DNA from: Octopus vulgaris
Lineage: Eukaryota
Reading direction: 5' to 3'
DNA: 64,000 bases
Assembly (NCBI GenBank): GCA_951406725.2
Contig: OX597815.1
Span: forward strand, 116,002,001-116,066,000
Shown one piece after another: positions 1 through 64,000 of this stretch (the first letter of the stretch is position 1; each line of letters opens with the position of its first letter). The notes below the pieces were generated by a model. The model did not search any database. It saw only the letters and a program-made list of their open reading frames with translations, and was not told the origin of the DNA. Position numbers and translations under genes: made by a program.

Positions 1-8
1 TAGCGTCC

Positions 9-45
<37 letters not shown>

Positions 46-47
<2 letters not shown>

Positions 48-380
48 ACGTCCCTGTTTGTCATTCTCTCTGTCTCTCACATTCCCTGTGTGTCCATTTT
101 TTCCTCTCTCCTTCCCTGATATCAGCGGCCCTCATTATGTCACATTTCCTTGAACCTAACACTTTTGCATCCCTCTCATTTTATCATGTAATAGCCCAAC
201 CCCTGTAGATGGTTCATTATCGATTTTTATTGAAATCCAGTTAGCCTATAATTGAACTGGATGTTTGTTCAACATGTATACAAAGTTTGCTGAAGATTGG
301 TTCCTTGGTTTGGGTAACAAGATGGTAACAGACTGATGGATAGACAGACACAGACAAAAATTGCAATTTATATATAAGAT
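46..380. mobile_element. Possible non-autonomous Helitron/Helentron-like (DINE-1/HINE-type) repeat
   Basis: Follows a (TA)n tract; contains caaagtttgctgaagattgg, a (GACA)-like tract (gatagacagacacagaca) and ends tttatatataagat, a layout typical of such elements. Family assignment is by resemblance only. Confidence 0.3.
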
Positions 381-546
381 TCCTCTTATTGTTGTGGCTA
401 CTCTAATAAAAGTTCAATGTTGTATTTCAAGTTGAAGCCATTCTGGTACATAATCAGAGTTGTTGCAGAGACCAGTGTATTTAGATTTGTATGATTAGCT
501 GTGCAATGAAAGAATGTAGTCATCAGGTGGAATTCCATTGCAATCT

Positions 547-548
<2 letters not shown>

Positions 549-603
<55 letters not shown>

Positions 604-618
604 TGTGTGTGTGTGTGT
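549..618. repeat. (AT)n then (TG)n microsatellite
   Basis: Direct reading; explains the YIYIYI ORF at 538-753. Confidence 0.95.
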
Positions 619-628
619 ATTAATATAT

Positions 629-915
629 TATTTAATAAACACAATATATATTTTTATGTGCTACTATTAGTTTCATGTGCCGAGAGCATGCCAGACAGTA
701 TTAACATGTTTGGTGTCCAAGCACAATCATCAGGTACTGCCCACTTGTCATAATGAACTATCCCATGTGATTATAGGAGGACACCAGATGTTAAAAAACA
801 TGCTCTCGGCACATGAAACTAATAGTAGCATATAAAACATAGTGTGTTTATTAAATATTTATCTCTTACCAACTGGAGTACTTTTTTGTTGTGCTTACTG
901 TCATGGAACAATACA

Positions 916-917
<2 letters not shown>
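629..917. mobile_element. Fold-back element A (inverted arms 629-718 and 779-857, unpaired tail 858-917); putative Penelope-associated non-autonomous element
   Basis: gctactattagtttcatgtgccgagagcatg on the left is the reverse complement of catgctctcggcacatgaaactaatagtagc on the right; inner pair ttaacatgtttggtgtcc / ggacaccagatgttaa; flanked by (TG)n and (CA)n. Confidence 0.8.
658..737 (-). ncRNA. Degenerate type I hammerhead ribozyme-like motif
   Basis: Minus strand reads GTAC-CTGATGA-T-TGTGC...GCACA-T-GAAA-CTAATAG-TA-GCAC: intact CUGAUGA and GAAA core, near-palindromic helix III (ACUA-A-UAGU), GUA triplet, helix I GUAC/GCAC (3 of 4 pairs). Helix II closes on a non-canonical U-U. Confidence 0.5.
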
Positions 918-953
<36 letters not shown>

Positions 954-1178
954 TGATTTCATGTTCTGTTCAATTATATTAGTGATTTAGCATGGATCAA
1001 AACCAGAGTACAATTAAACCAGTATGCACCATGTTTTCTGTTGTAGGTATTCTTTGTTTTATTGGGTCAGTAGACAAGGATTTAACTAGCTGTTCATAGT
1101 TTGACCTGTTACATAAGATAAATGCTATAAGATGGAGCATTGGTATTCTAATTTAAAATAAAAGAATTGTTTGAGTTA

Positions 1179-1389
1179 CTGTAATCCCTCGACTATTGAA
1201 GGTGTTATGTTCCCCACCCCATGACTGGTGAAAATCTGCAAAGTAGAAATAGTACTGTGTATTTTTTAAAATTATTTTTGTAATTTGTATATATTTTATT
1301 ATAAATGCAAAGCAACATCACAGAGAAATCAATGTTAGCTTAAATAATAAACAGTGATAGATGAATCACAATATGGTGAGGGATTACTG
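1179..1389. mobile_element. Tc1/mariner (Tigger/pogo-like) MITE, about 210 bp
   Basis: Imperfect TIRs ctgtaatccctcgactatt / aatatggtgagggattactg; TA on both sides (1177-1178, 1390-1391). Confidence 0.75.
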
Positions 1390-4355
1390 TATACATGTAA
1401 AAAAAAGATGCATAAACTAGTTGCATTATGAGCTATTTATTTTGAGCCTGATCCTCAAAGGGACAAAAAATGAATTTAGGTACTGGATAGAATCTTTAAG
1501 CTGCCCCAGTGCAAGACTAAGAAGTATTTTTCAGTAAAATGTAAGTTTATAAATATCTACATAACATAAGGTTATAAGTATCTATATAACATCAAAGATC
1601 TGGTGCCTCCTGGTTAGTGTATCTTGTCTAGAAAAAATTCTTGTAAAGATCAAGAGGTTGTTTATGCCAATATTTATGAAAGAACAAACTCAACCTCCAA
1701 GATGGTCTCAGGACAACAAATATAAAAATATGCAGACATACATTAAAGCTGAGATTTTTGTGTTGATGGGTTTGCCAGGCAAGTGTAGATAGTATATTAG
1801 TGTCTTTGTCTTATCAGTATATCCCAGGAGGTTGTGTTGACAGCAAAGAGTTGGCATTTAAAAAAATATCATTTAAGGAGGCAAGAATAGAAATGATTCA
1901 TTCTTTCTTCAAAAGTGTTGTAACAGATGGGGGAAATTGGTCAAATAAGTTATGTAAATGGAATGCATTTGAGATGGGGAGGACTGGGTAAAGCCTAAGA
2001 GGTACTTTATCTGAGAATTTCGCAGAGAATAAAGACAATTATTATTATTTCATTTGTTTAATTCTAAAATTATGTAAATTTTTCATTTGACATTCTGTCA
2101 TTTAGGTATTCATTATCTTTTGTCACCTACTATATGTAAAGCAAATTGTTTTTATGCTTTGCCTTAAGCATAACTCACTCAACTTGCTCTTATAAAACTA
2201 TGTATCTTCAACTGATAATAACCTCATCTTTTTAACAATTATTTCTTAATAAAATATCAATTAATATTGATAATACTCCCTACTTATTGTAAAACTAGTG
2301 GATATTTTTGGTGGTTTGAATTATAATTGCTTGCTTTTGTTTTGTTCTACTTGATACAAAATCATAAACAGATAAAACAGATAAAACCATGATTAGTGAA
2401 GTTAGTGTTAATAGTGCATCAAAAGCCTAACTGGAAATTGTGAAAAAAAGACTTCACCATCTCAATGGCTGATATTTCTAGAATTTTGGAAAGTATGAAC
2501 TACAGCCCTGCATGAAATCAGTCTTAGACTTTTTCAGCAAAGCATTGACTTCACTGTACTTTGTTAAAGTATATAGACAGTATTGTATACAGACATGAAA
2601 AATTAGATGTATAAAAAATAAAATTGAGGTTATTTAAGCATTAAGATGTTTTTCACATAGATGACATTTGAGGAATTCACTTTAGTGATTTACTTTTATA
2701 TATGCTAACTTTTCATACTTACTTGTGCAGAGTATTGTAATTACTTGGTAGAATATTGTAATTGGCTTATGTCATTTCATCACTATTTTGGTAAGATGGA
2801 GTCCATATTTTGCTGAGGTGTAATAAAACTGAAACTTCTCTAGAGTTGTCTCTTGAGCTTGCCAAAATGATTAAAATAATATTAGTCATTGAGTTAATGT
2901 CTTTTCCTCACCACAATTCTAATTTTGTTTTTTATGCTCAATGTATTAAATATGTTTATACTGTTTTTCATGCAGGTGGCATCTCTGAGTAATCAATCTT
3001 AAATGATTTACTTTTAAAAAAATATACTGAACAGTTATACTAGAGTCTGCTGACTTTCTATGAAAACACTGTTTTACTTGTCAACACTATGTATTAGATT
3101 TTTGGTATTCAAGAAATTTTACTTCTGAGATTCATCAGAAGCAATAAAAATGTTCAGTTGGAAAATATAGCTTTCATTAGGATGGTTGACTATTATTAAT
3201 TCAATATATTACACCCAGTTATCTCACTATCTTATATTTAGGACCATTTCTATAGATCACAGACAACAAATAGAAGTAATACTGGATAATTAAACAATAA
3301 GATTCAGAATCTTAGTATCAGTGTTGGAAAACAAGAAGTTGATTATTTTTTTTAACATAAATATGAAAGTTGAAATTTTTTATGGAGGAGAAATAGGAAG
3401 TACAAGACTTAGCAAAAAGGTATTAATTATTATTATTATTATCATTATTATTATTATTATTAAAATGACGATCTCAATCTGAATTTCTTTTTCTCTTTCT
3501 CTCACTCTTTCTCTCTCCTTCTCTCTCTCTCTCCCTCTCTCTCTCCTCCTTCTTCCCTCCCTTCCCTGTTCCCCCCTGGTGTGTATGAAATTATTAATTC
3601 CCTGCCCTTCAATATACTACATGCTTATATTTTCTAAACTTTGGTATTTGGAGTCAGAAATAATTTCAATAATGAAACATTTTTTGTTATTTTCATATTT
3701 TAACGCAAGTCTCAAATTTCAGATACTTTGGATAAAGTTGCTGTTGAAATACTTGCAGATTTAATTATTGAAAACTCAATATTTTTTCTGTGATGCTCAA
3801 TGATGACTAAGATGAATTCTGTTGTCAAATCACTTAATATCTTTTCTCAGTTGATAATTACATTTATTGTCATATGTTACTGGTATTTGTTCCAAGGAAG
3901 TTAAGTTGACTGCAACAAGAATTGAACATAGAATAGTGATGTACTGAGTTTATATATTTGCTTAACATTTGCATCTAACATTCTAATAATAATACTGAGA
4001 GTTCTTTTTTAATGTCTTTTTTTTGTTATGGAAGTAGATATAGGGTATAAATATTGGGCTAAAAAACCCTTTGGATAAAAGCAGTCGAAGACTGCCTGTA
4101 AGATGTGAACTTATATGATAGGCATTTTACTATTGGATCAAATGAATCCATTGAATTCTCTATCCATTTTTAGAAACTTTATTCTTATCTGCAAGAATTT
4201 TCATATGAATTTGGAAACCTAGAGAGAACATGAAATAATTTTTTACAGAACAGTTTATCTCAAAGGAGATAAAGCTCTGAATTGTAGCATGTAAATATTG
4301 GCATATTTACATTATTTACATTTGATGGATATTTGTCCTTATCTTGTTTGTTGTT

Positions 4356-4401
4356 AACACAACGTTTTGGCTGATATACTCTCTAGCCTTCATCAGGTAT
4401 C
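4356..4401 (-). ncRNA. Minimal type I hammerhead ribozyme motif (G12 mutated to A)
   Basis: Minus strand: GATAC-CTGATGA-A-GGCTA-gagagtatat-CAGCC-AAAA-C-GTT-GTGTT. Helix III is the loopless palindrome AACGUU; GAAA is AAAA in this copy (CpG-type change). Confidence 0.7.
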
Positions 4402-4460
4402 TTAGGGAAATTTCGAACCTGGGTTCTCATTCCTAAGGTATTTTTCGATGTTATTATTCA

Positions 4461-4533
4461 GGTCACTGTCTGGAATCAAACTTGGAATCTTGGGGTTAGT
4501 AGCCTGTGCTCTTAACCACTAGGTCGTATACCT
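4461..4533 (-). promoter_or_regulatory. tRNA-derived head (degenerate Pol III A/B boxes), leftward
   Basis: 73-nt reverse-complement counterpart of 4536-4608. Confidence 0.65.
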
Positions 4534-4535
4534 GT

Positions 4536-4608
4536 GGGCATATGGTGTAGTGGCTAAGAGCACAGGCTACTAACCCCAAGATTCCGAGTTTGATTCCAGG
4601 CAGTGACC
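4536..4608 (+). promoter_or_regulatory. tRNA-derived head (Pol III A/B boxes), rightward
   Basis: A-box-like TGGTGTAGTGG, anticodon-loop-like CTACTAA, B-box-like GAGTTTGATTCC; 73 nt long; acceptor and T stems pair poorly, so not a functional tRNA. Confidence 0.7.
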
Positions 4609-4667
4609 TGAATAATAATATTGAAAAATACCTTAGGAATGAAAACCCAATTTTGAAATTTCCCCAA

Positions 4668-4713
4668 GATACCTGATGAAGGCTGGAGGGTATATCAGCC
4701 GAAACATTACGTT
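4668..4713 (+). ncRNA. Minimal type I hammerhead ribozyme motif (helix III and helix I damaged)
   Basis: GATAC-CTGATGA-A-GGCTG-gagggtatat-CAGCC-GAAA-C-ATT-ACGTT: core and 5-bp helix II intact; cleavage triplet and helix I 3' strand mutated relative to the other arm (GTT-GTGTT). Confidence 0.7.
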
Positions 4714-6924
4714 AACAAACAAGATGAAGACAAATATCTGTCAAATGTAAATAATGTACATAATTCCTCATCTCTTAAATATAGAACTGTAAATATTGAG
4801 TTAAAAAAAAAAAAAAAAGAAACCCTTGGATGCCATTATTTACAATCTTATCTGCTTCAAGCTAAACTGTTCCAAAAGTGTTATTTAATGTTCTCTTGAA
4901 GTTTTTAATTTATGACATCAATGTTGATACTGATTGAAATAAGGAGTTAGTATTCAAGTTTTGGTTTAGCTAGCTGATTATCACTTAAAAAATTAAAATT
5001 TTTGAGATTTATAGTTTTCTTCTTATCCATTAGTACTTTATTTTATTTTTAAATATAATTTTGCAGTGGCTACACACAGTTCTATTTGATTTAATTTCTC
5101 ATTTTACTTTCAAGGAAATTAACTTAAATGAAGTTATTTTTATTAAAAACTTCTGCCTGTACCACCATCTGAAGGAAAGTTCTTTCAATTTTCTTCTTTC
5201 AAGATGAATTACTGTGTTACACATCAATTGCGATTTTATGTAGACTTTCCTTTCTAATTTCCTATTCATGGTTTAAAATGAAATGATTTTAACTGCATTA
5301 AAAGTACATTTTTTTCTTTATATATTCTATGTTATAGCCAGCTCTTTTTTTATGCCCAAGCATTTAATTTATTCATTCATTTATTTATTCATTCTTAATC
5401 TGTTGAACACCAAATTAGCATGAGTAATATGAATTGAAGATCCTTTAAGGAAAGCTTGTGGAATTTCCTTTCTTTGTCGGAATGTGATATCTCCTTCATA
5501 GAATTAGACTCCTGTTAGTGCCTGCAGCTAATCTGCATCTTTTTTTATTGTTTCTGACTCATTCGCTATCCATTTGACCCATTTTCCTACTCTATATAGA
5601 AGTTGCATTGCTGTAATGGTGCATAGCTTGTTAATGGAATCGCTATGACAAAACTTTCACATGTGCAGGATTATTATTTGCTTTTATACAGACATAGATT
5701 CATAAATATATATCTTCTGAATCAAAGTGGTTCTACTTGTTTGTATTTATTGATATATTTGTTGGTATTCATTCTTCTAAATGACAGTATATTAATTTTC
5801 TCTATGTATATGATACCTAAACCAAGACAAAACAAAATACATTCTAGCAGCATGCAACAATGCACATGATTTTGTAAATATGCATGCACTTTTATATTTT
5901 CTTATGTTACTCTACTATTCTCATGTATTTCCTCTTGCATATTTATTGATGCTTACTCTATAAATCTATCCCTATCCTTGTTTTAGAGTGGTATTATAAT
6001 TACACATATTTATCTGGGATTTTTTTAAAGAGAACATTTTAATAAATAGTCTGACTTTGAAGTTACTATGTTGATTTATTTTGGTCAGTTCAAATTATTT
6101 AGTTATCAGGTTCCGTTTTTGCTTTATTGGTGAATTGTTAGGAGGAAATTAATTTCACTGTAGAAATAATTTTCAAAACATAGTTGTTTGTTTACATTTG
6201 CTTCACATCCATGAGGTTTTATCTTGCAATCCTTCTGCATAGCCCCTTGAACAAATATTTCTATCATAGCCTTAGTTTCATCAATGAAATTTGGAAGATG
6301 AAAACTTTGTGACAGCTTGTCATGTATATCTTTTGTCAATATACATTGGAAAAAGATGTATACTTCAGTGTGAAAACTGATAAACCAATGGGTTTGGACA
6401 AAATTACATTGTAGTTTGTATTCCAACCAAGTTGCATAAATATTCTTTTGTTATCCTCACCATTAAAGATGCAGTGACCCAGTGATTAGTCTGTTGGATA
6501 TATGACCAGCAACACTATTTTTCACAGCATAATATATGAAATAGAAATAGCTGGAAATACAATTTTTATTTTCTTTCTTAATCATCATGTTTAAGCATTA
6601 TAGAAATTTATTTAAATCTCCCTATGCATCTAAGTTTCTGTCTGCTTCTCTCTCTTTTCTCCCTGCCTCTCTCTTGCACACACAAATACATAAGCTTTAA
6701 TGAAATAAGAAACCTACAAAGATAACATAATCTTAATGCAGTTAGAAGTAAATTGATATTTATTCATATATTAATGCTCCTGCTTCCTAATGTATTTTAC
6801 ATGCATATCCTCGCATGTTATATTAGATTATCTTAACTCTCCTTTAGGGTATTGAGCACTCTATATCTATTACATAAAAATGTATCAGGAGACATTGGGA
6901 AATATAAGAAAGTGTGTGTGTATA

Positions 6925-7336
6925 CTTAGTTGTGTGATTTAGAAGATTGCATCTTAATCAAGTGATTTTGGGTTTAGTCCCACTCTGCAGTGCCTACTAT
7001 AGCTTGGTCTGATCAATGACTTGTGAGTGTGTGGATTTGGTACATAGAAACTGAAAGAAGCTCATTGTATCATCATACAGTTATACACACACACACACAC
7101 ACACACACGTGTGTGTGTGTGTGTTTGTGAGTTTGTGTGTACCCTTGTCTAGCCATGACATGATGGTTGTAAATGAGTATCATTTTGATACAAGTGGTGA
7201 AATTGTTTCCATTCTTCTGTAAAAATCATGTATAGGTTTAGAAAAATATTACCTTGCTTGGAAACAGGTGAGGGTTGGCACAGGGAGGACATCCAGCTAC
7301 AGAAAATCTGCCTTAAATTCTGAATGGATATTAACG
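6925..7336 (+). mobile_element. tRNA-derived SINE with central microsatellite and RTE-like tail
   Basis: Head gggtttagtcccactctgc, body ggatttgg...gaaactgaaagaagc, (CA)/(TG) tract, tail ccttgcttggaaacaggtgagggttggc; homologous to other copies in the window. Ends approximate. Confidence 0.8.
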
Positions 7337-10300
7337 TCTAATATTTTAAATAGAAATGATATTAAACATCATACATTTGTAAACAAAAAGTTGATATGAA
7401 AGTGTAGAGACACAGCTATGGACAGGAATGGAAACTCACTTCTCTTGCTTTGAGATATCTGGTTTAATGCTTCTACCTTGTTCTTGAGATGCTTTCAGTA
7501 AAGTCATTTTGTTATATGTATTTGTTTCCCAATATTCCTTGCAGTTGTTTAAGGTGGTATGTAGCCACATTCTTTTCACATCTGTCTGAGGAGACGTGAA
7601 AATAATATGAGCATTGCACTCTTATTTCCTGACTAACTTACAAGAATGTTTTTAAATAAAAGCTCATAAAATCTGTTTTGTATGACACTGAAACTGTGAA
7701 CTCAACTGTGGTTTTAGTAGTAGCAGAATAGTAGATTTTGTGGCAAGAAATATAGGTATGGAAGTATTTAGAGGTGGGGGGAAAAATCATGTAATTAAAG
7801 AATTGAACAAAGTATTTACTGCTGGATCTAGAAGAGGAAACCTAGCGTGAACAGTGAGAAAAAAAGCAGATGTTGTATTTGAACTTTATATTTGAATCAT
7901 TAGTTTGATGCATCTTAACTTCTAAACTAAGATACCAAGCAACTAGTTATTTTAGTGAAGTCTTTTATTGGTCATTAATAATTTTAAGCAAAGCAGATAA
8001 CAGCTGCTACTTTTGAGCAGAATTACAATAATAGATACTTTTCCTGAAGTTTGTACTTTACTGCATTGTAATATAAATATCTCTAATTGTAACATAGGTT
8101 GTTAGCAATTGCATTATTATTTATTGATTTGTGGTAATGATAAAGTAGTAGTAATGAAGCTGCATGAGATACTTTGCAGTTTCATAGAATTTCATTGCTC
8201 CATTACAGCTCTGAGCTAACATAATAAGTATCAAGTTGCTGAGATCAATTCAGTCAGTTTTCCTACACAAACACACACACACCCTTGTATCTAGTCAAAA
8301 AATATCAGTGTAATTACTGAAGTGTTGAACATTTTCAAGTTGAAGATTCTTTTAAGAACTGATTCTGTGACCCAGTTTCAATTTTTAATTACAGCTCTCT
8401 AATCTTGCTGAGAGAAAATGTTGTGACCAAATTTTGTGAAGATAGTCTTAATTTTCAGTTGCAATTATTCCACTTTATATAGGCTGCTAATGTCTTTGAG
8501 AAACAAAAATTATTGAATCTCATTCCCTTCAGTGGATAGGGAGTCTTTTACTTAGCAAAAATAAATCATGACCATTGGCTGAAGAAAGTTTTCCTCTGTT
8601 TGGATTGTAAATTGGTGTTCTGCTGCCCATGTTTCATTTTGTTGTTGGTAGAAAAATATCACTTAATTCTTCTTGGCTGAAGATTTCTGCCCAATTATGA
8701 CATACTATTGTAATATTAAATAAATCAACAAATAAATGTGTGTAGGTGGGTAGCCTGGCTTAATTCTGTAGGTAGTTGGCTCAGTTACTCTGTGATGTCT
8801 CATTCAGTTTTGTCATATATTAAAAAAAGTCTTTTACTTTTCATGCATTTTAAACTCAATAAAATAAATTTTGACCGAAAAAGAAAACAATTCCTTGAAC
8901 AAACATAATTCTCAAACCACTATATCATTACATTTTTCTACATTTGAATTTACTTTAGAAATTATAAAGATATGTTTATTTTTATTTAACAATACAATCT
9001 GTCATGTCCATTCTCCTCGGTACACATTATTATCCAAGATTGCCAGCTTCTAATATAGGTATGTGCACACACTCTCTTACTGTTGCATTTACTGATTCCC
9101 ACTGAAGAAACCTTATGATTGTGTGTATATGTTTGTGCCCATATGCGTGCACAATGAATTCTATGCTGGCTGATGTGTGTATGTATACATACACATACAT
9201 TTCAAGTAGAGGCTTGTGTTCCAAGAAATATTTCTCTTTCGTCTTGCTATATTGTATGTGTATGTGTGTGTGTGTATATGTGTGCATGCATTTGTATGTA
9301 TTGTAACTGCATTGATTTGTGACTTAGTCATTCATTGTCCTAGATGTTTCTATTTTATTTTATTACTTGTAGCTTGTTTTGTCCCATTTCTTTTAGTGCA
9401 GTGTGACTCTGCATTCCAATCTCTTTTATCCATATTTATTCTTGAATTCCATTACTGGCTGGCTCCTCTGCAACTGTTTGCTTTTTATTTCCAGTTGACT
9501 GATTCCTCGAGTCTCCCCTTACTCTTCTATTTTTCTGACACCATTACTCTCCAAGCAATATAAATTATCTATTAATAACATTTATTTGATATGGGAGATA
9601 TACTGTGTTTAAAAGAAAATTTAGTTATCAAAAGAAACATGTTGAATTAAATAACTGAGACAGAATAATGGTAAAGTATACTGTTTATAATTTTAGGTTT
9701 TTATCTACAGTTGGGATAGGTTCTATGTCCTAGTGTCTACCAAAAGATCATTGAAGGTTATAAATGAATGTATTAAATAAGCTTGAAGTGTGGAAGTGTC
9801 TAAAAGTCCTCTTCGTCTGCAAGCTGAGAGGTGTCAAAGACAAGATGAGACACTTTCAGGAATTGAGAGAGGCATCACTTAATAGTTTAAAACATTCCTG
9901 TCATACACTTTGAATTAATGTCATTTTTACTCTTATGTTTATTAGTGCTTGACTACATCTTAGATATTATTTGATTTATTGCATATATATGGGAAGTATG
10001 TAATATAATATTCAATATTAAATTTGTCTGAATTAGATTTTGTTCCATATCACTAACATCACAAAGAAAGAGAGAGAGAAAAAAAAAGAGGATAGGAAAG
10101 GGTTTATGAAAGAAAACTATTTAAAATGTTCTTAGGGTATTCTAATGTTTATTGCCATGGAGAATTTAGATTTAGACCTCAACCTCCATGCTGTCTGCCA
10201 TAATTTTTTAGTTTTCAATGCACAGAGTATCCCTTGTGTTGTTGGGTTGCTTGTAATTTGAAACTGTAGTGTTTAAAATTTTAATTGAGTGACCAGGCAG

Positions 10301-11520
10301 TAAGTTAATATTTTAGAGTAATGTATTTTACAGTCTTTGTGGGTACATTTAGACACAGAACATATTACTATTCAAATCTATAAAGCAACAAAATAATTAT
10401 ATACACCACTATATACATTTGTACAAAATTAGTGTTAACTTATTTAATGCAGGAAGCATCAAAATCATTATTTAAATTATTTTGTCAAGGATGGGAGACA
10501 ACTCAGAACATGTTTTGATCTTATGTCTTCCTCAGCAAAGGATGATTATCTGCAGTTGTTAATCTAATATTGTCTTCCTTTTCATCACAAGATAATAATT
10601 TTTTTGTTAGCTTTTTTTGCTGTTCCTTCATTAAAAATGTTAGTTCAACAACTGTTTTCATGCAGATGATGCTTGGATAATTATTTCTTTATACTAGTAT
10701 AAATTAGTTGGTTAGTAAAGATTTTGTATTTGCACTGAAGCTGGTATATGTGTAATGGATTGCTATTTCCACTAACAATTAAAATGAGATGGTGGTTATC
10801 TTTAGTTATGTATCAGGTCAGTAGTCTATTAGTCTAATATATTAATCCACTAAGTTTCTCTTCAAATCATTTATATTCCTGATATTTACTGTTATTTTAC
10901 TCTATCATTGGCATCTGTTGACTTTGAGAATTTGTTTCCATTGGATTTGTGTTCTAAGATGGTTGTATTAGCCTATTTCTTTTACCTTAAAGAATGCTGA
11001 CAATGAGGACTTAAGAATTGCAACTGAGTCAAATAACCATTATTGTTCTAAAGGAATCCTTCAGTCAGTGTGTCCTTCTGCTAGTATTTTTTATTAATGC
11101 TGCTTAAAAAGAAAACAAAAAAAAAACTGTTCTGCATCATACTGTTTTCTCCAGAGTGAACATTCAGATGCTTCAAATAGTCCACAAAGAAACATCAAGT
11201 AGCAGAAATGGTTCCAACTCTCTGTGCTCTGATCTCAAATCTTACCAAGGTCAACATTGCCTTTCATCTTTTCAGGGATGATAAATACCTCCCCCTATCT
11301 TTCTCTTTCTATATCTCTTTCTTTCTCTCTGAACTGTACCTGTAATTCAAATGTCTTGCCTTGTCACAGTGTCACACTCATTAAACCTGAGAATTGCATG
11401 AAAAGTACATGTTGTTAGTGGTACTTAGCATCATCATAATGTTCACTTTGTCATACATGTATTGGTCAAATAGAGGCATATGTTCTACAGGCAAGTGCCT
11501 TTGCTGTTGTCAACATTTAG

Positions 11521-11856
11521 CTGTTTCAAGCAAGTTAATGTTTACCTATAACCATGCATGTTTTTGCAGAATATTGGAAATGGATGACCCTGCTTGTTTG
11601 ACAGTGACACTTGTTTACAACTGTGAAATGATATCAAGACACGGAGATATAAATACAAACACTCACATGTGCACATACACACATACACATGCACACTCAC
11701 ATGCATAGAGTCTTCTTTAAGTTTCCATCTACCAAATCCATTCACAAGGTTTTGGTCAGCCTGGATATTGTAGAAGACCCTCGCTCAAGGTGCCACAAAG
11801 TGGTATTGAGCCTGAAACCATGTGACTGGGAAGCAAACTTCTCAACCACATTGCCA
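11521..11856 (-). mobile_element. tRNA-derived SINE (same family, RTE-like tail)
   Basis: tttccatctaccaaatccattcacaagg...aaggtgccac...gggaagcaaacttctcaaccaca is the reverse complement of the family head and body. Confidence 0.8.
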
Positions 11857-14800
11857 TTCAGTGGTTGAGCTAAGACACAGGAAATGTGTGTTGGTGAGAT
11901 AAATATGCATCAGCAAGTTTGATTATTTTCAAACTGTAATCATTGAAACAAGAAAGGTCTATTATATGATTATTTATATTTGAAATAGTAAGTCTCAATG
12001 AGGACAACCTTTTAAGACATAAAGATAATATGAAATGAAAGGCAAAGACTGCACTTGAGCTGGAAATTGTCCACTTGTCTGATAGAGCAATCTTTGGAAA
12101 TAATTCTGTTCAATTTCCTGTAAATGGAAGGGCTCTGTATTTCATTTATCTGCCAAAGCACAAGAGAAATCTAAATCAAACTCTCTTGACATTCAAGTAG
12201 TTAGGATTGATTCTCAATAAAGCTGGATGGTATAATGGTCTCCATCTATTAAAAATGATTTGCTCAGTGTAGCCCTTGAAATAGTTTTACCAGTTCAAAT
12301 ATTTCCTCTAAAATGTCCAAATGTTTCTTTTCTCTAGTCACAGTTGTTGTTGTTTAGCTCCAGGCCACTTTTTGTCAAGCAGGCCTATGATTGAAGGCAT
12401 TCCAGTTATGACCATCCCATTTTTTAGAGCCATGTTGGATTATATTACCTAATAAGTTCTGTTCTCATTTATAATGATAGAATATACTTTGAAGGAAATT
12501 TGACTGCTATTTTTGGCAGGACAAATAACCATGCAGAAGTTTATTTTTTGCCTTAGCACAGTTTTCAATTGTATTACTTTCTTATAAACATTTTTATATT
12601 CTTTTTTTAATTCTTGTTCTGAAAATGTTCACATGCATAAATATTTCGTCACTGGATATCTTTTTCTTCAACTACTTCTCAAGGTTTATCAATGTGTAAG
12701 TTTTTGTTTAGTAGACACTTGTTTGTCAAACCCACTTTACTAGAGGATTAATTCTGAATATTCACATAGGTGCATACAATGTGACAGAGAATATTTATGG
12801 GTTTAACTGCACCAAAGCCAAATAAGACCAACTAGGTTAAAATCACGATCTTTTGGTTATTAGATCCGTGCTCTAACTAGGAGTTATGATACTTTAATTA
12901 TTTTAATGCAAGATAATTTATTTTTTATATCAACTTGATGTTTGGTTCTATTTCTTTGTTGGTTCATGTTAATACAACCCATTACTGGCCCATTACTCCT
13001 AGTGACTATTCTGTTATTTTTAACTTCAAATGTAATTAATAGTTATGAATTCAACTTTTAATATTTGAAAGCATTCCAAAATTTCCCAATTTTATCAATT
13101 TTTTTTTTATATATATAGGGAATGTAAAGATATTTTGTAATGGAATTTCACAAAACCATAGTCCTTTTTAAGATCCCATCATGCAGATCTTTTATGCCAT
13201 TTAATAATGTAGTTAAACTCTTTTGTTATGAATTACTAAGTTTTCTGGAAATGAAGAAATTATTAATGAATCCTTTCATTGACATGTGAATGAATAAATG
13301 AAAAGGGAGTGACAAATATTATGTTCACTAGAGCAGGGACAGGTGCATTGTTGTTTGAAATGCTTTGAATTTGTTGGCACAATGAAACACTAATATGAAA
13401 TGCAGTATTATTGAATGATTTCATTTTTGTTATTCTATGAGATTATTTCTGTGTATGATGGTTGCATGGTGAGAAAAATAATGGTAAAAAAAACTGTCAT
13501 TGCTTGGTGGTATGGCCATGTTATAAGTGAAGACAAGTTTCAGAAAATTCCCAATTCACTTCTTTACAACACTTTGTTATTTTCTTCTATACATGATAAC
13601 TATTATTAATAATTTCATTAAATATTAATCATAGGTTGAACAATAAGAGAAACTAGTAGAGCAGTTATTTTTTTTCATTTTCTTTTTTCTTTCCTCTTTA
13701 TTTGTTTCAGTGAAGGAATTTTTTAAATTTAAATTATATTTCTTTAAATTATCATTTTGTTTTTATGATTATTTTGTATTTTCTCATGTGTATCAAACTT
13801 CAAGCATAATCGAGGTTAGCTGCGTTATAATTCAAACCATTTTGGCAACATTGTCAACTCTTAGATTTATTTATGGAAACATATTCAACAGACTTGGATA
13901 TTTTAGTGGTGATTCATCAACATTTTGATATATAATACATCAATCAGAAAAATGTTAAGCATTGATGGTATGTGATTCTCTTTATTAGAATAATTCCATT
14001 TTCAAACCACTAGACATACTGACATATTGTCATATATTAACTAATATTTGTTGATAATAGAAATTAAATTGCTTTGTTTATTTGTTGCCTTGAGTGATCC
14101 ACAAGACATTCTTGAATATGCTTAAAATGTCTATTAAAAGCAAATGCTTGAGAACCAGAATTATATGTCTATAAATAAGAAAATTTCCATATCACTTTTT
14201 TTTAATGTCTGGCTTTTCATATTTCTCATATAAAGCAGGTTCTGCCATATTTATAAAGAAATCCAGTTCAGATGTTAGAGTATGAGTTATTAAAGGTTTT
14301 ATTTTTATGGTTATATTTCTCATAAAAAGAATCATATATAAGCATCAAGGAAAAAAACTTTTACAATGATTATTTCTGATATATATATATATTTTCAAGA
14401 TTCTTTGCATTTCCCTTTTTATGAACAAAAATGTAATATCGAAGAAATTTTGAATTTAATTTTGTCTATGAAAATAGGTTTTAAAAAATTAAATTATAAT
14501 ATGTTATATATATTTGTAAAACTTTTTACACACCCTACTCCAACAAACCAAATTACATCTCTACATCTCTTCTCTTCCTCACATTTCCTCCTTCATGCAC
14601 TATGCTTAACACTCACTCCCCAATCCTATCTTTGTTGTCCTGTTTCCCTGTATCATTATTATCCAGTAGATCCCGCCCCCATACTCTAATCACGCTTCTT
14701 TGGCAATGTTTTGCCACTTATATTATGACCTTTGAACCTCAATGGTATGCCCTGGCACTTGCCACCATCTATATATCTTTCTTCCTTTACTCCACCATCC

Positions 14801-14939
14801 CATGTGAGTATGCCTGATACTTTGCCACCATCTGACTCCTGTTGTCTCCCATTCACCCTCTCCTTCTCCTGCACTTCCCTCAGGTTGGGTAACCATGTAT
14901 CTCCTTTACAGCAGCACACCTGTTTCTGTCCTCATTCCT

Positions 14940-14941
<2 letters not shown>

Positions 14942-15019
<78 letters not shown>
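14942..15019. repeat. (TC)n microsatellite, about 78 bp, between two degenerate direct repeats
   Basis: Direct reading; ggtaacc(a/t)tgtatctcc...tacagca on both sides; explains the ERERER and SLSLSL ORFs. Confidence 0.95.
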
Positions 15020-15022
<3 letters not shown>

Positions 15023-15159
15023 AGGTAACCTTGTATCTCCCCTACAGCAAGACATCCATTTCTGTCTCTCTGTCTTACTATAACCTTTCATCTTCTGACA
15101 CAAGATCATCTCCTCCAATGCCCCCTCCCCTCTTAAAAGAATTTTGCCTTGCAAGTTAC

Positions 15160-15467
15160 CCGGTGACGTTGTCAGTGGAGGTGCCACTTAAAAAGTATCC
15201 AGTTCACACTGTAAAGTGGTTGGCATTTGCAAGGGCATCCAACTGTAAAAAAACTTGCCAAATCTGACCTAGCCTGTGCTTGTGCCACATAAAAAGCACT
15301 CAGTCCACTCTGCTGGGTGGTTAGTGTTAGGAAGGGCATCCAGCTGTAAAAATCCTACCAAAACAGACACAGAAGTTTGGTGCAGACTTCTGCCTGGCCA
15401 GATCCTGTCAAACATTCTCACCTATGCTAGCATGGAAGCTAGAAGTTAAACAATGATGAAGATGATG
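15160..15467 (+). mobile_element. RTE-type 3' tail repeat (internally duplicated)
   Basis: gtgccac.taaaaag...gtggtt.g..tt..gaagggcatcca occurs twice; ends gctagcatggaa...gatgaagatgatg, matching the RTE 3' ends at 17750-17919 and 63090-63268. Confidence 0.7.
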
Positions 15468-15488
15468 GAGATTAATTTTAGTACCTAC

Positions 15489-15858
15489 TTTTCCATGCTT
15501 GCATGGTTCAGATGGAATTAAGGCAGATTTGCTACAGCCAAATGTTCTTCCCATCACCAACCCTCACCTATTTCCAAGCAAGGTAATATTTCCGTTTTTG
15601 CTGAATATTGGAAATAAATGACACCGATTGTATGACAGTGACACTTACTTACAACTAACACAATATGTCAAGATAAGGTAACACAAATGCATGTGTTCAT
15701 GCACACACACACACACACACACATGATGTGCTTCTTTCAGTTTCTGTATACCACGTCCACTCGCAAGGCTTCGTTTTGTCAGCCTTGGGCTTTAGTAGAA
15801 AATGTTTTACCCATGATTGTAGGTGGGAAGCAAACTTCTTAACCACATGGCTGTACCT
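15489..15858 (-). mobile_element. tRNA-derived SINE (RTE-like tail)
   Basis: ttttccatgcttgcatgg...tttccaagcaaggtaatatt...(CA)n...cttctttcagtttc...gggaagcaaacttcttaaccaca; tail-to-tail with the preceding element. Confidence 0.8.
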
Positions 15859-16502
15859 ACCCCTCACAAATTCACATCCTAAATTAATTATGATAAAGCT
15901 TGTGCTCAGAACTGTCCAGTTTCAGATTATCAGGCTTGCATTCAGTTTTGGACATGTCTAATTCTGAATTCATAAATTTGCTGTAGGTGTTTCTTGAACA
16001 AGGTCTTTATCTCTCAAGCATTCAAACTCCACCTTATTGTTTGTAATTATTGTTCTTGTTTATGACATTCATATTGGCATGGGTCCTTTAGTTTGTTTTA
16101 GTCAGCATGGTTAAGGCTTTGATGAAGTGCTATCTTCATCAATGATGTTTTATATAAATTTGAACATTTACATATTGTCAGAGGAAGTGATTTTACACAT
16201 GTATAATCTGTTATAAGAAAACAGTGTTATTTGTGATCATCAACCTTGTACAGGACAAACAGTTTTGTGCCTTCTTTAAATGTATCAAGGTTTGAACTAT
16301 ATGGTCAGTAGTCAACACATTCATCTACTTCTTCTCTGTGAAACTTATTAAATATTTATTAGATGTTTTACTGACTATTTTTTCAAATTTATTTGATATG
16401 TTTTCTTGAGCCCTAGGGCTCATAAGACCAGTTACCCAGTTTCCATAGAATAGAAGTGACTGAAATCACATTCCCCTTGAACAGGATGCAATTTTGAGGG
16501 CA

Positions 16503-16672
16503 GGGGACAAGTCAATTACATCAGCCCTATTACTTGACTGGTACTTTATTTTATTGACTTTAAGGGGATGAAAGGAAAGTTGACCTTGGCAGCAATTGAA
16601 CACAAAACATAGTGCTGGAAGAAATGCTGTTTAGCACTTTGACATGCTAATGACTTTGTCAGCTTGCTGCCT
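16503..16672 (-). mobile_element. Second tRNA-derived SINE family
   Basis: ggtactttattttattgac...ggatgaaagg.aagttgac is the reverse complement of the core seen at 24500-24540. Confidence 0.65.
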
Positions 16673-16970
16673 TATTTGTTATTACTACTTATAAAAAAAA
16701 AAATGTTTAAAAAGAAAAAAAAAAAAGAAAGATTTATTTTAATTTGACACATCTTTTATTTATTTCATGGAAATTATCTGTCTGAATAGTTACTCTAATA
16801 GTAATTATCATCTCCACTATATAATTTCAAACCTACATAGCAACGTTTTTTTTTTTTTTCATGAGCTTAGTTTTGAAACAAGCATCAAACAACAAAAATA
16901 TCCTATTGTCTCCAACCTAATATGAGATGAGCAGTTTGCCATCTTCTTTAAATAGTCATATCACCATTTT

Positions 16971-17919
16971 AAACCTGGGTCGAGGTGGTGAAGCACGACC
17001 TTCGAACTTTAGGTCTCACCAAGGAAATGACCAGAGACCGAGACCTTTGGAAGTATGCTGTGCGTGAGAAAACCCGGCAAGACCAGTGAGAACAGTCAAA
17101 ATCAAAATCAAACCAAATCAATTCATATATCAGAAAGCAGAACCAAATTGAGGTCGATCAACATCAGGGCCCCCGTGCAGGTGACACGTAAAAGCACCAT
17201 CCGTTCGTGGCCGTTTGCCAGCCCCGTCTGGCCCCCGTGTCGGTGGCACGTAAAAGCACCATCCGTTCGTGTTCATTGCCAGCTTCGCCTGGCCCCCGTG
17301 CCGGTGACATGTAAAAGCACCATCCGTTTGTGGCTGTTTGCCAGCCCTGTCTGGGCCCCGTGTCGGTGGCACGTAAAAGCACCATCCGTTCATGTTCGTT
17401 GCCAGCCTTGCCTGGCCACCGTGCCGGTGACACGTAAAAGCACCATCCGTTTGTGGCCGTTTGGCAGCTCTGTCTGGCCCCCGTGTCGGTGGCACGTAAA
17501 AGCACCATCCGTTCGTGTCCATTGCCAGCCTCGCCTGGCCCCCGTGCCGGTGACACGTAAAAGCACCATCTGTTTCGTGGCCGTTTGCCAGCTCTGTCTG
17601 GCCCCCGTGTTGGTGGCACGTAAAATCACCATCCGTTCGTGTCCGTTGCCAGCCTCGCCTGGCCCCCGTGCCAGTGACACGTAAAAGCACCATCCATTCA
17701 TGGCCGTTTGCCAGCTCTGTCTGGCACCTGTGCGGGTGGCACGTAAAAAGCACCCACTACACTCACGGAGTGGTTGGCGTTAGGAAGGGCATCCATCCGT
17801 AGAAACACTACCAGATCTGACTGGGCCTGATGAAGCCCTCCAGCTTCAGACCCCAGTTGAACCGTCCAACCCATGCTAGCATGGAAAACGGACGCTAAAT
17901 GATGATGATGATGATGATG
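16971..17919 (+). mobile_element. Young 5'-truncated RTE-clade LINE (ORF C-terminus, expanded 3' UTR array, (GAT)n tail)
   Basis: Begins KTWVEVVKHDLRTLGLTKEMTRDRDLWKYAVREKTRQDQ*, homologous to 62670-62790; CpG-rich; ends ccatgctagcatggaaaacggacgctaaat(gat)n. Confidence 0.9.
17168..17750 (+). repeat. Tandem array of alternating 62/61-bp units (123-bp higher-order repeat)
   Basis: Unit starts (ggcccccgtg-like) at 17168, 17230, 17291, 17353, 17414, 17476, 17537, 17600, 17661, 17723; shared core cacgtaaaagcaccatccg. Confidence 0.95.
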
Positions 17920-18819
17920 CTCATTAATTTACCACTACCAAGCAAAACTATTTATATATAATAAACCTCCTGTGAAGATTGCAATGATTTCTTGGACACA
18001 AGGTCATATACTTATGATATTTTGGTAACTGAATACTTGTAGGCATTTATTTGATCACTACTTTTTCTGCCACACCACTACCTTCTTTATGACAAATAAT
18101 AATTTCATAACAGAGATACAAGGTCACGTTTTTGGGGGGCTGAATGTAGAAGGGTAGAACTAAATATGGCAAGATATTTTTTCCAATATTCAATTAACTT
18201 CTGTCATCTACATCCCTTTCTATGATAAATAAGGAAGACAGTGTTTTTGTATTTTTAATGTTTAATTAAGCTTTAAGCCTTAGGCAAAATGACAACTTTT
18301 TAAATTCACTTTAGTGTAATTACTTATAAAATATTTAATTTAGAAGCAGTGTTTGAATTGGCTGTGTAAAAGAAGTCTGGGTTTGTTTACAATTTAAGAA
18401 TGAATATTTATTATTGGTGTATAGACATTGCTTGTAGTCCTTTAACATATACTTCTTGCTTGATAGAGTAATTGCACATTCAAAACAGTTTGTGATTGTT
18501 AGATAAAAGCCAGTCTTCATACAAATTAATGTAATATATGAAAATATTTTCCTAACAAGTTTATGTTAATGTTATCTCTTGATTTTCTCTTGGTTGACAT
18601 TAGGAGTCATTCCTATGTAATATCAGTTAAAAATTCAAATAGTGGTGTCAATTTAGTGGATTTTTATTTTTACATAAGATTTTCCCCCATAGATTAATAG
18701 TTTCTGTAAAATTACATTGTTGACAGTATTTTGCACAAATTTGTTAATTTCAATTTACAGAGTGGTCATTAGGAAAGCATCACATTTAAGTAATAGTATA
18801 ATACATTCCAATACTATAT

Positions 18820-19303
18820 CTATTCATTCTTAATGTTCTGGGAGATTCCAATGTTAATATCTAATCACTGCTGTTTTTTTTTTTATCACCAGAAAACCAC
18901 TCCTTCTTTTAGGCAATGTTTGTTCATAATACATATGATTCACTGGTTCACTGCTGTACAGGGACTTTGAGACACAGCAGTGTTTTGACCTTTTTGTGCA
19001 TCACTTTAGTTGCAGTAACTTCATGACCAGACAAATGGTTTCCACAAGAGCATGAGCTCTTGTTTATATGAATCAGCAAACAAAGTATTTGCTAATGTGT
19101 GTAAATGTCTGCCAAACATAATAATTTGAAGGGTGCATGCAGAATAGAGAGAATCCAAGCAATAACATAACTATTCATTCTTAATATATTCTGGTAAATT
19201 TGAACATGAATATCTTATCACTGATGTTTTTCACCAGAGGAAAATATCTCCTCCCTTTAGGTGGTGTGTATTCACAACACATGATTCACCAGTGTAAAGG
19301 GGA
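18820..19303 (+). repeat. Old local direct duplication (about 18820-18965 and 19171-19303)
   Basis: Both copies read ctattcattcttaat...aatatct.atcactg.tgttttt...tcaccaga...tttagg...atgattcac; offset 351 bp. Confidence 0.75.
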
Positions 19304-20257
19304 TACATTCCTGGTGGCAAAAATGAAACCAATGGTTACTAGCTTCACCACATTAATCCCTCTGTCCCTCATTGCATTGTATGCATCCCATCAGCATACA
19401 GGTCAACTACTTTTATTTTTACTTCAATTTTTTTTTTTTTGCAATAATTTTCTTTTCCACACATTCTTATTTCCTTTTAGCTAACAGTATATATTCTCAA
19501 ACTGTTTTGTTAATCCCTTTGAAGGAAAGACTTTTCTTTTCTCATTCATTCTACTTTTCTTTTGGGTTACCTATAATCTTGCTTCTTTGAAACTGATATG
19601 TTTTTTCCTTTTTATTGTTCTTATGAAAGACTGATTTAATCTTTCATTAACTTTAATTCTGCCTTACATTTTCTCCCCTCCTATGTTCCAAAAATGTAGG
19701 TTGTACCTGTTAATCTGAGAAACACTACCTGGCTGCTTTTCATTGCCTTCAACTTATTTCATTTTGTCACTAAGTTTTATTTGGTTAATCTGAGAAAACT
19801 TACTGTACTATGACTAAGGTTTTTAAATTCCTGATCAAGCATTTCAGCTGTTGCTATAAATATTGTGTAACCTTATTAATGAAATCAAGGTACCAATAGC
19901 ATATTTACATTAAAATGTGATTCCACATAGATAAGCAAAGGATGAATAAAATAATGTTGATGATATGTAGTTGCTTCTTTGATTAATACATTAAACCTTT
20001 TGATTTAATTATAAAGTGTGTTTGAGCAAATGTAAACTATACTCTCAATTTTTTGTCTTCAGTCTTTGGTTAGTTCAGAATTTTGGCTGTTTATGAAAAT
20101 GCAAATCATCCTAAGACCTTTATTAATTTTTAGATTTTTTTCACTAAGTCATGTTGCTCAGTTTTCTGTTCAGCCATATTTTTATCTCATCTTGATTCTA
20201 TCTTGACAAACTCTTTCATCCTAGCTCTTGGTTCTACTATCTGCTATTCCTATAGAT

Positions 20258-21230
20258 CAGTGGTTTGCAACCTTCTTTGGCTCATAATCTTTATTTGAAC
20301 CCAAATTACCTCTTTCTCCCTACACTTCACAGATGCTTTTAGTTATAACAAACTACTTTACCATTTGCAATGTATATCAATCAAGGCTGCATCACAAAAC
20401 CAGTCATTCTATTAGCTTACAAAAAATATTTCCTTGCAGATGAAATTGTATATTAGCAAATAAAATTTTATAAATACATAAAGCTTATAAAGACTTTCCA
20501 TAAATTAAATTTATTTTAAAAAATCTTAAAAACAAAATAAATAGTAACAAAATAATATGATTCGTTATTCAGTATGAGCTTTGTTGTTGATGTAATGTGT
20601 TTCAGTAGCTAGCTACAGTGTTAATGACAATTGGAGATTATTTATAATCTTAGCTTCTCATAGTAGGTAAGTTTACCTTCCTCAGTTTTAACAAGGTAAG
20701 AAGTTATAAAAACAATAACATACAATTTTTCGTTTAGAGAAGTGATAACTGCCTATCAGTTTCCCTGCTTTTCCATTAATTATGTTTTCCAAGTTTGAAT
20801 CTAACTCCGTAACTCAATGAGGCTTCCCTGTAATGTTATGTCAACACAAGTTGCGTTTATCCAAATGGCTCCACTGTTCAGCCAGGAATGTTCATCAACA
20901 AGTTGCTGAACAAAATTTCTATATCAAATACTCAACAAAATTTCTATATCAAATATTCAACATAGACAAAAAGATTATCAGTGAAAAATTTCTATATCAA
21001 ATACTCAACATAGACAAAAAGATTATCAGTGCGAATGGTATCTAATGCTAGAAACTATATTCACTCATGGCATCCTGTATTATTAACTCTGAGTTTTTCA
21101 ATGAAAGCAGTAATAGCTTCTTTACAAGATATATAATTACAGTTTTCTCCTTGTAATTGTTTGTTCTGCAAATCAAGCTTTTGAAATATATGTGAGAGAA
21201 AATGTTTCACATCTAGTGGCAACCAACTGT
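20258..21230. mobile_element. Possible degraded hAT-like DNA element
   Basis: Left end cagtggtttgcaacc resembles hAT termini; weak possible right end near 21215-21229; no clean ORF. Confidence 0.3.
20912..21031 (+). repeat. Tandem duplication (25-bp partial unit plus two units of about 48 bp)
   Basis: aaaatttctatatcaaata(c/t)tcaaca occurs three times; tagacaaaaagattatcagtg occurs twice. Confidence 0.9.
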
Positions 21231-21795
21231 TCATGAAGCTGCTTACTATTCAGAAGTGCTACTATACTGTTCTAAAGTGTTACTAAGTGGTGAAGTCAAT
21301 TACAATGATCCTTGCTTAGAAGTCAACAGTAAATTTTCTTCTTCTTCTTCTTCTTTTTTTTTTTTTTTTGGTACACTACAAATTGGATTTGCATTTCTTG
21401 TTATAGAGCAAATGGTCTCACATCTGAAAATGCTGCTATACTTGTGACACCTTGGTTTTGTAATATTGTCTGGTCATGGAAAAAAAATTGCATAGGTCAG
21501 ATATTCTGTGGAATATTGCCGACATTTTTTTCTCCTTCACAATAGCCATTAATTGTCTGTAAAAGCAAGGAAAATATAAAAATGAACAAACAAAACTCTA
21601 AGATTACTAATCCATTTAAATCATTAAAAATATAACAATGAAAGTATGTTAGTGGTTAACCCTTTAGTATTTAAACTGCTATATCCAGCTCAAATATTCT
21701 AACAGTTTTATATCCAAATGGACCAGACCCAGCCTCTCATATCTACCCTACAATGTCTTAAAAATAATCATATATCAAAATCTCAAATTTGAGAT

Positions 21796-23468
21796 ATCAT
21801 CATTTAATGTCTGTTGTCTATGCTGGCATGGGTTAGACAGTTTGATCAGAGCTGGCAAGCTGGGAATCCGCACCAGACTCTGATCTGATTTGGCATGGTT
21901 TCTACAGATGGATGCCCTTCTTAATGCCAACCACTTGAGAGTGAGCTGGGTGCTTTTACCTGGCATTGCACAGGAACTTTTATGTGATACCACGCTGGCA
22001 CTTTTATGTGGCACCTCCTGGGAGCTTTTACATGGCACCACACGAGCGTTTTTACATGGCACTGCACAGACACTTTTGTATGGTATCACACAAGTGCTTT
22101 TGCATGGCACTGCACAGGCACTTTTATATGACATCACCACAAGTGCCTTTCACCACCGGAGGGATAGGTCTTAGCACTTCTGCTGTGGAGTACAGGTCTT
22201 CTTGAATACAGCAAGGCATCTCAGTTCTTCGTCATCTTACCTGATAGGTTCAATATCCCGAGGTCGTTCTTCAGTTTTTCATCCTATGTCTTCTTGGGTC
22301 TCTCATTTCCACATGTTCCATCTACCGTGAAAGATTGGCACTTCTTTACGGAGCTGTTGGCACCCATCCGTATCTTAGAACCAAACCAGTGCAGTCTTCT
22401 CTCCTGGACACAACTAGCAGTCTGTTGAACATGTAGACTTATGTTACATATCAAGTGGAGCATTCTAGCCTCATTCCTTTCCAGCCTTTGCATGTCCTCT
22501 GCATTCTGGGCCTACATCTCACTACCATGTAGAATTGCTGTCCATATACATGCATCATACAACCCTCCTTTCATTCAGAGGGAGAAACCTTAATGGCCAA
22601 CAGAGGTAACAGCTCTAAATTCCCTCCATCCTATTCTTATTCTAGCCACCACATTCTCCATGCATCCTCTCCTGCTACTAATTTTGGCCCATAGGTAGCG
22701 GAAATTATATACTACCTCTAATGAGCCACCTAGAAATTTGAGAGAATTAATTTCCCGATCTCTAAGTTTTTATGGATCCTGTGCATCTTCCACATATAAA
22801 AACCATTTTCTCTGATTACCATCCTATTAATCCACTGCATCTTTTGTGTGTCCATATATTATGTTGGATACACTGTACCAAGTATAATATATGGACACAC
22901 AAAAGATGCAGTGGATTCCTGTCTATGCCTTTCCTACAAATCAAACAGGGCCAACTACCTGAGTGGGGTAGGGTCTTGTCAGTTTTCTTGCTTACTAGAA
23001 CCTTAATCTTTCCTAATTTAACTTTAAGGCCCTTAGAGTACAGGTTTTGCTTCCACGCTTGGAATTTCTCTTCTAGCTCTGATATAGAGTCTGCTACAAA
23101 GGCAAGATCATCAGCATATAGTAGTTCCCAGGGGCTGTTTATCTTGAATTCTTCTGTTATGTCCCGGGAGGATAATGATGAAAAGGAGGGGACTGAGGAC
23201 AGTACTGATGAACTCCTACCTGTACACGAAATATGTACCCATTAACTTCCACCTTACTGACATCTTTGTACCTGGCCTGTACAGCTTTCACCAGCCTATC
23301 CCTATCTTCCTCAGAGCACTCTGTCGAAGGCTTTCTCTAGATCAACAAATGCCAAGTATAATGGTTTATTCTTAGCTAAGTACTTCTCTTGCAGTTGCCT
23401 GACTATGAAAATAGTGATGGTAGTGCTTCTTCCCCAGACAAAGCTGAACTGCACTTTTTCTAACTTAG
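21796..23468 (-). mobile_element. 5'-truncated, decayed RTE-clade LINE (RT pseudogene plus 3' UTR)
   Basis: Minus strand gives QFSFVWGRSTT..IFIVRQLQEKYLAKNKPLYLAFVDLEKAFDR, ELLYADDLAFVA and MQRLERNEARML; (ATC)n tail at the left end; frameshifts and stops. Confidence 0.9.
21953..22146. repeat. Eight 24-bp tandem units in the LINE 3' UTR
   Basis: ctttta-catggcactgcacaggca-type units; 8-codon periodicity is visible in ORF 21890-22174. Confidence 0.85.
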
Positions 23469-24404
23469 CATTGTAATTGACAGAATACTAAAGGGTTAAA
23501 CTATCGACTACTAAGAAGTAATTTAGAATTTTAAGTTCAGCATATAGGATTTTATATACATATATATAAACATTTGTTGTAGGTTAAACATTGTCATATG
23601 TTTTCTTTCTCACACCCATAACACAATTATGTTATTTTTATATTCTGAGTCTTATTTTTTTTTAATTGTTTTTGTCTTTTCTGAAGAAAGTTTCTGTTGT
23701 CCTTAATAACTGATACTTGGATATAGGTTATAATCATTGAAAGCTATTGTTCTGGAATGTGTATTCTTTCTAACTGACAAACTATCCCATGAAATAACAA
23801 ATGGAACCATCTTTATTTCATAGTTATATATACATTCTTCAAATAATTGTCTAGTTGTCTGTATTTCTGACTCCTGTGGGTCTCAAGTTTTTCTATATCA
23901 AATTTTATTCATATCTATATCTTCATTTTGATACTAGATCCTTCATTAAACATTAATTACTCATTCACCTTATGAAAAGGTGAAATGAGATAAAATATTA
24001 AAATCAAATCTTTAACAAGAAATAAATTGAAACCAAAAGCTTCTGAATGAAAAGAGGTTAGCGACTAACTGTACAGCAAGCAGCGTTGCATTGATTTGCT
24101 CTTTGGGTGTTACCAAATATCTTCATATAATTGTTAAATGGGCTTAGTTTGTTGAAATAAACAAATGCAGTTGGTGTGAGGAGTGGGGGTTGGGGGATCA
24201 ACATTGTGGTCACAGGCTCTTCAGCTAAGTTTAATGAAGTAATGAATGGTAAGTGAAGTCAAGTGTGTGAGACAGTCTGTGGACTGGGTGACAAAAAATT
24301 TGTTTTTATATGTCTCAAGGAGTGCCAAATATAATTATAAGATTGGGAGGGGAACAGTTATATCATGATAAATGTTGATCAAAAACATAATAATTAACTA
24401 GGGT

Positions 24405-24612
24405 AAGGCCATTAACTTGCAGAATCATTAGCAAGTCGGGCAAAATACTTACCGGTATTTCATCAGTCTATACATTCTGAGTTCAAATTCTGCTGAGATT
24501 GACTTCGCCTTTCATCCTTTCGGGGTCAATAAAATAAGTATTGGGGTTGATGTAATCAGCTTAAACACTCCCCTGAAGTTGCTGGCTTTGTGCCAAACTC
24601 TGAAACCAATAA
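24405..24612 (+). mobile_element. Second tRNA-derived SINE family
   Basis: gcagaatcattagca...ttctgagttcaaattctgctgagattgacttcgcctttcatcctttcggggtcaataaaataagta. Confidence 0.75.
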
Positions 24613-25924
24613 TTCAATGCAGTAGGACAGGAATAATTGCAGGATGTAAGATAGTATATTTTAATAAGTAAATCATTGAATTTAGAGTGTAACTTGGTTG
24701 AATAAATTTTCATTGGTTTTGTAGTCTTCCAAACAACTTAAAGGTCCACGGCATCCTCAGACATTGTGGTTTTCACATGGTTTGTATGTCTGAAAGTCTT
24801 TATTTACATTAACGACTTTACAGAATATACTTGGTGCATTTATTTGCAGCACCATCACTAGAGAGTTTGTCATGTCCTCAATAATACTAAAGGAGTTCTC
24901 TCAGCCCCACACTTAAGAGTGTACTACATGCACCAGTACTTGGGAGGATTGCCATGTCTTTAACAATATTAAAGACTGCTGTCAACTGCCATGTCTCCAT
25001 TTGCTTATCACCACTTTTGTAAAGGATTCTGGTTGGAATTATAGTGACTGACACCAACAGAAGTAGGTTGCTAAAGTTAGTTGATCCAAATAGGTGAGAA
25101 CAGTAGTGAAAGGATGGGCAAGAGAGAGGAGTAAGAGTGTGTTGGTAAGAACAGTGTAATTGGGATAAGGATAGTAGAGGTGTGGCAGATGAATGGTAAG
25201 AAGTGGCTAAATGGGGGAGTAAATGATAGTTGATACCAAATGAAGTTGGGGTGGGGACAAGGGATAATGGTAGAATGTGTAGCTACATGCAGATATGATA
25301 ATGCTTCTTTATGTATATGCCTTGATATAGGTGAGAGGATGAAACTGACAAGGATGGAAAAGGAAGAGATTGATCATTGGGGAGATGAGGGAATTAGGCA
25401 AGGTTTGGTGAAGGGAAGAGGAGATCTGTTGCTATCCTTAGTCACACTGACTGCACAGTAGTGTAGGAATGCAAAGAAAAGCGTGATTAAGTGAGAGATG
25501 AGCAATGGAGGTATGTGCAATGAAGCATGTCTGATAGAAGTATGGATGACAGTGGCATGAGTAATAAAAGGTATGTGGGATAGAGAGTGGGTTTGTAGGT
25601 GTGATAGTGATGAGAAGCTATCAAATAGGCAGATGTAGACATGACAGTATTCATTTATTAATCTGTCTCTTTATACATCTATTTATGCATGCATGCATAC
25701 ATACATACATATGTACATATGCTCATTCACATATACACACGCTTGCATGTGTGTATGTTTATGTATCATCATCACATCACTTTTTCCATGCTTGCTTATT
25801 TTGAATGGAGTTTATTGAGACAGATTTTCTATGGCCAGATTTCTTATCTGTTGCCAAACCTTATTTCCAAGCAAGGTAACACGTACATATGCACAAACAC
25901 AATTTAAATTTCTATTTTACCTTA

Positions 25925-26470
25925 CCTGCATGGCTGGAAGAGAATTTCCTCACACTGTGTTGTCAGTCAACAGGGTTTTTGTCCTCTCCTCTGTGAGATG
26001 CAACAACTTCAGATGTCTTCACCATTCTGTCCAAATTTTCCTCAATATTTATTTTTCACAAGTACCATTCACTTTCAGTGCACAGCAATTCCTTATTAGC
26101 TGTCCCCTTTCATACATATTATATGCCTGTATCAAATATAGCTTTCTTTTTGTGCCGGTATCAATGCCATTTTCTCTCAGTTGATTCTTTCTAGATTCAG
26201 TATTTTATCACCTCATTTGTACTCCACCATTCATGCACAGCAATATTACACATTCAGGAGACCATGCTCACTTCATTTCTTTCTAGTCTTCACAAATCTT
26301 CTGTGTTCAGTACCAGCATCTCACAACCATTCAGTATCATGCTTCATAGACAGGTATCATACAATATGCCCTTCATTGTAAGGAGAAAGCTCTTTGTTTC
26401 CAGCAAACATAACTCCCTGAAGTTTTTCCAACCAGCTCTTACTCTGAATGTTTATGCTTTCAGAATATTC
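25925..26470 (-). pseudogene. Ancient RTE LINE C-terminal fragment
   Basis: Minus strand CEMLVLNTEDL*RLERNEVSMVS*MCNI matches the RLERNEA.ML..ICN motif of the other RTE copies. Confidence 0.65.
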
Positions 26471-27394
26471 ACCGTCACCATCATTTTAATATGCAAATGA
26501 TTGGTGTTGCCATCATGATTCATTAGAGATATAGAGAGTTTCTCTTCACGCACACATGCAAAGTGGTTGATGAGTAGAGATGTAGGAACATCGGATAAAA
26601 TGTGTTGTTGATATTTTTTACTGGCTCTTGCATTATGGGTTCAACTCCTGAAGTCAAAGTACCAGCTAAGTGCTAGTGTAACCCTCTCCTCTTCTACATG
26701 TTACATCCTGGATCTTTTGTTGAGTCATGAGCATGAGGATTGAAACAGTGTTTTCTCCTTTCAACACATTGGCACTTATGGCACGTGTAACCAATTACAA
26801 ATGACTGCTGTGTGTGTGTGTGTGTGTGTGTGTAAGGATTGGCAAATCAAGATGAGACAAAGCAGGGTTGAGAGCTCTATTTACTCTTGCTGGGAGTATG
26901 AAAGCCTCTCTGGTGTTGTTGCCATGAAAAGTGCATTCAGTACACTCTGTAAAATGGCTGATGTAGGATGTACAGTCATAAAAATTATGCTAAAACTGAG
27001 ATGACTGTGATGTGATCCTACCACCTGTCTAAGAGGGTTATAATTACAATAAGAACTAACTCAGATCCTGATAATGCATCCAACTCATGCCAGCATAAAA
27101 ATATATGTAAAATTATGATTGAGTGTGTGTGTGTGTAATTAAGGGTAGCGCTGGATCTCATACACAACCCATGTCATCATCCTTACTTCTGTCTCTTACA
27201 CTAACCATGATTCTACTCTTTCCTTTATCGTTCCATTATTTCCCTTCCTCTAATGTCCTCTAATGCTGTCGCATTACTATCTCCACTACCACTTTCTCAT
27301 AATAAATACATTCTGTTTATCATACTTCAACTTCTCTGAACAACTTGGCAAGTCATCACTCTTATTTTAACCTTGAGGGTTATAAAGGGTAACA

Positions 27395-27721
27395 AGGGAA
27401 CCTCACTAATGCTGGTGCCACAGAAAAAAAAAGTACCCAATGCACTATGTAAAGTGGTTGGTAAATCAAGCAGAGACAATGCAGGATTGATAGAACTCTT
27501 TAGTTTTGCCAAGAGCAAGACAACCCCTCTAATGTTTGTAATAAGAAAAAATGCATCTACTGCAGTTTGTAAAGTGGTTGGTGTTAGGAAGGGCGTTTAA
27601 CCATAGTAACCATATCAAAACTAAGACATAAGGTCCAGATGTGGTTTTTCAACTTTTTGGGCTCTGTTCAACTTCCCAACCCACGCCAGCATGGAAAGTG
27701 AACATAAAGCAATGATGATGA
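27395..27721 (+). mobile_element. RTE-type 3' tail repeat (internally duplicated)
   Basis: gtaaagtggttgg occurs twice; ccaacccacgccagcatggaaa...gatgatgat end. Confidence 0.65.
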
Positions 27722-28846
27722 TATATGCACATTTATAAGCTAACCAAAGGTCAGCTTGTATTGGAACAAGTTATTGAAGGACACACTCAATCACACATTT
27801 CTATGCGATTGTTTTTTATTTTTAGTAGTTAAATAACACATAGTTGTAAACTATTTTAATGTTTTACATTTATGATATTGAAATTTGCATGTGCATGCAC
27901 ACACACACACAACTGGAAGAGGGATTATGATTTGGGTGATTGCACATCTGGTAGTTAAATTTATGTGTTGCCTCCTTCAGAATCTTCTGTGGATTCCCAA
28001 ATCTAATTTTGTGGAAATGTTTTATGGCTTCATGTGTGCCATATGGCTCTCACTTGAGAATCAGTACTTAAGACTACTGTAAAAGGTATCAAATTATAAG
28101 AGCCTAAATCAATAAAGAAATTTAGATTCTAATTCTTTTAGGGCCAAGGATGCTAATTCTAAACGGATGAATTTTTGTATTTGATCATATTACAGCAATG
28201 TAATACATATACTTCAGAAGAAAACAGGTTTTAAAGCAAATCATTACCTAGTTTAACCAGTTTCAGTGAATTCTCTATAATATCCTGGCTTACAATTTAT
28301 GCTAATATTGAAGTAACATTTGAATAATAAGCTAAAGTAATAAATAAAGAAAAGGAAAAGAAACCCTTAAAAAACATGGTCATAAGGAAGGCTTCAGAAG
28401 AAAGTGATCTGAGACTATGAAAATATAGCAACTGAGTCCAAGGAAATGTTACACCCCCTGGGAAATGAAAAAAAAAGGGAAAGCAACTTTAGGAAAACAA
28501 ATATTAATTATGATGACTTACTAATTTGGAGAATCATAAAATGTATGGCAACTTTTATTTATAAATTGTTATATGATACAAAGGAAAGCTTATTAGTTTG
28601 TTTTCTCGTAATTTTTTTTCATCTTTGACTCCACTTAGCTGTCACTAGTCTCACTACATTTTTTTCCCCTTCTCATCATCTTTGACCTATATTATATGAC
28701 CACTGTGTACTACATTTAATGACTTACACAGTTCATGTTAATAAGGGGACCAACACAATTACTCAAACGGCTTGAAGTAGCAACCAAATCTTTTAAAAAT
28801 CTTATCTTACTATTTTAAAAGGATTGATATACTATAATCCTGTATA

Positions 28847-29235
28847 TTTTGTTTACTCTTTTACTTGTTCCAGCCATGTGACTGTGGCCATGCTGAAGCA
28901 CTGCCTTTAGTCAAGCAAATTGACCCCAGGACTTATTCTTTGTAAGCCTAGTACTTATTCTATCAGTCTCTTTTGCCGAACTGCTAAGTTACAGGGACGT
29001 AAACACACCAGCATCGGTTGTCAAGCGATGTTGGAGCAACAAACACAGACACATATAAATATACATATATACGATGGGCTTCTTTCAGTTTCCATCTACC
29101 AAATCCACTGACAAGGCTTTGGTTGGCCCGAGGCTATAGTAGAAGACACTTGCCCAAGGTGCCATGCAGTGGGTCTGAACCCAGAACCATGTGGTTTGTA
29201 AGCAAGCTACTTACCACAAAGCCACTCCTATGCCT
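28847..29235 (-). mobile_element. Near full-length tRNA-derived SINE with alternative (non-RTE) tail
   Basis: Head gacacttgcccaaggtgccatgcagtggg...agcaagctacttaccaca; tail ctagtacttattctatc..tctcttttgccgaactgctaagttac...ggccatgctg. Confidence 0.85.
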
Positions 29236-31432
29236 GTTTGATAAAAAAAAAGGTAGAAAAAAAATAGAATAATCGTGCCAATATATTTCAACCATTATTT
29301 TTTACTTTGAAAATCTTCTTCTCCAAACTAGTTTGGATTTGATGGACCTTAAAATGAGTAGACATATAAGGGTGTTGAAAGTTAGGAAAGGTATATAATA
29401 TATGCTCTTTAAAACCTGTGATGATAAAACAGGAACATTTTAGTAAGAATGAGTGACAAGTGAGTAACTCAACTGCTCCCATTTTTTGCTGACAGAAGCA
29501 AGAAATGTATATAGGACAAGAAATTCACTAATATCAACAGCAATATTTTGGCAATAGTTTTTGTTTCTTCACAGCAACAATATTTATTTCAATAACAACC
29601 ACATTTCCTTTCTAATTTATCTCACATGTATTTATTGTTGCACCATTATCAAACTCTTAAACCCTTCTTTGATTGTTTCATATCAAAATCTCTCCTTTAG
29701 AAAAAATAATCAGAGTAAATTAAATATAAATTAGTGGCCATAACTTTTTAAGTAACTCATTCTAAAAGGGTCCAAAGGAAGATTTCTTAGTTCTCGTCAT
29801 TAATAGTCATATACATTTACATGAGGAAACTCACACACACATGCGCACTGTTTTCCCCTCAGATTTGATATCAACTTCACCCTTTTCACTTTCAAATTCA
29901 TCATCATCAACCTCAATTTCATTATTGCCAGCCCTGATTACATTGTTGTCGATCTCAATTTCATCATTGTCAACTTAAATATCATCCTTGTGTGATGGAG
30001 CAAATTTTTTATGAACAGATATTGGCATCAGTGATTACTTGCACACAATTGTGAAAGAATATAAACATTAAAATTTTTTTGTAAAGGATTACAAGTTTTA
30101 TAAAATAAAAATTGTTTCACCTTACTATTATTGGAAATATATGTACATTTGGTACATTAAATGTAAAACTGCATAGTATTCTACATATATACATATATAA
30201 CATGACAAAGATAAAAATAAATAACATTAGTTTAACCTTTTATTCATCATTCCCATTTCTTAACTCTCTTAATCCTGCACAATCATCTTCAGTAATCAAA
30301 GTTAACTTGGTGTTGATAAATAATATTTTTTATATAAATACATATATTAAAACCAGGAGAACTTTGACTTGTTACAGAATTGTAAAAGAATGTAAACATT
30401 AAAAAGTTTCACTGATATCAATGTCTGGTCATAGAAAAAAAAATCACTCGATCGTACAGTGATAGTATAAAATGGTAATAATGAAATTGAGGCTGATGAT
30501 GACAAATATGAAGTTGACTCTGATGGGGTTGAGAATGACACATTTGATAGGAAACCATGTGTATATGGTACAGGTATAGCTATGTAGTAAAGATGCTTAC
30601 TTTGGAATATCAATTGTTTTCAGTTAGATCTTGCTGCATGTCATTTATTACTTTTGGCTAGCAGTGGCATTATATCTCTTGTAGCTTGGGCAGTTCAACA
30701 TGCAAAGGGGATTGGAATAAAGTACCTTATTTAAAAACATGTAAGAGTTGGTATCAGGAAGGGTATTTAGCTATAGAATATTGTTTCTAGAAGTTTTATC
30801 CCACTCATGCCAACATGGAAAAAGTAGGCATGACAATGACAATATAAGTTTCGATATATATGATATTGAATGTTGTTAATTTTGGAAACAGTTATTAAAG
30901 CAAGTGCAGGCTATATAAAAGAGACTGTGGCAACTCGTGAATGTTTTAGCACAGTTGTGAAGTTAATATTAAAGTTTTTGTTTTTATATGTTCCACCTTC
31001 CATAAAATGAATTCACATATGCAGAAATATGTATGTTCTCTCTCCCTCTCACTCACACAGTTTGGCAGGCCAGTGGTGGTCTTTGTTAGCATGAATTAGA
31101 ACTAAAAATGAGAGCTTTATATTAATGTGTAGTGAGGTGAGTAGAAGAGTAAGCTCTTCTTCACACTAACTTTTCTATTATATACAGATACATGAAAAGC
31201 ACAAACTATGCTCTAATAGTTCAAACATTAATAGGAGTGATGTAATATTACCAGCACAAAAATATTAAAGAAAACTTGTATGCATCTGTATGTGTTTGTA
31301 AATGCATGCACATATGTTGGTAATAATGAGTATACACATGCATGTATATTAAATAAATTTAATATATATACATTTGCATACATATTAAATTTTTGTCATT
31401 GTATATAGGCTCACCTCATATATGTATGTATG

Positions 31433-31465
<33 letters not shown>

Positions 31466-31469
<4 letters not shown>

Positions 31470-31820
31470 GTAAGAACTCACTGTGGACAAAGCTGCATGG
31501 TGTTTGGTTATAAATAAATAAAAAATACACATTAAGTAGAGGACATCACCAGTGAGTGAAAAATACGTAAACACATGAGAGAAAAGTACAGGACAAAATA
31601 CCAAAAGAAGTCTAACTCCTCCTCAGTTGTTAACTGTTAATTACTCCCTATTTTGAGCTTTGAATGAAAGCATGAAATAGGGAGTAATAAACAGTTGACA
31701 ACTGAAGCGGAGTTAGACTTCTTTTGGTATTTTGTCCCATACTTATCTCTCATTCTGTGTTTCTGTATTTCTCACTTGTTGGTGATATCCTGTACTTAAT
31801 GTTGTATCTTTCATTCATAA
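31466..31820. mobile_element. Fold-back element C (arms about 31509-31661 and 31667-31820; unpaired tail 31466-31508 next to (TA)n)
   Basis: ggacaaaataccaaaagaagtctaactcc / ggagttagacttcttttggtattttgtcc; ttactccctattt / aaatagggagtaa; attaagtagaggacatcacc / ggtgatatcctgtacttaat; central loop gaatg. Confidence 0.85.
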
Positions 31821-31844
31821 TATTTATGAATATTTAAAGTTACT

Positions 31845-32028
31845 TGGTGACCTCGCTAGTGCTGGTTGCATGAAAAAAAGTGTATTCAGTACACACTGTA
31901 AAGTGATTGGGGTTAGGGAAGGCATCCAGCCACAGAAACCATGTCAAACCTGACATTGAGGATTGCTGGATCCTGTCAAAGTGTCCAACTCATGCCAGCC
32001 AGGAATACAGACATTAAATGATGATGAT
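31845..32028 (+). mobile_element. RTE-type 3' tail repeat
   Basis: ggtgacctcgctagtgctgg...gaaggcatccagcc...tccaactcatgccagc...ttaaatgatgatgat. Confidence 0.7.
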
Positions 32029-33166
32029 ATAAACCTGTTACCATGATGCATATACATGTATTACAAACCCATGAAAGAACTTCTAACACTAAAAATAGCA
32101 ACTAAATCCTATTCTATCATTACATAATGTGGTCATAAATACACTATCTTAATAAATGATGAGATGGTCACAGCTGAACACTTTCGATCATAGGTCTGTC
32201 TGGTCAGGGCTGACATCAGACTAAACATATTTAGCTATCTGTGATTACACATTCAAGAAGAAAACAGATGAATCTTTTCATTTTATTTTGTAGATGTTAG
32301 TAAAGATTTAAAAATGTATTTAGGCTTCCTTTGATTTTGATGGATACTTCTTTATGAAATATGTTGTTATATAAATGCAAAAATCAGTATTGATTTTTTT
32401 TTACATGAAAATAATAGAAAGGACAAAAGAATTCATAGGAAAAGCTGATTATCTCTAAAGAAAGAACTACTACTTTATTTCCCTCAGTTATGGAATATTT
32501 TCTTACAATAAAAATTTAGCAATTAAAAAGGTAAAAGAAAAACAAAATCTATCTTTCTGTTGATTTTTGAGAATTGTTAATAATTGCAGCAGAGTAGACT
32601 AATATTAGTATTTCATAATTTGCCAAAATATATTGACTAATGCTGGCAGATCTTCCATCTGGGTTTCACATGAACTTAATTAAAGGGATCAATACACATA
32701 AATAGAATAGGCATTAAAATGTTTTATTCTTTATTTTTAACATTATGAAATATTTCTTGCTATTTATGCTTTATTATAAGACATTATGGTCAAGTGGATA
32801 ATGTTACTGGCTCATAGCTCATGAAATCCTAATTCCATATCTTTTTGAAGCATTTCTAGAAAATATACCTTTGTAGTTTAGGAGGAACTATTTAAGTAAA
32901 CCTAAGTAAATTGTTGGTCATATTTTGTGTGTGTGTGTGTGTGTCTTCCTAATGCATATGATATTATTGTGTATATGTAAGACAGAGTAGAAATTAAGCT
33001 GTTGTTTGAACTGGCCAAAGTAGTATACCTTCATCTAAAAACAATTTCAAGCAACCACTGTCTTCAAGCTAGTAGTTTAGGACAGGTACTAGTTCTTGGA
33101 AAGAAGTGCGCTTTGGCTATATTTCTAATACTAAAGAATGAATCAGAATGATGTACAATTTTGTAT

Positions 33167-33301
33167 AGGTGCTGGCATGTCTGTGTAGTTAAGAAGCTCA
33201 CTTTGTAACCATGTAGTTTCAGGTTCAGTCCCACTGCATGGTACACCAGGCAAGTGATTTCTACTATAATCCTGCACTGACCAATTCCTTATGAGTGGAT
33301 T

Positions 33302-33334
<33 letters not shown>

Positions 33335-33510
33335 TGTGTTCTCCCCATTGCCTGACAACTAGTGTTGATTGGTTTAAATCCCTGTAACTTAGTGGTTTCA
33401 GCAAAAGAGACCAATGAAATAAGTACTAGATTTGAAGAAAAATAAGTACTGGGAGTGATTTGTCCAACTAAAGCAGCCCCAGCATGGCCGCAATCCAATG
33501 ACTGGAACAA
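33167..33510 (+). mobile_element. tRNA-derived SINE, alternative tail
   Basis: ggttcagtcccactgcatgg, (TG)n, ccctgtaacttagtggtt..gcaaaagagacc, cagcatggccgca. Confidence 0.8.
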
Positions 33511-35090
33511 AAACGATAAGAAGAAAAGTAATATTGCTTGCTACCGACAATGTGATATTGACTCGAAAAATTTTTTTAAATATTTTTGTCTCTTCTAGAA
33601 TGTAGGTTTTAACTTGTGTTTGCATTTACTGCCATTGTTTTGATCATTAATGTTGGTGGCATATCTCTTGCAATCTTTTCATTACCAGCAGTTATTATCA
33701 TTGACACTAACAGTTCTACAGCCAGAAATCTGTAACTTCTTATAAATCTCAGTGATATTATTTTCCTTTGCATAATTTGGAGGCAGAAAAATTGTTTTGC
33801 ATCAGTTGTAAATATCAAGAAATCTAATTAAGAATACTTCTGCAGTGATAAAAAATAAAAATAAAGCAAAAACAGCATTAGCTCAATGAATAATAATAAT
33901 ATTTGACTCATCACGACAAATATGGTAGAGAACTCTTGAAATGTTTTCTCAGTGAAGCATAGACCTCATTCATTGAAAAAATCTAATAAAACTGAAACAT
34001 GTCTAAAGTTGTTTTCATGCTGATCAAAATATCACTCATTAGGCTAATGTCTTTTCCTTCTTACATAAGTATTTCTTTTCACTCTTACTGTATTATGTTA
34101 GTACTGACTTTACAATTTTTTTTATTTCTTTATCCTGATGATGTCTCCAAGGAATTACCCTCAGTGATTTATTTTTTTAAATATCTTTTGATTGAAATTC
34201 ACATCTACATCTTAATATAACTGTAGATTGTTTGGCAGAACCTACCACTTCTTTTAAATGATTGACCATTTTATTTATAACTTGCCAAGTTTTTGTTATT
34301 AAAGAATATATTTATTCTCTTGGCCGAAGGTGAAATTGATGTAAGTCATATGTATTTACTTTGCAATTTAGCCTGATTTTCATTCACCCAACCATCAAAT
34401 CTTTTTATAATGACACTATCTTTAGTAATTGTGAGCTTTCTTTATATTAAACATTAGCTGTGTAATATTATGGCTGACATTCTTGTTTCTAGAATGTAAT
34501 TTACATTATTCCTTTTGTATTTGATATAATCTTTTATGTAGTAGCCCCTTCTTCAATTCCTTCAGCTGTGTTTCAGCAATTTATTCAGAAGTTTAATGAA
34601 TATACTACATGATGTTATTTTGAACCATTTCTAAAGTAATAAATTATTTATTTATATAGCTGTTACGTGTATGCAACGTTTTCTTCACAGAAATGAATAT
34701 CTTGGGTGAGATAGTGTATATTTGAAAGTGAGTGAGGAAGAAGTGTGACAAAAATTATTTGACACCACTAGTAGCACATTTGTACTTCATATTCAGAAGA
34801 GCAGATTATTTCTGATCTAAATGTTAAACAAAACAACAAAATATGACAAATATGAATTATATATAGAAATCAGTGAATGGCAATAGTTTGAATGTTAGGT
34901 CTTCATTGCATCTCCACATAGTTATGCGGCAGACATATATTTATTTTGAGTGATATATTTAGGAGATAGGCTTGTAAGTAAATAAATTCATTTTTAGAGT
35001 TGTACTCCAAACAAGAAAATGTATCAAATTCATAAATAATAATAACATTTTTCTTTTTGTCCTTGCTCTTCTTAATGTCATATGTACATG

Positions 35091-35261
35091 TGATCTGAAT
35101 AAATATTAGATGGGAACACGAGATATCATCGCTCTGTTCTGAATGTGACCTGAATGAACATCACAAGGGGATACAAGGTATCGTCTGTCCTTGGTGTTCT
35201 TAACGACATATATACCAATGAGCTGAACAAATATCTCATGGGAACACAAGATATTGTCTGC
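35091..35261 (+). repeat. Three degenerate direct repeats of about 43 bp
   Basis: tga.ctgaa..aa.at...a.ggg.a.ac.ag.tat..t units starting at 35091, 35146 and 35219. Confidence 0.6.
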
Positions 35262-35344
35262 ATTTTTTAAAACTGAATTCTAATCTTACTTCCATTTCCT
35301 TATATATCAGACCAAATATGATAGATTACTGTTAAATCATCATC

Positions 35345-35697
35345 ACAAGATGTAGCTGTGTGGTAAGAAGCTTGCTTCACAACTACATGGTTCTGGGTTG
35401 AGTCCTACTGTATGGCAGCTTGGGCTATAGTTAGTCTTCTACTATAGCCTCAGTTGATCAGAGCTTTGTGAGTGGATTTGATAGAAGGAAACTGAAAGAA
35501 GTCTGTTGTGTGTGTGTGTGTGTGTGTCTTTGTGCCCCCACCCCACCACTTGACAATTAGTGTTGGTGTGTTTACATCCCTGTAACTTAGCTGTTTGAAA
35601 ACAGATACTAACAGAATAAGTACCAAGCTTAAAAGAAAGAAGTATTGTGGTAGATGCCCCAGCATGGCTGTAGTCTTATGACTCTGAAACATGTAAA
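35345..35697 (+). mobile_element. tRNA-derived SINE, alternative tail
   Basis: gctgtgtggtaagaagcttgcttc...gaaactgaaagaag...(TG)n...ccctgtaacttag...agaataagtacc...cagcatggctg. Confidence 0.8.
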
Positions 35698-36057
35698 AAA
35701 TCATGTTATGTCAATTTTCTATGCTGGTTTCAGTTGGACAAGTTGTCAAGATCTGAATCAGTTCTTATTTAGAGTTACGGTTTTCCTAGATGGCTTGGAG
35801 GACTACATTTTGCTTGCAGTTTTTATTTTTAGTTTGGTTCTTTATGACTGGATGTCTTTCCTATCACCAACCACTTTAAAAGCTCTACAAACTTTAACAT
35901 GTATACAATGAAGAAATTTCTTTTTTAAAATAATTGGTATCCATGATATCTATGGGTTTTTTTTCCAAAATGAATGTAAAATATTTTCTGTGAGTTAGAG
36001 TTCACTAAATTTATTAAAAAAATAGAAATTATTTAATGCATAAGTGCAAATGTGGTT

Positions 36058-36450
36058 GTAGGTGCTGGGATGGCTATGTGGCTAAGAATTTTGCTTCTCA
36101 ACTTCTGGTCCCAGGTTCAGTCACACCACACAGTATCTTGGATGTCTACTACTATAGCTCCAAGTAAACTAAATCCTTATATGTAGACTTGGTTGATGGA
36201 AACTGAAAGAAGCCCGTGTGTGTCCTTATACTGACATTATGTGATGGTTATAAATAAGCATCACCATCATACAAGCCTTGTTGTTCGTTTCCAGTCTTCT
36301 ATGAAAAACATGTCTGGCCATGGGGAAATATTACCATGCTTGGAAACAGATAAGGGTTGGTAACAGAGAGGGCATCTGATTATAGAAAACCTGCTTCAAC
36401 AAATTCCATCTAGTACATGGAAGCATGGGAAAGTGGATGTTAACTGATGA
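36058..36450 (+). mobile_element. tRNA-derived SINE, RTE-like tail
   Basis: ggaaactgaaagaagcccg...ggggaaatattaccatgcttggaaacag...agcatgggaaagtggatgttaa. Confidence 0.8.
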
Positions 36451-37499
36451 AGTTTTTTCAATTGATCATTATGGTAGTTAGAAAATTATTTACACATCTA
36501 TTTTTGATAATCATCAAAAATAGATGTGTAAATAATTTTGTGAAAAATATGACATACACAACATCTGCAAAGATCTGGCAGTTTTCTCTGCTGTTCTATG
36601 TATCAGATGATGGAGGACTGTGGCAAATGGTGGTCCAAAACTGTAACAGACCTGTTCAATGTCTGCCAGTGTAGGAAGATGGATGTAGAATAATGACAAT
36701 GATAATCTATTTATATTCATATGTTCTATAACCACTTTGTCATCAAATTCTCCTCTAGAGTTAATACAGTCTGACTCTGTTTTCTTTACTTATTCATATG
36801 ACATGCAAGAATGGATTGATGCATGTGCCATAATCTGGGTCATCTAACTAAACGCTGCATATCTATCTCCACAAAGATAAGAACAAAAAGATAAAGCATG
36901 CACCACTGCATAAGCATAATACTATAAGATAATGTTATTTTAGCAATGAGCTTCAGATAACGATTAGCTTTATTTGATTATAGTTTGTAATTAGCAAAAT
37001 GTGTTAATTTCACATCAGTGCTTATGTAGTTAAAAGATTATCATTCAGTCATGTTACATGTCATTTTATATATTATTTGCTTGCATGAAGTGGAAGGGCA
37101 AGGTCTACTGTTTTTCATAAAGTCCTCTTGAAGTGGCAGGTAGAAAAACATTGCTAATGTTTATTCTATACACATTATACACATTACCAATGTTTTCCTA
37201 TCCACTTGGGTATTGGTGTGTTTTCCTTCCCATTTGGAATTGCTTTGAGAAATGGGTTGAATCAATGTAAAGGACTGGGAAAGTGTTTATTAGATTTAAC
37301 AGGTGTGGCAATTGGGAGATGATAGAAGGGACAAGAGTTGGTATTGATAAACATAGAAGATTCACTAATGACAATGTAGTCAGTTTCATACCTGTGAGAG
37401 GGAAGCTGTAAAAAGTATAAAGTTAATTTGTTGTGGGTTAGATTTCAGTAAACTAAAAGCTGAAATGATATTTCAAAAATTGACCTACCTGTTGTAGAT

Positions 37500-37740
37500 C
37501 ATCATCATCAACAGCACTACTATCATCAAAATATGGTTTAAATGATTCAACAGGCATGACTTGGATGATTCAACAGGTCTGACAAGATGGAGGACTGCTC
37601 CAGTGTTTGTTTTAGCATGGTTTTTCTGACTGATATCCTTCCAAACACCATTCACTTTACATAGAGTAGTGGGTGGTCTTTCTCACAACACCAGCACTTG
37701 TGAGGTCATAACCCATAAGACTAAAGATCTCCCTTCAGTG
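37500..37740 (-). mobile_element. Degraded RTE-type 3' tail repeat
   Basis: (ATC)n at the left end; atccttccaaacacca.tcactttaca.agagt is the reverse complement of the tail motif. Confidence 0.5.
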
Positions 37741-39424
37741 GGAGTATAGAGATAGGAAGTCACCTACTACACAAGTATCTGACCAATTTACTGACTCTTA
37801 AAAAATGCATTTTCTCTCTTTTAACACCAAGCCTATTTTATAGTACAAAAAAAAAAAAAAGACAGAAATAGTACAAAATAAGATGAAGTTTATAATAACA
37901 TTGATGCGATAATACATGTTAATGTATTTTAAACTGACTATTATGAAATACTGGGTGCACAATTGTTGACGATGATTCCAACTAGAATTAAAACCTGCAT
38001 AGTCCCTCTTTTTCTGCCCTTAAACATATTGTATAGATGTATTGTTTACATTTGTTGTAACACATAGGGATGGGTTGTTTCATTAGAGGAAAGTTTTTAA
38101 GGCTTTTGTCATTCTGTTAACATGTGAGAATTTGGCATTATTCTTATACATCAATAGTTTTACTATTGATCTCTATTGATTTGTGAAGCAACTGGTTACT
38201 GTTATCTATAGACACCAGATGTTCCAATTGGCAAAAAAGTAAAAAAATAAATAAAATAAAAAATAACGATCATAAAGACTTCCGTGTTGGCTTGAAGTCA
38301 ATCAGTAAATTCCTTAGACTAGTGATACAACAACCAAATCATTCTTCAAAGAAATTCCAAGGGCTGTGTGGTGCACTCTATGAATTGTCAGGGCTTCAAA
38401 ACTAAATTGGACAATGAGTCAGTACCGAAAGAAAAACGTCTGACAGCTCTGTAGTAAAGTACTTTTTCAGACTGCATAAACTTATAATTCTGTCTGTGTA
38501 GTCTAGTTATTTTAAATCAAAAAAGTAATTTGCTAACATATTGGAGCAGATGGTAAGCATCTAATTTATATTTACAATGTTAAGTTTGTGAGTCACCATA
38601 TAAACTCTCAATTCTAATGCTGTCTTAATAATAGAACACATAACAAATGATGAGCTTTTAGATCCAAGCATTGTTTTACTTCACCCATCTGTGTATCTAA
38701 GTATATCTCTCTTTCTCACTCTCTCTCTCACACATGTACATATGGTGGTATGATAAAATCCATCCCGTCCATTCTGTAAAATGATTTGTTCTCATCCAAC
38801 TGTATATGCCATAGTAAAAACAAAGGAGTAACTAGAAAGAATCAACCTGTGCCAAATTAACATGTACAATAACTGAGATTGTTGGTTTTTCTTTGATGTT
38901 GGATGCCAGTTTCCAAAGAACTACTGTCAGTGGAGAGACATTGTGGGACCCATCCAACTCATACCAACATGAAAAGAGACAAACTTAAACTTAAAATAGT
39001 TGATGATAATGATGGCTGTAGGTAAATAATAGTTGAATCAGATTGCAGATTGTAATAGCTAATAACCAACACATAACATTTGAATACCTTGTAACATATT
39101 GGCAGAATTATGAACCTACTATAGCTAACCAGCTGATGATCAGTAAGGAGAGAAATGCAGTAATTCTTCCTCTGTTCTGACTATTGAGCAAGATACTGAT
39201 ATAAGAAAACAAATCTGAGAGGAATGTTTGTCTGGTGAATACATTAGCTCACTTTCTTTGCATCAGAAATTTGTATTATGAGTCAATGGATTCAAACAAC
39301 AATTTAGAGATTTGCTGATCAGAAATTCCTACCAGGTGTTCTTGTTCCAGGGAGAGTATGATTAGGTTATTCTCCTGCTAAAAATAGCAGCTAAATTTCT
39401 TCAAATCTTTTTCATCCTCACTAA

Positions 39425-39728
39425 TTAACATCCACTATTCATGTTTGTATGGGTCACACAGATTTCATATGGGCAGATGCTTTTCCTGACACCAACCCTA
39501 ATTTGTTCCAAGCAAGCTAACATTTAAGCATAGCTAGATATGTTTCTCACAGAAAACTGGAAACAAACAACCTTACTCAAATGACCATGATGCTCATATA
39601 TAACCATTACATGTTTAGACAAGGGTATACACACACAATGTGCTTTTTTCAGTTTCCATTTACCAGATTCAACTCACAAGGCTTTGGCAAGATACTGCAC
39701 AGTGGGACTGAACCAAAAACCACATGCT
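39425..39728 (-). mobile_element. Degraded tRNA-derived SINE
   Basis: ttccaagcaag, ttttcagtttccatttacca.att..actcacaaggctttgg, agtgggactgaacc. Confidence 0.65.
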
Positions 39729-42280
39729 TAATGTTTACTAGATTTACATATAAACACTGCAAGTTTATGGCTAAAATACTTTTGACTATAGCTCTGCTTA
39801 ATTAGGAATGAACTGAGACTAAAGAATAACTATTTGATATAGGAAGGCCTTTCCTCTTCAGTAAAAAAGACTTTATTCTCCTGCCACCTGTCGCATTTAT
39901 GTTGTTTGTTACATTTGAAAAGAATGTAGGTAGGGCTAAACTTACATTGTAATATCTCCATTCCTTCAAGGAAATTCAAACTAGCAATAAAGGCTAAGAA
40001 ATTGCTATGAAATGGAACACCCATGTGAAGATAAATGAAATAAGGAATACAGAGAGAAAAGAAAGAAACTATGAAAACAGTGGTCTATTGTTCATGTTCA
40101 GGTTGTTTTGTAGTTGTATGAAGGTTTTATCTTTGTAGTGTTGGTTGTCCCCCATATTACATTTACTAAAGTCTGTTGCAGGCTGTCTAGTATTGTTTGG
40201 GACAATGTAGTCACTATCATAGTAAATGGTGGGATGCACCTCTAATAATACTGTTTATTGTCACCATTTATTTTTTGTTTTTGTTTCTTATTCTTTTTCT
40301 CTCACTTCCTATTTGTTCTCTACTTTCGTTTGTTTATCTCCCACATATTAAGGCTAAACAAGATGAACATGTTTTTGTTTTTTTGTTAGTTTCCCTCCTA
40401 TTCTTTGTAATATTTGAATTTGAGAAAGATAACTGTACTTTTCTTTGTGGAGTCATTTTCTTTTTATGGAAATAATTATTAGTACTATTTGAGGCTTGTT
40501 AATATTGTTTCATTACAAAAGAAACATGAACACTCATTTCTCTGCAAATATACTCACATATGTACACAACTACCCAGTTGGTGAAAGAGCCTTGTTTCTG
40601 GGATAGAAATTGTTTCTGCATTGGTAAGAAATTTGTAAAATAAAACCAGAATATAAACATGCACACATTGTTAGATACATACATGCACACATACATAGAT
40701 ATCTACATGTACATTTGTATATATTTGTGCATACAGCTATCGATTTTTGTAGAAAGTTCATAAGACATGACAATCATCATGTTTACATGGCAAAAGAAGT
40801 GAAGTTATTTTGGTTATTTTTGATATGAACTTATGTCTGGACACAAATTGAACAAATACTTAACATAGTACAGAGGATGTTTTTGTTACTTGTAGCCAAA
40901 CTCTGTGACATTAAATGATGCAATTTTTAACTAGACATTGTGTTTCTTTATTATTTGTTGATTAAGAAGGCATACTATTGATAACTTCTGTCATTTAATA
41001 TCATCACAACACAAGAAGCATTGTATATCGATGCCAAGTAATAGATCTTGCATCAGCTTAGGCATTGGAATTTATCATGAGCAGCACAATGTTTTCATGT
41101 GAAGCATTCAATTTATGTTAAGAGACAATAGCTTAACACAGTGCCTTACTACTTATTCCCTTGCAAGTTCTTGACACTATCTTTCTCCATGAGAGTCATT
41201 GGATTATTTTCATTTCTTTTCATTTATTGAAACATTGTTATTGTACAACTAAAGTTATACTATTGCATCCTGGCTGAATGGTTAAGAAGTCTGCTTTGCA
41301 GCTATGAGGTTCCAGGCTTGAACCCATCAAATTGGTTCTTGGACAAATGTCATTTTCTGTAGCCTTAGGCTAGGCTGACTCATACTCTGTGAATGAAAAT
41401 GGTTTACTGGAAACTGTTTAGCAATCCATTAGTTGGTTTGTACCTCTAAGTCAAAGGGTCACATAGTATCAGGTTGTCTGAGAATTACATTAAGCATAAA
41501 CATGCTTTTATATATATATATATATATAAACTCTTTGTATTTTTAGTCTGTTACATATTGCCATTTGAATAAATGATTTGTGTGAACTACATGAAACTGT
41601 TAGGGTTCTAGAAGTTTGTAATAAAATAGACACACTCTACTTTGTGTAGGATATTCCTTCCATATGTAAACACAAATATTCAGCACTGCACACACACACA
41701 CACACACACACATTTATAATATTTCTTGTTATAATTAGCAAGTTGTTGTTTGTACATGACCTTTTTTAAAAAATAAAGTGGTTAAATCACACATTTCCAG
41801 ACCGCTCCCCAACTGCCCATTATAACAATCACTTCTCTCTTTAAGCAAACCATGCCTCTTCTCATACCAACAACCTCTCTCTTTTGGTCCTTCTCCACAA
41901 CTTACACCTCACTCCCTACATGTAGAAAAAGTCAATGTTGGGAGAGTGGGAGGGAATGTGTGTGTGTGAAAAAGAAGCCGATTGATGGAAACAAAAGAAG
42001 AGTGAAAGACAGAGGAGAGAAAATAAAATAGATTAAATGTTTTAGCTAAAGAGAGAGCATAAGGGAGTGAAATGGTGAAATAAAAAGTTTGTTGTTTATA
42101 CATAATATATGTGCACGTGTGCACAAATACATATGTTAGTACTTTGTACAGTATTTGTTTTCACAGCAATGCAGATAAATTGTCGAAGACTTTTACTTTT
42201 TGACAATTACAGTACCTATTAATGAGAGGTCAACCTTGTTAATTTATAAGGAAAAGAACAACCAATTATATTAACCCCCA

Positions 42281-42840
42281 GAACATTGGGCCTCACAGAG
42301 ACAATGACAGGAAACCAAGACCTTTGGAGATGTGTTGTGATTGAGAAGACCAGGCAACTAAAGTGAGATCGCGGCCATGGCTGATACCAGTGTTGCATAT
42401 CCAGACCATTTAAAAGTACTCTTGATGCGTCGGGCAATATGATATGCTTTGGAAGACCTGTTGAGTCAACCAAAATTATAGCTGATGTCAGTGCCCCATG
42501 ACTGTCCCTCGTTCCGGTGGCACATAAAATGCATCATCCGAATGTGGTTGATGCCAGTTCCCCCTGACTGGCTTCCATGCTGGTGTCATGTAAAAAGCAC
42601 CATCTGAACGTGGTCAATGTCAGGTCCGCCTGACTGGCTCCTGTGCTGGTGGCATGTAAAAAGTACCCACTATACTCTCCAAGTGATTGACATTAGGAAA
42701 GGCACCCAACTGTAGAAACATTGCCAGATTAGATTGGAGCCTGGTGCAACCACTGGCTTTCCAGACCTCAGTCAAACTGTCCAACCAATGCCAGCATGGA
42801 AAATGGATGTTAATCGATGATGATGATGATGATGATGATG
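42281..42840 (+). mobile_element. 5'-truncated RTE LINE 3' end with three 66-bp UTR units and (GAT)n tail
   Basis: TLGLTETMT...DLWRCVVIEKTRQ, homologous to 62700-62790; units at 42486, 42552 and 42618; tail 42816-42840. Confidence 0.85.
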
Positions 42841-43117
42841 AATATATAATGTACAAACATTATCTGATATAGAACTAAAATACCTGTGTTGAGTGGAAAG
42901 ATATATTTAGTATATCAAAGAATGACAGGCTATTGGAGTTTCTTTGGGCAGCTATTAGCAATCTGTTGCCATGTGAAACTCAAGTAGGGTTACTTTATTT
43001 TTATTTTCCTTTTTTTTTTGATATAATAAACATGATATATATGTATAGGTGCATATGTGTATATTTGTATAGATTTTTCATTTGTTCATTTTACATGTTT
43101 CTCCATGCATATATAAA

Positions 43118-43121
<4 letters not shown>

Positions 43122-43178
<57 letters not shown>

Positions 43179-43257
43179 CTACATATATTTATGTATGATG
43201 ATGATGATGATGTATATATGCTTGTAAATTTGTGCATATATGAATGTATATGCATGC

Positions 43258-43289
<32 letters not shown>

Positions 43290-43290
43290 G
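43122..43290. repeat. Compound (TA)n/(TG)n/(GAT)n microsatellite region
   Basis: Direct reading; explains ORFs 42933-43409 and 43121-43354. Confidence 0.9.
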
Positions 43291-43662
43291 CATGTGTATG
43301 TACATACATACACACAAGCATAGCTGTGTGGTTGAAATGTTCACTTCCCGACACAGTTTTGGATTCAATCTCACTGCATCACACCTCAGGCAGATGTCTT
43401 CTGCTATAGATTTGGGCTGACCAAAGCCTTGTGAGTGGGGTGAATTTAGCAGATGGAAACTGAAAGAAGCCTGTCCTATATGTCTATAGTTGTGTTTGTT
43501 TACATTTGATCATGTCTTATGATCAGTGATTTGTCATTTCTTCTGTCAACAAGTTGTTCACTTTGTGCTTTTGAAGCTGTCTGAAGTAAGAGATCCCTTA
43601 TTTGAAAAGCAGATAAGAGATCTCTTATTTGAAAATAGATAGCCACTACACCATATGCCCAC

Positions 43663-43733
43663 GGGTATATGGCGTAGTGGTTAAGAACGCGAGCTACTAA
43701 CCCCAAGATTCCGAGTTCGATTCCAGGCAGTGA

Positions 43734-43735
<2 letters not shown>
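43663..43735 (+). promoter_or_regulatory. tRNA-derived head with intact Pol III A and B boxes
   Basis: A box TGGCGTAGTGG (43670-43680); B box GAGTTCGATTCC (43713-43724); D-stem GCGT/ACGC; acceptor and T stems imperfect. Confidence 0.75.
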
Positions 43736-43775
<40 letters not shown>

Positions 43776-43833
43776 CAACAACAACATTGAAAAATACCTT
43801 ATGAATGAGAACCCAGGTTTGAAATTTCCCCAA

Positions 43834-43876
43834 GACACCTGATGAAGGCTAGAGGGTATATCAGCCGAAACGTGTT
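43834..43876 (+). ncRNA. Minimal type I hammerhead ribozyme motif (3-nt deletion at the cleavage triplet)
   Basis: GACAC-CTGATGA-A-GGCTA-gagggtatat-CAGCC-GAAA-C-GTGTT: core intact and helix I GACAC/GUGUU pairs, but GTT is missing relative to 4356-4401. Confidence 0.7.
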
Positions 43877-46140
43877 AACAATAAACAAGATGAAGACAAA
43901 TATCCATCAATTGTAAATAATGCAAATAAGAGTTAGTGACATGAATAGCATCCTGTTGTAAGAAAATGTCTCAATAACATATTTGTCTAACCTATGCAAA
44001 CATGGGAAAATGGATGTAAATATGAACTGTGTGTGTCAAATATTAATATTTACAATATATGCAAATTTTAATCTGATAGAAAATATCGAATAGAAATTTA
44101 GAATATTTACTCTTATGTCTTTAGTCAATAGTTTAGTGTATCTGTAATGTAGAAACTTGCAAACAAGCTGATGTAACTAAACAAATGTTTAATCTGATAT
44201 AACCTTAAATACTTTTTTCTTTGAAAGAGTAGATCAAATATCTTTTTATCAGGTTGTCAATAGCTGCTGGTTTTGTAAATTTCAAAATGAAATTCACTAA
44301 CAAAATCAAAATGAGCTGTGTACCATATGAATTTTTGTAATTTAAAAAATTTTTTGATGAGAGTGAATTAGTCCATTTATGTGTAATTTGAAATATTTGA
44401 AGATACAGTTGGAGGATATATATGTAGGAGCTATAAGTGAGTATTGAAGACTTTTGGAGAGTTGGATTATTTTATTGTTGAATGTTGGAGTTTAGAAAAG
44501 ATGTGTCATGTTGAGAAGCAAGAAAGTGGTGATTGGAGTGTTTTTTAATAGAATTGGAATCAAATCAGCATGTTCAGAATATGAACAATTGTAGAAAGGC
44601 TACAAAAGGTATAGAGAAAACAACTTGATAAAAGGTTAGAAGTAACTGGAGAAAGGTGGTGGTACAAGCTCATTCAGTTTTTGATAACATAGATTTAAAC
44701 TGGAGAAGAAAAATATACTTTTTTTATCATATTGGTTATTTTAAAATTCTGTTCATTTGAATTCATTCTTTCATCATGTAACATGTCAAAAACCATCTAT
44801 ATAACATTGATTTTGAAGTAATATGAGCAAATTTAGATTTACTTCAATTATAGAAAGAATGTGTTCTCGAAGTGGCTAGTATTCATGCTGAACAATCTCA
44901 TTTTTCTATGAATAATATCTGTGAATGCATTGGATTTGCTATTCATTAAAACTCTGTTAGGACAGTTAAGGACATATTAATTTTTTTTATATGGTTAGTT
45001 CTGTCTATAACTTTCTACGAGTACAACTTAAAGTTTAATATTGACATCAAGTTTTTAAATAAAATATTTAAGCAAATTTGTTGTTCATTTAGCAAAAGCT
45101 ACCATCATCTGCTCTTTCTCTTAGGCAATGCATTGTCCAATGTGCGCTTCCGTTTTAAGATAGGAAAAATTTGAGGTCTGTTTTGCTGGTGTATCTAGTA
45201 GTTTGTGCAATTATGCAGAGGCATTTTCGTTGCATCAGGAAATTGCTTATTTTCTGATGTATCAAATCAGTTTCTGCTTGCAACATGAGGAAAAATAAAT
45301 AAGCCAGTGGTTTAATATCTAATTGTATTTGATGGAGTATCAGGTGTAGCTAGTGCAGTTTAAAATACTGGAAGTTAGAAGTTGGTAGACAACAATAGAA
45401 GATAAAAACCATCAGATTTAAACTGTTAGTTCTTTTCATATTAATCACACTGAGTATGAACTGTTTATAAGGTATAACCCTTCTTAAATTAAAACTTATT
45501 ATTTCTAGTAATCTGATAATTATCAAGTTAAAAAAATGATTATTTTGTCTATATGAAATACTAGTCAATTTACAAAGTCCTATTAAATCTTTATTTTGCA
45601 AATTTAACTGAAGCCTATGAGAATAGGGTTAAATTAAAAAGATTCATATATCAATTAAAGTTTGTAATTGGTGTATATATGTTTGTTGGTACTTATGAGT
45701 TTTGTCTCTTCAAATTAGGTGAAAATTGAATGTGAATTTATAGTTTACAGAGCTCAATGATTGTTAGAAGCTTGATGTGCTGTTACCCTCTTAATGATTC
45801 CTTTTAAAGGAAGGTGAAAGAATGGTGCAACAATTAGATTCTTTTCATGTAAAATGCTTCCAGCTAGGAATCAACTGGATTATAATTGAATGGAACCTTG
45901 ATTTTACTCCATTGTATTTGCCACATAAAAATATACATACAAAGGTAGATGCAGAAAGATGTATTGAGACGGGTTTGTTACATTTCAGGTTAACATTTTT
46001 TAAAATTAGCTTCTCTGCCTTTCTTTTGTCTTGACCTTACAATGAATGGTTTTTCATGTTCAAATTATTGTAGGTTCTCCATATTATATTTAAAAAAAAA
46101 CAAAAAACAAAAAAAAAAACTGAGAGCTATTACTGTTCTA

Positions 46141-46292
46141 GTTTTTCTCTATTTAGCTATTTACATGTTACTTGTTAAAAATTTCACCTGAGATGTTTGT
46201 TTCTCTTTAGCAAAGTAGAAATATGAACCATTTCCTTGTTTTCATACATGAAATATCCTGCAGCTAACAGCTTCCTGTGCTTTTGAATGGAA
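46141..46292 (+). repeat. Copy 1 of a direct duplication of about 152 bp (copy 2 at 49325-49475)
   Basis: Manual alignment gives about 6 differences (5 substitutions, 1 indel). Confidence 0.95.
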
Positions 46293-47869
46293 TTTTAATT
46301 CTTATATTCTAAATCTGAGCCTCTAGTAATTCAAATTAGTCTTCATTTTTATTGTATATTTTGTATTTGTCTTTTCCTATGTATCAGTTCAGCATTTATT
46401 TTACTCTTTAGGTTTCAAGGTTCTAATTCTCAGTTAAATATCTTTGCTTTGCTGAACCTTACATATTCAAAATTATTGATTTCTTTTGTAGCCAAATAAC
46501 CAATTTTTGTAGTGTGAAGATATAGTTTATTGAATTGATCTTTGTATACTTTTGATACTTGTTTTGTTGAAAAAAGTTAGTTTCGGCTTCAAATTAACTA
46601 CTTCTGTGCATTTAGTTTGGTACTTTTAAGAACTTTCATGTGTTATGTAAGCTTTTCTGCGTCCCCGCATCAGCTAATAAAGAATAGTTGAATTTGTTAA
46701 GTTTTGATACAGATGCAACTGAAATGTGGCTGGTTATCCTACAAATACTTACCTGTATATGATTTTGTTTTTTTAAATGTTGTCATCTGTCATCACATGA
46801 CATTTTGATTGAAGAAAATTTGTTTGAACCCATGAGATTCCATGATAGTTAAATATTTATTCTGCTGAAGTTCTACTATTTACAACCAGCAATAAACTAA
46901 ATTACAGCAAGACTGTGAGATGCAGCAGCCTTAGCCATAAAGTTTAACATTTTATTACTGGGACATTTTTACTTTACTCTTGAAAGTAAAGAACTTAAAA
47001 TGTTGTACAATATGTATTTGTATACATTACAGCAATTGTGCTGTAAGAAGGTTGCTTATATTATACAAGTTTGTTTATATTTGGGAGGAACTTCTAGTAC
47101 ATTTATTTCCTGAATAAACATCTGCCAAGTAATTTCTGTTGTGTATTCTATTGTAATTAACTTAAGAGATGGAATATCTATATTTAGGGTTGGTACAGTG
47201 CCAACAAGATGTTCAATATTAATTAAAATATTGGTAGTTTATGTCAGTTTATCAGTGACATTTTTTATTCATTTCTAAGTCAATATTAATTAAAAATCTT
47301 GCATCTGTTGAACTCTCAAATTAATTTTATTCCTTTAACATTAACCCATAAAGTAACACAAAATAAATGTAAATACATAACAAAAAGAAAAGCTGAACTA
47401 ACTGAAATAATATTAATTACTATAATTTTAGATATGTGTTTTTATACACACGTTTTAATTGTCTTCTCTGCAAACTACTTAAACAGAATTGTGAGTTCTG
47501 CAACTTTATAAAGATTGTCGTTAACTTCTAGAAAAAGATATCTGTTACTATAATGACATTTGATATTTATTCACATAATTTTTCCTTTTTATTTTAAATT
47601 TAAGTTTGACAACTTTTTAAACCTATAACATTTTAAAACTGGAAAATGAATTAGGTTATGAAGATGGTCCAAATAATATGAATCTTGTTAACTTATCAAA
47701 CAGAGAGTATGTATGTGCATGCATTAGTTTGATAGACTAGCTGCTTTTAGTTGATATTAAGCTTTCAAGACTTAGGGTGTCAACATAAATCTCCATCACT
47801 GATATTGTATGTGGCACACTTTATATATCACCAGTGACACTTTGTAAGGTTTGAGAATAGATATGGAAA

Positions 47870-48480
47870 TCTATGCACATTCATTTTTTCCATCCTTTTG
47901 TGGAGTGACACAGTATATTCTGGCAGATTTTCTATGACTGGATGCTCTTCCTGGTGCCAACTTTTGTCTGCCTCCAAACTAGATATTTCCCCATGGCTAG
48001 TTATGTTCTTGCTGAATATTGAAAATAAATAATTCTGTTTGTACGACTGTGACAATCATTTTACAACTATCATCCAACGTTGAGATAAGGAGACGTAAAC
48101 ACACACATCTATGTCTCTCTGCCTACCTAAATTTCAATGAGTCTCTTTTTGATACTGCTTCCTCTTTCAGACCTTTCAAGTATTCACCATGTATTTCTTT
48201 GTGTGATTATTCCATAATTATTTTTTCTCCCCAATACTTTTTGTATTCATTGACATTAATGATATTATTTTTTATCCATTCTTTTTTCATTTCCTATCGT
48301 AACCCATGTAATATAATAATAATGCTGATGATAATAATAACAATGATAATTTCACCTATGGTGAAATTTACCATGGCAGAATATACCGTGGTGGAATTTA
48401 CCAATGGTGGAATTTATCAGTCACCATATATACATATATACACGATCTACCAAATTCCATTCCCAAGGCTTTAGTTGACC
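47870..48480 (-). mobile_element. tRNA-derived SINE fragments with an internal insertion ending in 15-bp palindromic tandem units (48358-48427)
   Basis: atatttccccatggc, aatattgaaaataaat, and atctaccaaattccattcccaaggcttt; internal atggtggaatttacc-type units x4. Confidence 0.6.
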
Positions 48481-48650
48481 CATTATACTAAATGATTCTG
48501 TAAACATCTCACAAACCAAAGTGAACATTTAAATAGATCACTCTGTAAGGCTTACAGTTAACAGTCCAAACTAATTATTATTCTTTTTTTTCTTTCTAAA
48601 TAAAATTTTGATATTGTGGAAGATTTTAATGAAACTGTTTCAATCTGTAA

Positions 48651-48971
<321 letters not shown>

Positions 48972-49324
48972 TAAGTAGCTTTTCTTTTCATACTTCATAT
49001 AAACTATTTCAAATTTTTATGACAAAGGGTTAATTATGCAGCAACACCCACATTTAATGGAGTATTCTCAATTTTAGAATCAAGTAGTTGTAATAATATT
49101 TTGAAAATTTTTGCATTTTAAAAGTTGACATTTGAGGGCTTTTTTATTGTATTTGCTGCTTTACATTTGTCTTTCTCTGCTTGCATGGGTGTGATGAGTT
49201 GTTTTGTTGTGGAAATTGTTTTATACTGGGATGCTGTTTCTATTAATAATCAGCTGAGGTATGGAAGTAAACACAGTTGCCAATAAAGCATACAGAATTG
49301 TGTCTTGCCTGGGTACAGCATAGT

Positions 49325-49475
49325 GTTTTCCTCTTTTTAGCTATTTACATGTTACTTTTAAAAATTTCACCTGAGATGTTTGTTTCTCTTTAGCAAAATA
49401 GAAATATGAACCATTTCCTTGTTTTCATACATGAAATATCCTGCAGCTAACAGCTTCTTGTACTTTTGAATGGAA
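49325..49475 (+). repeat. Copy 2 of the 152-bp direct duplication
   Basis: Near-identical to 46141-46292; agtgt overlaps both junctions (49322-49326, 49475-49479). Confidence 0.95.
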
Positions 49476-50320
49476 GTGTAAATGCATAAACATGTGGTCT
49501 GTAGTGTGGCACTTTGCCCTTATAACTTATATGCTTCTCAAAAAATTAAACTTTTCTTGTTTTCTTCAATGTAATATCCTATTTATTAGGAGAGAGACTT
49601 CATGGTTTTAATACTTTCCCCAGTAATTCCAATGAAGAATCAAAATGGGAATCTTAGCTGTGACATCAGAATGCCTACCTCTAATTGGTGTTTATTAAGG
49701 ATTTATGATAATTTATTAGATTTAAGACAGAAGGGATAACTAGCAACTTTGTATTGTGCTTGTGGGTTTACCCTCAAATGATTTCAGATCATCTTGGAGA
49801 AGAGTATTTACAACCTTGATAGTAAAGTATTCATGCAGCAATGTAGTTTGAATGATTTAATGGAAAGGAAGGAATTTATGGTTGATAGTCTTACATTCTT
49901 TTAATTTCTATTGAAAGCAAGGCTTGTAACTCTCATAAAAAAAAAAAAATAAAAAAAAAAAAACAACTCTGGAAAGCCATCAAACAATTAGGTATTATCA
50001 TTAATTGCAAAGTAAATGACTTCACAAATCACCACTTACAGTTTTATGGCAGACTTACCAAAAATCTATGCAAACTGCTGACGGATACTCAAAGGTAAAA
50101 TAATAGCTCTAACTATGAATAGAAAGTTTCATGTGGATTGATAAGTTTCTCCTGTCTATTGACATACAATAATTATTATGCAGTACTGTAGGAGTTTTTA
50201 TATAGTTGCTTGACAGGTTAGGAATAGCTGTCAAATTGTGTGTATGATGATTTGTGAGTCTGGAAGACAAAGGCTAGGGGTGAATATCCCAAGAGAAAAT
50301 CTTACTGTGGTCAGCTTTAA

Positions 50321-51406
50321 CCCTTTCATTACCAAACCGCCTAAAGCCACCCGAAAAAAATTTTGGTTAATGTGACCAAACTTACCAAACCCGCCCATAT
50401 TTACCTATTCATATTTAAATGAGAATATCAGAGCAAATCTCTTTAGTACATTCGTGAAAACACGTATTATACTTCGTAAACAGTTCATCTACAGTTTTGT
50501 ACAATAATCGAAGTGTAATTTTAATTCCGTGAATTTTGGGAGATTTTTTTCCGAAATTTGTTCCTATTGTGTTTTCAAAATTTGTAATTTTGACAAAAAA
50601 TGGATACAAATTTCATTATATCAAGCAGCGAGTCAGAATTCGAAGGATTTTCTACTGAAGACCTTGATAAATCTAACTCTATAACTGAAAAAAAAAAAAG
50701 TACGTGGTATTTGATAATGAACCTGATGTTTGATTTTCCGAAAGTGAAAACAGTGAATCCGAGAGCTCCGACAGCGATAAAGAAATTGAATTGGCACCTG
50801 AATGGAGTGAAAATTTAAAAACTGTTTCTTTCGGTGATTTTTCTGAAGAAACTGGACCAAGCCACAGACTTTCCCAGGAGAGTAAAGCCTTAGACTATTT
50901 CTTTTTACTTTTTCGAATGAGCCTATTTGAAATCATTATGGTGGAATTGAACCGTTATGCTAAATGTAAACAAAGTGAAAGAAAGGATAGTTAGTGGTTT
51001 CCCACAACCTTAAATGAAATTAAGACTATTTTGCCATAAATATTATTATGGGTATCAGAAAGTTACCCAGAATAACAAATTCTATCGTAAAATTTTGTTG
51101 TATACCCAATTGAATATTAGCTAATAACCCATTTTCTATAGTGATGTTTGAACAAAATTTTAATAATTTTATATTTTGTTGAATTTACCTGTATCTACCT
51201 GCAATTAGTCACTTTGTGACAAAAATTATAGTATAGAATTGGTTGAGAACATTTCATTAAATTATCTTCCAAAAATCAGATTAATATATTGATAAATAAA
51301 AAAGTTATAGTTGTTTAATGAAACCAGACTAAATTTATGATTATGTTAGAAATTAATTGAAACACATAAGAGGTGTATTTTGGTCAGAAATATAGTAACG
51401 AAAGGG
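50321..51406 (+). mobile_element. Internally deleted piggyBac transposon (1086 bp)
   Basis: TIRs CCCTTTCATTAC / GTAACGAAAGGG; TTAA at 50317-50320 and 51407-51410; contains a transposase N-terminal remnant. Confidence 0.92.
50600..51085 (+). pseudogene. piggyBac (PGBD-like) transposase N-terminal fragment, frameshifted and truncated
   Basis: Acidic/Ser-rich start (SSSESEFEGFSTEDL), then ALDYFFLLF...FEIIMVELNRYA...*WFPTTLNEIK...IIMGIRKLPRI, typical piggyBac motifs; the catalytic DDD region is absent. Confidence 0.85.
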
Positions 51407-53254
51407 TTAAAGCAGTTTCTAATAGACTGAATTTCCCAGCCAGTTCCTGCAGCTGGGAGGCAACACCAGTTGTCTTGTGTTTTCCTTGCTCTCTTTCACA
51501 ACAAGTAGTAATTTGGGAAATACATATCCCCAATTACAGTATAAAGCTTCATTGTACTGGTGCCACTCTGACAGTATGGATCTTGGATGTCAACAATAGT
51601 TAGAGCATCGTGTGTGTCTCTGGTGACGAAACACTACCACTTCTGTAGGTTTCTTGCTTCTGAAGATTTATGGTTGCTGTAACCCACGGAATAGCTGTTA
51701 CAATTACCAACTTGTCTCTGAGGCTGTATCCTCTGTTACTTTTCTTTTTGAGAGGTACAGTCATCAAAAGTTCCACAATTAAGGGAGAAGATGAGTATCA
51801 TGGAATTCAATGGACGACCATAAGCAAATAATGAATGTAATGTAGTAATGTGTGTTTGTGTGCACACACACATGCAAATGACATTTGTAGTATGGTAGTA
51901 TGGTAGTAGAAAAGGAAGACCTGTAAAGACATTGGATTATATGATCATAAATACACTGTCTGATTTTAACACTGAATAGTGAAGACTGAAACAATTGCAA
52001 GTTGATTTAGTGCTGAACAGCAACAAAACAACTATAGTTGTGCCTCTTACATTGACTAATGTCTGCTTGTAAATGTATTTCCTGTTATAGTATATAGTTT
52101 GAACTATTTCAGTTAGATTGAGTATGACGTATCTCAGAATTAGCTCCTTTACATGTGTGAGTTCATCATTGATTATTTGAGAAATGGAATTAAACTGAAC
52201 TGTTTCACCTATAAAAAAATCCCACTAAACATTATTGCAGTCTTCTGTCTTCGCAAAACTTAATATATTTTATCAGTCTTTTATTAGCTTTTAACAGAAT
52301 ATCTAAACATTGAAATTACCTCCCACTTAATCTACACTCTATTGGTGGGATGGGTGAATGAATAAACACAAAAGCATTTGTTTTCTAAGAGTTTTGGCTG
52401 TATTCAAATTTTATTTGGTGCAGAGTGTTCTAAATTTATGACTCTTATCATAGAGGACTATTAAACATGACTAGAAAGTACTTAAATTTGATAAGCTTTG
52501 TTCTATTTCATGATGAATATTTAATTTGATGGCACAAGATTTTATAGCATGGGTTCTTTCAATTTGATTAGACAAATTCATTGCTTGAAAGAACTTCATT
52601 AACAAGTGTTGTCTGTCTTTACTTGTTAATTTTACTATGAAATTTGAAAATGCTCTTTAAAGCTTATAAAATCAGAAATTGTGTTATTTTATCATTGGGT
52701 ATATTAGAAAACTCTTCATAATTGAAACTTTTAATCCTGTTAATTATGTATATATAAGAAAAGATTTGTATATTTATGAATATGACTATAAGCAATAATT
52801 GTGTGACTTTTCAGGTTTGAAATGTGATATATTTTTGCTATATTAACATAGTAATATGCTCTTGTTGCTTTTGTAGGTATTTGTGTCACTCTTGCATTAT
52901 TTCTCCAGTTGGGAATAATTTTCATAAAAAATAGGTCTAAATATTATCTTTAGAGTAAGATAATTATATCTCTGAAGTTGATAACAGATATGTCAGCTAA
53001 GGATCTGATATTCTCTTTCAATTTAAATATTTGGAGATTAGTTTAATGGTAGTTGGTCAGTTTTTTTCCTAATTTTTTTTTTCTAGTCAATTAAGTTTGG
53101 TAATCCACAAATTCATCACTATATGTACACCTTAATTTAGTCAAGCCAAAAATCATATAATGAACTTGATTAGGTAAAAGTTCGTGTGGTATGCAGTTAA
53201 TAAAGACTTAAAGCTTGTGATTGGGTTTGGTAGACAGAAACTGAAAAGCCCATC

Positions 53255-53313
<59 letters not shown>

Positions 53314-53319
<6 letters not shown>

Positions 53320-53460
53320 AATCCCTCACCATATTGCAGTTCATCTATTGCACACTCAGTACATTGCGGTTCAACTATCACACAGTATGTTACAGATTTT
53401 TCTGGCTAATATATGTAAATTTATATCCTGGGCTCCTTAGTATATCGCGGGTTTATGCAG
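53314..53460 (+). mobile_element. One end of a Tigger-like element related to the 1179-1389 MITE
   Basis: gtaatccctcaccatattg matches the reverse complement of the 1179-1389 right TIR; no partner end found. Confidence 0.5.
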
Positions 53461-54085
53461 CCGATAGGAGTGAGGAAGTTAATGACTGCCCTCTGCTCCT
53501 ACTCACATAGTATTAGCATTTACATGTTTCACCACCCACAGATACTAGAAATATTAGTAACACCCAAACTATTTGCTAAAACATCATAGTAAAATAGCTA
53601 TTTTTTCCCCATATGATACAGATGAAAATAACTTTTATATATCAAAATAACTGCAATGTCAACTGCTTCACTTAGTCTAAACTTTTGGGCTGAATGTTGT
53701 CAGCTACTTCTAACAATATTAAAAGAAATGGGACTCCTGCACACTTACCCCTGTTCATGACAATAACCACAAGGCATTTGAATAAAATGTGAACGATAAA
53801 ATATACACAACTGCTACCCTATACTCCAAATAATTAATCTCTGAATGGGCTGTATATATGTTAGTCCTGAATCAGACACTTTGCATGAGTACAGAAACTC
53901 TAGGTTAATCAGTAACCCTTGTTACTGAACTGTTTTTAGAACTATGAAACAAACTCTGTATATTATTGTAATTCTCCTTTCAAAGTACAGCCATAATGAC
54001 TGATAGCGTTGGTGTTGCTGATGGTTTATAGAGAAAGGACAGTAAATAAATTATTATATTGTATTTAATAGCCTTAGATTTACTC

Positions 54086-54140
<55 letters not shown>

Positions 54141-57120
54141 AGTGCACACACATTAAATGGCATGTGTTTACTTGCAGGTGTATTTTAGTCTTTATTGTCT
54201 AAATCTATTATTAAAAGCATCTGTGTCTATTTTCCTTGGCATTTAAAGTAATGTTTCAGAAGCATTCTGTAGGTGTGAGAAAATATTAGATGTTTCCTCT
54301 TTAATATCTCTAGCAGCAAAACAAGCCCATTTACACAATCTTTCCATGAGTACCAGTTAAGTAGGTGTTGTTGTTGTATACTTGATGATTGTTTTAGAAG
54401 GAATTATAAAATTTAGTATCTTGGCAAATTGGAACTATTATTATTACAATGAAGAAAATCACCACTTTGAAGAAATTAATTTAGAAGTCAATGTTATATT
54501 TAAATCTAATTTAACCCAAGGTTTTATATATATATGACATCCTTATCAGAATTATTTTTCTAGTATCTTACAGAAATGATAGCATCTGTAGATATAAAAT
54601 AGAATAGTTGCTACCAACATGAATAATACTTAATAAGTTGTAGGATTTTTCAGTCAAATACCAGGTTTTATTTAGTGATTTAAAGCAACTGCTATTTACA
54701 CGAAAAACTGGTGCAGCTAAGAAAGATAATAGGAAGATTAAACTGTGCAAGTTGTTCATTTGTAAGATGGTGGGAATTGTTTCTTGGTGAAAATAATCTT
54801 TTGAATGACCATGCAATTGGTTTTAAGCCATTAGATTTTGGTCTCTAACAAACATTGTACTCCAAAACTACTGCTGTTCTTTATAAATTGTATTTGAATA
54901 GTCCACTGTTTATTGTATTTGTCCATTACCTGCTGCATTTGAATTGTCCATTATCTGTTTGATTAATATGATGTTTTATAATAACTTTGTCCAGTCTTTT
55001 TTATAATGTATTTTGCATATAGAATTGTAAATTTGCACATTTGCATAGAGTATTAGAGTAATACGTTTCATGTATTTTCTAAATGTAGTTAAAAAGTACA
55101 TGAAAAAAAAGCAAAGTTCAAGAATGATAGAAAGTGAGGTGAATGCAACATGTAATAGCAGTTACACTATAGTGGTTGCAGAATTTGCAGTTATAAGCAG
55201 AGATGAATGGTTAATAGATGGAATGGGGAATATTGCTGAATAGTAACAATATTACCAGCTATTGTGTGAAATTCAGGTAATGCCTAAAAGATTGCTCATC
55301 AGTTATTCATTAATGTTAATGAGAAATTAAAGAATAAGTGGAGGAGGATCATTGTATTTTTTACTTAACTGTAAAAACTTGCATATGTCACAGATAATTA
55401 TGGTATAAAATTGTGTTGGTTGTTGTTATGCTACAATTGTGTAGATTAATGGAGGCATTCTCTTCATAGTGTTTTATAATTTAAGATTGTTAAATAAATG
55501 ATAGCCTTATAGTGAAAATAACACAAACAATTCTTGTGAAGACTCAATTATTTCTTATGGATAATAAATATGAAGCACTCAGTAAGTAGAAGTATGCTTC
55601 TGTCCAAACCAGGTTTATGATGTGGTTTTGTTTTCTAGTTGATATCCATTCATTTATGTGCCAATACTTTTGAGAAAAATACAACTATAGCACATAATCA
55701 GTAATTTTTTAGATGAACTTTTTGGTCTTGAGCCTAAGTTTTGGAGTAGTATTACACAAGGCATCCAACTGTAGAAAAGCTGCCTCAATAAACTTGGTGT
55801 GTATGCAAGCATAGAAAAGTGGACATTAAAACAATGATTCAAATTGGTTTTTGAGTGGAAAAGGCTGGCTTATAGCCTTCTCGTTGTATTGTGGATTGGT
55901 TCAGCCTATATAAGCATGAAAAATTGGATACAAAACCAATTATAATGCAAATTTGTTTTTGTGTTTGATGTAATTATAAGGAAAATAGTTACAGGGAGAT
56001 ATGAAATAAAGGGGTCAAGGTTTTGTATGTAGTATAATTCTCAAGTGTTAAGCAAAAGACATCATGTAGATCAAATAACTTAAAATAGGAGTAATGAATG
56101 AATAAAGAAAAAAAAAACAAGTAGAAATTTCCTTGTAAGATACAATGCTACAATTGAATGGATGGAAAAAGGGATTGTCTGTTGTCAAAGAAATGTCTGA
56201 AAATGAAGTGATGATCAAAATGCTACAACAGGATCTGAAGGATGAAGGAAGAAAACCTGGCTATATGCTTACACGTGCACACACTTAAACTTACACACAG
56301 GCACACTCCTACACACATAAACTGTCTGATATACTAAAAAGAATTGACTTGTTGACCTCTTTCTTAATAATGTATCCATTATATTTTGTTTTGTCTAAGA
56401 ACAAAATAATGGCTGATTAGTACAAAACTAAAGTCTTATATAAAGTGTATTATGAATGCATATTGTCTGAAGGATGAAGGTGTCCCTGAAAGATGAAATA
56501 CAACAGTGATTAGCTCATTCACTCTGAATCCACCAGAACAAATTAAGGATGAATGTATATGTCATTTGAAAATTGTATTTACCAGGAAGAGATGAAAGCT
56601 CATCCACACATTTTAAGATAAAAGAATATCTTTAAGACATTGTATCTTTCAGATTCTTAAAAAATAATAAAACCATGGGTTATTTGAAGGATGATGTATG
56701 GAAACCATTAAAGTGTTTCGTAGGGTTTTTATAGTTGAAAAACCCAAAACCCTCAAATTCATTGTATATAAAATTAGTATTCCAGATAATGTACATAGAA
56801 AGTTAAAAAAATAACAGTAATAAATGTGTGAAAAAGAAATATATAGTGCATGTGTTTATTTGGCAGGAAAAAAGACCATCCCAAAATATAACAATAAATA
56901 GAAAATGTTCTTTCATATCATTGTAGCATGAGTGTAATTAGAACTGGTTGTACTTTTGATTAAAGCTATTTAGTGGTGAAACCTACCTTCTTTACCACAG
57001 ATATTGCTTTAATGTTATTTCAGAAAAACTGTATGTAGAGGAATATAAGAGTAAAGGATCCACTGTATATTGTTTACAATAGAAAAACCTATTCAAGATG
57101 CTATTAAATACAATTTATGC

Positions 57121-57123
<3 letters not shown>

Positions 57124-57175
<52 letters not shown>
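57124..57175. repeat. (TG)n microsatellite
   Basis: Direct reading. Confidence 0.95.
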
Positions 57176-57178
<3 letters not shown>

Positions 57179-59189
57179 CATAAAATACATATATGATAAA
57201 AAAAAAAAAAAAAACTTAGTTTGCTGAAAAAGATTCTATTCTTTATTTAATACTATATACACATTTTGTTCTTGTTTTTGAGTTCTAAATCAGTTGAAAG
57301 AGAAGTAGAAAACATTGCAAACACTGTTTCTGGTCTAGTACTTCAGTTTGTGTTCAACATCAAAAGACAATGATAAAATTATTGTGGAGAGAACACTATA
57401 ATTTGGAATGTTAGTGGCTTTCCTTTTTTTTCTTTTTTATCTTGTTTGAAATATAATGGAGTTTTTTTCATTTCATCTATGGAAGGCATTTTGTTTAATC
57501 AGATAACCTACTTGGATTCATTCTAAAACTGAAGAGGGATTTCTTTAATGGATCTTTTGGTGTATCTTAATTTTTGAAACTTTTATACCAAAGCGCTACC
57601 TAAATTATTTCCCTTTTTTCCTTGTCTGAGCAATTGTTAAATTAAATAAATTTATAATTGTAAATGTATGTTTTAATTTTATATCACTTGTTTCAAGCAT
57701 TTCTCATTTAACTTATTTCCATTGTGGAAATATATAAACATATAACATAAAAGCAAGTTACTTTTAACCTCTCATTCCTTCTCTCTCTCTCTCTCTCTCT
57801 CTCTCTGATTTAAAAAAAGTGGGTGAATCTATCATGTAATGGAAAGATAAAGATATGAAATGGAAGCCAAAAGTTTAGGAGTTCATTGTTTGAAACTTGT
57901 TTTACATAATCCGTAGTCAGACCTTGGGAAATAGATTAAATGTAGTAAGTCAAAGCATTGAAATGTAGAAATAGTTGGAATTGTTGAATTAATTTCTTGG
58001 GAATGAAACAGAGGCTGCAACTATCAATGAGAGAGAGAAAGAGAAAGCTTTTATTATTGGGAGTTGAATGTAAAATCCTTAATAATTAATAGATACTTTG
58101 TTGAACATGGTTTAAGATTGAACACAAATATGTTTTAGTACTTCATTGCAAAAAATAATTATTTCCTTGTAACAATTAGATCTGAATTTTTCTTTATTCC
58201 ATTTGAAATGCTAGCAACAGATGCTAAAATATTTGTATGGCAATTCCTGTGGTATTTTGGTATTAGAAAAAAACATTGTATTTTGTGAGTAATTGTTAAT
58301 CTTCGGTATTTGAAAAAGAGGCATAGCAGAGTGAATTTAAGAATTTTTATGATGATATCATCTTTTGCTAAAGTTCTAAGAAATTTAAGATTTGGAACTA
58401 GTTATGGATTTGGTGATTAATGAATATTCTATGCTAATTACATGCTGTTTGTGGACTTATATCTAGAGTTAAAAGTAGGTGATGTTAAATTGTGTTGAGC
58501 AAAAGATTCTATTTTTAAAAACCAACCACAGTATTTGGTTATTATTTAATGGAAAAAGTCTAATCTAAAGTAAATGTAAATTTAGTTCAAGTTGGCAACC
58601 AACATTTCTGTTTATTATTAGTCTGCTGAGTATTTTCAAAGATGTTACTGAAATAGTTAAATTCCATAAAAACATTAAGTTTTCTAATCTCATAGCCTCA
58701 ATTTGAAATTGCTGTCTTGGGTTAACTATTCATAGCTTATAGAGTCAACATCTTTTCATTCTCTTTTTGGCATGAATTTTAACTTGATGCTTTATTACCA
58801 GCCACTTTACAGTGTATTCTAGATGCATTTTATCATACTACTGGCAGTTGTCTGTGACAGTTCATGCTTTTTCTGTGCATTCCTTCCCTCTTATATCTAT
58901 TTCAGCCACATTACATAATGTCATGTGGATTAAATGAACATCAGAGGTGTTTTGCTCCTTGAACAGAAACTGCAGGAGCTAATTAAAGATATTTGCAGGC
59001 TCTTCTCCTGGTGATGACTTGAGCTATCACAATGTTGGAAATCCTTGTATTTCTTTTGCAGGTATCTAAGTTTTGCTCCTTGGCCAGCATGCTTTGCCTA
59101 AGTTGAAGGATTGAAATTATCCTTTGCTTGCAGAAGGGTACCATCTTCCCGACTGCAATCGCCTTAAACTTCTCAAAGCATTTTATTTC

Positions 59190-59460
59190 TTGGCTCTCAT
59201 AAACTAACCTAAATTTACTCTTGGAACACACTCCTCCACTTCCACTATCATCTAGTTTTACTCTCTATGCTCTATTACTCCCATTTCTCTAGTAGTCCCT
59301 TCTCTGTTGCTTTTCACACTGCTCAAAACCACTAATATACAAATTAAGTGGCATTGTAAATTTATGATGTCCTTATTTTTCTTTGAGAACATTGGCAACA
59401 TTATTGAATATATAAGTGGATCCACAATCACTGTGACCATAACTCTGTACCATGCCATCT
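59190..59460 (-). pseudogene. Possible ancient non-LTR RT remnant
   Basis: Minus-strand pieces YIFNNVANVLKEK, REMGVIEH and LVYESQE resemble RTE/BovB RT motifs; heavily decayed. Confidence 0.3.
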
Positions 59461-60665
59461 GAAATACTCTCTATGCTAACAAGTAGCCATACAACACAGT
59501 TTACACAATACAGAAAGGCTACAAAATTAGCTGCCGGATGGTGTATTATTTGTACATTGTAATGACCTGACTGTATTTTTTTTTTATTTACATAACTTAG
59601 AACTAAGATCTGATGAAAGTAACAAAAAAGAAAAAAAAATCACAGAGCAAAACACACAAAAGAAATGGTTATTTTATGAGAATACATTTGTACTGTGTTG
59701 TTACTTATGAAAATGTTGGTTGTGAGTGAAAAGGCTTTTGATGAAAGTTGACACTTTTGTGACTGTTGCTGCTGAAATATAAAGTTGTCTTTCTATTTTT
59801 CTCATTTTATTTCATTTAGCTATATGAGTAACTGCTATTTCTTTTATGTTTATTTCAATGAACCATGAACTGAAATGAAATTCAAGCTACACTGCAGCTG
59901 TTGCCATGTGAAATAGAAGCAGTGAAATGTTAAATGATTGTTCACTGTATTATTATAACAACATAATAATTAGAAGTCTGACATGCTATATTAAAAAATG
60001 GATTACCATTGTTACTTAAATTCTCTGAGTGAAATTGTGTTGAAGGAGTTTTTGCTACTTGTGTTGCTTATTCAAAGAGATGGAGACTGGGTTTCAATTC
60101 ATTTGTAATTTGTCATTTAAATGACTTCCTTTGCTTAAGATATCTGAACTCATCAGGATAAGAATACTGGATTTTTAGATTTTACATTAAAACATTAATT
60201 TCTTGTGTAACTCTTCTTGATACAAGCAATTATGTTATGTGATGAAATGAAGTACAGCTCTCTCATCAGATTAAAGTATCATAAGAATTATGGCCAGCTC
60301 CCCTATCAACAATTGGCAAGCGTGCATTCCTTGTTGTTGTGTGCAACTGATTCCCAGACAGACATTCTTTTAAGGGAAATCCCAAATGCTCCACATCTAG
60401 GCCTTTCTTATAGTTTGTCTAGTAGAGTGCAATGATTCTGTTGTCAAAGTTTTATTGATTTAGAAAGCTAATGTTGTCACTGGAAGTGCTTAGCTTCTTT
60501 TGGTGTTTATTGGTATATTATTAAAAAAAACCCAAAAAACACTGATTGCCTTGTAGCTCTCAAAAACACTAGATCTACTTCACAAAGCTTCAAATAAAGC
60601 ATTCTGGTCTCACACACACACACACACCACACACTCACTTATGAAAGCTGCAAAAATTATCGCAA

Positions 60666-60705
60666 AACTGTTACTCAGTTTCACATCCCTATTCATTGGA
60701 CAGTT
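60666..60705 (-). ncRNA. Degenerate type I hammerhead motif (left arm of element D)
   Basis: Minus strand AACTGT-CCAATGA-ATAgggaTGT-GAAA-CTGAG-TA-ACAGTT; core decayed. Confidence 0.5.
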
Positions 60706-60735
60706 GTGATGAAAACCAAATTCAGCTTTCATCAC

Positions 60736-60777
60736 AACTGTCTGGCAAATGGGAATATGAAACTCGGAGTAACAGTT
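60736..60777 (+). ncRNA. Degenerate type I hammerhead motif (right arm of element D)
   Basis: AACTGT-CTGGCAA-ATGggaaTAT-GAAA-CTCGGAG-TA-ACAGTT: perfect 6-bp helix I, 3-bp helix II, near-palindromic helix III (ACUC-G-GAGU), GUA triplet; core differs from CUGANGA at 2 positions. Confidence 0.55.
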
Positions 60778-61195
60778 CTGTGATAATTTTTGCAGCTTTA
60801 GTAAAAAGCATATTACTCTACCTTTGGTATTCAAGTACTATTTTTTTCCACCTTGTTTTGCACTTATGTGCTCACCTGTATGTTTGTAGTTAAGAAAAAC
60901 AGCTGATGCATACTGTGAAATACTTAGTTAAAAGGAAGTTAAACCTGATCTAAAGGAGTTAGGACACATATAGCAAATTAGGCAAATATGACTGGATAGA
61001 AATTAAGGAATTACAAGTAGTGTGTGTAGAAATATCTATGTGATACTGATTAGCATAGATGAACTTCAAAGAAATATCTCAGAAATACAGTATTTCAAGT
61101 TAGCTGTTTGTGGTTTAAAAATTTTTTTTACATTATACCTAGTTTCATGAGTATTGATAATATTCGTTTATTAGTATTTCTCTATGTGTTTCTGT

Positions 61196-61468
61196 ATGTA
61201 TGTATGTATGTATGTATGTATGTGTCGGTCGGTCGGTCGGTCGGTCGGTCGGTCGGTCGGTCGGTCGGTCGGTCGGTCGGTCGGTCGGTCGGGTCGGGTC
61301 GGTCGGTCGGATCAGTCGGGTCAGTCGGTCGGATCAGTCGGGTCAGTCGGTCGGATCAGTCGGGTCAGTCGGTCGGATCAGTCGAGTCAGTCGGTCGGAT
61401 CAGTCGGTCAGATCAGTCAGTTGGATCAGTCAGTCGGATCAGTCAGTCGGATCAGTCAGTCGGATCAG
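61196..61468 (+). repeat. Graded array: (TATG)n, (GGTC)n, four 22-mers GGATCAGTCGGGTCAGTCGGTC, then 13-mers GGATCAGTCAGTC
   Basis: Direct reading; abuts the LINE 5' junction. Confidence 0.95.
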
Positions 61469-63268
61469 TTGATGAAAGTCATGGAGAGAGTCATAACCCA
61501 ACTAATTAGGGAGAGAGTTAATTTAGATGCAGTTTGGGTTTGTACCAGGGAGAAACACTGCTGATGTTATATTTCTTGTAAGACAGCTGCAGGAAAAATT
61601 CCTAGCTAAAGATAAACTTCTATGCTTGGCTTTTGTTGACATGGAGAAAGCCTTTGACAGGGTTTCCCTGTTTCCTTATTTGGTGGACAATGCAGAAACT
61701 AAGGATAGATGAGTGGTTAGTGATAGCTGTACAAGCCATGTACAGGGATGTCAGTAAGGTGAGGGTTAGCAACAACTATAGCAAAGAATTCCAGGTAGAA
61801 GTAGAGGTTAGGATCAGTCCTCAGCCCCCTCTTATTCATTATAGTCCTCTGGGTAATAACAGAGGAATTCAAGACAGGCTGCCCCTGGGATCTCCTCTTT
61901 GCTGATGACTTTGCTCTAATAGCTGAGTCACTATCAAAACTAGAGAAGAAATTTCAGGTGTGGAAGCAAGGTCTAGAATCAAAGGGCCTTAGAGTTAACC
62001 TAACAAAAGCCAAAGTCTTAATAAGTATGAAGGCGGACAAATCACAAATCCCTTTAGATAGATGGCCCTGCTCAATCTGTTGAAAAGGCATAGGTAGAAA
62101 CTCAATAGGATGTACCCGATGTAAGCTATGGACACATAAGAAGTGCAGCAATATTAAAGGAAGGTCACCAGGGAAGATAGTTTTTGAGCATGGCAGATGC
62201 ACAGATGTAATAAACACCAAAGATGTACAGAAAACAGGTTCCATTACATGCCAAGGGGAAAAACTAGTAGTAGTTGATAGCTTCCGTTACCTAGGTGACC
62301 AAGTCAGCAGCTGGGATGGATGCTCTGAGAGCGTAGCTGTAAAATAATAGCCCAGGCAAAGTTCAGAGAGCTGCCTGTGTGTGAACAGCCATGCTACATA
62401 GCAGTGAAACATGGGCTATGACTGCTGAGGACATGCGTAGGTTTGAAATAAATGAAGCCAGTATGCTCCACTGGGTGTGTAATGTCAGTGTGCATACACA
62501 ACAGCATATAATTGCCCCAAGAGAAAAGTTGGACATAAGAATCATCTGATGTTGTAAGAGAGACGACTGTGCAGGTATAGTCATGGTTAGGGTATGGATG
62601 AGGACAGCTGTGTAAAGAAGTGTCACACCCTAATAGTGGAGGGAACCTGTGGAAGAGGTAGACCCAGGAAGACATGGGATGAGGTGGTGAAGCATGACCG
62701 TTGAACGTTGGGCCTCACACAGGCAATGACAAGTAACTGAGACTTCTGAAGATATGCTGTGCTTGAGAAGACCCGGCAAGCCAAGTGAGATCATAGTTGT
62801 GTTCAATGTTCATGTCACATAACTGGCCTGTTTAAAAGCACCCTTCTTTCGTTGGGCAATATGCTGTGCTTCTGAAGACCTGCCAGACCGAGTGAAATTA
62901 TAGTCGTGGCCAGTGCCAGTGCCACCTGACTGGCACCCATGACAGTGGCATGTAAAAGGCACCATTCAAGCATGGTTAATGCCAGTGCTGCCTGACTGGC
63001 ACCCATGCTGGTGGCAAGTAAAAAGCACCATTCAAGCAAGGCTGATGCCAGTGCTGCCTGACTGGCTCCCATGCCACTGGCACATAAAATGCACCTACTA
63101 CACTCTCGGAGTGGTTGACATTATGAAGAGCACCCAGTTGTAGAAACCTTGCTAAATCAGATTGGAACCTGGTGCAGCCTCCTGGCTTGCTAGTCCTCAG
63201 TCAAACCGTCCAACCCATGCCAGCATGGAAAACAGATATTAAACAGATGTTAAACGATGATGATGATG
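61462..63268 (+). mobile_element. 5'-truncated RTE-clade LINE (RT pseudogene, three 66-bp UTR units, (GAT)n tail)
   Basis: DQLMKVMERVITQLIRERVNLD, MQFGFVPGRNTADVIFLVRQLQEKFLAKDKLLCLAFVDMEKAFDRV, GSVLSPLLFI, LLFADD, KTWDEVVKHD; several frameshifts and stops; units at 62914, 62980 and 63046. Confidence 0.95.
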
Positions 63269-63779
63269 CATGCATATACACACATAGGTATGTCTGGGTG
63301 TACAAATGGGTTAGGGAAAAGCACTCAACCAGGTAGTTTATTTGAATTTGATGATTCACTTCCTAGTTTATTGCTTTTGTGCATTTGTTCAGGTCTGTCT
63401 ATTTGTCTGTCTGTCTCTCTCTGTCTCTCTCTCTCTCACACACACATACACATACACAATATATATATGTATATAGAAAAGACAACACAAGAGGGACAGG
63501 TTTAAATAGAAGTGTTATTAGTGTAACACTTGAGAGGAAGGGAAAGAATCTTGCTTTGAATGCTGGTCTTTCATCAAGAATTTAAGGGTAGTGTGGAGAA
63601 GGAAAAGGTTTAGAAGCCACCATTTTTATCTTTCCAGATCCTCCCACCCATCCTTATATTATGTATAAAGCAAGGTAGCCATGTATTTTCTCTATAACAA
63701 GACACTTGCTCCTGTCTCTTTATCACACATTAGCCTTTTACACTGGCATAAAGTTGCCACCATCTCTATTGCACTCATG

Positions 63780-63995
63780 CAATGGAAGGCTGCTTTTTGT
63801 ATGTTACTTGGCAACCTCCAGTGTTGGTGGTCTGAAAATTGCACACAGTACACTTTGACCTTAGGAAAGACATCCAGCCATAGAAATCACACTAAAGCAG
63901 ATATTGGAGCTTGGTGCACTTCTTTGACTTGTTGGATTCTATTAAACTGTCGCTCCCATGGAAGACAGATTTGAAAGGATGGTGATGATGACAAT
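63780..63995 (+). mobile_element. Degraded RTE-type 3' tail repeat
   Basis: ttaggaaagacatccagccatagaaa...gattggagc-like segment...catggaa...gatggtgatgatg. Confidence 0.55.
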
Positions 63996-64000
63996 GGTTA

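What the first reader, a model, noticed from the sequence alone, without database searches (positions are those of the whole stretch)
4290..4798. Palindromic retroelement with two divergent tRNA-derived Pol III heads, each reading outward into a hammerhead ribozyme
Seen: a 487-bp insert with an 11-bp TSD (tgtaaatattg). It is a hairpin of about 225-bp arms around a 2-nt loop plus a 29-nt one-sided tail. Each arm is a 73-nt tRNA-like head (A/B boxes), then (AAT)n, a spacer and a CTGATGA...GAAA hammerhead. Combining the three arms in the window (here and 43640-43925) gives an intact consensus GACAC-CUGAUGA-A-GGCUG..CAGCC-GAAA-C-GUU/GUGUU. It has a loopless palindromic helix III (AACGUU) and an extra A between A9 and G10.1. 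Established: minimal type I hammerheads with palindromic helix III, thought to act as dimers, occur in Penelope-like element repeats. Inverted terminal repeats with an unpaired tail are also a Penelope feature. Schistosome SM-alpha elements pair a tRNA-derived Pol III promoter with a hammerhead, and an extra A at that core position is tolerated in a natural viroid hammerhead. Inference: this is a SINE/retrozyme-like parasite of a Penelope-type RT/GIY-YIG system, transcribed bidirectionally by Pol III and end-processed by self-cleavage. I do not know of this palindromic double-headed form being described in molluscs.
Basis: partly seen in the sequence, partly recalled or inferred. Interest (0 to 1): 0.9.

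Follow-up and report, generated by a model that had tools for sequence, protein, structure and literature searches.

The report
Penelope retroelement end with tRNA-derived head
The palindrome is a dead, doubled end-piece of a Penelope-type jumping gene; the unusual part is that this end-piece begins with a tRNA-derived promoter-like sequence, which hints that a protein-coding jumping gene was read by the polymerase normally reserved for small RNAs.

Summary
The anatomy is real: a 487-bp insert, an exact 11-bp duplication, 87%-identical inverted arms, a one-sided tail, tRNA-like heads and a minimal hammerhead. It is not a separate double-headed SINE. Each arm is the pseudo-LTR (pLTR) of a decayed Penelope/Poseidon-type element. 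The head follows the RT/GIY-YIG ORF in 28 of 29 ORF-selected loci, and hammerhead plus tail run in frame into the ORF start. Inverted pLTR, one-sided tail, junction palindrome and this hammerhead type are published Penelope features. Two complete heads occur in only 3 of 30 centre-selected copies. All three window arms have broken hammerheads, and both arms of the finding have a mutated B box.

I did not find in print a tRNA-Arg(ACG)-derived head with A/B boxes inside a coding Penelope's pLTR. Copy 5' ends pile up just upstream of it, many at -6. No run of four T is shared along 2.6 kb of sense strand, whereas composition-matched Penelope controls have about 3 per kb. This suggests (about 35%) a protein-coding retrotransposon transcribed by RNA polymerase III. 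The RNA-seq laid here could not test that. Verdict: new variant of a known kind.

The parts
4290..4300 (+). Left copy of target-site duplication (11 bp; true length 7-11 because of 4-nt microhomology with the element end)
4301..4303 (.). 3 extra nucleotides at the left junction, origin unknown
4304..4533 (-). Inverted, tail-less pLTR arm, beginning at the internal RT start site; on its own strand it is preceded by the native GCCCAC leader
4356..4401 (-). Minimal type I hammerhead of left arm, broken (G12A, one stem II mismatch)
4461..4533 (-). tRNA-Arg(ACG)-derived head of left arm; A box 4516-4526 damaged, B box 4472-4483 with C-to-T change
4530..4539 (.). Centre: decayed 4-bp stem with 2-nt loop (4534-4535), the fold-back point, formed from the element's native -6..+4 sequence
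4536..4762 (+). Direct pLTR arm (paired part)
4536..4608 (+). tRNA-Arg(ACG)-derived head of right arm; A box 4543-4553, B box 4586-4597 with C-to-T change
4611..4619 (+). (AAT)n tract, length variable between copies
4639..4787 (+). Remnant of the first about 50 codons of the Penelope ORF (ATG 4639-4641 inferred as start; one stop in this copy); hammerhead and tail lie inside it
4668..4713 (+). Minimal type I hammerhead of right arm, broken (G16.2A, altered 3' strand of stem I)
4763..4787 (+). One-sided Penelope 'tail': sequence between the two RT start sites
   Evidence: PMC11167929
4788..4798 (+). Right copy of target-site duplication; first 4 nt also match the element's continuation
43640..43929 (+). 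Second insertion of the family: 21-nt fold-back, whole head, long (AAT/AAC)n, hammerhead with 3-nt deletion, no tail

Best explanation
The finding is a dead, ORF-less insertion of a Penelope/Poseidon-type retroelement. Shown: the whole element is pLTR - ORF of about 2.3 kb (RT, then GIY-YIG) - 29-nt 3' UTR - pLTR. The pLTR is a tRNA-Arg-derived head, (AAT)n, the start of the ORF, a minimal hammerhead and the tail. Inferred mechanism, built on the anole element: the protein nicks both target strands about 10 bp apart and primes two cDNAs at two internal RNA sites about 30 nt apart. This gives one tailed and one tail-less arm, head to head, and a short duplication. A cDNA that reaches the RNA 5' end at -6 ends in a 4-bp hairpin, folds back and primes second-strand synthesis. 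It is then joined to the other cDNA, usually after 10-23 nt, and occasionally the whole second arm is present, as here. Because priming is internal and near the RNA 5' end, solo pLTRs are expected products of the coding element's own RNA; no SINE master is needed. The head most likely marks the promoter (about 55%). Whether the polymerase is Pol III for the whole coding RNA is the open part (about 35%). The confidence given is for the identity and the insertion by-product reading.
For: Head follows the ORF 3' end in 28 of 29 loci chosen by an ORF query. RT motifs, the DKG motif and a C-terminal endonuclease are readable in decayed copies; Pfam RVT_1 E 5.5e-10; the EN piece aligns to the Pfam GIY-YIG region of relative P0080, E 9e-11. 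Tail continues in frame into the ORF in L066, L082, L089, L090, with 150 genome matches to that junction. 50 of 54 inverted pairs have exactly one tailed arm; duplications of at least 10 bp in 34 of 54 versus 2% of cross-locus controls. The two arms of one insertion share 24 derived changes versus 7.9 expected across loci (max 20 in 2000 shuffles; 32 of 49 pairs usable). The centre motif has 302 exact matches and the ORF-head junction 452, both controls 0. Partner-arm breakpoints differ locus by locus. Ages are equal across classes. Literature: PMC11167929, PMC3846280, PMC8557442, PMC4209133.
Against: No intact or young full-length copy was seen; L090 spans the element but is decayed. In 8 of 30 centre loci the whole arm lies on the flipped side of the loop. 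Simple fold-back does not give this; it needs hairpin opening on the other strand or transcription from earlier double-headed copies. 8 of 20 ORF-junction copies end at -19 to -42 (1.2 expected), so 5' ends are not confined to -6. One ORF-deleted mini-element occurs twice with different 5' ends (L277, L278), so some trans-mobilisation happened. About 20 of the 54 pairs show no clear duplication, and 3-4 are probably mis-paired. Most loci were chosen by best score or exact motif, not at random.
Confidence: 0.85

Rival explanations
1. One reading: an independent palindromic SINE/retrozyme whose double-headed masters are transcribed outward by Pol III, processed by the hammerhead and mobilised in trans by a Penelope protein.
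For: The centre is fixed and common (302 exact matches). 8 of 30 centre loci have the whole arm on the flipped side, as transcription from a double-headed source would give. Family A and B boxes fit consensus. A mini-element was mobilised at least once.
Against: The arm is part of the coding element. Two whole heads in only 3 of 30. Partner-arm breakpoints are unique per locus. No age offset. Solo pLTRs end at the RT start site, while the anole protein needed about 55 nt beyond it (PMC11167929), so they may be poor templates (inference). The cut site does not match element ends. At this locus both B boxes and both ribozymes are mutated.
Confidence: 0.1
2. On the promoter question only: the tRNA-like head is a passenger, such as a captured SINE head. 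The element was made by Pol II or read-through, and ends pile up at -6 because the native hairpin is a self-priming trap or because a Pol II start lies there.
For: Known Penelope promoters are Pol II-type (Inr/DPE in D. virilis, PMC2377424; putative TATA/Inr in A. vaga, PMC3846280). A TATA-like 7-mer lies about 24-30 nt before -6 (sequences). A second cluster of ends lies at -19 to -42. Junction palindromes are common in Penelopes without tRNA heads (PMC3846280). tRNA-Arg heads are common in mollusc SINEs (PMC4758252). Translation of an uncapped Pol III RNA is unusual (recalled). One long control ORF also has few T runs (L173: 1 in 2301 nt).
Against: No shared run of four T in 2.63 kb versus 31 shared runs of four A. 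14 observed versus 40 expected by codon resampling (copies not independent; about 4.6 expected per element). Controls match expectation (154 versus 152) and 0 of 16 long controls have zero. Position -6 is a purine after a pyrimidine, 13 nt before box A, a typical Pol III start (recalled rule). A template-jump junction falls exactly at -6, and several copies end at -3 to -6 without fold-back.
Confidence: 0.45
3. A DNA-transposon MITE with terminal inverted repeats, or an assembly artefact.
For: Near-perfect long inverted repeat with a direct repeat at its ends.
Against: Arm lengths and duplication lengths vary, ends are asymmetric and the partner ORF is RT/GIY-YIG. Arms differ by 13%. Opposite-strand joints of the same kind appear in raw RNA reads (table 5).
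Confidence: 0.01

Closest known systems
Penelope/Poseidon clade of EN+ Penelope-like elements, e.g. Poseidon of Anolis carolinensis (PAc; PMC11167929)
   Same: RT then C-terminal GIY-YIG; pLTR overlapping the ORF start; hammerhead at the ORF start; tail between two internal RT start sites; AT-rich targets; inverted 5'-truncated copy.
   Different: tRNA-Arg-derived head with A/B boxes in the pLTR; ATG lies upstream of the whole ribozyme; no shared T4 runs on the sense strand.
Adineta vaga Pen elements (PMC3846280)
   Same: Inverted pLTR with a 31-bp optional tail, 8-10 bp duplications, palindromes at the inverted junction read as self-priming, solo pLTRs, trans-mobilisation by pLTRs.
   Different: Their pLTR has a putative TATA/Inr; the word tRNA does not occur in that paper.
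Minimal PLE hammerheads (Cervera and de la Pena 2014, PMC4209133)
   Same: Extra nucleotide between 9 and 10.1, G10.1-C11.1, palindromic 15.2-16.2, short helix I.
   Different: None in the ribozyme itself.
TRIMp3: Helenus, Ajax, Cassandra (PMC10886601, abstract)
   Same: Small-RNA-derived, Pol III-type promoter placed inside a terminal repeat of a retroelement.
   Different: Those are non-autonomous LTR elements with PBS/PPT and 4-5 bp duplications; here the repeat is a pLTR of a coding Penelope.
Schistosoma SM-alpha / Sj-alpha SINE-like repeats (as reviewed in PMC6765202; primary paper not held)
   Same: Pol III-type promoter followed by a hammerhead.
   Different: Non-coding and often in tandem; here the unit is part of a coding element and is mostly inserted inverted.
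Octopus OR1, OR2, OK SINEs (Ohshima and Okada 1994; not held, recalled)
   Same: tRNA-derived heads; tRNA-Arg origin for OR1/OR2 is recalled.
   Different: OR2 is a CORE SINE (PMC4758252), which this is not. OR1 and OK could not be compared, so an older SINE name for the solo pLTR is not excluded.

Membership tests
EN+ Penelope-like element (Penelope/Poseidon) | Single ORF with PLE-type RT | tested here: met
   Motifs in decayed copies; RVT_1 E 5.5e-10; 992 relatives at E<=1e-20
EN+ Penelope-like element (Penelope/Poseidon) | C-terminal GIY-YIG endonuclease | tested here: met
   80-aa piece aligns to the Pfam GIY-YIG region of P0080, E 9e-11; Pfam alone did not hit the family's own pieces
EN+ Penelope-like element (Penelope/Poseidon) | pLTR at both ends of the ORF, overlapping its start | tested here: met
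   L090, L066, L089, L271-L275
EN+ Penelope-like element (Penelope/Poseidon) | Inverted 5'-truncated copy with one-sided 30-40 nt tail and short variable TSD | tested here: met
   50 of 54 pairs one-tailed; TSD >=10 bp in 34 of 54 versus 2% control; tail here is 25-33 nt
EN+ Penelope-like element (Penelope/Poseidon) | Minimal hammerhead in the pLTR | tested here: met
   17 of 99 arms intact by motif and pairing; no Rfam match
EN+ Penelope-like element (Penelope/Poseidon) | Clade assignment: no Zn-finger linker (Neptune/Nematis), DKG not DKA, EN not N-terminal (Naiad) | tested here: inconclusive
   By eye: DKG present, no CxxC linker, EN C-terminal; no tree against named families was built
tRNA-derived SINE | tRNA-derived head with A and B boxes | tested here: met
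tRNA-derived SINE | Non-coding unit independent of the partner except for a shared 3' end | tested here: not met
   Head itself is part of the coding element in 28 of 29 ORF loci; same age
tRNA-derived SINE | Transcribed by Pol III | not testable with these tools
   Unstranded RNA-seq mirrors copy number; sequence signs only
Metazoan non-LTR retrozyme | Tandem units with canonical hammerheads giving circular RNA | tested here: not met
   Copies are mostly dispersed and inverted, and the ribozyme is the minimal PLE type; circular RNA itself not testable
TRIMp3 (Helenus/Ajax/Cassandra) | Two direct LTRs with PBS/PPT and fixed 4-5 bp TSD, non-autonomous | tested here: not met
   Variable longer TSDs and a coding PLE parent
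MITE / DNA transposon | Symmetric TIRs, fixed TSD, transposase partner | tested here: not met

The most novel reading that the evidence does not exclude
This family was an autonomous, protein-coding Penelope transcribed end to end by RNA polymerase III from a captured tRNA-Arg promoter in its pLTR. RNA began 6 nt before the head, the 2.6-kb element was purged of T4 terminators, and an uncapped RNA was translated. Its many solo and palindromic pLTR copies look like SINEs but are by-products that map the RNA's 5' end, and some may have served as new sources.
Probability: 0.35. Interest if true: 0.82.

Novelty: new variant of a known kind. Interest (0 to 1): 0.58.

Why it matters
Autonomous retrotransposons are taken to use Pol II (or Pol I read-through for R2) and SINEs Pol III (PMC5786205 and PMC6765202 passages). 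A coding element with a tRNA-derived internal promoter and no Pol III terminators would cross that line and show a new route between SINE-like repeats and their parents. Even if Pol III is wrong, tens of thousands of copies (6 in 400 kb sampled blind) give a large natural record for an open question: how Penelope elements make the second strand and the head-to-head junction. The fixed fold-back point, loop flip-flop and 10-23 nt caps make hairpin-priming models testable. It also warns that some repeats annotated as tRNA SINEs in such genomes may be solo Penelope pLTRs.

Tried and rejected
Rfam found no hammerhead or tRNA in the finding, in an intact copy or in a good head. ARAGORN found no tRNA in the window or in 6 family loci. 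Monomer folds of 45-52 nt pieces gave stem II but no hammerhead fold, z -0.6 to -2.0 (the L030 piece was cut short of stem I).

Telomerase-like reiteration of a 9-nt unit at the internal start site was rejected. A loose test was uninformative and a strict one gave 10 of 49 tail-less versus 7 of 49 tailed arms, p 0.59.

A second tRNA-headed Penelope in control locus L196 was rejected. Its tRNA match is followed by T runs and is absent from the element's 3' pLTR. Relaxed ARAGORN on control loci gave noise only. My A/B-box regular expression is insensitive (9 of 30 family loci), so absence of heads in controls rests mainly on no B box upstream of any of the 26 control hammerhead-like matches and on a tRNA-Arg profile.

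The automatic arm classification failed because the extension was too strict (it printed 9/4/0/17). The 3/17/8/2 split is my reading.

The mini-element junction has only 2 genome matches, so it is no major subfamily.

Sequencing runs: no holder on record as RNA was listed. Three raw RNA-seq runs of a coded organism that may not be the window's species were unstranded. Depth followed copy number, 71-76% of reads ran on into unrelated sequence, and no end pile-up appeared at the cut site or head, but part of the head was masked. This says nothing for or against Pol III or cleavage.

The blind sample is 400 kb plus the window, so copy number is rough. Earlier findings: three look-ups returned nothing. 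Papers not held: Lunse 2017, Ohshima and Okada 1994, Ferbeyre 1998; no SINEBase supplement. Repbase and Dfam could not be searched.


Full report
Observation. There are identical 11-mers at 4290-4300 and 4788-4798, a 487-bp insert, arms 86.6% identical around a 2-nt centre, a 25-29 nt one-sided tail and a third arm near 43640-43929. The genome is 2.8 Gb in 227 contigs, and the arm has at least 4888 search candidates. A blind sample of 40 stretches of 10 kb held 6 family insertions, which scales to roughly 15,000-90,000 copies.

The arm is a Penelope pseudo-LTR. Two of the first 30 loci had a decayed ORF directly upstream of the head. A search with that ORF piece alone returned 29 other loci, and 28 of them have the head after the ORF end. 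Walking upstream gave RT motifs, the DKG motif and a C-terminal endonuclease. Pfam RVT_1 matched at E 5.5e-10, and the EN piece aligned to the GIY-YIG region of a relative. At the other end, hammerhead and tail continue in frame into the ORF N-terminus (150 matches to that junction with one mismatch allowed). The 5' pLTR reaches into the head in L271 and L277. L090 spans pLTR-ORF-pLTR. All copies seen are decayed, about 6% non-CpG divergence in the head.

The palindrome is an insertion outcome. Among 54 head-to-head pairs found in loci L001-L160 (mostly chosen by score or motif; 3-4 probably mis-paired), 50 have exactly one tailed arm. Inserts run from 252 to 2246 bp, and duplications of at least 10 bp (one mismatch allowed, microhomology included) occur in 34, against 2% of cross-locus controls. 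This is the published Penelope signature: inverted pLTR, optional 30-40 nt tail, 8-10 bp duplications, junction palindromes (PMC3846280 and PMC8557442, passages). In the anole element the protein extends both target strands, and the tail is the stretch between two internal RT start sites (PMC11167929, parts 1-2 of 4, which cover the main text). The centre derives from native sequence: the coding element has GCCCAC just before the head's GGGC, so a cDNA ending at -6 can fold back. The centre motif has 302 exact matches and the ORF-head junction 452. In the first 30 centre loci, by my reading have two whole heads, 17 a whole arm on the native side, 8 on the flipped side and 2 neither. The short side is a 10-23 nt cap (lower limit set by the pattern), followed by flank or a jump to a position that differs per locus. 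The two arms of one insertion share more derived changes than arms of different insertions (24 versus 7.9; 32 of 49 pairs usable), as expected from one template or later conversion. Fold-back copies are no younger than ORF-junction copies (6.2% in 20 native-side heads, which include the 3 double-headed loci, and 5.7% in 8 flipped-side heads, versus 6.35% in 20).

The hammerhead is ordinary for the family. The extra base after A9 and the palindromic helix III are listed as typical of PLE hammerheads (PMC4209133, passages). 11 of 15 control Penelope loci with sequence after the ORF show a hammerhead motif there. 17 of 99 arms are intact and none of the window's three. The cut site is inside the ORF and matches no element end. 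In the anole system ribozyme mutants still inserted in vitro (PMC11167929). GUU-site activity, monomer or dimer, was not testable here.

What is unusual. (1) The head is tRNA-Arg(ACG)-derived (56-63% gap-free identity), with family A and B boxes that fit the recalled consensus. No control hammerhead-like match had a B box within 220 nt upstream (0 of 26). (2) 5' ends concentrate just before it. Fold-backs at -6 are about as common as read-through into the 3' UTR (my rough correction for pattern degeneracy gives 0.85 to 1). Further copies end at -3 to -6. A template-jump junction sits exactly at -6 (L277, L278). 8 of 20 ORF-junction copies (the first listed on contig 1, one already-held locus skipped) end at -19 to -42, where 1.2 were expected. 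In the blind sample plus window, 3 of 5 head-bearing insertions fold back at -6. (3) The sense strand lacks Pol III terminators. There are 0.49 T4 runs per kb in decayed copies and 14 observed versus 40 expected by synonymous-codon resampling (40 non-independent segments). No T4 site is shared by more than 22% of copies over 2.63 kb, against 31 shared A4 sites (coverage only 5-15 copies in the first 400 nt of ORF). In 67 usable of 80 control loci, T4 counts match expectation (154 versus 152 at 20-26% T). Composition-matched controls have 3.0 per kb, and 0 of 16 long ORFs have none. Against: one long control has only 1, several short ones have 0, the chance of zero for one element is about 1% (my Poisson estimate), and known Penelope promoters are Pol II-type (PMC2377424, PMC3846280, passages).

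Mechanism, with status. Shown: family identity, pLTR anatomy, two outer-end positions, duplications, fixed fold-back point, same-template arms. Inferred from the anole work: two-strand priming at two internal sites, and solo pLTRs copied from the 5' part of the element's own RNA. Inferred here: hairpin self-priming at -6. The flipped copies come either from opening a hairpin intermediate on either strand (the caps often end near the TTAA at +19 to +22) or from transcription of earlier double-headed copies; these two are not separated. Speculative: Pol III transcription of the coding RNA and cap-independent translation.

RNA evidence. Three raw RNA-seq runs and one contig set were laid on L090. 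The libraries are unstranded and depth tracks copy number, falling about 250-fold from pLTR to the 5' ORF. Most reads run into unrelated sequence and no ends pile up. This fits passive read-through of old copies and cannot test promoter or cleavage.

Novelty. Ten full-text searches listed no paper describing a tRNA-headed Penelope or a cephalopod hammerhead SINE; for most listed papers I saw only title and abstract start. Passages read in PMC13282606, PMC8967140, PMC6962438, PMC4758252, PMC7761336, PMC6765202 and PMC5786205 do not describe it. The nearest concept is TRIMp3 (PMC10886601, abstract and reference passages). Subscription papers, Repbase, Dfam, the 1994 octopus SINE paper and the supplement of PMC13282606 (listed, not read) may hold this family under a Penelope or SINE name. 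The palindromic form itself is already known for Penelopes; the tRNA-headed pLTR is a new variant, and its Pol III reading is a testable possibility.

Noticed in passing
L002:1283-1800 and L008 (about 1450-2050): Both arms carry the tail, and the inverted repeat runs about 45-50 nt into flanking DNA. This suggests one strand was copied from the other, or from target DNA, during or after insertion.
   Followed up: partly
L277, L278 (contig C3, about 1 Mb apart): ORF-deleted mini-element (pLTR, first 236 nt after the tail, 2 extra nt, then the -6 leader and pLTR) with the same junction but different 5' ends; only 2 genome matches. L269, L270, L272, L276, L279 and L280 are other deletion derivatives.
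   Followed up: yes
L032, L039, L053, L257: Head-to-head insertions in which both arms carry several hundred nt of ORF; the same geometry as the finding at larger scale.
   Followed up: partly
L045:2155-2867 (oriented): Five extra tandem copies of a 150-nt unit made of ORF end, 3' UTR and the first 34 nt of the head.
   Followed up: no
L268, L267: A possible second fold-back point at a 6-bp AT palindrome about 30-36 nt upstream of the head.
   Followed up: no
window:4208-4290 and 4830-4911: The flanks show a weak inverted similarity (72-77%); the element may have inserted into an older decayed inverted repeat.
   Followed up: partly
window:29176-29234, 43320-43480; L131, L139, L160: Two other abundant tRNA-headed SINE families with different heads and bodies; one looks like a CORE-type SINE (recalled).
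   Followed up: partly
window:17031-17779: GC-rich tandem repeat array giving long open frames on both strands.
   Followed up: no
window:22766-23245 and 61954-62286: Fragments of another reverse transcriptase (LYADD motif), probably an RTE-type LINE (by eye).
   Followed up: no
G000:C2:211829002-211969192: Cluster of at least 25 tRNA-Arg(ACG)-motif matches, many about 206 nt apart: a tandem tRNA gene array.
   Followed up: no
L173 (control, OFEN01001488.1): A long Penelope ORF with 1 T4 run versus 3.9 expected and no tRNA head detected; chance or a similar constraint.
   Followed up: partly
L196:2013-2080: Rfam tRNA match upstream of a 5'-truncated Penelope; not part of its pLTR.
   Followed up: yes
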